From Octopus vulgaris (Eukaryota), in assembly GCA_951406725.2 (NCBI GenBank), contig OX597816.1, forward strand, positions 93,744,001-93,808,000: a stretch of DNA of 64,000 nt, read 5' to 3'. A program made the position numbers and the translations under genes. Of this stretch, positions 1 through 64,000 are shown piece by piece. The stretch's first letter is position 1; the number at the start of each line of letters is the position of its first letter. Under the pieces are notes generated by a model. That model was not told where the DNA came from. It did not search any database and saw only the letters and a list, made by a program, of their open reading frames with translations.

Positions 1-138
1 GAAAGAAGAAAAGAAAGCAAAGGAAGAAGCTAACAATTCTTTTTCTTTCTCTCTTCTTCCTTTACATTATCTGTTTTGTCTTCATTTTTACTCTCACTCT
101 ACAATATTCATTGCACTATTTATTAATCTAATAATGCG

Positions 139-391
139 CCACACACACACTCACACACACACACACACACACTTACACACACACACAACACAAATGTGTA
201 TGTATGCTTGTATGTATCTATCACTTTCCATCTTACTCTTTCAATGTATGTATGTATGTATGTATGTATGTATGTATGTATGCATCTATGTATGTATGTA
301 TATACATACATGTATGTATACATATATATATACATATATATCTATACATATATATATACATATATCTATACATATATATATACATATATAC

Positions 392-426
<35 letters not shown>

Positions 427-487
427 CATATATATATACATATATCTATACACACATATATATACATATATATATGCATATATATAC

Positions 488-538
<51 letters not shown>

Positions 539-968
539 TACACATATCTGTGCTCGTACGCTTGCTTGTATGTATATATCTTTATTTTTCCAATTTTCTC
601 TTTATATTTCACCGCGACTACACACTCCTTCATCACCTACTTTCTCTCTCATACTTACATAAGACCTGTCGCCTAATCAAGATATATCGCCGTCTCTTGC
701 TCTTCTTATTAATTATCTGTTTATTCATCCATTTATCTATCTGTAGCTCTGTTTTATTTTCCTCATCTATTTCATTTCTCTCTCTCTCCTGCTCCCTCTC
801 TCCTTCTCCTTCCCTCCCCCCTCACTTTCTCTTTCGCTGCATTTGCTTATCTTTCTACCTACATATTCTCTTCATTTTTCTATCACTCTCTTACGCCATC
901 GCCTATAAATGACAATAACCTGCGATGTTTCCTTCCCTATCTCTCACACTGTCCTCTCTCCTCCTTAC

Positions 969-1051
<83 letters not shown>

Positions 1052-1159
1052 CCTACCTACCTATCCACCATTCATTTTTCTTTCTTGAAAGTTTTCTGTT
1101 TTGTGAAACCATTACCTCTTTCTTTCTCTTTCTCTCTCTCCCTATCTGCTTCACCCTCC

Positions 1160-1228
<69 letters not shown>

Positions 1229-1243
1229 CTCTCTCTGTCTGTC

Positions 1244-1305
<62 letters not shown>
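139..1305. repeat. Microsatellite block: (CA)n, (TATG)n, (TA)-rich, (CTAT)n, (CT)n
   Basis: Directly visible simple repeats. They explain all [16 protein letters not shown] ORFs in this interval. Confidence 0.97.
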
Positions 1306-1309
<4 letters not shown>

Positions 1310-1315
1310 CATATA

Positions 1316-2586
1316 GAGAGTTTGGACAAAATAATAGAAACACTTGGCATCATAGTATCATAATTTTGAAGTAGCTATATAACGCTCAAAAGCTTGTTTA
1401 TTTTTATGTGTTTTTATTTATTATAAGTGTTGCTTAATATGTTTTTCTAAAATTGCAGTTTCTTTTCAAATATCATCAGAAAAAGGTAATTAAAATTCAT
1501 TAAAATGACAGATCTATCGGACTTTTAAAGAGGTCAAATTCTTGGTGCTCGTATGGCAGGCGCTAGCGTAACGAAAACAGCCAAAATGTTTGGTGTATCA
1601 AGAATTATTGTCTCGAAAGTAATGACAGACTTTGAGAAAAGGGGGAAAACCTCCTCGTCGAAACAAAACTCTGGAATAAAACCAAAACTTTCTGATAGGG
1701 ACCGTCGAACTCTTACACGAATTGTTAGAAAGAATCACAAAAGTACTACTCCCATTATTACTGCAGAGTTTAATGACCACCTCGAGAACCCAGTTTCCAA
1801 AAAAAAACTGTTTGCGGGAGCTGCACAAAGCCGGATTTCACGAGAGGGCTGCAATTAGAAAACCACTACTTTCAAAAACAAACGTTGCAAAGCGTTTAGA
1901 ATTAAATAAAAACCTACAAAGTAGTGGAAGAATGTTATTTTCTCGGACGAGTCATCCTTTACCTTATTTCAGACCACTGGCTGAGTATACATGTGGAGAC
2001 AGCCAAAAGAGGCATTTGATCCAGACTGCCTTCTTCCAACTGTTAAACATGGAGGAGGAACTATGATGATCTCGGGGGTGGGGGGGGGCAATGTCTTGGA
2101 AATCCGCTGGCCCAATGGTTTCCCTTCATGGCAGAATTAATAGTCAATACTATTCAAGCATTTTATCTTATTAAATTCATCCTATGGTTGCATAACTGTT
2201 TCCAGGGGAAAACGTAATCTTTCAGGATGATAGTGCACCAATTCACACAACTAAAGTTGTTACTGAATGGTACGAGGAACATTCTAGTGAAGTTGAACAT
2301 CTTATCTGGTCACCACAGTCCCCAGATCTCAATATTATTTAACCTTTATGGTGCATTTTAGAAAAGCAAATAAAGAGTCAATATCCACCACCATCATCAC
2401 TACAAGAACTGGAGACTGTTTTAGCTGAAGAATGGACAAAAATTACTTTGGAAACAATTCAAACTTTGTACCAGTCCATACCTCACAGAATTCAAGCTGC
2501 AATTACTGCCAAAGGCGGTCCTACCTCATATTAAAATAAATTTGTTTGATATTTTAACATGTTTCCATTATTTTGTCCAACCCCTG
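1316..2586 (+). mobile_element. Full-length Tc1-superfamily DNA transposon with DD36E spacing (Incomer-like), inactivated
   Basis: 27-bp TIRs: 1316-1342 gagagtttggacaaaataatagaaaca and 2560-2586, whose reverse complement is caggggttggacaaaataatggaaaca. TA flanks both ends (1314-1315, 2587-2588). Length 1271 bp, containing a decayed transposase. Confidence 0.93.
1505..2534 (+). pseudogene. Tc1-like transposase pseudogene
   Basis: MTDLSDF*RGQILGARMAGASVTKTAKMFGVSR (paired-like HTH), FSDES near 1940, and FQDDSAPIH...WSPQSPDLNII*PLW...KGGPTSY*. Stops at 1526 and at the catalytic E codon (2340-2342), plus frameshifts. Confidence 0.93.
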
Positions 2587-2699
2587 TATATATATATATT
2601 CTATCTATCAATCTATCGACTTCTCTATCGAGCTATCTATCTATCTGTCTGTCTATCACTTAATGCCATCGATGGAACGTATACAAACACCCCCATTCT

Positions 2700-2869
2700 T
2701 GTTGGCGTCTTAAACCACGGACACACTGCACAGTTGCCAGGAGTCTCATAGGTCTAGGAACCCAATTTATATCTAAGTTTGAGCCCTATTTTATTGACTA
2801 GCTATCAATACTATAGGGCTCAGTGCACTGATTTGTTCGGAGGCCTTTAATGTTGCGAAGACGGCCCTG
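2700..2869. mobile_element. Small hAT-like MITE remnant
   Basis: Right end gaagacggccctg and degenerate left end ggcgtcttaa resemble CAGGGCCGTCTTAA-type hAT TIRs. No clear 8-bp TSD. Confidence 0.35.
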
Positions 2870-3020
2870 CTCATTATACAACAAAACTCATATAGTATAC
2901 AAATACAGGTATACTATATTAACACAATATTCGATGCGCTTCAAAAACACGGAGATGCACTTCGTAATGAAGCAGAAACTCGCATGAAAGTGTCAAAAAC
3001 AATTATAACTTAACTTAGGA

Positions 3021-3200
3021 ACAAGGCTAGAAATTTTGGGGTTGAGTGAGCTAGTCGATTAAAATAAACTGCAGTGATTGACTGTTACTTTATTTTATCG
3101 GTCTGGGAAAGACTGAAAGCAAGGTTATCCGAAATAGGATTTGAACACCGAGTCGAAACAAATAGCGCAAAGCATTATCCAACAATCTTACCATGCTGGT
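3021..3200 (-). mobile_element. SINE family A, degenerate copy
   Basis: Decayed reverse-complement match to the family A copies in this window. Confidence 0.6.
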
Positions 3201-3336
3201 AATCATCCACTTTGAAAATGATTTTAAAAAAAGGCTAAGCCGTAACTTACAAGTGATTGTCACCCGGTAACTTTTACCAGCTTTCAGCTGTAAATTGTTC
3301 ATAAGCACTTAAAACAACCAAATAATAGTAATAATA

Positions 3337-3552
3337 CTTTCTACTAAAGGCACAAGGCCTGAAATTTGGTTGGAGGGGACAAGTCGATTACATCGACTCC
3401 AGTGCGTAAGTAGTACTTATTTCATCGAAACGGAAAAGATGAAAGGCAAAGTCGAACTCAGGGGAATTTGAACTCAGAACGCAAGGACGGATGAAATGCC
3501 ACTAAAGCATTTTACCCGGCGTTCTAACGATTCTGCCGGCTCGCCACTTTAA
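3337..3552 (-). mobile_element. SINE family A (tRNA-derived, Meta-like central domain)
   Basis: Reverse complement of the family A pattern GGCGAGCTGGCAGAA...GAGTTCAAATTCC...GCCTTTCATCCTTTCG...GATAAATAAGTAC. Confidence 0.9.
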
Positions 3553-3609
3553 TAATAATAACCACAACAACAACAACAACATAAGCAACAGCAACAACAA
3601 CAACAACAA

Positions 3610-4590
3610 CTAACTGAACCCGTGAAAATTTCACAGAAAATATTAAAAAATGTAAGCATCTGAAAATTGCGTGCTGGTGCCATGAGAAATGTTTCTATAC
3701 TGTGACAGTTAAAGGCGACGAGCTGGCAGAAACGTTAGCACGCCGAGCGAAATGCGTAGCCATATTTCGTTTGCCGTTATGTTCTAAGTTCAAATTCCGC
3801 TAGGTCGACTTTGCCTTTCATCCTTTCGGGGTCGATAAATTACATACCAGTTACGCACTGGGGTCGATATAATCGACTTAATCCATTTGTCTGTCCTTGT
3901 TTGTCCCCTCTGTGTTTAGCCCCTTGTGGGTAGTAAAGAAATAGGTATTTCGTCTGTCTTTACGTTTTGAGTTCAAATTCTACCGAGGTTGACTTTGCTT
4001 TTCATCCTTTCGGGGTCGACCTAATCAACTGGCCCTTTCCCACCAAACATTTTAGGACTTGTGCCTATGATAAAAAAGTATATTGCGACAGGGCCACAAC
4101 CAGGGGTTGGGTAACATTGGCTCCAAATGAGGCGAATGAATACATTGAGGTATAGTTTCTGATGTTCTGTCTAAAGCTCATTCCTTCAATGTAGGTGTCC
4201 TCCAAAAGTTGTTTTAATGGAAACTTTACCATTATGGTAACAATTAAATGCTTCCTGCGGAAATCTACGTGCATAACAGTGCGGGCATACTACGTTCATC
4301 TCACCAATCGTAAATTGAGAATTTTGTTGTTCTTTTATTATATTCCGTCTTCTTATTTGAGCTCTGTCTGTCATAAGATAATTCTGTGTTTCATCTTCTT
4401 CCATATTTTACTTTCTTTCTTGAACTTTGTTTCTCATATTTTCTAAGTACAGCTGCCTTTGCACTTGACTCGTGTTCTCGATACTGTTGATCTCTATCTC
4501 TCTTATTTTGAAAATACACTTCTCTTTGGTCCTGGCGCATTTGTTCTATCCTTTGCTGGTTTCTTTCCTTTTCATGCCGAATATTCACAA
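3610..4590 (-). mobile_element. Helitron relic: RepHel N-terminal region plus 3' terminus, interrupted by a SINE
   Basis: Minus-strand FTIGEMNVVCPHCYARRFPQEAFNCYHNGKV (zinc finger) and FRQNIRNYTSMYSFASFGANV are typical of the Helitron RepHel N-terminus. A terminal hairpin (ccgtgaaaatttcacag, about 3620-3636) lies next to a degenerate CTAG (ctaa at 3610). Confidence 0.8.
3711..4078 (+). mobile_element. SINE family A with an internally repeated unit
   Basis: A/B-box-like head and a repeated body. Imperfect TSD tatactgtgacag (3696-3708) / tatattgcgacag (4079-4091). Confidence 0.92.
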
Positions 4591-6383
4591 GTCAGTAATG
4601 CACGGACACTGGACGAGTGCATGCAGGACGGTTTTATCGCCCTGCGCACACCTCGGACAAGTCCGTCCGACAGCTCTTCTGTGTCTGTAGAGCTTGTCTC
4701 GAACCGGCAGGGTTCCTCGGTAGCACTGCCAGGCCAGGGATTTCTGGTAGTTATCCATAGGTTGGCCGAAAGTCCTCCGGAAAAGACCAGTTGATTCTTC
4801 CCGACGCCCAGATTTTTCCCCGTGTACGTCGTAGCTCTTTCACTCCACTAGTCTCCTCTAGAACTCCATAGTGGAACTTCCACTGACCGCATTACCCGAC
4901 TGTAGCGCTTCCCGACATCCCGCGCAGGCGGTATTAGATGACGAAAGCGACGTACGCATTCGCCACCTCCGCTCGATCCTTCAGGGCCTGCTTCTTCTCT
5001 GCCCCTATATGGGTGAGATTGCCTAACCTACTCGTCACCTCCCCACAATTCTTATCCACCTGGACGTCTGGACCAAACTAGATCCCGAGCAATTTAACCG
5101 GTCCTTCCGTCCAGCGCCCTACAATACTGTCGGTTGGCATGGATCTGCCGCTCCAGGTGCCGAGCTGCAGGCCCACCGACTTCTCCTGGTTGATCTTTGT
5201 TCCCGTCATCGCTTCGTACTCCCTTAGAGATGTCCAATACTATTACTCAGACATCGTCCGCGTAAACCGACACGAAACTACCGCATCCTAGATCAAGCGG
5301 GATGCCCCTCGAAACATCCAGCTTCCGCAGCAATGGCTCGTGAGCCAGTACGTACAATAGAGGCAAGAGTGGGCATCCTTGACAGGCCAAACGAGCGATG
5401 CTAAATGATTACGATAGGTGGCCATTTACTTTGACGACCGAACAGATGTCGCTGTACATTGCGACAATCCAGCCTCTGAAAACGGGACCAAAACCCGCTG
5501 CTGGTGGTCGACGTTATGAAAAGCTTTCGATTGGTCCAAATTGATTAGAGCCCCATCCATGCCAAGCTCCTTGCCCACTTTCTCTATGATGTAACGCGTG
5601 GGGTGGAGGTTGTCGTGGATAGTTATGTTTGGGATAGCGCATGTATGCGCATCACCAACCAACTTATTGACAAGTGCCAATCTCTTGGTTAACCCTATGG
5701 CCAAAATCTTATAATCTGCATTCAGCAGATTTATAGGGCTAAACTTATCAATTTTGTCCCCCTTGTTCGGGTCCTTCCTCAACAGCACCACCACTCCACG
5801 GTTGACAGTACTGGAAGTTCTCCCGTTCTGCTGCTAGGTGTGGTAGACGCCTGCCAAGAGACCATCGAACAAGTCTGGCATATGAAAATAAAGCTCGAAG
5901 AGCAGACCATCCTGCCGAAGAGACTTCTTTTTTGCGCAGCTCGTCATCGCGTCCCGTATATCTTCGTCTGTTATCGGCATTTCGCAGAACTCCGCATCCC
6001 TGGCTGAGAGGTGCGGCACGCCACTGAGATAGGAGGTGAAATTCACCACCGTTCTAGAACCACCACACGCTCCATACAGTTCGGCGAAGTGATGCTGAAA
6101 TTCTGCACACGTCTGCTTGTACTCGGTTATCATGTGCCCATCACAGCTCGCCAAAGACCGAATTGTTGCTTTGTTTCCACATAGCGTCTCTGCCACCCGG
6201 GTCCATCAAATGGCTTTCGTCCCCTACCGTCTCAGCGTATGCGCCTTAGCTCTGACAACGGAAACTTTGTGTTTGGCATTGAAGAATTGATCAAAAGCCT
6301 TTCAATAAAAATGTAAAGAAGGCCGAAAAGATTTCAAACGCTTCTTCAACTTACGGAGCACCAAAATTTCACGACTTCGCAGT
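4590..6383 (-). mobile_element. L1/Tx1-clade LINE ORF2 fragment (RT plus C-terminal zinc knuckle), decayed
   Basis: VVLLRKDPNKGDKIDKFSPINLLNADYKILA, ALINLDQSKAF, QGCPL, YADDV (5250-5264) and CPRCAQGDKTVLHALVQC near 4600-4660. Many stops and frameshifts. Confidence 0.9.
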
Positions 6384-6392
6384 ATGGCAGCA

Positions 6393-6393
<1 letters not shown>

Positions 6394-6459
<66 letters not shown>

Positions 6460-6471
6460 TGATGATGATGA
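6394..6471. repeat. (TAA)n followed by (TGA)n microsatellite
   Basis: Directly visible. Confidence 0.97.
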
Positions 6472-6838
6472 TCTTGGAAATTTGTCTCAAACGACACAAA
6501 AACTTGTCAATAACCTGGATAGACTATAAAATTGCTTTTGATAGCCTATCACATAGCTGGATTAAGAAATGTCTGGAAATGTATAAAATACCACCTACTC
6601 TGCGAAACGTCTTGTCTGTAAGTAGGAGATTATGGAGAACCACACTGCCTTTAAACAGGGGCAATGAATCTCCCCATGCTGGAGATATAAGAATTTCATA
6701 TGGCATTTTCCAGGGTGACTCAATATCACTGCTCTTTTGTCTAGCCTTAATACCTCTCTCGAAATTGCACAATGATGTACAATACGGTTATAAAATGTTT
6801 GATAAAATATAAATCATCTCATTTACATGGATGATTTT
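6472..6838 (+). mobile_element. R4/Dong-like non-LTR retrotransposon RT fragment
   Basis: KNLSITWIDYKIAFDSLSHSWI...GIFQGDSISLLFCLALIPLS...INHLIYMDD. It starts directly after the (TAA)n tract. Confidence 0.85.
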
Positions 6839-8250
6839 GTCCGGAAGATATTTTCAAGCTTAAATTTTAACTTTCAGAGTCCTTTCAAAATTGTTTTTAT
6901 CCCCTATGTTTGTAACCACTTGAATGCCAACCGATTCTACAGAAGCTTGGCAAATTTACATTCTATTTTATTCAATATGAAAAAAAATATTATCTAATTT
7001 TAAAGTTAAAAAAATGCCGTTTTTTTCCCCTTCTGTGTTAGTGATTAAACCACCGGGATTCATATAACACAAGGAGGGTTAGTGAAAATATATAAATAAA
7101 TCAAACTCGAAATATCGAATTTAGCACTCAATGAAATAACGAATTAACTGACAGTCGAAAAGTACAAGAGGACCGACTTCTGTCATCTAGGTATAATGCC
7201 AATTGTATCGAGGAATAGTCGATTGAATCGAACCTTATCAAATGCTCTTCTTTCATCGACTGTTAATTGATAAAAGTTTAAAAAAGAATGTACATTAGAA
7301 GTTACCTAAAAAAAAAAAATTAACACCTAGGATTTTCATCAGCTAATATGAAATGATACAAACTCATATTTTTCTGAAGTTGAAATGAAATATCTCTTGT
7401 TAGTTTTACATGTTGTTATTGTCATTCTTATTACGGTTATAGCTGCTGCTACTGCTGCTGTTGTTGTTGCTGCTGCAACTACTACTGATGCTGCTACTGG
7501 TATTCAGAAAAATAAAACTTAACCAGTCAATAAAAGAGCTGCTGCAGTTGGTGGCAAATAAAATGATTAAGGTGCATCTAAACTTGTTTGTTTCAATGTT
7601 TCCTATATTCATCACTAGCTATTAATTTCAAGGGAAACCGCTAGCCTCTACGGCGACAGACAAGCTTGAATTCAGCTTTTCAGTATTACGAAGACTGATG
7701 TACAATTAATTGCCTTAAAGAGCTAAATTCCTTTACACTTCAGTTGGCTCTCCAACGAACTCCCGACGGAGAAGTATAGCTTTTTACAAGTTCCTTGCCA
7801 AATACCTCTGAAGAGCGCCCAACAAGAGTCTAAGAGGAGCCAGGTCTCCTCCTGCTGGAGCCTAAAGATTGTTACAAAATGAGATTTGTCTGCCAACATC
7901 GTGAAAACCTAAGATATTTCAAGCTAGAGATATATGCGTTGTTTATGTATGTGATTGTAACTGTGAGTATGCGAATAAAATAATATATATGTACGTAAAT
8001 ATCAGTGTCCGCGCGTGCCTTCAGAATTACTTGATTATTTTATGAGAATATATTTTCTAAACATTTTTGTTCTGCATTTTTACATTTTTTAGGACAAGTA
8101 GTTCTCAACAGCGACGGACAACGTGTTTTTACATAATTTTTTTCTTCTTTGCTTGTTTCTTAACAAGCTAAGTATAAAATATTAACAAATTTTCTGTATA
8201 TATGTACATACACATACACACACGCCAGCACACACACACACGCACACACA

Positions 8251-8312
<62 letters not shown>

Positions 8313-8469
8313 CAAACATACATATATGTATATGTATGTATATATGAATGTATATATACACACACACACACACATTTACACGGCGGTTTGTATTACTATC
8401 CAGTTATACGATGTTTTCGTTTATATTTTATTTTTAAAACTTGCGGTTAATCAGTGCTTTCTGATAACG

Positions 8470-8531
<62 letters not shown>

Positions 8532-8615
8532 ACACACATACATAAACATATATTCACACATACATACATACGCACACACACGCACTCATATACACGCACA
8601 CATATTTTATCGTTT

Positions 8616-8722
8616 ACTTATTTTAGTCATGCGACCATGCTGGGGCACCACTTTAAAATGCTTTTGTCGAACAAACCCACCCAAGTACATATTTCTTTTA
8701 AGACTGGTACTTATTCTATCTT
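8616..8722 (-). mobile_element. SINE family B, 3' fragment
   Basis: Reverse-complement match to the family B tail (ccccagcatggtcgca...). Confidence 0.7.
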
Positions 8723-9139
8723 TGTGTAAGTGCGCTTGCATATATATACGCGTGCATGCATTCTACTCATACGTTTTACACCTGTTCTTACATCCTGTTA
8801 CACACACTCTTGCATACGATTATATTTACGGAGATGTGTAAACCTCCGTGTGGGAGGGATCGCGTGCGCTGATACATTCATATCTGTGCGTGTATGCATA
8901 TACGTATACGTATGTAAATTTATACTTAAATATACTGACATACACACTGCCCTCCCACCTAAGTGGTTTACCCAACTTAATGTACTCTATATGCATGCTT
9001 ATGTGTATACGTATGTATGAGTATATGTATGTATTTCTCATACGCTGTCACTTTTGTAGAGAGATTGTTGGTTTAAGTTGCTGGATAATGTATGAGCTAC
9101 TTTTATTTCATTACTTCAGAGAGTCAATGTATATAAGAG

Positions 9140-9275
9140 GCGATGTGAAGCGTGGCTGTTTGGTAAGATGCTTGCTTCCCAGCTACATGGTTCCGGGTTC
9201 AGTCCTACTGCATGGTTCTTTGGGCAAGTGTCTTGTGAGTCGATTTGGTAGATGGACACCGAAAGATACCCGCTG
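9140..9275 (+). mobile_element. SINE family B, 5' fragment
   Basis: gtggctgtttggtaag...ggttccgggttcagtcc...ttgggcaagtgtctt. Confidence 0.75.
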
Positions 9276-9348
9276 TATATATATATACATACATATATAT
9301 CTATATATATATATATATACATATATACATATACATATACATATATAC

Positions 9349-9422
<74 letters not shown>

Positions 9423-9454
9423 GGGTGTATTTATGAAACAGTCGTACAATATAG

Positions 9455-9651
9455 TAGTTTCAAATTTTTGCACAAGGCCAGCAATTTCGAGCAGAGGGTG
9501 AGTCGATTCAATCGACCCCAATGTTCAAATGATACTTCTTTTATCAATCCCCAAGATGATTAAAGGCGAAGTCGACCTCGGCAGAATTTGAACTCAGAAC
9601 CCTAATAAATTTGTCCGGCGTGCTGACGATTCTGCTAGCTCGCCGCCTTAA
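9455..9651 (-). mobile_element. SINE family A
   Basis: Reverse-complement match to family A. Confidence 0.85.
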
Positions 9652-9911
9652 TAGTGCACTATATTAATATGCTGTATAGTGAAACTGTACACCACACCGC
9701 GTTAAAAAATTGTTGTAGCCAGCCATTATAAATAGACCTGTAGCCAGTCGACGAAAGAAGGTCAGGAGGTTGAGAGTACGTGTAGACTGTGTTGATAGTC
9801 GTGTCTGTGTTGATATAGTAATTATACAGAGTTATATGTTATAACGCTCCAACCTTTTGAGGACAATAACACTGTACGACTGATATCTTCGGAATATAAC
9901 AATATCTGTCA

Positions 9912-10054
9912 GAGCGACAACCATCGTCAAAAGACAGATACAAAAGTGATAAAGACCGCTTTACAACGTAATATAATTTTCATAGTACAAACAGTATCCA
10001 CTAAAAGCTCAATATGCTGGGTACAGTGGATACATGCACGCATATATACACAAA
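9912..10054 (-). repeat. Distal part of the left arm of an inverted paralog (partner 12934-13075)
   Basis: Its reverse complement (tttgtgtatatatgcgtgcatgtatccactgtaccc...gacgatggttgtcgc) aligns to 12934-13075 at roughly 85-90% identity by eye. Confidence 0.9.
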
Positions 10055-10690
10055 CTAGCAGTATCACCCGGCGTTGCTCGGGTTTGTAAGGGAAATAACT
10101 ATATAAGCATTTTTAGAGAGTTATAGCCAAAAAATAGCAAAAATGCATTAAAAATGGAAACAATATGATGGTAATTTTTTTTTAAATCGTTGACTCATCG
10201 TAGACATTTTTAGAGAGTTACTTCCCTTATATAATAGCGAAAAAATGCATTAAAATGGAGAAAAAAACGATGGTAATTTTTTTTTTAAATCGTAGACTCA
10301 TGTAGACGCTTTCTTAGCCATTTCTGTTTTGGTGTCTTCAAGCCATGAAGTCGTTGTTCTAAAAGAACACTGGTCTCCTTGACAACGCATTACGACGTTG
10401 ATTTCCTTACACTCCCTTCCCCACAGGTGCAGGTGTGAACGTGGACGCCAACTCCGCCGCCATCGACACACGAAAAATTATGCATTAAAATGGAATAAAA
10501 AATGATGTTAAATTATTTTTAAAATCGTAGACTCATCGTAGACGCGCGCTAATATTCAGACGGGCTCGATATGAATCACGACTATAAGCTACCCGAATTT
10601 GGTTAAACTGCACCGCAAAATGTGGGAGTAGTTAGGAATCTAAATCGAAGGGGACAGACACTCACACAATTACAGTTTTATATATATAGA
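10055..10690 (-). mobile_element. Non-autonomous Helitron family H1, copy 1
   Basis: 5' TCTATATATATAAAA, 3' hairpin plus CTAG. Near-identical to 40192-40704 apart from an internal duplication and a 37-bp deletion. Confidence 0.9.
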
Positions 10691-10699
10691 TATACATAG

Positions 10700-11065
10700 C
10701 GCAGTAGTGGTGAGATGTGACAGCAAAGAAAAGCATACATTCACTCTCTGCATGCAATTAGACTCGGAAAGTTCGTGAGGAACCCATTGACCCAATTTGC
10801 TGACTTTTCCGATAGCACACAGGTGTCAATGAATGGTTGAATGACCAAATCCAAGCTTCTCTGCTAGTTCCTCAACAGTTACGATGATATTTTGTTCCAC
10901 CAGGGTTTTCAGGATGTCCTTGTCGAGTTCTACAGATCTTTCAGGATGAGGCTCGTCTTCTAGGCTGTAGTTTATGGCTCGGGATTTCTGGAACCACCAT
11001 TGACACTGCCTTACGCTTATTGTCCAATCCCCATATACTGCATTAATATTTCTTGTACTTTGCAC
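10700..11065 (-). pseudogene. Mariner transposase N-terminal (HTH) fragment, no TIRs
   Basis: STRNINAVYGDWTISVRQCQWWFQK...SLEDEPHPERSVELDKDILKTLVEQN...TVEELAEKLGFGHSTIH*HL...KLGQWVPHELS (WVPHEL motif). Confidence 0.9.
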
Positions 11066-11222
11066 ACATTTATATTCTGTTATTCTTTTATATGTTTCAG
11101 CCTTGAGGTTGTGGCCATGCTGTCTGTCTGTCTGTATGTATATATGTATATGTATGTGTGTGGACAATAATATTTTCAACAGATGTGTTGCAAATGTATC
11201 TGATTGTTCTCAAGCTTCAATA

Positions 11223-11345
11223 CTGTGTGTGTGTGTATGTGTGTGTGTGTATGTATGTATGTATATGTATGTATGTATGTATATGTATGTATGTATGTAT
11301 GTATGTGTGTATGTATGTATGTGTGTGTGTATGTATGTGTGTGTA

Positions 11346-11378
<33 letters not shown>

Positions 11379-11418
11379 ATGTATGTATGTATGTATGTAT
11401 GTATGTATGAGTGTATGT
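11223..11418. repeat. (TG)n/(TATG)n microsatellite
   Basis: Directly visible. Confidence 0.95.
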
Positions 11419-11429
11419 TTACTTTATTA

Positions 11430-11872
11430 CTAACACAAGCCACTACGGTTATTTAATGAAAGTCTTCCTCAAATCACTCTCTCTCTCGCTATTTTCACTC
11501 ACTCTTAGCTCTTAGCTTCCCATACATTTTACTCATGTATCTATCAGCGTCATAGACAGAATACTTTCAGTTTAGTCTTCCTCAAATCACTCTGTCGCTA
11601 TTTACTTTCATTTTATTCGTTGCCCACTGTGTGTGTGCGTTTGCGTGTGGTGTAAACCAGACTAAGAAAAGCATTTGACACACACACCAGAATGTGAGTT
11701 TTCTGTAAATTTTGCTTAATTGGAGTTTAAATTTTAAAAACTGGACCTGGCATGACGCGATGCATTGTACTCTTAAAAATGCTAGGTAAATTGTAATTGA
11801 AGAAATCGTATATTGTAGATTTGTATAACTCCCAAAGGGAGGCAGATAAAATCTGCCTTTTATAATAAGAGA
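11430..11872 (-). mobile_element. Helitron family H2 module with a degenerate 3' end
   Basis: 5' TC start and an internal direct repeat agtcttcctcaaatcactct (11461, 11574). The putative 3' end reads TTAG instead of CTAG and has no good hairpin. Confidence 0.55.
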
Positions 11873-12547
11873 TGATGGCTGCAGACTCGTGTTCGAGCAT
11901 TACCATTGCCTGATCGAAAGTTCTACACATGCGAAGGCTACAACCATCCATTTTTGAGATAGGTCTTCCTTTTTTTGAAGCAATGCCTGTGCATGACGAT
12001 TTTTTATAGTGGGGGAAAGGATTTGCATAAATCCAATCCCACTTTTAGGACATGGATGACATAAACTCGAAAAGAAGAATTAGTCTATATCATCGAATAT
12101 TGCCAGTGTCGTAGGTTTTCTCTCAGAGTTTCCTTCTCCCAAAGAGATGCTGTGACAACAACCGAAGGACCTCCCACTCTCAGTGGACAAACTGCGCGCC
12201 TGGAAACCAAACCAAGGTATTTCCACGTCCCCGTGAATACATACATGCATACATACACTTGTACGTACATGCAAAAATACATTGTTGGATGGCCGTTGAT
12301 TTCTCATGAGCTCTCCCGCTCTTTGAAGTGTCTTATTTTTCGTCTTGCAGGGTGCCCAACAATCACCCTCTTCACCAAGCAAGCTTGGTGGGGTTGCCAC
12401 TTTAGTCGCCAATGAACCGACCATGCAACAGGTTGTACTGGGTTACATGTTACCAGTAGCGCAGAAGAGCGAACTTGCAAAACCTGACGAGCAACCATAC
12501 ATACATAGAGACAGACAGACTGAGCGACTGACTGACAGGTAGACATT

Positions 12548-12775
12548 TTTTACTTTTTATCTTTCATTTGATTCAGTCACTAGACTTCGGCCATGCTGGG
12601 GCACCGCCTTGAAGAATTTTTAGCCGAACTAATCGACATCAGTACATCTTTTAAGTGTCTGGTGTTTGCTCTAGGGGACTCTTTCATTGAACAACTAGGT
12701 TAGGGGGACGTAAACAAACCAATACCGGCTATCAAGCGGTGGTGGAGCACAAACGCAGGCACAAAGACACACACA
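12548..12775 (-). mobile_element. SINE family B, 3' half
   Basis: Reverse-complement match to family B. Confidence 0.85.
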
Positions 12776-12886
12776 TACATGCATACCTACCTACCTACCT
12801 ACCTACCAACATACATACATACATACATACATACATACATACATACATACATACATACATACATACATACATACATACATACATTC

Positions 12887-13075
12887 TTTCGTTCAGGTGA
12901 TGGCAACGCTCGAACACGAGTTTGCAGCCATCATTTGTGTATGTATGCGTGCATGTATCTACTGTACCCAACTTATTGGATTTTTAGTCGATAATGTTTG
13001 TGCTATGAAAATTATATTATGCTGTAAAGCGGCCTTTTACCACTTTTGTATCTGTCTTTTGACGATGGTTGTCGC
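12887..13075 (+). repeat. Uninterrupted right arm of the inverted paralog (Helitron empty site)
   Basis: 12887-12933 matches the reverse complement of 11873-11920, and 12934-13075 matches the reverse complement of 9912-10054. Confidence 0.9.
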
Positions 13076-13137
13076 GTTGATGATGGCCAAATTTAAAAAC
13101 GGTTCTGTGATACTTTGAATACAAAAATTTGCGCAAC

Positions 13138-13333
13138 AAGGCGGCGAGCTGGCAGAAACGTTAGCTCGGCGGGCGAAATGCTTAGCGGTATTTCGTCTGC
13201 CGCTACGTTCTGAGTTCAAATTCCGCCGAGGTCGACTTTGCCTTTCATCCATTCGGGGTCTATTAAATAAGTACCAGTTAGTTACGCACTGGGGTCGATA
13301 TAATCGACTAAATCCGTTTGTCTGTCCTTGTTT
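13138..13333 (+). mobile_element. SINE family A, 3'-truncated
   Basis: aaggcggcgagctggcagaaacgttagc... closely matches the other copies. Confidence 0.92.
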
Positions 13334-13342
13334 GGTGAGGGG

Positions 13343-13533
13343 GTTACAAACACAGACAAAAGACATACACATATATACATACGACGGGCTTCTTTCAGTT
13401 TCCGTCTACCAAATCCACTCACAAGGCTTTGGTGGTTCCGAAGCTATAGTAGAAGACACTTGCCCAAGTTGCCATACAGTGGGACTGAACCCGGAACCAT
13501 GTAGTTGCGAAGGAAACTTCTTACCACACAGCC
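13343..13533 (-). mobile_element. SINE family B 5' half, fused tail-to-tail with family A
   Basis: Reverse complement of the family B head and CORE-like ttgggcaagtgtcttctactatag. Confidence 0.9.
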
Positions 13534-15129
13534 TCTGTCTATGTCTGAAGATATACAATATCTATATATTTTTATCTGCATATAGTCTTATATGAACCAT
13601 AAAATAGTAGAACAACATCCTAATAACCTTTAACAAAGCTATATATACAAATAATCTTGATCTGTCACAAGAAAATCCTTAACCAGCCCAAATTGCTATT
13701 TAAATATGATACATCATCAGCCGCAGGAATCACTATTCAAGTTTCCTTTATAACGACTCGCTATGCAGACAGGCCTGAGTGAAAACAATGATAAAATTTC
13801 CTTCTAAAATCAGAATGGCTGTATTTAACATGCTTTTCTATTGTCCTTCTCAACCCCCTTTCTATTCAACTACTTCTGTCTGTCATACTCACTTATACCA
13901 CTCCTAATTTTCATATGTTTTGATCCAATCACCAAAGAAACACTCTACCTAAAACAGAATATGTACGGCTCGAACTTTACAACAATCTGATAACGGCGAG
14001 TAAGCCGAAGCTTCAAAGTAACTGTCAACATTTTTCGTGAGAAATTTATGTGTGTGTGTGTGTGTGTGTATGCGCATATATATTGCTCTGCATTTTAAAT
14101 TGATGTAATGATTGCATTGTTTAATTAAATAGAGTTGCATGAAACGATCGTACTGCATTACCTCTGGATATCCTTGTTGCTTATTTTGATTAATGTATAT
14201 GCATATATAGTTACACACACACACACACACAAAACAAGTATATATAATACTATATATGTGTGCCACAGTATGTGTGTTTACTTGTATGTGCGTAGGTTGT
14301 CACTTGATAGTGGATACCACGTCCGTAGTGAGATGGATGTTGAATAGTCTGTTACATACCAATCAGGACCGTAATCAGGACCAGAATCCATATCAAATGG
14401 CAAAACAGACTGAAAGTTCTGCCCGACTCTGTCACTGAACCAGACTGATATGATACTTATAACTGAAGTGAAGTAATGTAAAGTAAAGTGTTTGGCTTTG
14501 AAACATAACTAATGACAACTGTAGATGTGTGCACGTTTTCTATCTTTGGCATAGTTTTAGGGCGTCCGCACTGTTTAATATATATTTATTTTATCGGCCT
14601 TACGAAAATATAAATAAATGCTATCTCTTTAGGTAGTTTGAAATTCTTTTTAATTATAGATGATACAATTGCTATCCACTATGACGTCTGATGATGGTAA
14701 CTTTCATCAATCCCATCCGAGAAAGATCTCACAATTTCTCCCTAGAACTCACAATCCTGCTATACTACACTTAGATCTTGCACTTCATTTTACGAATATT
14801 TGGTGTTACGCTAGATATTCGTAACATCAATAGCAACTTTTCTCAAACTTAACCAAGATATCCAATGCATATACGATACCCCTTTTGCAAAAGCAGTGTT
14901 TAGCAAATTGGACTCTACGCACTTCAGTTTTTGTAACATGAATGACAAAGTACTGTAAATTTGTTGTAGTATTGGGTATGCTTTCCACGAACGATTTTGT
15001 ACTTAACGTTGAAGTCGATTATAGGAAGTATTCATGTTTCAGAGTCACGCAAGAGTAGTGGCTCAACAATGGGAGCAAGAAAGATATTGATGTGAAAGGT
15101 CTGTCTTAAATCAAATGTCTACAAACTGA

Positions 15130-15343
15130 TTTCAAATTTTGGCACAAGGCCAGCAACTTCGAGGACTGGAGTAACTTGATTGCATCGATTCCAGTGTCCA
15201 TCCAACTGGTACGTATTTTGTCGACTCCGAAAGCGTGAAAGGCAAAGTCAGCCTCGATGGAATTTGAACTCAGAGTGTAAAGACGGGTGAAATGTCGCTA
15301 AGCAGTTTTCCCCGGCGTGCTAATGATTCTGCCAATTCGCCTT
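15130..15343 (-). mobile_element. SINE family A
   Basis: Reverse-complement match to family A. Confidence 0.85.
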
Positions 15344-16417
15344 CAAATATTGGCACGTTACATCTTCCTTTGTATCCAGGCTGCGTTTGTCAAGCTGGGA
15401 AACGACAACTAATATTGTTAGCGTACTAAGGAGGCGGGTTTTCAGTTGGAGATTGTATTTTGCTGATGCGGGTTCCTGGAAATGGTAAAGCAGAGAATAC
15501 ATTAGTTATTGCAATTGAAAATAGAGAAAGAGAGCTTCACATGAAATATATAAAGAAACAGTAGAGTTGTTTAGCACCAGGGGAAGTCGTTTTCATCCTG
15601 CCTTCCAGTATGTCTAAAACAGTAGGCTGTAATATTATGTGATATAAGAGAATTTGGTTTCTATTTCTAGCAGGTTGAGAGAGAGCCTTGAGGCTCTCAC
15701 TGAAATTGTGTGTAGTGAATATAGGAGTATTTCCTAAAGATGCCAGTGGCAATACTTCGTCTACAGAGACAAGAGAGAGAAACAAACGAGAAGAGAGACA
15801 GATAGACAGGCACACAGACAAATTGAGAGGTTAAGAAAGAAAGGAAGAAAGAAAGAAAAGGAAGGAGAGAAGACACAAGGAGGGAAAAGCGAGTGAAAGA
15901 AGAGAAAGCGGGAGGAAATTCAATTACAAAATGAATATAGTGTTAGCTATAAAACTCAAACCATGAAGATAAGTTTTGACTTCAATTCAGATGTATGTTT
16001 AAACAGTCAATATGAAAGGGTAATTTGTTAAGTTTTATCTCTTAACAAATTGAGCTTAATGTAAGTTCGTGTTCTGTAAAATTTTGTGATTATCCTTAGA
16101 TACCGCATGGTAGACACAACTGCCCGGAAAGCAGTAAAACTCTATGTCTGACAAGTGGTTCGTTAATTGGCAGATACGAGTTCGAATTCTCTTGTAGTTG
16201 TGAGGAATGCGGCGGAGAATTACTATGGTGTTATCTTTTGATATATACGTATCTATATACGCGTGTATACACATATTTCATTATAAGCACAGCGCACATA
16301 CATATATGCAACTATGTATGTGTGTGTGTATATACACACACACACACACACACATATATAGATGTATGTGTGTGTGTATGTGTGTGTGTGCGTGTGTGTG
16401 TGTGTGTGAATGTGCGT

Positions 16418-16712
16418 GCCTTCGTGGTTAGGGCATTTCGCTAATTCAATTCCCGGCGACGGTTTGTGTCCTTCAGCAAGACACTTCCTTTTACGTTGCT
16501 CCAGTCCACTCAGCTGGCAAAAATGAGTTGTACCTGTATTTCAGTAGGTCAGTTTTATCACACTCTGTGTCACGCTGAATCTCTTTCAGAACTACATTGA
16601 GGATATACGTGTCTGTGGATTGCTCAGTCACTTGCACATTAACTTCACGAGCAAGGTGTTCCGTTGATCATATCATCTGGGACCCTCGTCATCGTAACCG
16701 ACAGAGTGGTCC
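16418..16712 (+). mobile_element. SINE family C (tRNA-derived, CORE-like)
   Basis: gtggttaggg...ttcaattccc head and tgtgtccttcagcaagacactt. Homologous to 31088-31378. Confidence 0.8.
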
Positions 16713-16713
16713 C

Positions 16714-16770
<57 letters not shown>

Positions 16771-16934
16771 TATAGACTTCACTAAGGTAACTAAGGGTTC
16801 TAGTCAGAAATTAAAGTCAGAACAACTCTTAGCCACGTGGAAGTAAGTACTTGTCTAATGACTGACATGGGATTCGGATTCTTAAATATGCTAAGCCACT
16901 AGTTTTAATTGATTAACGTCAATTTCTGCACTTA

Positions 16935-16997
<63 letters not shown>

Positions 16998-18283
16998 GTT
17001 TCATAGACTCGTACATTCACTTGTATATCTGGGAACAAGGTGGTATATTAAATATTTATACAGTACAATACGATTCCCCCTTACAGCCCATTTACCAATG
17101 AGTTTTGTGCACGAAATTTTTTGGGAAAAAAAAAAAATTTTTAATACAACAATGTCAGCACTCATCCTATAGTCTGATATAAAAGCATGGTGCAGGCACT
17201 TCGCCACTAGAAGTCAGAAAGTGTCACAACGAAAAATTTGTGGAAGAAACTTTTGTGGGCTCAGATAAGTTAGGCCACCGCGATGTGTGGGAAAACGCCT
17301 GTAGAGTGAGATTGGGAGCAGGGTGATGTTAGAATAGGTGTTGATGAGGAGGGGTCAGTTTAAAAAAAAACATGTCTGGACATGTAGATATTTGTGTGAG
17401 TGTGTGTGTGTTTATGGGCGTGGTAAACCTTATATCAAAACTTGAGATTGTGATATGGAGAAATACTGGTAATAGAAGCCCTAACATTTATATCTATAGT
17501 GCGGTCCATGAGTATCCTTGGACATATCTCCGCTCATGAGAGCAGGATCAGAAAATCTCGCTTTAAAATTTTGGTAGGTGTCCCATTGGAGAGAATTCTT
17601 CAGTATAATTCTTTTTTCTCTCTTAATAAAGCGCCACAGATTACATTATCAAGTGGAAAGTCTGGAAATTTTACTTCAGCTGCAGTAGAAGGTGCAGGTT
17701 CTGCTGCATTGAGACTATAATATTGTATTATATAAATATGTGTGTACGTATCTATGTGTGTGTGTGTGTGTATATGTGTGCGCGTGCGTTTATGTGTATA
17801 GGTGTGGGTGGGTAGTATATATGTATATATATTTGTGTGCGTACATGTTTTGGTGTATGCATGTGTGTGTGTGTGTACAGGCATCTCAAAATTAAAGATT
17901 AGTCATTGTACTGTCTTATCTATGCGGACACCCCACTGGAGCTTCAGGCTTGTTAAAGTATTATTTCTCATTTTAGATTACAGTATATTAATTGCTTATA
18001 GCAAATGACCATGCAGCGAACACCAGAAGCAAAAATATTGTCTGAGTTTCAAATATTGTCTGGAATTGCATAAAACAGAGTGATTTTACAATGCCCAATT
18101 AATGGAAAAGAATCAACAGCATGCTGCTCAGGTTGACCTGAGTCCTCTTATAAGTGTTTTCGGGCTGTCAAGCAGACAGTTGAAAATAATCCCCTTTTGT
18201 AAGGTAGCTGATGCTGCAGAGCGACTCCAAGTGAATCGGAGTACTTCTAGTGAGGTATTTCTCTTAACTTGGCTACTGTTGTA

Positions 18284-18576
18284 TAGAGTTAGAAGGAAAC
18301 CTCTTCTTTAACCTGCAAATATTGGGGGGAAGAAAGGAAAAATATAAATCTTTCAAAAATGATGGTGTCTATTTACTTCTGAGCTGTCTGTACATGCATT
18401 AATACATACACATACATACACACACAAATACATACATACAAGCAGGCATACATACATACATACATACATACATACATACATACATACATACATACATACA
18501 TACATACATACATACATACATACATACGTACGTATGTACGTACATACATACATACATACATACATACATACATACA

Positions 18577-18607
<31 letters not shown>

Positions 18608-19334
18608 GTATGTGCACATATATATGTGCGTACATTTCACTCGCTTTATATTAAACACCAAGAGCTGGTTGCTATTCTTAGAAAAACTTCGCGGAAACCT
18701 GTCTCAGTGCTCAGCCACGGAAGAACGAATAACTTCCAAAACAGCAAAATGTCCTGATGTTCTGCAAACAACTTGCACATGCAAGTGTAATCAGTCGAAA
18801 GCTCCGCATACCGGAGGCCAGCAAGTGTATGGGGTCACCAGGAGGGAATGCAGGCCGTTTCAGGGCGTACCTCTCAACGGCATCATTGCGCACCGCCTGC
18901 CCCCTCACTGATATGAGACCCGGCTTGCTAGATCAACTGGTTATCAGATAAAGCTCAATATTCTTCTAGCCATCGCTCATCGTCTCTTTTTAACCAAATC
19001 CAGTTGCTAGCCTTTTCCACAGTAGTTTGTATATCGGTCATGGTGATATTTATTTATTAGAGTTAGAAGGAAACCTCTTCTTTAACCTGCAAATATTGGG
19101 GGGAAGAAAGGAAAAATATAAATCTTTCAAAAATGATGGTGTCTATTTACTTCTGAGCTGTCTGTACATGCATTAATACATACACATACATACACACACA
19201 AATACATACATAAAAGCAGGCATACATACATACATACATACATACATACATACATACATACATACATACATACATACATACATACATACGTACGTATGTA
19301 CGTACATACATACATACATACATACATACATACA

Positions 19335-19365
<31 letters not shown>

Positions 19366-19814
19366 GTATGTGCACATATATATGTGCGTACATTTCACTC
19401 GCTTTATATTAAACACCAAGAGCTGGTTGCTATTCTTAGAAAAAACATCGCGGAAACCTGTCTCAGTGCTCAGCCACTGAAGAACGAATAACTTCCAAAA
19501 CAGCAAAATGTCCTGATGTTCTGCAAACAACTTGCACATGCAAGTGTAATCAGTCGAAAGCTCCGCATACCGGAGGCCAGCAAGTGTATGGGGTCACCAG
19601 GAGGGAATGCAGGCCGTTTCAGGGCGTACCTCTCAACGGCATCATTGCGCACCGCCTGCCCCCTCACTGATATGAGACCCGGCTTGCTAGATCAACTGGT
19701 TATCAGATAAAGCTCAATATTCTTCTAGCCATCGCTCATCGTCTCTTTTTAACCAAATCCAGTTGCTAGCCTTTTCCACAGTAGTTTGTATATCGGTCAT
19801 GGTGATATTTATTT
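18284..19814 (+). repeat. Tandem duplication of a ~760-bp unit (18284-19055 and 19058-19814)
   Basis: The units are nearly identical. They differ in (CATA)n length and a few substitutions (cttcgc/catcgc, cacgg/cactg). Confidence 0.97.
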
Positions 19815-20253
19815 TACCATGAGTTTACTAAAGGTCAGCCTTGCAGGACATTTTCTTTATTTTGTATACACCCATTTTTTTTTATAAGAGTGTATTAAAA
19901 TGATCGCAGAAGAAAGATTAATTCTTTTTCATTCTTCTCGTTTACATGTATTTTCCATAATCATTGGTCATAGTTCCGATACATTCTAATTAGCCATAGA
20001 GTACTCTGAGTGAACGAGTTAAATGTAACTATATGTAAATTTACTACATACTTTCATGCGTAAATGTATTCATGCATGTATGAGAAAAGTATCCATGTCA
20101 TTTCTGTTTACTACATTCCACTCACAAGGTATTAATCAATTCGAGGCCACGATAGAAAGAAGACTCTTGCCACAGGTGCCATGCAGTTGGATCGAACTCA
20201 GAACGTCTTAGCCAAAACAGAGACGTCTGCCTTCAAGAGCATAACATTTAATT

Positions 20254-21048
20254 TGGCGGCGAGCTGGCAGAAACGTTAGCACGCCGGGCGAAATGCTTTG
20301 TAGTATTTCGTCCGCCGTTACGTTCTGAGTTCAAATTCCCCTGAGGTTGACTTTGCTTTTCATCCTTTTGGGGTCGATAAATTAAGTACCAGTTACGCAC
20401 TGGGGTCGATATAATTGACTTAATCCATTTGTCTGTCCTTGTTTGTCCTCTCTGTGTTTAGCCCTTGTAGGTAGTAAAGAAATAGGTATTTCGTCCGCCT
20501 CTGCGTTCTGAGTTCAAATTCCGTCGATGTCGACTTTGCCTTTCATCCTTTCGGGATCGATTAAATAAATACCATTTACGCACTGAGGTCGATATAATCA
20601 ACTTAATCCGTTTGTCCTTGTTTGTCCTCTCTGTGTTTAGCCCCTTGTGGGTAGTAAAGAAATAGGTATTTCGTCTGCCGCTACGTTCTGAGTTCAAATT
20701 CCGCCGAAATCGACTTTGCATTTCATCCTTTCAGGGTCGATTAAATAAGTACCAGTTACGCACTGGGGTCGATGTATATCGACTTAATCACTTTGTCTGT
20801 CCTTGTTTGTCCCCTTTATGTTTAGCCCCTTGTGGGCAATAAAGAAATAAGAAACGTTAGCATGCCGGGCGCAATGCTTTGCGGTATTTCGCCTGTCTTT
20901 ACGTTCTGAGTTCAAATTCCGCCGAGATTAACTTTGCCTTTCATCTTTTCGGGGTCGATAAATTAAGTACCAGTTGCATACTGAGGTCGATCTAATCGAC
21001 TGGCCCCCACCCCCAAGATTTCAGGCCTTGTACCTAGAGTAGAAAAGA
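20254..21048 (+). mobile_element. Multimeric SINE family A array (about 4 units of ~180 bp)
   Basis: One head followed by repeated gtatttcg...gagttcaaattcc...aaagaaata units. The last unit carries a different terminal tail (ggccttgtacctagagtagaaaag). Confidence 0.93.
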
Positions 21049-23027
21049 TATACAAGCAAGCTAAGCGGTATGAAACAAAGATTGGCGAAACATTATAATT
21101 TCCTATTCTAAGACTAAACTCATAGACTGATAAAGAACATAGAAAGTAAAGAAACACCAGGTGAGACAGCTTACAAGTATCTCATATTTTATGGGAGATA
21201 ATGAGACAAAATTAAAAGCATCTGCAATTAAACGTTGATTTCATATTATCAATATTTTAATTTGAGCTTTAAATGAAGGTTTGCCTGAAATCAGAAAATG
21301 TTTACTTATCAGAAATGAGCCTGCTCATTAAAATTGCATCAACTTAACAGTATACTCTTTTTCATGTTCCAACCTGCGATCTCGGGCCATGCTTGAACAA
21401 TGCTGTTGCTACATTTTTACTAATCTTCTCTTTATGTTTGCTCTTTGGTGAAGGAGAGAATTCTATGCTGCTGACCTCTCTTGCGTTTCTTGAGAAATGT
21501 AAGTATAAATATATTTTTACTGAACATCTGAATCTTAGGATGATCCTTTTGATCAATTTCATTTTATACGGTGAGAATTCTTGAAATTACTCTAGATTTA
21601 CAGAGAATTCTATTACTTCATCTACAAAAGGAGCAACATTAGAAGCAATATGAAAAAAAGTACTAAACGGAATGCGCAAAGTTACACTGTCGAAGTATAA
21701 AACACGAAGCTTTTATGAAAGAAAAAAACTTTGGAAATTTGAAAAACAAAAGCAGTACATTTAAAAGAACGAAAACACAACTATTTGAGAATAAACAAGA
21801 AAGAGTTAGAAGTAAAAAGTAAAAAGAAATTAGTTCGAGTTTGTGTTAACGGCGTCTTTCTATGGCGACAGACGCACTGTCATTGTCTGATAGAATCATA
21901 CTGTGCCACTTGAGATGGCTACAATTCTCTCACAGAAATGCCCCTTCCTACAAACAAAAATGTCACATCTACAAGATTGACATCTTATCTTACAATACGC
22001 CTAATCATTGCAGCGACTTGTGTGACGTTTTAACGAGCATTACAGTCTGTCTACAAAGCTGTCTGCTTTAGGTAGAAGGCCGTTACGTGTTTCCTCAGAA
22101 GCTGAATGACTGACTATATGTGAAGAAAATATATATTTATGAAATACAAAATCTACCCTTTACACACAAACAAAACACGCAAGCCCACACAACCATTTGC
22201 TTACACATAAACATACGTTTAGATACACACACATACTGACAATTTTTATCTGCCTGTTTACATATTTGTGCCTACGAAAGTATTTGTATATAAGTCAATA
22301 TTTTCAAAGGTAGTTGAGAGGAAGAGGGATCACAAAGAAAGATGGCGTCAGGGTTGTTTGTTACATGAACTGTGGTGGCAATATCCTATCTTTATATTGT
22401 TCACCATGTCTGGGTTATGTTCTGTAGATTTGTGTATTTAACAGTTGAGCTAGCAATTTTGTAATACTAGTGGCACCTAACACTATGCATACATATCGAT
22501 TATAAGTATACATGTAACCTGTTCGGTCAGGTTTGTTCTCACCTTTTAAAAAAACAGCTCCGTTTTCTCAATACGTTTGTATGAATCAATCATAGCTGGC
22601 TTGAACATTTCGCTGACTTTGTAATGACAGGTAGTAATTACATGTAAAAGTAATGTCAACTACGGCTTCTATAATTATAGTCTTAATATTACATGATTTT
22701 GAAATGAGTTACTAATTCTATTTTAAAAACATTTAACGCTTCATTCTCTACCATCTATACGACATGATTGTAAGCTGGTTTTATACAAGTTCGATCATCG
22801 TAAGTCGGGCAGAGCTCGTTCAAATTTCTTTTCTTTACTCGTGTAACCTTGTATAAAACGGTTTGCAATACGTTTAGTTGTGAAAATAGCTGTTATAAAA
22901 TTCTCGAAGAACATCTGACAGACCCAGAATAATTCATTCTGTTACTTTAAAATCGAAGCTTTAGTATTTTATAAATATTTTGTTTACATTAGTGTAAAGA
23001 AGGTGATTATTTTATCGATTTCTGCGC

Positions 23028-23113
<86 letters not shown>

Positions 23114-23257
23114 CATACATACACACATACATACATACATACATACATACATACATACATACATACATACATACATACATACATACATACACACACACAT
23201 ACACACATACATACCACGTGTGTACCGTTGGCGATTCTTTTTCCTCTGTCTTCTCTT

Positions 23258-23284
23258 CCGACGAAGAGCTCCACTCGAAACGTT
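23258..23284 (+). ncRNA. Minimal hammerhead-like motif (U4C core variant) in a Penelope pLTR-like segment
   Basis: CCGACGA-A-GAG-ctcca-CTC-GAAA-CGTT with palindromic AACGTT helix III. Helix I is weak. The segment is flanked by microsatellites. Confidence 0.5.
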
Positions 23285-23384
23285 AAACCCTCCTTCTTCC
23301 CTTCCTTCCTGAGTGTCCAATAATACTATATTTGTTCCACGTATCGCGTTGTTGTGTTTTCTCTTTGTGTTTTCATGTTTGGAT

Positions 23385-23435
<51 letters not shown>

Positions 23436-23518
23436 GTGTGTGTGTGTTGGATAATAAAACTAATAGTTACACCTGGTAGCTAACTGGTAAAGCACGGTCA
23501 CTTTCACAGTGATCGTTA

Positions 23519-23769
23519 TGTATATGGCAAATGAAAGACGGAAGATGGAATATGCGAGAATTTATTATTAATCATGACAATTGTTTCAAAACATCTGGCA
23601 TCGATCCCTCACAGGTGGAACACTCAACAACTGGTTCAGGAGCATTCGGAGGTTCAGATGTTGAGTCTCCCACACGTGAGGGATCGATGCTAGATGTGTC
23701 GAAATAAGTGTCGTTATTTATAATATATTCTCGTTTATTCCATCTTCCGTCTTTCATTTGCCATATGCA
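23519..23769. repeat. ~250-bp imperfect palindrome (fold-back element)
   Basis: atatggcaaatgaaagacggaagatggaat pairs with attccatcttccgtctttcatttgccatat. The inner acatctggcatcgatccctcac pairs with gtgagggatcgatgctagatgt. Confidence 0.95.
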
Positions 23770-23776
23770 TATATAT

Positions 23777-23858
<82 letters not shown>

Positions 23859-24054
23859 ATGTATGTGTATATACATATATATGTATATATACACACACAC
23901 ACACATATATACATACATACATACATAAATACCTGCATGTACATATGTAAATACATATTTATTCAAAGAAGTTCATCAATGAAAACAGTAATTTTGTGAC
24001 TAGCGAAAATTAAACGACTGAAATTCACATGGGCAAATAAATATGATATTGCTT

Positions 24055-24225
24055 TATTGCTTTACTTGTTTCAGTCAGTTGACTGCGGCCATGCTGGAGC
24101 ATCGCCCTGAGGTGCTTTAGTCGAACAAATCGATACCTACTGAACCACCAAGTTACGGAGACATTAACACCAACATCAAGCGGTGATGGAAGGAGAAGCA
24201 CGAAAACACGCAACCAAACACCCAC
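24055..24225 (-). mobile_element. SINE family B, 3' part
   Basis: Reverse-complement match to the family B tail. Confidence 0.8.
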
Positions 24226-24229
24226 CCAC

Positions 24230-24324
<95 letters not shown>

Positions 24325-25259
24325 GCTGAAATTTATAGAAAAACAAAAGACGAAGATAGGTGTATGAACTGAACGTGGTCTTTTACCCATAAACATTTTA
24401 CATATATCAGTAGCGAGATTTTCGATAATTTGCGACCTTTAATGATAAATTCTATTGGAATATTCCTGGTAAATTGTAAGAAGAAAGAGATAAATTATAT
24501 GACAACCATAAACATCAAATGGTAAATTGTGTGTTAAAATCTTCGGATCATTTGGCAAAAATTTCTTACATTTTTTTCAACCATTTGTGTGTATGATCGA
24601 ACTGGTAACAATAGATAGCATTTATGTTGATCTATTAGTCTTCATCTGTGATTTGAACGTTCGTTTTCCATTGCCATATATCTGTAAAGTGTGCTGTTAT
24701 TGTCTACTTGGCCGAATATCCTTTGTACTCATCTTGGGCAGGGCAAAACACATGCTAAAAGTACACGGTGCTCCAGCAAAAGGCAGTGCTCCAGCATGAC
24801 CACAGTCAATTGATTGAAGCAAGTAAAAGAGTAAAAGAGTAAAGAGTACACGTGCACGCGAACATGTACTTGTTTTCGCGTGTGTGTACGCGCTCGGTGC
24901 GTGTGTGTGTGTGCGAGCGTGCGTGCGTGCGCGTGTGTGTGTATATGCGTGCGTGCATGCGAGCGTGCATGTGTGTGTATGTGTGTGTATGTGTGTGTAT
25001 GCGTGTATGTACGTGCATACGAGCGTATGTGTGTGTGTGTGTGTGCGAGCGTGCGTGCATGTGTGCGTGTATGCGCGCGTGTGTGTGTGCGTGCGCGCGC
25101 GTATGTATGTATGTATGTGTGTATGAGTGTGCGTGTTTAGTTTCAATTTTATTGTCTCACTCCAATCTCCTTCTTTCTCTCTGAAAACAACTTCAACACC
25201 TTCAGTGGAAATAATTATCAATTATGATCTTACTTTCTTCCGCGTTTAACTGAATATAA

Positions 25260-25290
25260 CTAGTTGTAACCGTGGAAATTTCACGGTTAC
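25260..25290 (-). mobile_element. Helitron 3' terminus (5' end not located)
   Basis: a|CTAG followed by hairpin GTAACCGTGG-aaat-TTCACGGTTAC, similar to the terminus at 3610-3636. Confidence 0.65.
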
Positions 25291-27191
25291 TTTAAAAACT
25301 ACAATATTATTGGAAGTTAACAGAGAACCATAAGCTACGTCTCTTGAAATTGCATTTTTTCTGTTGAGATTGATTCTTGAGACCGTGTAAATTCCAAAGA
25401 TAGTGTTGAATACATAGTCTTAGATTAAAACATCTTTGGAAACTATATTCGTTGGTGTACACTTATCACTTCTTCCACTTTGTGAGTTGTTATCTACAGT
25501 TTTTATTTTTATATGAAGAAGTAAACAAATTTAACTGTGGAATGAAATCGAATCTGTCTATGATATTTATTCTGCTACTTAATGAAATGATGGTAACACT
25601 TAATAGATTGAACTTCATCTTTATTTTCGTTTCAGAGAAACGCGCATATGGCTAGGTTTCAACCCGCATTTCCAGTGAACAAAGTACAGTGTCTAACCCA
25701 CAAAACTCCTTCGAAGTTCAAACAATAAGTACCAATTATATACTGCAGTTCATTTTCGCATGCAATTAAGTGCACATGTTCTTAAAGTATTGGACCCTTA
25801 TTAAAGCGAACAACCGTACTAAATATATGCACCAGAAATCCAATAATTCAGTAGTTTGGATAAATACAGATGAATTCGAAGCATCGGTGAATCAAGGAAG
25901 CGAAAAAAGTGAATGTAAATAGATAAAATTTAGGCTAGATTTAGAACAAAAGCTAATGGATACAGTGAAATATAAAACCCATAAATTTAGTTACTGTGAC
26001 TCCAACTTATAAAGTCATCGCACTACAAATCATTTTGATACCAACCTGCCTGAGACCACCCTTGGTTTATAATACAAGTTTCTTGTTTTAAAGGGATTTG
26101 ACTTAAAACCTTCTTTCGAAATTGAATGTTGCTATGTTACAAGCACAAGTTTATTGACAAGTTTATTTTAATGAATTCTCCGTTGAACTAAAAGCAGTGT
26201 ATTCTGACAGAAATTTAGTAATGAAAAGCACGCTTAAATTTTTCCCTTTTTCGATTTATAGATTGACCTCTTGTCGACTCGAACCTCACGTAGTCTTCTC
26301 CATTCAATTCCACAGATTTTGTATAGAAAATTAGAAAATCATTGTTTTTGAGTGACACTTTATACCAGGAAATTTACTTGCTATGCTCATTATAGGATTT
26401 CCCAAAGTATTTCATCTTTAATTTTAAAGCGTATATATTTTATATTCGAATTAAGATGATATTATGAATCAATTCAGCTGTCTAAAAAATTGGGGTATCA
26501 ATTACCAAGGCAGGCTACTTGGTAGTAACAAGTCAGAAGTGGCTGGTGAAAGATCACAGTTGGAGGTGACCCAATAACACAATAGTTCTTTTGAGAATTT
26601 GAAGTCAACAGGTACAATATACAGCAAGACAAATATCATGACATTAAAATGTGTTAAAAATAAATAAATCAGACTTTTACTCTTTTGACACTCAAGTTTA
26701 TAGCAAGTTCGTAGTTATCATTTTTCTGTTTTTGAATCGCATTAATCCAACTGTCACATTTCCCCCTCTTCAATCTGTATTTTCTAACTTTATTTTTCTT
26801 TCTTTTCAACGCTATCTGTCTGGTCATCTCATCGTGGCCAGTATTAGATGACCATCTGACAGAAAGGTCATGATACGTCTCTAACTAAGTGTGAAGGAAA
26901 GAAAAAAATGGCGACAGGACACGCGTCAGAGCATATTTCTTTAAAAGATTGATTGAGTTATTTAGCTGAACAGCTTAATGATGACTGAATGAAAGGAGGG
27001 TGAAAGACAACAAAATAAAACGGTGGGGGTGAAGAGCGAAAGTGCGCTCGGTTTGTGGTCGTTTCCCGATTGTTATTGCAGTTTCAATGTAGTTAGTGTC
27101 TGGTTTGAAGTATAGAATTGAAACAGGAATTTGATGCGTGAGTTGAGGTAAAGGAATCAATAAGTAAGTGGCCATATATATTTTTTTATTT

Positions 27192-27708
<517 letters not shown>

Positions 27709-27864
27709 AACATATTTCACTGAAAACTATTTTCTTTTCATTTTATCTATATGCACACGAGCCAATGTGGGCCACTCTACATGATAACTCAACCTGCAAG
27801 AAATAGTATTCAAAAATTCTTCAAATTATTTCTGTCACTTGGCATTGTGTGTGTGTGTGTTTTT

Positions 27865-28180
27865 ATATCGCTGTCACCTTTGTCTTTACACACACTATTA
27901 TAATGGCCTCTGCTCTTCTGACTTTACTAATCTCGTGCCTCCACATCTCAGGCACTCTTGGCCCTCTCGTCATCCCTTCACCGCTTGTCACCTTTGTGGC
28001 ATTCACAACCACAACAACCAGTCCTTTCTCCCCAGTACAGCGGTCCTCTGAAATCTCCCTGTCCAAGTTTTTCCTGCAGGTGTTTAAACGGAACGTAAAC
28101 AGCATCATGCTTGCTGATCCTTGCAGCTTTGCATAGATCAAGGCACCGGCTCTTCCTCCACACTCAGCAAGTAAAAAAAT
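27865..28180 (+). mobile_element. Jockey-like LINE 3' end
   Basis: LCLYTHYYNGLCSSDFTNLVPP...RHPF...QSFLPSTAVL*NLP...FKRNVN, followed by a short A tail. Confidence 0.75.
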
Positions 28181-29399
28181 GCAGTCTTGAAAATGGCAAA
28201 ATAGTTTGGGAAATGTTGCAGATGTAGAAAAGACAAAAATATTTTATATTTTGAACCAACACATGTAGATTACAGTGATATTGACATAGCTTCTATTTTA
28301 AATGATGTAGCTGTTTTTCGTCTTCTACTGTACGCTTTCCAAACTGATATCGCGTATGGGATTTTTTTTCTAACTGTAGTTAGGACTGCATGAAACGTTA
28401 GTGTGCAAAACAGTTCATTTGCACAACGCAAGCATATGTTCATCAACGCAAGCATATGTTCATAACCCAATAAAATAATACAATTTAATAACACCAAATT
28501 AATATAATCAAATCAAACAACACGCACACTACACAATCATCCATTAAATAAATAGCACAGGTCTAGTAACACTCAATAACATAATACAAATCAAGTAATT
28601 AATTTTTGTCTTCAAATTTAAAAGAAAATCTTCATAGATTGTGAATTACCGATATCGAAAATAGCTTTTTTATTATTTTAAAAAAATTTTTGGCAACAAA
28701 ATTTAGAAGAATCAGTTAACACCAAATAAATTAATACAGCACAGTTAACCTCAAATACATTAATACTTTACATCTCACTCAACTCATATCCGACACAGCT
28801 TCTACTCAATAACGGTCCACAGTTTCTACTCAATAACGGCCCACAACTACTTACATAATATACACTCTGGAAACAAATATATCATCCGGAACGTAAATAT
28901 CGCAACAAAGCAAAGCTCACACTCGTTCATCGTCTAGGAATACCTTGCAAATAGCGCAGGCTCAGCGTGTATTGGTGCATCAGCAGGCTGGACATGTCTA
29001 ACTCGCCATAAAGAAGCTGCTGGCAGCAAATGGACTACCGGACCGAGCATTCGATGCGAAAGGGTTCTGTTAAGTGTTCATTTACTTTAACAACCAATCA
29101 AGTGTTGTTGTGCATTGCATCAATTCAGTCTCTGAAAACAGGGCAAAATCCAAAGGAGTTTAAGATGGCTTCAAGTAACGATGGTCGACTGCATCAAAAT
29201 CTGTTGACTGACACATGTTGATCAGTACCTGGCTTTATTACCAAATCTTTTTATGATTAATCGCATTAAGTGAACATTGTCGTGATGGACCTATTCGGGA
29301 TCGTGCACGTCCACGCTTCCCTGACCAGGCCACCATCGACAAGTACCAACCATTTTGATAGTACCAACCATTTTAAAGTCCTAAAGTCAATGATTAGTA

Positions 29400-29900
29400 G
29401 AGTTATGAGTCGACAGTAGTCTACCGCATTCCCTTTTCTCAGTATCCTTTCCCCGCATTCTCCCCTTCGGCTAGAAGATGCAGTAGACGCCTGTCAAGAG
29501 GCCCAAACCAGTCTGGGATGAATTCGTAAAAGTCGAGATCAAACCAGGCAATATGCACCATGTACATCCGCTCTTGACCACCTGCATTGCAACTGCTGTT
29601 ACCGCAGCGTAATCTTCCAGAAGGCGGGGGAATCCCTTTCTCTCTTCTTAAATGGAACCTTTCAGTTTTTTGTCGATTATTTTGTTGAAAATCCTTCCAC
29701 TCGACGGGAAATTTTGAAATAGTATTCTACAAAGGTTTTCATTAATAACTAATCTTTGGGGTTTATAAGGATAAATTTCTCAAATTCCCACCCCTTTTGT
29801 CTCTATTTTGTCTTTTATCTGTCTAGATATGTGGTCCATCATTTCATTATCGTGTTCATTTACAACGGTTAATTTGATGATGTTTGTTTCTAGAGAGTTT
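29400..29900 (-). mobile_element. Possible decayed LINE ORF1 (L1/Tx1-like)
   Basis: Stop-sparse minus frame (IKLTVVNEHDNEMMDHISRQIKDKIETKG...) and a degenerate CCHC-like ECGE...EC near 29420-29460. Confidence 0.3.
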
Positions 29901-30572
29901 GACCTGTTTTGTTATGCATTTGCTTTTTAGCTGTGATTTTTATTATATTTGTGTGTTTTAATGGAAAAAATCTATCTTAACAGTGTGTAAAGTATGGCGA
30001 AGTTTCATCGGCAGTGACGAGATTTTTTTCATAGCTGACACTGAAATTAAAAAGGTAAATAAAAACAGGAAAAAAAAAAGAAAAAACGCTCAACTTTCAT
30101 TGAATATAGGACACATAAAAATATTCCGGAAATAGTTTTACACTAAAAGTTAAGGTAAATAAATTATTACATTCTGTTCATATTTTTATGTAATGCTTCG
30201 GAGGTGCAGCCATGTCTGCACGATGCTGACGCTTGCTTCGTAAACGCGTGGCTTCGTGTTCAGTAGATAAAACAGCCGACAACTGATGAAGGGTCGTTCT
30301 TTATGTTAATTGTCTTGTTTTCCATTTGTTTCTTTCGATGCTCGCAGAAAAGTTCGTATTCCATGTTTTCATATTTCGTATTTCATGTATTTACGTTTTA
30401 TGACGTCCTGCACCCATATATGCATATGTATATACATATATATATATATGTAAGTACGTACATATATGTATGTATATATGCATATATTATATATATATAT
30501 ATATATTATATATTATTTATATCATTATATGATTGAAAGCCATGCATCCATTTCCAAGTAAATTATATATAT

Positions 30573-30730
30573 ACGACAGGCTTCTTTCAGTTTCCGTCTG
30601 CCAAATTCACTTACAAGGCTTTGGTTGGCCTAAGGCTATAGTTGAAAACACTTGCTGAAGGTGCCACGCAGTGGGACTCAACCCGCAACCATATAGTTGG
30701 AAAGCAAGATTCTTACCACACCGCTATGCG
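30573..30730 (-). mobile_element. SINE family B, 5' half
   Basis: Reverse-complement match to the family B head and core. Confidence 0.85.
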
Positions 30731-31087
30731 TTATTTTTATTTTTTTCTTTTAACTTCATAGAGTCAGAAAATCTGTTATTCTCGTACTTTTCTTGTTCTA
30801 AGCTTGCTGAGTTTCAACATGTAAAGAAAAAAAGAGGTAAAAGTATTCTTAGAGGAGTAAAAATCAATAGTCTAGTTCTTGCTTATATGTTGTCAATAAC
30901 TTGGATTTGAACCAAAATTAATTTTTACTTTTACATTATGAGAACATGTAAAACAAATTACGTCATACGCCCTATGAAGAAATGATTTATTACAGACTAT
31001 TTCTCCGAAATCAGAAATGTCCATCAACTTATGACTTGTCCTTATTCAAGAATTTAAACTCAATTCACCCATAATCAAGTGGACCTA

Positions 31088-31378
31088 GCACTATCGGTTA
31101 CGACAACGAAGATTCTAGTTGATCCGACCATAAGAACAGCCCGCTCGTGAATTTAGCACATATCCTTAAAGTAGTTCTCAGGGAAATTCAGCGGGACACA
31201 GATTGGGACAAGGTTGGCTTTTTGAATTACATGTACAGCGCATTTTTGCCAGCTGAATGGACTAGAGCAACGTGAAATAAAGCGTCTTGCTCAAGGATAC
31301 AACGCATCACCGGGAATCGAACTCATGAGTTTACAATTGTGAGTCGAATACTCTAATCACTAAGCCATGCGCCTTTAC
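31088..31378 (-). mobile_element. SINE family C
   Basis: Reverse-complement homolog of 16418-16712 with A box (tggcttagtgattag) and B box (gagttcgattccc). Confidence 0.82.
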
Positions 31379-32740
31379 ATCAAGGGTTCTAATCATGATT
31401 GTTCTGACATTTTATCAACCATAGTATCTCTAGAAATGCAAGGAGATGAGATGGGGGTGAATTTATTTATGAATTTTTTTTAAGTACACTAGGTGAAGTG
31501 AAACTGGTTTAGGTAAGAATCGAAACCAGTACAAGGGGATTGGACTCACCGTTTTCCATTTACCATCACTCAATAACAAAAGCAAATGTTACTAGAAATA
31601 ACACTTTTATCAGAGAGACGGACGTTTCCTATTGAAAGGGAATATTAGTCAGAAGAAATAAAATGAAAAGCGAGACGTGATATTAATCTTTGAGGGTTGT
31701 CCGTTAAACAAACACCACCAGCGATTGCGATCATTAAATATCATACATAAAGACAGAAATGTAAACAAGTACTATAGAGATCTCTGGCAGCAAGCAGTTA
31801 CGTCTCGATGTGTGCGTGTGTGTGTGCGTGTGTGTGTGCGTGTGTATGTGTGTGTATGTGTGTGTGTGTATGTGTGTGTGTGTACAAACATGAATTTGGA
31901 TTTTATATCTTTTACTGGTAGGTAAACTAGGATTGGACAGTAAATACGTGTGTAGTAGACGTAAATTTACGTCCATATTCTGTGTATGTGTGTGTGTGAG
32001 TGTGTATGTGAAAAAGCACACTCACATACACAAAAAAATGTGCACATGAATGCATGAACTTTTGCATGCATGAATATGAGCGCTTCCCTTCCCACCCCTC
32101 ATCCCCTTCGACTAACTATGATAAAAAAAAAATAATAAATCAGCATGAGATCCACTCCACAAATATGGAGGGCCAGTTCCTTGTTGAGTATATTGCTGAT
32201 ACATATCACGCGGACTACTGATAAAATATTTGTACCCATTAGCCTTCTTCATGAAGGATGGGTCACTGCACCATGCTGGCCTTCCTCGACGCACTGTATT
32301 TGATGGAGCCTTTAGTGGTGACCCAACAAAACATTTATAGTTACAGGGCAATCTCATTTCATAATTTTTTTCTGTAAGTGTGGTTGACTGAGTGAATAGG
32401 ACATACGTGCAGGTCACTAGTTTATATCCTGTCTCATATATCCTGTTGCATTTCGCAATGAATATCAAATTAGGGAGAATAAGAATAACTCAATTCTGAA
32501 AATAACGGCAACTCTTAAAAATTTGACAAGACTTCGTAGTTTTAAGTGACGTGTTCGTATTCAGGCTGACCTTTGAAGCAAAATAGTTTAACCAAAGTAA
32601 AACACCTAGCAACTGCGAGGAATAACAGCCAAATCAATGTCTTAAAAAGCGAAGAATATGGATATCTCTAATCGCACGAATTGTCAGAATGAATTTAGAA
32701 TACCCAGAAACGAGATGGGATACTGAAATTGAATTACGCT

Positions 32741-33160
32741 GAGGCATAGCTGTGTGATAAGACTCTTGCTTCCCAACCAAAATAGTATAATTCTGGGTTC
32801 AGTCCCACTGCGTGGAAGTGGCACCTTCGGCAAGTGTTTCCTACTATAGCCTCGGGCCGACCAAAGCCTTGTCAGTAGATTTGGTTGACAGAAACTGAAA
32901 GAAGACCGTCGTATACCTGTATATATGTTTATGTGTGTCTGTCTTTAAATCGGTGTTTGTCCCCCACCACCGCTTGACAACCGGTGATAGTGTGTTTATG
33001 TCCCAGTAACTCTGCTGTTCAGCAGAAGAGACCGATTGAATAGGTACCAGGATTTAAAAAAATAAAAACTCCGGTCAACACATTCAACCAAAAATTCTTC
33101 AAGGCAGTGCCCCAGCATGGCGGCATTCTAATGACAGAAACAAGTAAAAGGTAAAAGATA
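32741..33160 (+). mobile_element. SINE family B, full length
   Basis: Matches 52758-53170. Confidence 0.9.
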
Positions 33161-33512
33161 GTATGTCGTTTTATATTGTAATTTACTCTATCCACCGTCA
33201 CATTCTTCATTCTTGCTATCACTAAACCCACTGTATTTTTGTTGGTACAGAAAATCAGACATATATTATTTCTGGCATTGCTTTAAACTTTTGCAGAATA
33301 TCGATTATACCAAGTTACACTTTTTTTTTTACAGAAAGGAATGAAGACTGCTGAAAGATTGCATGAAGATATATGGTATGTTTCATAACTTTTAAAAGTG
33401 TCGTAAAGCATGAAATTATTAGTAACACTTTCATAATTATGTGTTAAATTGATATCCATCTATCACTGGATGGAGTACTTCTTTTATTAATTTTACACAC
33501 ACACGAAAGAAA

Positions 33513-33703
33513 GCGAGAAAGAAAATGAAATTTACGAGACTTCATTCACTACGATCATTTCGACCCATCGGGAACTGGAAGCTCGAAAAGGAGAGGCTGT
33601 ACAAACAATTGTAGTGCATCATTGTCCAGATGTGTTTTCTCAGGTGACCTGAATCAATTGTAGTGAATAAACAGTCTCGTAAATTTCATTTCCTTTCCCT
33701 CGC
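33513..33703. repeat. ~190-bp fold-back element
   Basis: aaatgaaatttacgagact..attcactac pairs with gtagtgaat..agtctcgtaaatttcattt. Confidence 0.9.
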
Positions 33704-33864
33704 GGCTTTGTAAACTCTATGGAGACAAAAGAATTCCTGAAGTAAATCCAGTGGGATATACCACCACACTGTTGATTACATCAGGTTGCTGAATACTGTG
33801 AACGGGCTTTAAATAGCACATTAGAAAATGTATGCCCGAATGTAAAATTATATATATATATATA

Positions 33865-33962
33865 TGTTCCTTCTTGAGCCATGTCAGGCTCATAAGAGCC
33901 GGTTTCCCGGTTTCAGTGGCGTAGAAATTCCCCACATGGACGGGACGCCGGTCTGTCGCAGG
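33865..33962 (-). mobile_element. V-domain SINE (family D), 3' fragment
   Basis: Reverse complement cctgcgacagaccggcgtcccgtcca...gaaaccgggaaac matches the tail of 47450-47754. Confidence 0.8.
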
Positions 33963-34079
33963 AAATATATATATATATATAGGTAAGTTCTAACTAAATA
34001 TTGTTATATATTTTCTTTTGGCCAGTTAACATATATCCTTTTGGCATTTCAAATGCTTAGCAGTACTCATGAAGGATTA

Positions 34080-34620
34080 TATATGTATTCTGTTTGAATA
34101 GAGCCAACTTGCCTATGAAGTGTTATAAAATTTCGGATCTGGAATTAAGCAGTGCGGTGGAATTCTTAGATCTAGAAAGAATGCGCTTTAAGTATTACAC
34201 TGCAGTTGTGTTTTAATGTTTTGAACTTCTTCTGCCGAAGAACGACACTTTGCGACTGTAGTTTTGGTCAGGAAGGATTGGAGAAAACTGAAGAGGTATC
34301 ATGATGCGGCAAAATTTGTGCAACATCTGCTGACAGATCAACAAAAAGAGATAGATTCGATGGATAAAACAAACAAGTAACAACTGCTGTGAGTTGGCTC
34401 ATCGTTGTAGCACCGCAAAATAGGACATCAGCTTTGCTCCGATGTGAATAAAGCAGCGATGTTTTTAATTAGGACATCCTTCATCATTTGATCCACGTTG
34501 TCAGACATCAATATTGGATTTTATTTGGATGTAGTCAATTTTTGATCTCAAAATTGAAATCCACTCAGAAATACCATCGATTTTAGACAATGAAAATAAA
34601 CGAAGAAAATTCGATATGAC
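34080..34620 (+). pseudogene. Highly decayed mariner-like transposase relic
   Basis: AKFVQHLLTDQQKE (about 34309-34350) resembles the WVPHxLT linker. Boundaries are uncertain. Confidence 0.35.
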
Positions 34621-34886
34621 ATCTGGTGCTCCACCCTTTGAAATTTGGTCCCAGGCACGTTCCAACGCTAGAAAGAATATGTGGAGCGATGTATCGACAT
34701 TGGTGGGATACTATGTGAAAGTAGGCCAGTCTGATTAAGTTGTAAGTAAATTAATAAGAATGGATTAGTAGTCTTTGAGCAGACGTCGTGTATGTTGTAA
34801 GAGTATGGAAAGTGAGAAAGAGAAAAAGCAGATATAGACAGACGCACAGACAGCCCGACAAACAGATAGAGAGACAGACAGACAGG

Positions 34887-34967
<81 letters not shown>

Positions 34968-35364
34968 GGGTAGGTTATTATAAATAAATTTTCTTGTTAA
35001 CATTTATATGTATTTTTACAACTTGGTTCATCGACACTTTCCATCATCCATAATCACATGCATTATTTATTTATACACTTTTACATACCCTGTCACACGC
35101 ACACATATAAACAGAGATTATACTATCACCATACTACACAATTTACCATTACAGAACCACATACTTATGCGCGGGATTATACGCATTTCACACATATATA
35201 CGTAAATACATATAGCGTTAGACTCATTTAAGCAATTGCCCGTAAATAAACAGTCTCTTAAATATACACTAATAACCAAGCTTACAGCTAGTTACGTATT
35301 TTACACACACGCGCTCACATACTTAGTTGCGAAGAAACATAACACAAAAAACACACAGGTGTAT

Positions 35365-35431
<67 letters not shown>

Positions 35432-36023
35432 TACGTGCATACACACACACATATACTCACGCATTCACAAACACATACATACATATGTGCGTATATAGAG
35501 GATAAACAATAATGGAAGAGAAACAACAAAAATAACATGAAACAAAATGTAACTGAATCCAGGGTAAATAGTCAACTCAACAGTGATATTCTAACTCCTG
35601 CTGTGGACACAGTTTGAAACTGTGAAACCGGGTGAACTCCACCCAACACCCTGATTTAGCAGTACAATTAGCTGTAGCGAGCAGACAGCCAACACGCCGC
35701 CATACGCGACGTTCCTAATGCTTGCATTATAAACAGACTGCATCACAGGCAGACGACACATATTCACATGGCGTTCATAATATATGTGTGGCTTCGCTGT
35801 GCAGTCGGCCGGCTTGTCTTGTTCAAATTCTACACAGGTCTTATGGTGATATCTCTCCATCCCACTCTCTCTCTCTCTCACCACACCTCTTTCCCCTCTC
35901 TTTCTATCTGTGTGTGTATGTGTTTGTGTACATATTATATACATACATATACGTGAGAGAAGGGGGATATATATACACACACATAAATATATACATTTAT
36001 AATTATCTATGTACATATATGTC

Positions 36024-36055
<32 letters not shown>

Positions 36056-36330
36056 TTGTGTTTGTGTGTGTGTATATACATATATACACATACATATATT
36101 TGTGCGTGTGTGTGTGTGCGTGTGTGCTTGTGTTTATCTCACCCAAACTGCTTATAACAGGTGCTGGTTTGTTTATGTCCACGTAACTTAGCAGTTCAGT
36201 AAGCAGACCGACAGAGTAAGTGTCAGCCTTAGAAAATAAATACTGGTGGTCGATTTGCTCGACTTAACCCTCGAAGGCGTGGACGCAGTTCAGTGACTAG
36301 AACAAGTAAGAAATAAAATAAATAGATAGA

Positions 36331-36709
36331 TAGGCACAGGAGTGGCTGTGTGGTAAGTAGCTTGCTTACCAACCTATGGTTCTGGGTTCAGTTCCACTGC
36401 GTAGCACCTTAGGCAAGTGTCTTCTACTATAGCCTCGGGCCGTCTAAAGCCTTGGTAGACGGAAACTGAAAGAAGCCCATCGTATATATGTATATATATA
36501 TATATGTGTGTTTCTGTGTTTGTGTTTGTCCCTCCAACATCGCTTGACAACCGGTGGTGGTGCGTTACGTCCCCTAACTTAGCGAAAGAGACCGATAGAA
36601 TAAGTACTAGGCTTACAAAGAATATGTCCTGGAGTCGATTTGCTCGACTAAAAGGTGGTGCCCCAGCATGGCCGCAGTCAGATGACTGAAACAAGTAAAA
36701 GAGTAAAAG

Positions 36710-36712
<3 letters not shown>
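36331..36712 (+). mobile_element. SINE family B, followed by (GATA)n
   Basis: Matches 52758-53170. An older 3' half copy precedes it at about 36130-36320. Confidence 0.92.
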
Positions 36713-36786
<74 letters not shown>

Positions 36787-37209
36787 TACATATGCTTATA
36801 CATATATATAAAATCAGGCATAGCCAATAGGCAATGGAATTCGCTTACAAAGAGCAGGCCTTGCGTTTCTTCTCACTGACTTCCAACATATGTTTTTGTT
36901 TTTCTATTTGTTTTGTCAACTCGGATCACTCCGGGATTTGAGAGTGAAATTGAATAATGAGAAACAATACTGAAGCCCGATGGATAGGAAATACATGTAA
37001 TTCAAAGAAACTTATCACATATTCAGTTACTCCGATTTTGTTTGATAAATGTATTAAGGTGACAGCATGCAAACCTCCAGCATCTATACGCCTATTAAAT
37101 GAATAACTAGTTCATTATATCGCTGAAACCGACGATAAATCCGTATACATATATGCATACATACATATGATTGTAAATAAAACGTGAAAATCAGACAAAG
37201 TTGAAATAG

Positions 37210-37732
37210 TGATTGTGTAGTAAGTAGCTTTCTTACCAACCACAAGCTTACGGGTTCAGCCTTGTGAGTGGATTTGGTAGACGGAAACTGAAAGAAGCCT
37301 GTTGTATCTACCGATGATCTACGGACAATTACGTAAGTTACGTAAGTAAGATTGCGTAATTTGTTGATAGTGATGTTTTGCTAAATTTTTCTTGGGAACA
37401 TTTCTTGGTGGTGAGACCGTAGCGGATCTATTTCTAGCATATGGATGTCCATATGGTGGTTTCCCTCTAATATATATGTATATATATATGTGTGTGTATG
37501 TGTGTGTGTGTATGTGTGTGTGTGTGTGTGTTTATGTGTCTGTGTTTGTCCCCCCAACATCGCTTGACAACCGATGCTGGTGCGTTTACGTCCCTGTAAC
37601 TTAGCGGTTCGGCAAAAGATACCGATGGAATAAGTACTAGGCTTACAAAGAATAAGTCCTGAGGTCGATTTGCTCGACTAAAGGTGGTGCTCCAGCATGG
37701 CCGCAGTCAAATGACTGAAACAAGCAAAAGAC
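37210..37732 (+). mobile_element. SINE family B with a ~160-bp insert in its internal (TA) tract
   Basis: Head 37210-37305, unrelated insert about 37308-37468, 3' half 37530-37732. Confidence 0.85.
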
Positions 37733-37749
37733 TATATATATATATATAT

Positions 37750-37869
<120 letters not shown>

Positions 37870-37879
37870 ACACACACAC

Positions 37880-38078
37880 ACAGAAGAGATAAGGAATGGA
37901 GTAGATAAGATCCGTGCGTCATATGTTTCATAGTAAGCGGAAACTCAGAAGTGGTAAATTGGCCTGATGAGTAGCCTACGGTATGCACCTCGCTTAGATA
38001 ATTACCACTTCTGAGGTTCCGCTCGCTATGAAACATATGTAGCCCGATTCTTATCTACCCCATTCTTTAACTTTTGTA
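37880..38078. repeat. ~200-bp fold-back element containing a hammerhead
   Basis: Arms 37880-37960 and 38000-38078 are reverse complements (catatgtttcatag..agcggaaactcagaagtggtaa / ttaccacttctgaggttccgct..ctatgaaacatatg). Confidence 0.93.
37961..38044 (+). ncRNA. Type I hammerhead ribozyme, minimal palindromic helix III
   Basis: Helix I GGC/GCC. Core CTGATGA (37964-37970). Helix II GTAGC/GCTAT with further cgg/ccg and acctc/gaggt pairing. GAAA (38030-38033). Helix III AC-ATAT-GT. Cleavage triplet GUA, cutting after 38041. Confidence 0.75.
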
Positions 38079-38689
38079 TTCTTATTCGCACACCCAGCAA
38101 CCCTGGTCACCTACTGTGAAATAAAAAAAAAACTTGTTGTAGTTTATCGATACAAAACAAAAAACCTGCAACCTTCTGTCTCAATGAACCACTATTGTAC
38201 CAGAAGGTTGGGTTTTTTTTATATTTCCTACGGATTGCTTGAAGCTAACTTTTTTTCTACACCCCGATCCATAGCTCTTATATTTGTATATATATATATA
38301 TATATATATATATGTTATAATACTATTTCACAGCCATACCAACAATCCAACATACATCCATCATCAGCTGCTCCATGGATATCATTATGGTTTCGACACC
38401 TGGGTAGCACCCTTCAATCAGGCGGTGTCAACAGCACTAAAATAAGTGTTGTTTGGAAACAAGGAAACAAACCATAGAAACCACAATTTTCAAACACATT
38501 TACCACAGAGAAACGGAAAATGGAATTAGCAAGAATGTCTGTTCACCACAACGATCGTTTTGGCCCATCTTGAATCTGTCCATTACTGGTACAGCTAGTT
38601 GTATTAGATCCATCAGTGCAGGCTGCACCTCCTCTGGTGTCACATTTTAAATATGCTCTGTTTCGCTTGGCAAATGAAACTGAGCATAT

Positions 38690-39255
38690 AATAATAATAA
38701 TAATTGTGTACAGTGCTCAGGTGCACTACAACTCATCTAAAGTGTATATATAAGCAGGTGTAGTTTCGACGGATTTCGGGAAGCATGAGGGCCTTAAAGG
38801 ATGCAGTGTCATGGCAGTCAACAATTGATGCAGGCAGTTTATTCCACGCTTCAGCAACCCTGAGCGTGAAAAAATGTTTCCGAAAGTCATGGGAGCTGTG
38901 CTGTTTTCTGACTTTGTAGGCATGTCCACGTGTGTTAGACACATGGAGGTCAAAAAGGTGTTCAGTGTTGTTGTTGGTGAGGTGGTTGATAACCTTGTGG
39001 GTGTTTACCAAGTCCGTCGCCAGACGCCGGAGCTTCAGTGAATCCATGCCCAGGGAAACAAGGCGCTCAGAATATGGTAGGTGTCTGATGGAGGGTATGC
39101 GTTTGGTTGCACGTCTCTGGACAGATTCCAGGAGGTCAATGTTCTGAGCAAGATAGGGATTCCAAACTGATGATGCGAATTCCAAGTGTGGTCGTACCAT
39201 AGCTGTATACAGTTTTAAATAGATGGCTGGAGAGCGGCTAACAAAAGTCTTGCTA
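38690..39255 (-). mobile_element. CR1-clade LINE, 5'-truncated 3' end with open RT C-terminus
   Basis: LYTAMVRPHLEFASSVWNPY...LESVQRRATK...TRGHAYKV...RKHFFTLRVAEAWNKLP, with an (ATT)n tail. Confidence 0.93.
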
Positions 39256-39818
39256 TGTAGCGAGGTATCTTATTTAGAACGAATACTCAACGAGATGCAG
39301 CTTGCACTGGTGGATGCAATACAACTAGCTGTGCATTACTCCCACCCGTAAAGGACAGATACAGGATGGGTGGAAACGATACTTGTGTTGAATAAAAATT
39401 CATGTCAACTCAATTTTCCGTTTCTTTTTCTTTCATTCATTATAATCTCAATGAACACTGCAGGATTCCTGACGTAGGACCAGTGACATTATAGCATAAC
39501 TGGATGACACCGGGTTGCTTAAACGGTGAAGAAACTTCTTAAGATTTTGCACGTCTTCAGAGACTGACAGAATGGAAAGTGGAAGGTTTCTGCAAATCAT
39601 GGACATGGAACAGAGTGGATTCTGCTAAAGGCATCTAAGTGGCCAAGTGTTAAACTGAGTATTAAGCCGAACAGTGGATTAAGTCTATCGCGCAAGTGTT
39701 CTCTCCTCTACAAGTTCCACCCCAACATTTAACTTTATAATTTTTTTTGAGAAGTTTAACTTAAATATAAAGGCTAAATCTAATTTTAAGTTATCAAATC
39801 ATTTTGATTTTTCATTAC

Positions 39819-40115
39819 TCGTTAAGGTTATCTATACAGATAATTTATACAAATTATAGCCAGCACTGATTTTTGTTATGACGTTTCGTATTCGAGTCGT
39901 CAGATGTAAACAAACAATGAGATCGAAGATGAAAACAGGACAATGGGTCTATATTCCATATTTCGGGAGTTTTTTGCTCCCTCATTAGCATCCGCTGATG
40001 GGTTAGGTGGGTGCTGGTGTTTGTTTACATCTGACATCTCGGATACGAAACAACGTAACAAAAATCAGTGCTGGCTATAACTTCTATAGGTTACCTGTAG
40101 AGATAACCTTAACGA
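39819..40115. repeat. ~300-bp fold-back element with ~98-bp arms
   Basis: tcgttaaggttatct...ttatagccagcactgatttttgtta...tcagatgtaaacaaaca pairs with 40018-40115. Confidence 0.95.
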
Positions 40116-40191
40116 ATGATTTAATGCTCACTGCTAACACATTAGAACACAGTATTAACTTATAAAAACGTTTAATATACTTTATAGTATA

Positions 40192-40704
40192 CTAGCAGTA
40201 TCGCCCGGCGTTGCTCGGGTTTGTAAGGGAAATAACTATATAAGCATTTTTAGAGAGTTACTTCCCTTATAGATGCCAATTCGGGCTTTCTTAGGCATTT
40301 CTGTTTTGGTGTCTTCAAGCCATGAAGTCGTTGTTCTAAAAGAACGCTGGTCTCCTTGACAACGCTTTACGACGTTGATTTCCTTACACTCCCTTCCCCA
40401 CAGCTTCACGAGGGAGGGAAGAAGGGGGAAAAGCAAACAGGTGCAGGTGTGACCGTGGACGCCAACTCCGCCGCCATCGACACACGAAAAATTATGCATT
40501 AAAATGGAATAAAAAATGATGTTAAATTATTTTTAAAATCGTAGACTCATCGTAGACGCGCGCTAATACTCAGACGGGCTCGATATGAATCACGACTATA
40601 AGATACCCGAATTTGGTTAAACTGCACCGCAAAATGTGGGAGTAGTTAGGAATCTAAATCGAAGGGGACAGACACTCACACAAGTACAGTTTTATATATA
40701 TAGA
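40192..40704 (-). mobile_element. Non-autonomous Helitron family H1, copy 2 (513 bp)
   Basis: A|TCTATATATATAAAA...CCCGAGCAACGCCGGGCGATACTGCTAG|T, with no TSD. Confidence 0.92.
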
Positions 40705-41939
40705 TTATAGTTGCATAACGAAATACCGTGTTCCTATACATCATTGATATTTGATTTTCCATTCAGCTTAAAGAATGCACAGTTCACACTTCTCGGAAAA
40801 TTAAACGAATCGCTGTATAACACGAGTAGATTTTCTGACCATCCAGAAAACATTTTTTTTAAAATTGTATCTTTACATAATTCAAGCCTCTCACCTAACA
40901 AAGCTATTTTCAAAGGCGCTTCAATGCTTTAAAACTATTTGGTTTCACTGGCAAAATTAAATGTATAAGAAATAATAAAACACCCAGTATCACGAAAAAT
41001 ATAACTAGAAATAGGAACATAATCTGGTATAATTTCTTTTTAACCCTGTCCTGTCCCCAGTAGTAAAAATGTTCTTTAATTTGTTATAAAACATTCCTCT
41101 ACAAGCATAAATATAATAATCTTGTCAATAAAATCTGCAAAAAATATTTTTTAGTTAACCACACCTAATTTCGGATAAATGGATCTAATATGAACATTAA
41201 AAAATAATATTTCACTGTTTTTAACTATGCAAAAAACTAGAGCGAATGCCCACTTGAGCTTCGATATATTTTTAAATGCATTATTTACCGGGTGCCTCTG
41301 TGAATGCGAATTATTTTTCAATAATATATACTGATTTGGCGTCAAACTCTTTCAGAACTCATCACCTTTATTCATCCGAAACTATATTTGAACCAAGAAT
41401 ATAATTTAATCGACTTCCAGGAATTTCAGAAATTATATTAACTTTGTCGTCAGGTGGGTATTAATTTAAATACGTAAATCATATAACCATTCTAAAATTC
41501 CTTGTAGCTAGAGCACATCAGAATCTTCCTTTATAAACCATTCTCTTGGCTGTCACACAAACGAAAGCTTAAAAACAGTTTATGATAATTCATTGATTCA
41601 ATGCACACTTAATCATGAAAGCCAAGAAAATATTTTTAAAGAACAGGATTCCTTCGATAAACCTTAATTCTATAAAAATAGCTTTTATATCTCTTTAATA
41701 TTCTTTGGAACATCGATCGACTCATAAGTTTTCCCTTTTCACGATGTTTTCTCTAACTTTTGCTTAAAACGCTAAATATTTTTTATATATGTAAAAAAAT
41801 TTTCAAAATTTGTTTCAGCTCTATTTCTGAAGAATTCGAAAGAAAAACTACAGTAGGAAAAAGTATCCCTTTTACTTGTTCAACTTTCAGTAATTCAGTA
41901 ATTTGTAACTCTTCTCATTTTTACAAGTTACTTCGTAGG

Positions 41940-43330
41940 TAAGGGCCTGGTTATTGGAAACTGAATGCATCGCTCTCGGTACATCAAGCTTACAGGGACC
42001 AAATGTCTGCGCACCATTAACCAAGGCATAGCGATTCCTCCACGCAGCGGATGTTGACACCAAATGGATCGTCCAACCAGCTATCATATCCAAACTCTAG
42101 TAAATTGCTGTCACTGAGCAGGTGACCCTGCTTCTAAGCTGATACCAGACCACGTGAATATATACACTCCCACTCTCAGAACTGCCGTGTCGGTAGAAAG
42201 AGGAGGAAAAGAAAAGGAACAGGGCAACTTACGCATTTGATGACTCAATCACCATGGAATTTGGAGTCTCTTTTGGAAAATTCTTTGGACGCCTACAGCT
42301 GGTCCTTCAATATTTTTATGTTTCCATGTCCAACATTAATTTAAAATGCTTTGTGTACTTGGAAAGTGCTAGTCTTGAAGACCTCTCCCTATTTTTTAAT
42401 TTTTTCCTTTTGTGCAATGAAGGACATCAGTACAAAGTTTGGATGCATGATTGTATTTCTGATTCTATTCTTGTGTGTTTTCCTTTTTTGTTGAGATGAA
42501 TGTTCGTGATGGTTGGTGGTGGTGGTGGTGGTGGTGGTGGAGTTGTTGTAGGTGTGGTGTCGGTGATGTCGGGATTGTGTGGTTCGTTCAGAGAGAGTGA
42601 GCGTGTAATATTAAAAAAAAATTTATTATCTTTCTTTTGATTTACCTGTGTGTCCCTCTCCTTAACAGATGACATCTTCACATCGAAATGATCCGATGCG
42701 GGATGTGTTGAAGGTATATTTTCGAGTGTGTGTCCATAAATATGTTTCAAAAGAGAGAGAAGAGGAGAGTAAGACAGGAGTTTAGATATTTTCCAGCATA
42801 GTGAGTTCTTGTTCTTTGTTGTGGGTGTCATTGATGGTCATGCTGTTTTTAATATTGTTGCTACTGCTGTTGTTGCTGTTGCTGCTCTGGATCTTTCTCC
42901 TTTCGCTACTGCTATTGCTGGTGGTGCCGCAGTATGCTGTTGTTGTTGGGATTGTTGTGTGAGCAGTTGCGGAAGCCTCTTTTCTCCTGATTTTGGTTGA
43001 AGACGAAAAGCTAGTTTCATTCTGAGGAGGGTGTCACTGCCCTCTAAAGCAAGACAGGCTACAAACGATTAGATGTCCAATTCAAGTGGAACTCCTTCTG
43101 TCTTATGGAAGTTATGGAGTACTTCAGCGCGAGAGTAACGTTTGTGAAGAGAATTTCCACACTCCCGAACTGCCTTGCTCTGGTCGCATGGTCTTTATTT
43201 TTTCGTATCCCTTTCAAGCATTCTTCTTTGTCGTTTAGAGAGAGAGAGAGTTAAGTACAATTTTGATTTTTCAACTACCCCAGTAAAAAGTTATCTACCC
43301 GTGGAGTGCCTTTATCACTTACCTTGCCGT
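41940..43330 (-). mobile_element. Decayed L1/Tx1-like LINE 5' region (ORF1 and start of APE endonuclease)
   Basis: ATRARQFGSVEILF (ORF1-like) and low-complexity Q/A/P tracts. Then frameshifted LRVGV..RGLVSA*KQGHLLSD..LDMIA, resembling an APE N-terminus. Confidence 0.45.
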
Positions 43331-43579
43331 CGCCGTTATATATGTTTTTGCTACTACCACTGTTGTTGCTATTGCTACCATTAGTGTTAATACTGTTGTT
43401 TTTGCTGGTGTCATTGTTGCTTTTGTTGTTAAACATGATGTCATAATTGTTGTTGTTGTTGTTGTTATCATGTGTGGGCTTTTTCCTGAAGCTGGTAGTA
43501 GTTGAGAATTTCCCTAATGAATCTGTTAGTGGGCTTGAACGATACGATAACTACAACAAGATAAAACTGAGAAAAGTAA

Positions 43580-44120
43580 ATAAATATCACAATAATTGTG
43601 CCATATAGGGCATAATTTGGTGATCCACATACCGCAGAGAGTGGTGGAGTTGGATACCTGCAAAATCTTGTGGGTTTTCCCAATCCAAACAGATCAGGTG
43701 CCAGAGCATTATAAACAGGGTCTTGTAGTGATAGACAAGGTGCACCACATGTGCTATATAGTTGATATTGCGTGCCCCTTTGACCCACGAACAGTCAAGA
43801 AGAAAGGTCAAAAAATAAATATATACAATCTTCTTAGGTGCAAAATAGCCCGGTTATGGAAAATAAAGAAGGTGAAGATTGTACCAATTATTGTTGGGTC
43901 CTTGGGAATAGTATCAGAAGGCATCAAAAGAAATATACAGGAAATCGAAATAGAGTGCCTAGTTGTACTGTTATAAAAGGTCTGCTTCCTTGGCACGACC
44001 AGAATAATCAGAAAAGTATTAGATAGTTGAAAAAGAAGAAATAGCATGGTACTGTGGGCTGTAGGTAGCAAACACGCTACGCATTTGAACTCAAGGGGTT
44101 CAAATAAAATCTGAGTGAGT
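43580..44120 (+). mobile_element. R4/Dong-like element 3' end (restriction-like endonuclease domain)
   Basis: HIPQRVVELDTCKILWVFPIQTDQ...LVVIDK...CYIVDIACPFD...ARLWKIKKVKIVPIIVGSLG...LGTTRIIRKVL*, then a short 3' UTR with AATAAA. Confidence 0.88.
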
Positions 44121-44352
44121 GAAGAAGAAGAAGAAGAAGAAGAAGAAGAAGAAGAAGAAGAAGAAGAAGAAGAAGAAGAAGAAGAAGAAGAAGAAGAAGA
44201 AGAAGAAGAAGAAGAAGAAGAAGAAGAAGAAGAAGAAGAAGAAGAAGAAGAAGAAGAAGAAGAAGAAGAAGAAGAAGAAGAAGAAGAAGAAGAAGAAGAA
44301 GAAGAAGAAGAAGAAGAAGAAGAAGAAGAAGAAGAAGAAGAAGAAGAAGAAG
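44121..44352. repeat. Pure (GAA)n, about 77 units
   Basis: Directly visible. It generates the poly-E/K/L ORFs. Confidence 0.98.
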
Positions 44353-44657
44353 AGATTTTGGCAAGATTTGAACTCAGAACGTAAAAGAATGCAATTTTTC
44401 TCGTTGATCTACCGATTTCCTGTCACAATATTAATTAATTATGAAGGTCCTTTGGTACACTAAGAGAGAGAAAGAGAGAGAGAGCGGGAGAAAGGGAGAG
44501 AGAGAGAGAGGGAGAGAGAGAGAGATGTGCCTTATCAGCTTAACGTTTCAGAAGTCGAAATTTTGGATCGGGCATGTGGACGTCTTACGTTCCTGAAATA
44601 ATGAAACATAACTATTATCATGTGGTTTGTCATGAAAAAGTGAGGTATTAAAACTAC

Positions 44658-44802
<145 letters not shown>

Positions 44803-45970
44803 CAAGTGTTGATATAATGAAACCTGGCTAGAAACCATGATGTTTGAAACCCGCTAAAGTCAGTTCTTCTAATTGTGTATTAACTGCTTAACACAGACAA
44901 GTAAATATTTTGTAAACACAAAGATAAAATCATGATTCAGATCATAAAAGCTTATAAACATATGCCAATATTACCCGATGTACGCATTGATATTACAAGA
45001 CGTCAAAGAGGCGCTGGTTGTGTTTGACAAGGGGAGATAATTGTCAGAGAATTAAGTGCAATGACAACGTAGTTGTTATGTTTACATATGAACGATGTAC
45101 TTAATGAACACACTACGCATTATTCTCTGCATTATGTTATTCGCTACTATGTGTGTTGTTTGCTATCAAGTCTTTGAACGCATACATTGCTGGTGTCTAC
45201 TTACTCGTCAGATAACTACGAGTTTGATGACCCAAAGCTACTACCGACTTGGTGTCTCCACTACTTTCAATAAATATTTACCGCACCGATTTTTAATTTC
45301 CAGGGCCTTTATGACAATAGCAAGTATTTAAAATTGGAAGAGGCGATAAGTGCTGGACAAGCTTCAGTTTAGAGTATTTTTTTAAAGGATTGGATTATAT
45401 ATTAAACTGTTTGAACTGCCCTTTGTAAATATTCTTTTTATGTATATGACATGTGTTTTAGAGAAAGAGCTAAGTTCACTGTATTTCGTCTGCACTGCAC
45501 AAGTTCCATTCCTAGTTGAAGGCATTTCACTTGATTTACGGCGCCATTGCATTCAGTAAAGGTATAACCGTGTTGCATTCATTTTAACTCCCCAACTCCC
45601 CAATAGGGTAAAGTAAAAAAGAGAAAACTGAATGACACTTTGTCCATCATTTATGATGAGCTCTATAGAAAGCTATAACACCTGGAGGGTTGAGTTTGCA
45701 ACGCAAGTTCGATTCACTTCTGGTGTGTCAATGCAATTGGAAAGGCATAACTATCATAACTGTCCCTTCCTTGAAATGAAGTTCCTTTGTTTCAAATCAA
45801 ACCCAATTAATAATGACTACTATTGAATATATAATAAACATTCTTGGCCAGTTAAAAATATATTTCATCAACAGATGTCTGTTCATTGCGAACACTTATG
45901 GCACATCTACTTAGGAAATATCACTGAAAAAACATTTTATTCTGAGCTCATTTGATAGAATGTCCTTCTC

Positions 45971-46074
<104 letters not shown>

Positions 46075-46313
46075 CACTCTTTTTCTCTTTGTATCTATCT
46101 AGCTAGCTATCTTTAAACTTTTATCTCTCTTAACACTTCCCTTCCTAGATCACATCACTTTAGCTGTCTATCGCTCAAAGTTTAAGTCTTGTTATCGCTT
46201 TCACTTTCAACCTTTCTTGTTCAATTTCTCACGCTCCAATTACTCTCAATATTTCAGTTTCTTACTCTCAATTTCTCTCTTATTTTCTCTCTCTTTCTCT
46301 GTCTGTCTGTCTG

Positions 46314-46389
<76 letters not shown>

Positions 46390-46695
46390 CTCTCTCTCAC
46401 TCAAATACAATACTCGTGTAAAAACCGACCCTAGTCTTACAGAATCGAGAGACTATCCCATACATAAATGTTACGACCTGGAAATGAATTTTTTTCAGTT
46501 TAACCCATATCACTATGTTTTGTTATACAATTCACACAAATATTTGGCTACAGATTTCTTAAAATTCATTATTAAATGACTAGTGTCTTGTTATAATGTC
46601 TTTTTGCAGTTCAACTAATCTCAGTCCCCGTTTAGTGCTTATGGAATACAGTTGTATTGCTTAGGTTTTAAAATTTTGCCGTAATTTTATGTAAA

Positions 46696-48250
46696 AATGT
46701 TCTCAAGGGAAACAACAAATACACAACAGCTTTAACGTTAAAAGTTACTGAAGTTGCTGAGAAGACGAATAGCTGTGTTCCACGCATCAAAAGAATTTCG
46801 TTTCGGAGAAGCTAGCGTGAGACTGGAGACAGATATGAAACGAACTTCAGACAATGCTTAAAGGAAAATGTGGTAAACCGAAGCCTACAACCGAAGAAAA
46901 ATTTTGCAGAGTGGCTACTTAAAAATTCTCAAAATGGGAATTGTGTTACTCATGCTTCCCTCCAAATACAATTACGAAAAGAAGCAAAGAAGGGTGGAAT
47001 TTTGGTTTTTGAAGCAAATGCTGGATATTACACTAGGTTCATGAAATAGTATGACTTAGTACTTCGGCAGAGAACTAAGAGTGCACAAAAGCTGTTGGCT
47101 GACCACGAATATAAAATATTACAGTTTTATTAGTTTGTAATCAGAAATCACCAGAAGTTATCAAGTATTGAGCACATAAACGAAATGCTTATTACTCTTG
47201 ATATGTAGAGATTTCAACTGTGAAGCAAAGAGATTTAAAAAGAAAAACACGTAATGTTGAGAACTACTAGCTATAAAAATGTAGGATTACATTAGTGCTT
47301 TTTTGTATGATTGGTAGAATACTAAGTTAAAAACTGATCGAAGTTTATAAGAGAAACACATCGCCAAGGAAAAAATTTCAAATGGAATTGTTATTCATGT
47401 GCATCCACAAAACTGAATAAATCAGAATAAATATAGTAAATGAATAAAGGGCGGAGGTGCAATGGCCCAGTGGTTAGGGCAGCGGACTCGCGGTCGGAGG
47501 ATCGCGGTTTCGATTCCCAGACCGGGTGCTGTGTGTGTTTATTGTGCGAAAACACATTAAGCTCCACGAGGCAGGGAGTGGTGGCGACCCCTGTTGTACT
47601 CTTTCGCCCCAACTTTCTCTCATTCTTTCTTCCTGTTTCTTGGGTAACACTGCGATGGACTACGTCCCGTCCAGCTGGGGGAACACATACGTCACAGAAA
47701 CCGGGAAACTGGGCCCATGAGCCTGGCTAGGTTTGAAAAGGGCGCATAAAAAAAAAATGAATAAAGAAAGTTTAGAATTTACGACCTGGTAAATTACGAA
47801 AAACAATACTATCTATCTGGGACCAACTTAGGGCAAATTTATTAAAGTATGTTGTTTATAACTTCAGATCATAAAATGCTGACAGTTGTAATTTCTAGCG
47901 GAGTTAAAAGGAATTTGTAACTTTTAGATGTAAGTGTCAATAAGTAATTTGATAAGAATGGTGAGAAGACATTATGAGAATCAAGCGGAATAGCATAATG
48001 GAAAAAAGTCATACTCGACAGGAGGCAGTATATAGGCTTCACCACCGTCTCTGGTAAGGGATCATTGATTCATGGAGAGAAATAAAAGGTAACGTTATTG
48101 TCAAGTCATTCAAGAAAAGTGGAGTTTTGAATGCATTGGACGATACAGAAGACTATTGTCTATGGGAGGGTGTGGGTGAGTTATGAAGTGGATGATGTGC
48201 TATCTCTACCTATGGATAGCGAAATGGAAGATGATCTTTACCATTATATC
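46696..48250 (+). pseudogene. pogo/Tigger-type transposase relic (POGK-like), interrupted by a SINE
   Basis: KYTTALTLKVTEVAEK (N-terminal HTH), TRFMK*YDLVLRQRTKSAQKL (CENP-B-type HTH), LSIWDQLRA, LDVSVNK*F and IVKSFKKSGVLNALDDTED (DDE_1 and C-terminus). Confidence 0.82.
47450..47754 (+). mobile_element. Full-length tRNA-derived V-domain SINE (family D) with TSD and A tail
   Basis: A box tggcccagtggttagg, B box ggtttcgattccc, V-like ctgcgatggactacgtcccgtccag and an A tail. Perfect TSD aaatgaataaag at 47438-47449 and 47755-47766. Confidence 0.92.
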
Positions 48251-49350
48251 ATTCATTCTAGTAATTATAAAGTGTTATTTAGTGCTGAAGATGACAAAGA
48301 TCGATTTAGCAGGAATATCTGTGCTTGAAATGTTTAAATTGAATCATATAATTGTAAAATAATGTTATATTAATTTTCGATTTCACTTTTTGTATGCATA
48401 AATAGAAGTTTCCTAACATATTTTTGCTTCTATTATCATTATCTATTTTTATGCTTGTTTTATATTTTATGACTTTAAGCTGCATTGTTTTCATTAAAAG
48501 TAGAAATGCAACGAAGAAAACGGTGGTCTATAATCCAACTATGAAAATGAAGAAAATGTTTTCTGTGGCGATTGTTTGCATGGAAAGTTGTGCTGTGTTT
48601 TTATATCTTTTATCAATACTAGTTTATAAAGCCTTAAGCTGCGTTGAATTAAAAAAAATAAAAATAAAGAAGTACTGATACACAATACATGTGATGAGTG
48701 AGATTTAACCACGAATATGAAAATAAATGTGGATAGAGAGCTGTGATGCAAAACATACTCAACTGGGGATGTTAACTTCTGAGCTGTTAGCAAGAGTGTG
48801 CATATTATTACAGCAAGTTAATGGTAGTATACAAAGATTTTGAGATGTAAATTGACTTCACCGAGCTAGTCTGTTGAGTGTGGATATTTATAGGAGCTGC
48901 GCTGCCTTATTGTTTTTATTTGATAGGAAGTGTACCTTCATATGTAATACTGGTATTATTACTGTAATTTGTTGTTTTTTTTATTAATTTAAAGATCACT
49001 TTTGCTTCAGCTGCTGATACAATACTTTGGATTCTAGTCTAACCCATGAATTTAACCTTAACAAAATAGTCTAAAATGTTTCGACTTTACAGTTATATAC
49101 GTTAAACATCAGTGAAAAAACAGTGCAGTTCCAGTAATGTCCTTTGCTAGAACGATGTCATATGCATCAAATTACCGACATTCTCTTGTCATTCTTGCAG
49201 TCAGCCATTCAGTGAACTACAGTGATGACCCATTGAAATTCTGCAACAAATGACCCTATTGTCTTCAAATTGTATAAAATAAGCCGAAGCAACAACGGTA
49301 TTATTGAAGGTATCACAAATTTCGTTTCCCAAATGGCTTCAGAAAGTGAT

Positions 49351-49539
49351 ATACTCTTTTACTTGTTTCAGTTATTTGACTGCAGCCATGTTGGAGCACC
49401 GCCTTTAGTCGAGAAAATTGACCCCGGGACTTAGTACTTATTCTATCGGTCTTTTTTGCCGAGCCGCTAAGTGACGGGGACGTAGACACACCAGCATCGG
49501 TTGTCAAGCAATGCTAGGAGGACAAACACAGACACAGAA

Positions 49540-49608
<69 letters not shown>

Positions 49609-49765
49609 CGACGGGCTTCTTTCAGTTTCCGTCTACCAAATCCACTCACAAGGCTTTAGTTGGCCCGAGGCTATAGTAGAAGACACTTGCCTAAGATGCC
49701 ACGCAGTGGGACTGAACCCGGAGCCATGAGGTTGGTAAGCAAGCTACTTACCACACAGCCACTCC

Positions 49766-49767
<2 letters not shown>
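49351..49767 (-). mobile_element. SINE family B, full length
   Basis: Reverse-complement match to 52758-53170. Confidence 0.93.
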
Positions 49768-49857
<90 letters not shown>

Positions 49858-50099
49858 CTTGATATAAATAAATATATATTTATTTTTCTGAAATTTACAT
49901 TGTGTAATTTTACATTCTGAATATTTTTCACTATACTTTTGTAAGTAAAATATTTCAATATTACGTTTTAACTAATGTGCAGTTGGATGCGTACTTTCTG
50001 TGCGTCCACCAGTAAAATGTATCTGTTCAAAATGGGTATAAATTACGTGTGTATAAAGCATGATCGAAGTAGCTTAGAGAGGAATAAAAAGTAGTAATA

Positions 50100-50389
50100 C
50101 TAGCGTAAGAGTGGACGTTGTTGAATGTCACAGCCAGTAGATCATTGATGTATGAAGACAGTACGGAATAAAACTGAACTCAGTAACACGAGCGACGGGT
50201 AGAAACAATAAGTGGTAGTTTTGATAGGAAGTGTGCATCTCAGGTACGGTCGAATGCGTTGTAGATGTCGAGGGTGTTTCCATCGCTTTCGCCAAATTTC
50301 TCTGCGATGAGGATACACTGGAGGTTGACATAAAACACTAGGTAGATACTTTTGACTGCACGGAATCCATACTGCCGGTCAATAAAGGA

Positions 50390-50436
<47 letters not shown>

Positions 50437-50620
50437 TTCACACTATCGAAGAATACTTTTGAAATGTTGGCCGTGATTGCAATTGGGCGACTTTTAGCAA
50501 AGTCTAAGGGATTGCCTTTCTTTTGAATGGGATGCACTGAATTATATTTCCGAACGTAAGCATATAACCAAGGTAATTTGCATACTTTATACAAGAATGA
50601 GCTAAGGGAAACAAATCAGA
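50100..50620 (-). mobile_element. Jockey/CR1-group RT fragment split by (GA)n
   Basis: HPIQKKGNPLDFAKSRPIAITANISKVF, RQYGFR and LDIYNAFDR. Confidence 0.78.
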
Positions 50621-50665
50621 GTGGCTAGCGGCATATATATGAACTTTCTTTCTCTCTCCTCTCTC

Positions 50666-50730
<65 letters not shown>

Positions 50731-51460
50731 GTTTATATTCATGCATATATAGAGACAGATAGATACGTATATAGTCAATAATCATCCATTCATTCATTAC
50801 TTTTACCCTTCGTCTATACTCCTTTGAGCGAATTGTCCGTCTGTTTTTCACTTTTTTGTCTGTCTGTGTGTCGTTTCATCTATTTCTGCCTCTTTTTTCT
50901 CCACTATTCTCTTTCTTTCCTTCACGCACGCACACACAGACACACAGAGACAGACACAGGCACAAACACAGACACACACAGACACACATCTATTTTTCTT
51001 CTCTCGATTTTCTCTGTATAGAGAAAGGTAGCACAATGTTTTGGGATAAATGAAAGGGCATTGTCAAGACCGATGGCCTAATTGGTTTGATGTGACTGAA
51101 GGTACTTCCGAATGGAAAGTAGTGAAACTAGATCTGACCAAGAGACTTAATTCTCGCTGGTTTACTTCACCTAAATCCAAAGAGAAACCGCCTTTAAAAG
51201 TACAGCTAGTCGATGTAAGAAGCACATATACGAAACAATTTAATACGTTTTTAATTAGGGGCCACTTTGTCATAATTATACACTGTGATTATGAGTGTGA
51301 GCAATCCATTAGCTTCTATTACTATGTTGAAAGCAATTCAAGAATCAAATGAAAGTAACAGGAAGCTGTTCCAAAACTCATCCTCAGATTACAGTCCATA
51401 CAGTTTCTTTTAGTAACGACTAGTCAAGCTTTTGAAACACCAACTTTTTCTTTTCTACAT

Positions 51461-51850
51461 ATAATAATAATAATGAAATTATTGTATACAGTGCTCAGGT
51501 GCACCACAACTTGTCAAAAGTGCGTATAAAGCATATGCAGTAATGTACAAATGTCTGGAAAGTGAACAGTGTCAGATACATGCTTGCGTGTGTATGGAGG
51601 GGAGAAAATCAGGTGTAGCGCTGGCGAATTTCAGGAAGCATGGAAGTTTTGAAGGATGCATTACTCCGACAACTAACAACTGATGCCGGCAGTTTGTTCC
51701 ATACTTCAGCAACTCTTAGCGTGAAAATTTGTTTCCGAAAGTCATGGGAGCTGTGCTGTTTTCTGACTTTGTAAACATGTCCACGGGTGTTAAACAGGTG
51801 GAGTTTGAAAAGCTGCTCAGAGTTATTGTTAGTAAGATGGTTAATAATAA
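51461..51850 (-). mobile_element. CR1-clade LINE 3' end (relative of 38690-39255)
   Basis: IINHLTNNNSEQLF...TRGHVYKVRKQHSSHDFRKQIFTLRVAEVWNKLP, with an (ATT)n tail. Confidence 0.9.
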
Positions 51851-52757
51851 TAAAAGGTAGCATCTAGTTGTTCTAATATTTGTCAGATATTTTCGTGATT
51901 TGCTTAGTTTGCAGCAAGCTTGACAATAACCCCCTCCCTTACATGAATCCTTATCGAGATTATCTCTCATATGAGCTTATTGTATAGTTATTACATAGCT
52001 TCATCATCTAAATGAAGAGCCTCTCCTTGGTGTCTGAAAGAATTTCCAGATATTGTTTTTGTTGTATATTCTTCTTTGTTTTACATCAAATATGTGTTGG
52101 TACAACGAAAGCTTGATAAGCGACGTAAAGACAGTATAGTGAAACCTCTCCCTTTTTTTTGTTTTTGAAATACTAACACCTTTTACCATCTTTGCTTTTA
52201 ACATCAACCTACCTCATCTCCCTTACACTCCACTCTCTCTACTTTAGAGTTTGGCATAAATACACTGATGTTACTGATTTTCTGTGGATGCTGCCACTTT
52301 CGATATGATGCTGCTCATCCTTCATATACCTATGTATGTGCATGAACATTTATGATGTATATATATGCATATATATCATTATCAGCATCATCATCTTTAT
52401 TTAACATCCATGTTCTGTGCTGGCATGGGTTGGACGTCTTGACAGGATGCGATGAGTCCAAGGACGGAACTGTGCTCCAGTGTCTGCTTTACCGAAGGAA
52501 TGATGAGAAGATGACAAAGAAGTAAAAACTATAAATTCTTCGATCACTTTTTCGCTCTTAGCTCTATTTCTCTTCCTTTCTGGGGTCTTTTTTAAATGGA
52601 TTGTTACTTAAGTATAGCCGGTCATTTCAGTCTTCATTCTAAATACGGTGGCGATTAATTTAGTTAATGTCCACCTGGCAACACACTCACATAATCTGAT
52701 GCAATGAGACCATATACCTATAAAGAAAAGTGTAGTAATAGGCGCAGTGTAGTAATA

Positions 52758-53170
52758 GGCGCAGGAGTGGCTGTGTGGTAAGTAGCTTGTCTACCAACCA
52801 CATGGTTCCGGGTTCAGTCCCACTGCGTGGCACCTTGGGCAAGTGTCTTCTACTATAGCCTCGGGCCGACCAAAGCCTTGTGAGTGGATTTGGTAGACGG
52901 AAACTGAAAGAAGCCCGTCGTATATATGTATATATATATATGCGTGTGTGTGTTTCTGTGTCTGTATTTGTCCCCCTAGCATTGCTTGACAACCGATGCT
53001 GGTATGTTTATGTCCCCGTTACTTAGCGGTTCGGCAAAAGAGACCGATAAAATAAGTACTGGGCTTACAAAAGAATAAGTCCCGGGGTCGAGTTGCTCGA
53101 TTAAAGGCGGTGCTCCAGCATGGCCGCAGTCAAATGACTGAAACAAGTAAAAGAGTAAAAGAGTAAAGAG
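52758..53170 (+). mobile_element. SINE family B (tRNA-derived CORE-type), full-length reference copy
   Basis: tggctgtgtggtaag A box, gggttcagtccc B box, accttgggcaagtgtctt CORE-like domain and a (GAGTAAAA)n tail. TSD agtaata at 52751-52757 and 53171-53177. Confidence 0.95.
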
Positions 53171-53357
53171 AGTAATACCAAATCAACATTTTTACGACAA
53201 TTGATTGCATTCAAACAAAATGTAAAATAATTTACAATAAAAATATATATATATAAGAAAATGTTAAAAAAAACACTTCTAAGGATGTTGTAGTGCATTC
53301 ATATTCCTATCGTTTAAATATATATATATATATTTCATAGTATTTTTCCGATGGTCG

Positions 53358-53418
53358 GATAACTGAAGAGATGACGGCGTGGATTTCCACCTCGGCATCC
53401 GAAACTCGGAGTTTTATC
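53358..53418 (+). ncRNA. Type I hammerhead ribozyme in a ~190-bp (TA)n-flanked element
   Basis: Helix I GATAA/TTATC. Core CTGAAGA (53363-53369). Long helix II GATG..GTGGA/TCCAC..CATC with one extra C. GAAA (53401-53404). Helix III ACT-cgg-AGT. Triplet GUU, cutting after 53413. Confidence 0.75.
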
Positions 53419-53521
53419 ATGGCTACCGAATAATTGTCACATATTACATTTACAGATAAATTCCTCTATTTACATAATATCGAGGTCTCTTTCTTTCTTT
53501 TGTTGTCTTACCTTTTTTTAT

Positions 53522-53555
<34 letters not shown>

Positions 53556-54216
53556 TGTGAAGTTCTTCAAGAGAAGGAGTGAATATCAAAGGATAAAGTA
53601 AGGAATGATTTGCTAGATGATGTGCGCTAATAAAAATGTTCAAAATTCTATTTAACCGAAATTTCCTTCTTGGAGAAAGAAACTAAGAAAGTTTGCGCAC
53701 TTGCGTATTGCCGTTGTCACTTAGCTCCTAAACAGTCGAAGTTGAGTAAACCTGTGATTAAATATGTTCAATCTATGACCGTATCGATATTTTCTCATAT
53801 GTAGTATAACTTGGACAATACTATTGAAATTCTTCTGCTTGTAAGACAATAAGGCATAATTTGAGGAAGATTTAACAGATATTTCTAGCAGGTTGAGCAA
53901 GCACATAGAACAGAGGTGGGGAACTTTTACAGTATCAAGAGGCGAGTAGCGAAAGTAGAAGTACCCGTGGGAGCACGTATCTGCAAAGATATGTAACTTA
54001 GATTAAATTACTGTTTTGGTCTTAATGCTTAAACCGTTTTTTGCAAATGGATTTTTAGAAACTTTGTCAGCGGGCGGTTTCGAATTTGTATGCAGGCGAA
54101 ATTTCATCCATAACCGAGGGGTTCCAGACACTTACATACAGGATCCCTCGTTAGTTGCATTGTGTTACGTAACATCAGACAAGCGAGTAGATGTAATTCT
54201 TTCTGTTCGCTTAGAT

Positions 54217-54660
54217 CAGCGGTTCTCAAACTATGGGTCGCGACCCACATTAGTTTGTGGTATATTTCTGAAAGAGTCATGAAAAAAAAAAAAAAACTTC
54301 TACTTATAAAATATTTTGTTAAATATATAATATTCGTGGTTTTGTTATTCAATAAACTAGAAGGTTTTTAATAATATATATTTTTTAATGCAGACATAAG
54401 AATACAACATAAAATCTACAAAACATTACAAAATGTAGGAATCGAATACAATTGTCGGTTTTGATTCTACCTTTGCAGAGTATTATGATACATTCGGTCT
54501 CGGAGAGTTCCCTGGTTGATTTTGAAGCTCACCCAATACTTAAGCTGATATGATCTTCAAGTAATTCTTTCAAGCGATTTTTAAGAAAACCGAAACCTAG
54601 CCTTTTCATACACATAGCCCCAAATATAGAATCTGTTTACTATTTATATACAGTTAAAGG
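54217..54660 (-). mobile_element. hAT (Charlie/Buster-like) terminal relic
   Basis: cagcggttctcaaact..gggtcgcgaccc TIR-like end and a decayed KNRL...LED dimerization-domain-like text on the minus strand. Confidence 0.45.
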
Positions 54661-54794
54661 CACCCCAGGACATCAGGACTAGACGATAACTATGCTTTTT
54701 ACATGATATATATAAAAGGATTAATGGTCGCAAAGATATTTTTCTGAGCCGTATAGATAGGAACTTGATATATGATACTCATATAGCATAATTT

Positions 54795-54978
54795 TTTCTA
54801 CTCTAGGCACAAGGCCCGAACTTTTGGGGCAGGGAGCCAGTCGATTAGGTCAACCCCAGTACGAAACCGGTACTTAATTTATCGACCTCGACAGGATGAA
54901 AGGCAAAGTCGACCTCGACGGAATTTGAACTCAGAACGTAGCGGCAGACGATATACCGCTAAGCATTTCGCCCGGCGT
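54795..54978 (-). mobile_element. SINE family A
   Basis: Reverse-complement match to family A. Confidence 0.9.
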
Positions 54979-54999
54979 GACATATAGTATGATATAGCA

Positions 55000-55340
55000 G
55001 CTTGGTGTGGTAATATATATATTATATCGTCCAACTGATAACTCAAATCGTGACAGTAGATTAAAGAAAAGCTTTAAAATGATAAAAGAAATACTAACGA
55101 AAGTGAATGAATACATTAATGCATTTATGTTGGGCGACTTCTTCAACTTTCCCAACATCAGATGGCCTGGAGACAATATACTTCCAGGAAAGTCTCTCAA
55201 AGAACAGAATCAAACAGAATCTTTAACTTATACCGCTTAGAAGTTGTTTACAGAATAAGTAATACTGTTCCCGATCAGAAGCAATGCCATCTTAGGTCTC
55301 TGCTTCACCAATAACGTAGAACTTATCCACATTGTGAAGG
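55000..55340 (+). mobile_element. CR1-type APE endonuclease fragment
   Basis: ILYRPTD, MLGDFFNFPNIRW and PIRSNAILGLCFTN resemble the YRPP, GDFN and PTR..ILDL.FTN motifs. Confidence 0.8.
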
Positions 55341-55702
55341 TTGGGGTTGTCTTGTTTAGAACTCCTTTGAGCATAGATCCTCTCAGATAGAGCTAACCTG
55401 GGGTTAAGTAAAAATTTTATTAAAATAGCAAAATAGTTTATGCCGGCAGGATGTATTACACATCTAATACCGAAGTGGTTAAAAATAACTGGTTAACTCA
55501 TACGTGTGTGAAAGAATATCTACAGATTTGCAACAGTGACACTAAGATATTAACCATTGTTCATGTAAACGGTACATTACTCTCATATTCCCATTGGTTA
55601 TGTTTATTTCTCTTTATTTTCTCTGCTGCAAAGGAAATGCTCTTTGGCTCATATTTCACTTAAAGATCGCTGCGAAACTTAAACCGATCATTTGGCAACG
55701 AA

Positions 55703-55760
<58 letters not shown>

Positions 55761-56644
55761 GTAACAACAAAAACAACAACAATAATAATAATAGGAGAAA
55801 ATAAAATAAATATAATAAAATAAACATAATTAAGCTAAAGAAATTATGAAACTTAATAGAACTGAAAAAATACATAGGCAAAATATAAATAAAATGTAGA
55901 AAAATAAACTAAAGAAATACATTTATTTAATAGACTAAATTTTTGCTCGGATATTTAGTGTTAATGTTGTTTTAATCTTCCACTGTTATAGGTTGACAAC
56001 CCGTCCGAAGCATTGGATTTCAATAGCGTCAGAATGTCGGTAAATGGTGAATGAAAGAATTTAAAGCAAAACAATATTTCGTCTTAATATACGTGGGAAA
56101 GTCGGAAAGATAAAACAATATTAAAAAACATTATGTACATTATTTTTATCTTTTATTTTCTTTCCCTATTATTTCTTTCTTTGTTTATTGTTTATTTATT
56201 TATTTTTGAGAAAGATGATGCGGATGTAAGAACATTCGGTTGAAGAACTAATATCGTTTTATTATGTTTTCCAATTCTCACATATTGATTGCTAAATTAA
56301 TTGAATAAAAACTTTTTTTATATCAATTTGCAGTTTTTGTTTTTTGTCATTCAACAGTGGTCACACTATAACTAAGTCTGTAAGTATTTTACACAATCAT
56401 AGTAGGAATTTCAGCTTGGTATACATATTATCAATCTTCATTTATCGGAAGACGAAGTGTCTATTTAGAACCAAAATTCAACACTCCGATTTGCAATGTT
56501 AAGCATAAACACACGTAAATGCTGGCGCACATACTTGCGTATATACGAATAAATTTATGTACTCAAAACATATATACACACACACATACACACATACATA
56601 TCCTTATACACACACACTCATATGTATGTACGTACGTATGTATG

Positions 56645-56678
<34 letters not shown>

Positions 56679-57129
56679 TGTATGTATGTATGTATGTATG
56701 TATGTATGTATGTATGTATGTATATATGTATGTATGCATGTATGTATGTATATTGTGCATTGTTCGCTTGTTGATATGAAAAGAACTCAGTTCAGCGAAA
56801 GATAAATGTCATTTAATGAATACAAGAGTTATTCGTGAGCTACTTCAAGTTTCATGTTGCAATAATACAATAACTGAACAGGCTTGTATGGCGTACAGTG
56901 CTCGATTTGGCAATCTTTTAAACTCAGATGTCATGGTTACACCATAATAAGTTGCGAGAGAAAACGAGAAAAATTTGCGAGTAAAAAGTGAAAACGTTGA
57001 GAAACTTTTTAAGGGAGAGGGGGATAATTCCTTTCATTAAATCTAGGTTGTATCCCTTTAACCTGTTGAATGGAAAAAGTTTGTTTATGTTGAGTGCTTA
57101 CATTTTTTAGAAAGTTCGGTTTATGAAAC

Positions 57130-57920
57130 TCACATATATACATTAAGAGACTTGTCACTCCTCTCCTACACTGTTTAAAAGCGTGATATGTACATCAGTT
57201 ATATCTAAATCTCTTCTCTTCAAAGGAAATATCTGATAAAAGTGTCTACTTTTATAACAATGCTCTAGCTAACAGCAGCTTCAAAGATATCTTACAACCA
57301 GCCCTTCAATTGAAAATATGAAACCTAAAAACAGACCTAGGAAAATGATATGGTTTGTCCCGCCCTTTCTCTTTAAATGTCAAAACTAATATAAGCAAGA
57401 AATCCCCGGCGTTATTAGAGAAACATTTTAAGCGACGAATTGGCAGATTCATTACCGGCATTTCGCCCGTCGCTACGCTCTGAGTTCAAATACCGCTGGA
57501 GTTGATTTTGCCTTTCATATTTCCGGGGTCGATTAAATAAGTACCAGTTTAACATTGACGTTGATGTAAACGATTTACCCGCTTCCCTGAAATTGCTGGC
57601 CTTGTACCAAAATGTGAAGTCATTATTAGAGAAAAGTTTTAATAAATGATCGATAAAGATTTTATATAACTGTTGCCTCAACATGAAGGACATTATCATT
57701 CCTAAGCCTCATCAGAAACCGACGCTTAGTTGTAACTGAAGCTGTCCCGCTCTATCAGACATGCTTCATAAACTTGATCAGGAGTGCTTGATAGACTCAT
57801 TCGTTATTGCTGCTGTACTCCAAGATAACGTAAGCGAAAAGAAAAATGACGTCGGTTTATGTGAAGACAAATTTAAAAGACGATATGCAAACCACCAAGC
57901 TATGCGTAGCTGAAAGACTG
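57130..57920 (+). mobile_element. Penelope-like element relic (RT thumb/linker plus GIY-YIG)
   Basis: FYNNALANSSF, KNRPRKMIWFVPPF, NVKTNISK..LLEKHF, CN*..CPL and VGLCEDKFKRRYANH. Confidence 0.82.
57431..57622 (+). mobile_element. SINE family A inserted in the Penelope relic
   Basis: 19-bp imperfect TSD ttattagagaaacatttta (57412-57430) / ttattagagaaaagtttta (57623-57641). Confidence 0.88.
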
Positions 57921-58615
57921 AACATTCGTTTTAGATCCAAGAGTTTCACCTGACTACTTAATGCTAGATTCAAAAGTTTTAGCAAATGCAAGCAGATGGA
58001 CAAACTTGTTTTGTCGAACTGGTGCATATCGCCCTCACCAAATGAAGTAATTGTCTCACAAACTTTGGCCTCCCCGTTGAATTATATAACCCTTGGTTTT
58101 ATTTCTCTTTTTCTGTTTTTATTCAGCTTTTTTTTTCTTAAACTTTTGGCATCAACCTTCTTCTCGTGTTTTCTCAGAGACCAGAGCTCTGGTTTTCAGA
58201 GAGGACTAACCATGTGTATTGAGCCTGAATGATTGCTTGGAGTGACAAGACACTATATAAATAAGCTGAAGTATTGAGTTTTCACGGCATGAAACTATTA
58301 TAAGTTCATATTTAAAAATTGTTTAACCATCAAGAGTAAACAAGAGAGACAGAGATAGGCAGAAACAAGGAAAATGCCTCTTGTATTTGAATACTGTACA
58401 AATATTCTTTTAAAAAACTTTTCTTATAATTTTTCCAAAATTTAATTGTTTTCCATACTTAGTTGAAAATGACTGAAACCGGTACTGAAACGCTTTTTAT
58501 AAAATTATTTTAGCATTTTCTACGTTGACTTTTTTCCATATATACATGTACATATATATATACATACACACACACACACACGCGCGCGCACGCGCGCACA
58601 CACACACACACACAT

Positions 58616-58670
<55 letters not shown>

Positions 58671-58704
58671 TGTGTATGTATGTACATGTATATGCATAGT
58701 TATA

Positions 58705-59130
58705 TGCAGACTTCAGACACAGAGAAAAGTCGACATCCTGAGCACTGAGGTGATGGTCCACAAATGCCGTTTACTTTGGACTGGACACAGTGTTCGGATG
58801 AATGATGCTATATGGTGATTTTGTTTATGGAATGCCCTCCCAGGTATGTTTTAAGGATTGGGTAAAGTCCTCGTTGAATGCATGTGAAATAGAAGAAACC
58901 AATAGTAAAGAAAAGAGTACGTATTTTTGGAGAAAAAAAATCAAATTTTCCATGCAAAATTTAAGCAACCTGTTCGAAAACGTACGGCCAGTAAGGACCT
59001 TTGGTCTGAATATCAGCAGACGTGTTATACATATCAAGAGCTGGGATCATTAGTCATCAGCAGAGCCATAAGTGTAAAGTATAATTCTGTTTTTAATGAT
59101 CAATGATAGTCACGAATGGACAGCCGTCAT
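58705..59130 (+). mobile_element. RTE-clade LINE 3' end
   Basis: ILSTEVMVHKCRLLWTGHSVRMND and GMPSQVCFKDWVKSSLNACEI. Confidence 0.75.
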
Positions 59131-60789
59131 ACACACCCATATATATATATATATGTTATTTTAAATCGGCAGAATGTTACAAAAGTGACCTGAGTTTCAA
59201 GAGTTTCGTGCATGGCATATATTATGTAAGTATGTATTGAATACATATTTATTACGACTAAGGTTAATGAAGAAAAGAAATTTTTAATGGAATAAAAAAT
59301 ACTTCATTCGAAATACTGGAATAAAGCAATACAAAGAAAAACAGAAGAGATTAGTTTATAGCAAAGTATGCTTGTAAGAATACTGATTTATTTAGTGATA
59401 TTAAATATGTTTTAAATACAGTATTAAGTACTGTGAAAATGTTTAGGTACATTGTATTGAATGAAGTACAAGTCACCTCAGTATTTAATGAAATGGCTGG
59501 GACACTTTAGTTTCTGGATAAACTGATACATTATAAATCAGATAAGCTTGAGTAACGGCAATGAATTATTAACTTTAGTACATAGCTTATACGTTGCAAT
59601 TGTGTGTGTGTGTGTGTGTGTGCGTGTGTGTGTGTGCGTGTGTGTGTGTGCGTGTGTGTGTGTGTGCGTGTGTGTGTGTGGACAGAACTATGGCCGAGCG
59701 GTTAAGTACTTCGCTTCTCTATCCCAGTCTCCCACGTTCGTGTTCAATCCCACCATGCGGTTTCTTGATCAAGTGTCTTTTAATATAGCTCTAATTCGAC
59801 TTGATCCCAGTCAGTGAAACTGGCGAGGCAGAAACTGAGTTTAAGCCTGTCGTGTTCAAGGTATATATACTTGAAAGTCTCGCCTTATCACACACTATGT
59901 AATGATGATTCGACTTGGGAATTACATTTAGGTTGCTTGTATCTGTAGAATGCTAAGTTACTTTAATGTGAATTTAACAAGTAAGGTAGTTCAGTTGACC
60001 AAACGCCTTAGTTCTTATAGATTTTGACAATGTGCACTCAGCAGTCGGCATGTCATGTGTATATTTATATGCGTACATATGATTGAGTGTTTTTGTGTTT
60101 TCTTATGCATATGTATTCATTTATCTGTGATATTTCACCCCAAAGAATTGAACACTCAGAGACACATTCAGTATTTTCTTCTTTAATTATTTTACCTGGT
60201 CTGTGGCTTTGCTCAGCTCTCGTCTCCTAGCGTATATTCGACTTCATTTTTTAGTCATTATTTTATCGACCGGAAAGCCAAAATATATCAGGGCGAAATT
60301 TGAAACCAAAAGGTAAATAAATAGACATGACCAACTAAGACAGGCTGTTTGATAAGAGTAAAAGCAACCAATGTTTAACTCTTTGACTGTTCTTTGCACT
60401 ATGTGATGCAACGAACATCACCTTCAAAAATTTGTGCTTATGTATGTGGTGTAAAGTAACTAATTTTCCGTCTAGCATGTATTAATTTATGTTATTACCT
60501 TAATTATTTGTGCAATCTTACCTTCGCACAAAACATATGATGGACATTTTGATGGAAGTTGCATTGTTAGTATTTTCACTCACCAAATAAATCTTGTTTT
60601 TCATAATGTAGACTAGATATAAGTATTTTAATTGTAATATTTTTTAAAAATCTGATATGAATCCAAAAGCAAAAATGAAACCATTTAGGAAAACTTTTCT
60701 TCTTTTTCAAAATACAGATCAAATTTTAGTTATAGATTATTTATCTACATAATTAAATATTTCTTGATATAAGAACCTTATCGGTAATA

Positions 60790-60950
60790 CCAGGACAAGA
60801 TGCTGAAAACGATCCCTAAATTCCCTGACGTCGGCTTGCCTTTTATTCTTTCGGGGTCTATAAAATAAGTACTAGCCGAGCACTGGAGCCATTGTAATCG
60901 ACTTCAATACCTTTCAAAAATGCTGGCCTTGCGCCAAAATAAGAGAAGAT
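60790..60950 (+). mobile_element. SINE family A, degenerate
   Basis: gccttttattctttcggggtctataaaataagtac...tgctggccttgcgccaaaa. Confidence 0.7.
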
Positions 60951-62539
60951 TATTAACACATATCATGTTTTATAACCCACGTTGCTTTTATTAAAACGCT
61001 ACACTTTTTGTGGACTGGTAAACGTTGCGTATTTTTGATATATTCGCTCTTGCTATTCTATGATAATATAAATATATATTAGAAGACATCTAGACTAAAA
61101 ACACTAAAATCCAACACCCAACGTTTTTTCTATTGTTAGCGCAAAATAGAGCTGTGATAAGAAAGTCTTCTGTCATTGCTTTACCATAGGATAAAAAGGA
61201 TATACAAACAGGTTAGACTGTAATACATTCTAAGTAATGCTGATATCGACCTTGGTTATAAAATATAAATTTATATCATTATGAAATTTAAAGAAACTAT
61301 TGCATTACTATATTTGGATAAGTCAGTTGGCAAAAATGTCATGTCGTCACTACTATGAAGGGTTAACTTGCATAAATAAGTAAATTTTTGTAAATACTTT
61401 AGTCGTGTTTAAATATCTCATTATGAAACCAATGTATAAACTTTGAAAGTTACAGGAGGAGAATTATTCATAGAGCTTATTTTTGTTTATCGTACATGCT
61501 TTAATTATTGATTCCTTTCCACCAACGCGAGGACGAACAGCTCAGATCTGAAGAGGGTAGAACATGAAATACTGAAATATAAAACTAAGGCAGATGATCA
61601 GAATATAGTTTCAATCAAAGTCAACAATAGATATGTTTAAAACTCGGCGTTAAATACTGTAATGTATTGAGACTAACGCCGAATTAAATGAATATTAACG
61701 AGAAAACCTATTCTGTGTAATAAGCATTTATTGCTTAATGTATGAACGGAAACATCTTGTGGGTTGAAGATAGACAAAATAGCAAAAACAATATGGAAAG
61801 AAAGAAACATGAGTGGATGAAAATAAGAAAGGAAGCGAGGAGGTGGGAGAAAGTGTAGAAAATAGCTAGGAAGAAGAAAGGAACAGAGAGAAGTAGACAG
61901 AAAAGATATGCCAGAAAGTATGTGCGAGTGATAAAGGAAGAGAGATGGAAAAAGTAATACGAGATATGAGGAATAGAGAAAAGAAAAAATAAGGAAACGA
62001 AAGAGGAGAGAGAGAGAGAAAGAGATGTAAACCAGTAAATGTCGCCAAAGCTGGTAATCTTTCGCTTCCTATTTTGATCCACAACTGACAATTTAAATCA
62101 GAACTTCTTTGAACGAAGGAAAACCAGTTTCGGCATTCTTTGCTCTACTCTAATCCATTAATGGCTCACTGGCGCCGTCCAGTGAAAGCTGGCGTCACAA
62201 GAACTACCAAGTGCGACAACGCATTGGCCAACAGGGAGTAGAAAAGTCTCGTTCTAGCGAAAAGATGCTGCATAAGTGGCCGAAATCTAATTCCCCCTCC
62301 CCTTACATTACTTTCCATGCTATCACATCTGCAGACACCTTGACTAACTAGCATAATTATACATTTCTCATTTCCCTCATCACCTGTATCAAAGATTGAA
62401 ATCCTTTCCTAGATAGTTCGCCTCCCAAACTTCAAAATTCATCTAAATACGCACTGAATGATCTCCCAAGAGTTATTTGCAAATGATTTTTAAATTGGGC
62501 GTCATCCTGTTGTTAAAGCTTAATTAGGAATGTTCACCT

Positions 62540-63400
62540 GCAAATAAAACCTTATGGAAAAGACGAGACACAAAACTGTTTCTCGAATCCCCTCCGCAGT
62601 TTTTCCTTTCCTCTTCCTTTCTCTTTCCATCTCATCTTCTTTGTTGTCAAGATTTTTGGCTCCCACTAATATCAATAACACGTTCCTATCCTTAGGTAGA
62701 TGTATGGCTGAGAGGCGTATTGCCAGATATTTTATACAGGGGCTGATATCGAATGCACCGACTATCCACGATATATAACATCCATTCTAGGCACGATGTA
62801 AATTTCTTTCTTGTCGCCATAAACAACATAAACATTATTGTATTGTCTAGTAAACCAAGACAATAAATTCAGCCATGAAATTCTTCTTAGATCCCAATTT
62901 AATTAACCTACACAAACATTTATCATTGTCAGACGTAATAACCAAGCAAATTAGGTGCCAGCTCATGTTTGTATAAAAAGACCGGTTAACTTTATGGATT
63001 ACGTGTCATGGGTTCGAATTAAGCGTAGTCAAATGAATTTTAGCCTTTAAATTCATTTGACTGCGCTTAATTAGCAGAAAGTCGAAACCAGTCACTTTGG
63101 TAAAGTGATCTGCAAAAGGTTAGCACTCCTATCACATGAATGTATCGTTTATAATGATTGTCGCTAAAATAGCTTCTTTCATGAAGCATTTTATTGTTGT
63201 TGGTGGTGCTGTTTATCTTTGGGATAGCCCTGGTATAGCAGATCTCTGATCAAAGGTACACATACTTGACCAATCTGAAACGTCCTATTTTTAAGACTAA
63301 GTTCTGAAGAAAATTCGGCTGTAATTTTTAGCAGGTCAGCGTAGAAGTCAATTTCAAAGACAATGTAATATTTCCCGTGCAATTAGTTCCTGTGTAGTTC
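62540..63400 (-). mobile_element. Very old RTE-like LINE relic
   Basis: CLEWMLYISW resembles W.LRRML.ISW, and FQIGQVCVP is a weak QG motif. Boundaries are uncertain. Confidence 0.35.
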
Positions 63401-64000
63401 CTCTTGGCTCCTAAATGTTAGGCTAATGGGAGATGGCAATCTTTGCATGGTTTTACTGGTTTCAGTCGCTACATCGTTTTCCTCTATGATTTTAGTGCCC
63501 TGATATATGGTGCGTTCAGCATTGTTTTCCCAGAGACACGACTCAGTGGTTCGGTTCATACTGTTACCACCTCTTTGTTTTCTTCTTTTTTTTTGTATTT
63601 GATGTGTTGTTATTCAACAAAATTATTTTCCATAGACAAGGAATTTTAGAACAGCTGATGTTACACAGTTGTAGTTAATGACGTCCTGACTGAATATTGG
63701 ATCGAACAAGATTGTATTTCTTTCCCCGTCGCAGTTTTTTTTTTTTTGTTCCTTATAGTGGATGTTTTATTGTTTGAAATGGCTATGGGCAAGTACTCAG
63801 TCGTATTGCTTCGTCGAAGGGTAGACCGCTTATACGTTTGATTTTTGTAGTAGATATTTGTTTAATAAGAATTAGAAGTTATTCTACTATACATAGAGGT
63901 TGGTTCTTAAATATATTACATGCTGTCCATGCGAACCTGGATTTAGGTTTATAGTTGCTTTCAAACATTGGCATATTACCGATAAATAGAGACTATTATT

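What the first reader, a model, noticed from the sequence alone, without database searches (positions are those of the whole stretch)
9912..13075. Composite Helitron with captured DNA and its own empty site preserved 1 kb away
Seen: 12887-13075 is an inverted paralog of two separated pieces, 11873-11920 and 9912-10054. The right copy reads ...gcagccatcA|Tttgtgta... The left copy has 1818 bp (11872 to 10055) inserted at exactly that A|T with no TSD, starting TC and ending hairpin-CTAG. The insert contains an H2 Helitron module with a decayed terminator (TTAG near 11430), then microsatellite, a SINE tail and a TIR-less mariner fragment, then a complete H1 Helitron that also occurs alone at 40192-40704. 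Known: Helitrons insert at A|T and can bypass weak terminators and transduce flanking DNA. Inference: a single end-bypass event joined two Helitron families and moved ~740 bp of intervening genome.
Basis: partly seen in the sequence, partly recalled or inferred. Interest (0 to 1): 0.78.

Follow-up and report, generated by a model that had tools for sequence, protein, structure and literature searches.

The report
Young chimeric Helitron family, polymorphic insertion
This is one copy, absent from some other individuals, of a 1.8-kb jumping element with about 770 copies in this genome; it joins the start of one rolling-circle transposon, a dead transposon fragment and a whole second rolling-circle element, and was likely assembled elsewhere by read-through, a known kind of event.

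Summary
The anatomy is real: 1,818 bp (11872 to 10055, minus strand) sit between A and T without duplication, and 12886-13075 is an 89% identical inverted copy of the target. The whole composite is a young family: 768 exact cargo/H1 junctions genome-wide, copies a median 0.9% from their consensus, with unrelated flanks and head-to-tail tandems. Two public runs hold the true empty allele, so this insertion is polymorphic. The 'H2' module is the first 313 bp of a RepHel-coding Helitron (A) plus an antisense scrap of a third Helitron (C). The 'decayed terminator' is not supported. The mariner cargo was already about 7% decayed, older than both Helitron ends, which favours capture of dead genomic DNA at an ancestral locus; no donor locus was found, so nesting stays possible. 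The same A head sits on at least five different cargo/inner-Helitron junctions, and 17 of 20 unselected A-headed elements end in the borrowed H1 terminus. Chimeric Helitrons of this type are described in bats and maize. Verdict: new member of a known kind, moderate interest.

The parts
10055..11872 (-). Whole non-autonomous chimeric Helitron, 1,818 bp, TC...CTAG, between A and T
   Evidence: about 770 copies; empty allele in two runs
11560..11872 (-). 5' head (313 bp) of RepHel-coding Helitron A
   Evidence: 98.7% over 313 bp to L233, 96.7% over 273 bp to L213; L213 frame has Helitron_like_N and PIF1
11435..11559 (+). Antisense fragment of the 5' region of Helitron C; not a terminator
   Evidence: 82-85% to L212 and L229 on the opposite strand; fold -0.6 kcal/mol
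11121..11434 (-). Cargo: short unique stretch, two microsatellites (11226-11418, 11121-11161) and a spacer
   Evidence: TRF mask; same order in sibling copies
11073..11122 (-). Cargo: 3' tail of a SINE-like repeat (SINE label recalled, not from a library)
   Evidence: 76% to window 53116-53165 and 36664-36710
10710..11061 (-). Cargo: dead mariner transposase fragment (second HTH to just past the WVPHEL motif, one stop); longer family members keep about 300 bp more of its 5' part
   Evidence: Pfam HTH_48; translation; 6.4-8.1% from mariner family consensus
10055..10690 (-). Inner H1 Helitron (636 bp) with its own TC start; supplies the hairpin and CTAG end
   Evidence: free-standing precursor type at L320
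11873..11920 (-). Target, 5' flank: 3' end of a dispersed retroposon-like repeat; insertion is where its (TATG)n tail begins
   Evidence: 24 dispersed copies run A|T into the tail
9914..10054 (-). Target, 3' flank: tail remnant, about 50 bp unique, start of a second dispersed repeat
12886..13075 (+). Older local inverted duplicate of the target (89%), without the insert
40192..40704 (-). Solo H1 Helitron, 513 bp, a different subfamily form from the inner H1

Best explanation
The 1.8-kb insert is a recent, polymorphic copy of a pre-formed non-autonomous Helitron family that likely arose elsewhere, when rolling-circle copying begun at a terminator-less Helitron A head ran through dead genomic DNA and stopped at the hairpin-CTAG of a downstream H1 Helitron. 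Shown: family of about 770 copies, A|T targets, tandems, empty allele, origin of head and inner module, cargo older than both ends. Inferred: the read-through itself; the later order of deletions and the head exchange; mobilisation in trans by a RepHel protein that nicks at the outer TC, peels a single strand to the H1 terminator, circularises it and inserts it at A|T (mechanism taken from Helraiser work, untested here). Which RepHel acts is not shown; A matches the head but every sampled A copy is broken.
For: 26 of 29 other best-hit loci carry the whole element with different flanks. 768 exact cargo/H1 junctions; 30 of 30 cargo-end loci continue into H1. Median 0.9% from consensus, n=38. 64 of 65 non-tandem 5' flanks are A, 71 of 72 3' flanks are T, and 11 of 75 full elements are in head-to-tail tandems. 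In runs X2 and X19 one 319-bp contig joins 9906-10054 directly to 11872-12042. Head is 98.7% identical to autonomous-type L233; inner H1 is 97.6% identical to solo H1 over 421 bp in the undeleted form L251. The mariner cargo is 8.0% from its family consensus, like 25 free copies (mean 8.5%), so it was dead before either young end bracketed it. The cargo is a collage of unrelated decayed repeats, as ordinary genome is. Read-through when the hairpin is missing is shown for Helraiser (PMC4778049, passages).
Against: No donor locus: the one exact cargo-end match not followed by TC is a composite with a point change; a donor whose next base is C, or with a mismatch, would be missed. Heads are exchanged between lineages, so a young head does not date the capture. 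No intact A frame in 22 copies examined, so the matching mobiliser is not in hand. The filled allele in X1 and X20 is seen by only 25 and 17 letters, under the tool's 31-letter rule, and X1 may be the source sample.
Confidence: 0.65

Rival explanations
1. Nesting: an H1 element inserted in the same orientation inside an older, longer A-headed element that already carried the cargo, and its terminator cut that element short.
For: Helitrons here do land in and beside each other (L006, L007, L026; the Helitron C scrap). Nested origin of multi-terminus elements is proposed for maize (PMC3288121 section 12). Heads are swapped, so the cargo could be an old passenger.
Against: No H1-free carrier among 769 exact cargo-end matches tested at the next base or among 30 read in full. 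The cargo would still need a capture step earlier.
Confidence: 0.25
2. Template switching or gap repair stitched the modules together without read-through.
For: Junctions show short shared sequence, as at the head/Helitron C join; many internal deletions and one head exchange.
Against: The cargo pieces are colinear in all copies, and the inner H1 keeps a clean A|TC start, as expected for a real insertion into the cargo locus.
Confidence: 0.07
3. One reading: an H2 element with a decayed terminator at this locus bypassed it once and moved about 740 bp of neighbouring genome; or the parts were inserted here one by one.
For: The modular look and the A|T junction are real.
Against: The same composite stands at about 770 sites. 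The empty allele lacks all 1,818 bp at once. The window form is a derived, deleted variant. No terminator near 11430.
Confidence: 0.03

Closest known systems
HelibatN539 compound Helitron of bats (PMC4224331, passages read; cites the Tempel 2007 model)
   Same: 5' end of one Helitron, 3' end of another, captured DNA between; then amplified as a unit.
   Different: There the parental locus was found and the cargo is a host gene region. Here the cargo is dead repeats, the two ends come from different families, and no donor was found.
Maize multi-terminus Helitrons such as helitron_mc2 (PMC3288121, abstract and section 12)
   Same: High-copy elements with internal termini, built stepwise, losing internal sequence.
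   Different: Maize examples hold internal pseudo 3' ends. This element holds an intact internal 5' start and no internal 3' end.
Helraiser (PMC4778049 and PMC5876387, passages read)
   Same: TC and CTAG ends, A|T target, hairpin terminator, head-to-tail junctions, read-through capture.
   Different: Helraiser is a reconstructed autonomous element tested in cells. This one is non-coding, natural and polymorphic; its mobilisation was not tested.
Octopus vulgaris Helitrons in a repeat annotation (PMC13282606, passages and one supplement row)
   Same: Reports 84 Helitron families, 8 of them recently active with 178 insertions.
   Different: The passages seen give counts, not structures. I did not see the library, so this family may already be in it. 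That the window is octopus is my inference from recalled repeats and genome size; I did not tie it to any assembly.

Membership tests
Canonical Helitron (non-autonomous) | 5' TC end | tested here: met
Canonical Helitron (non-autonomous) | 3' CTRR end with a short hairpin about 10-12 nt upstream | tested here: met
   CTAG; hairpin -5.5 kcal/mol ending 11 nt before the end
Canonical Helitron (non-autonomous) | Insertion between A and T without target duplication | tested here: met
   64 of 65 and 71 of 72 flanks; empty allele joins without extra bases
Canonical Helitron (non-autonomous) | Termini shared with a RepHel-coding element | tested here: met
   Head shared with A; last 36 bp 86-89% to family B; Pfam Helitron_like_N and PIF1 in both
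Canonical Helitron (non-autonomous) | Head-to-tail junctions or tandem arrays | tested here: met
   11 of 75 full elements; junctions printed
Canonical Helitron (non-autonomous) | Mobilisation by a RepHel through a circular intermediate | not testable with these tools
   needs a transposition assay or circle PCR
Compound (end-bypass) Helitron | 5' and 3' ends from two different elements | tested here: met
   head from A; inner H1 exists free-standing; A's own end differs
Compound (end-bypass) Helitron | Parental locus holding the cargo as genomic DNA | tested here: inconclusive
   none found; exact-match search in one assembly only
Compound (end-bypass) Helitron | Bypassed terminator of the upstream element still visible | tested here: not met
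   no hairpin near 11430; the stretch is a Helitron C scrap. The head is truncated, not bypassed at a weak end
Helentron (features recalled) | T|T target and subterminal inverted repeats | tested here: not met
   target is A|T; subterminal repeats were not searched separately

The most novel reading that the evidence does not exclude
This genome runs a head-swapping economy of Helitrons. The 5' head decides which transposase moves an element, 3' terminators are cross-read, and old H1 modules are repeatedly re-launched by recruiting a Helitron A head. At least five independent cargo/inner-head junctions carry the A head, 17 of 20 unselected A-headed elements end in the borrowed H1 terminus, and the inner start almost never spawns solo copies (29 of 30 composite-type H1 modules are inside composites; the one solo is precursor-like). 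With polymorphic insertions and near-identical RepHel copies with long unbroken frames (family B), it would be a natural, currently active animal Helitron system in which end specificity can be tested directly.
Probability: 0.4. Interest if true: 0.55.

Novelty: new member of a known kind. Interest (0 to 1): 0.33.

Why it matters
As a single locus it is ordinary: a polymorphic non-coding transposon insertion inside other repeats. As a family it is a clean, young example of Helitron chimerism with about 770 copies (roughly 1.4 Mb) whose parts can each be traced. It amplified a dead mariner fragment, which would mislead repeat annotation into counting young mariner activity. The wider pattern, one head on many borrowed tails, offers a natural test of which end sets transposase specificity, and the long-frame RepHel copies are candidates for naturally active animal Helitrons.

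Tried and rejected
Donor search: one exact match not followed by TC proved to be a composite with a point change; its wider flanks were fetched but not analysed further. Decayed terminator near 11430: rejected. Independent H2 family with its own weak end: rejected; of 40 A-headed loci, 34 end in the H1 terminus, 4 in A's own, and 2 showed no end within 6 kb (the first 20 were chosen as unresolved within 1.5 kb, the second 20 were unselected: 17, 2, 1). Paralog as one arm of a terminal inverted repeat: not supported; it is a junction of two dispersed repeats found whole only here. Intact A transposase: none in 22 copies; longest frame 1,351 aa; assembly errors cannot be excluded. Run X3 was uninformative: no junction contig listed, tables cut. 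Earlier findings: none for this genome. Literature: five searches showed no listing describing this family; the library lacks most subscription papers and I did not see any repeat library. No host gene was evident from long frames in the window, which does not exclude short exons.

Full report
Observation. The insert runs from 11872 to 10055 on the minus strand, is 1,818 bp long, starts TC, ends CTAG and lies between A and T with no duplication. The stretch 12886-13075 aligns in reverse to 11920-11872 (88%) and 10054-9914 (89%), with 20 mismatches and 1 gap in 190 columns. A genome search found the whole 190 bp only here among 40 scored hits; its two ends are separate dispersed repeats. The insertion point is where the 3' end of a retroposon-like repeat meets its (TATG)n tail, seen in 24 dispersed copies. 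The paralog is thus a local inverted duplication about ten times more diverged than the insert's family, and it shows the target sequence rather than a vacated site. The genome (G000) has 2.8 Gb in 227 contigs. That it is an octopus is my inference from recalled repeats and size; no call shows it.

It is a family, not a local event. Of 29 other best-hit loci for the 5' 448 bp, 26 carry the whole composite with unrelated flanks, 2 run off the locus edge inside H1, and 1 is interrupted (best hits are a biased sample). All 40 scored hits for the cargo-H1 stretch are 99-100% identical (self included). Exact counts: 2,881 5' termini, 768 cargo/H1 junctions, 776 composite-type inner H1 junctions. 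Over the 3' kilobase, 37 copies from pattern searches plus the window copy lie a median 0.9% from their consensus (mean 1.5%, raised by six copies with a deletion; window copy 1.1%). Among 75 full elements held, 11 are in head-to-tail tandems; 64 of 65 other 5' flanks are A and 71 of 72 other 3' flanks are T.

The insertion is polymorphic. Five of 24 listed runs were laid. In X2 and X19, from two studies, one 319-bp contig aligns to 9906-10054 and then to 11872-12042, sharing one base: the empty allele with all 1,818 bp missing. X1 and X20 have contigs that enter the element by 25 and 17 letters, which suggests the filled allele but is under the tool's 31-letter rule; X1 may be the source sample. 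X3 gave no junction contig.

The head. A Pfam search found 150 scored RepHel matches. Two of 20 fetched loci (L213, L230) begin with the same head. L213 is 6.8 kb, has a 1,351-aa frame with Helitron_like_N and PIF1 and a terminator of its own that differs from H1's. In 20 more copies the head was found in 16 and that terminator in 18; none has one unbroken frame. The window head is 98.7% identical to L233 over 313 bp. The next 125 bp (11559-11435) match the 5' region of a third RepHel element, C (L212, L229), on the opposite strand at 82-85%, where the sequence goes on differently. The proposed TTAG terminator lies beyond this scrap and folds at -0.6 kcal/mol, against -5.5 for the true end. 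So the head is truncated; it never had a weak end here.

Cargo and inner element. The mariner piece hits HTH_48. Against a majority of 25 free copies it is 8.0% diverged, the free copies 8.5% on average. By pairwise alignment, 88 composite copies give 6.4-8.1% and 24 free copies a median 9.9%. The free copies were best hits, so their values lean low. Both Helitron ends are within about 2.5% of free-standing relatives, so the mariner was dead when bracketed. Of 94 composite copies held, 18 keep about 300 bp more mariner; 13 of these carry the head type of L213, while 68 short copies carry the L233 type. The window form is therefore derived: a deletion and a head exchange came after the capture (order inferred). 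The inner H1 lacks about 38 bp relative to the solo copy at 40704-40192 and has a longer 3' part; 2 of 94 copies keep the 38 bp. Of 30 H1 starts sampled, 22 are solo and none of these has the 636-bp form. Of 30 composite-type H1 modules, 29 are inside composites and one (L320) is solo and precursor-like.

The wider pattern. The A head is not specific to this cargo. Among 40 A-headed loci, 34 end in the H1 terminus, 4 in A's own and 2 showed none; for the 20 unselected ones the split is 17, 2, 1, and 6 are the mariner composite. They fall into 10 clusters by their middles, with at least five distinct cargo/inner-head junctions using different H1-like starts. A second RepHel family, B, has 15 sampled copies about 99% identical, frames of 1,120-1,744 aa, and an end 83-89% like H1's, but a different head; it is 64% identical to A in protein.

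Mechanism. Shown: family, targets, tandems, empty allele, source of each module, relative ages. Inferred (0.65): at an ancestral locus a terminator-less A head lay upstream of decayed repeats and an H1 copy; copying began at the outer TC, ran through and stopped at H1's hairpin-CTAG; the product spread as a unit through circles, as shown for Helraiser (PMC4778049 and PMC5876387, passages). Against: no donor was found, head exchange weakens dating by the head, and no intact A transposase was seen. The main rival is nesting (0.25): H1 inserted into a longer carrier and cut it short.

Comparison and verdict. Every canonical Helitron feature that could be tested was met. Compound Helitrons using two elements' ends are described in bats (PMC4224331, passages) and multi-terminus elements in maize (PMC3288121, abstract and section 12). 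A repeat annotation of Octopus vulgaris lists 84 Helitron families, 8 recently active (PMC13282606, passages and one supplement row); I saw no structures there and did not see its library. Five searches listed nothing on this family. It is a new member of a known kind; interest 0.33. The boldest reading left open is a head-swapping system in which the 5' end sets specificity and 3' ends are shared (probability 0.4).

Noticed in passing
L214-L228 (e.g. L220; G000 contigs C1-C11): RepHel Helitron family B: about 6.1 kb, copies about 99% identical, frames of 1,120-1,744 aa without stops; a candidate active autonomous family.
   Followed up: partly
L212, L229; G000:C29:27.64-27.83 Mb: RepHel Helitron C: 1,518-aa frame in L212; its first bases match the H1 start; several copies cluster on C29.
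   Followed up: partly
L093, L108, L109, L110 (element 330-720): Another A-headed composite whose cargo translates to a transposase-like frame; it looks piggyBac-like from memory, not tested against a library.
   Followed up: no
L136, L155, L156, L122: A-headed elements with 166-bp tandem repeats, an H1-like start, a RepHel helicase fragment and A's own 3' end: the reverse chimera.
   Followed up: partly
L121 element 1119-1375: A 257-bp near-palindrome (about 90% match to its own reverse complement in sister copies) is carried as cargo in another A-headed family.
   Followed up: no
L028, L019, L026, L036/L037, L040/L041, L058: Head-to-tail tandems of the composite, up to three or more units; some junctions lack two bases of the head.
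   Followed up: partly
L006: An H1 end in the opposite orientation abuts the composite 465 bp from its start; the rest of the composite is not within the locus.
   Followed up: no
L127 and L140 (G000:C1, 7.56 and 8.52 Mb): Two composite copies with the same flanks on both sides, so a segmental duplication or assembly duplicate rather than two insertions.
   Followed up: no
window 9660-9975: Unidentified dispersed repeat (68-77% to L070, L080, L081, L088) forming the 3' flank.
   Followed up: partly
window 5429-5833 (-) and 38736-39269 (-): Short frames that look like LINE reverse-transcriptase fragments (recalled, not searched).
   Followed up: no
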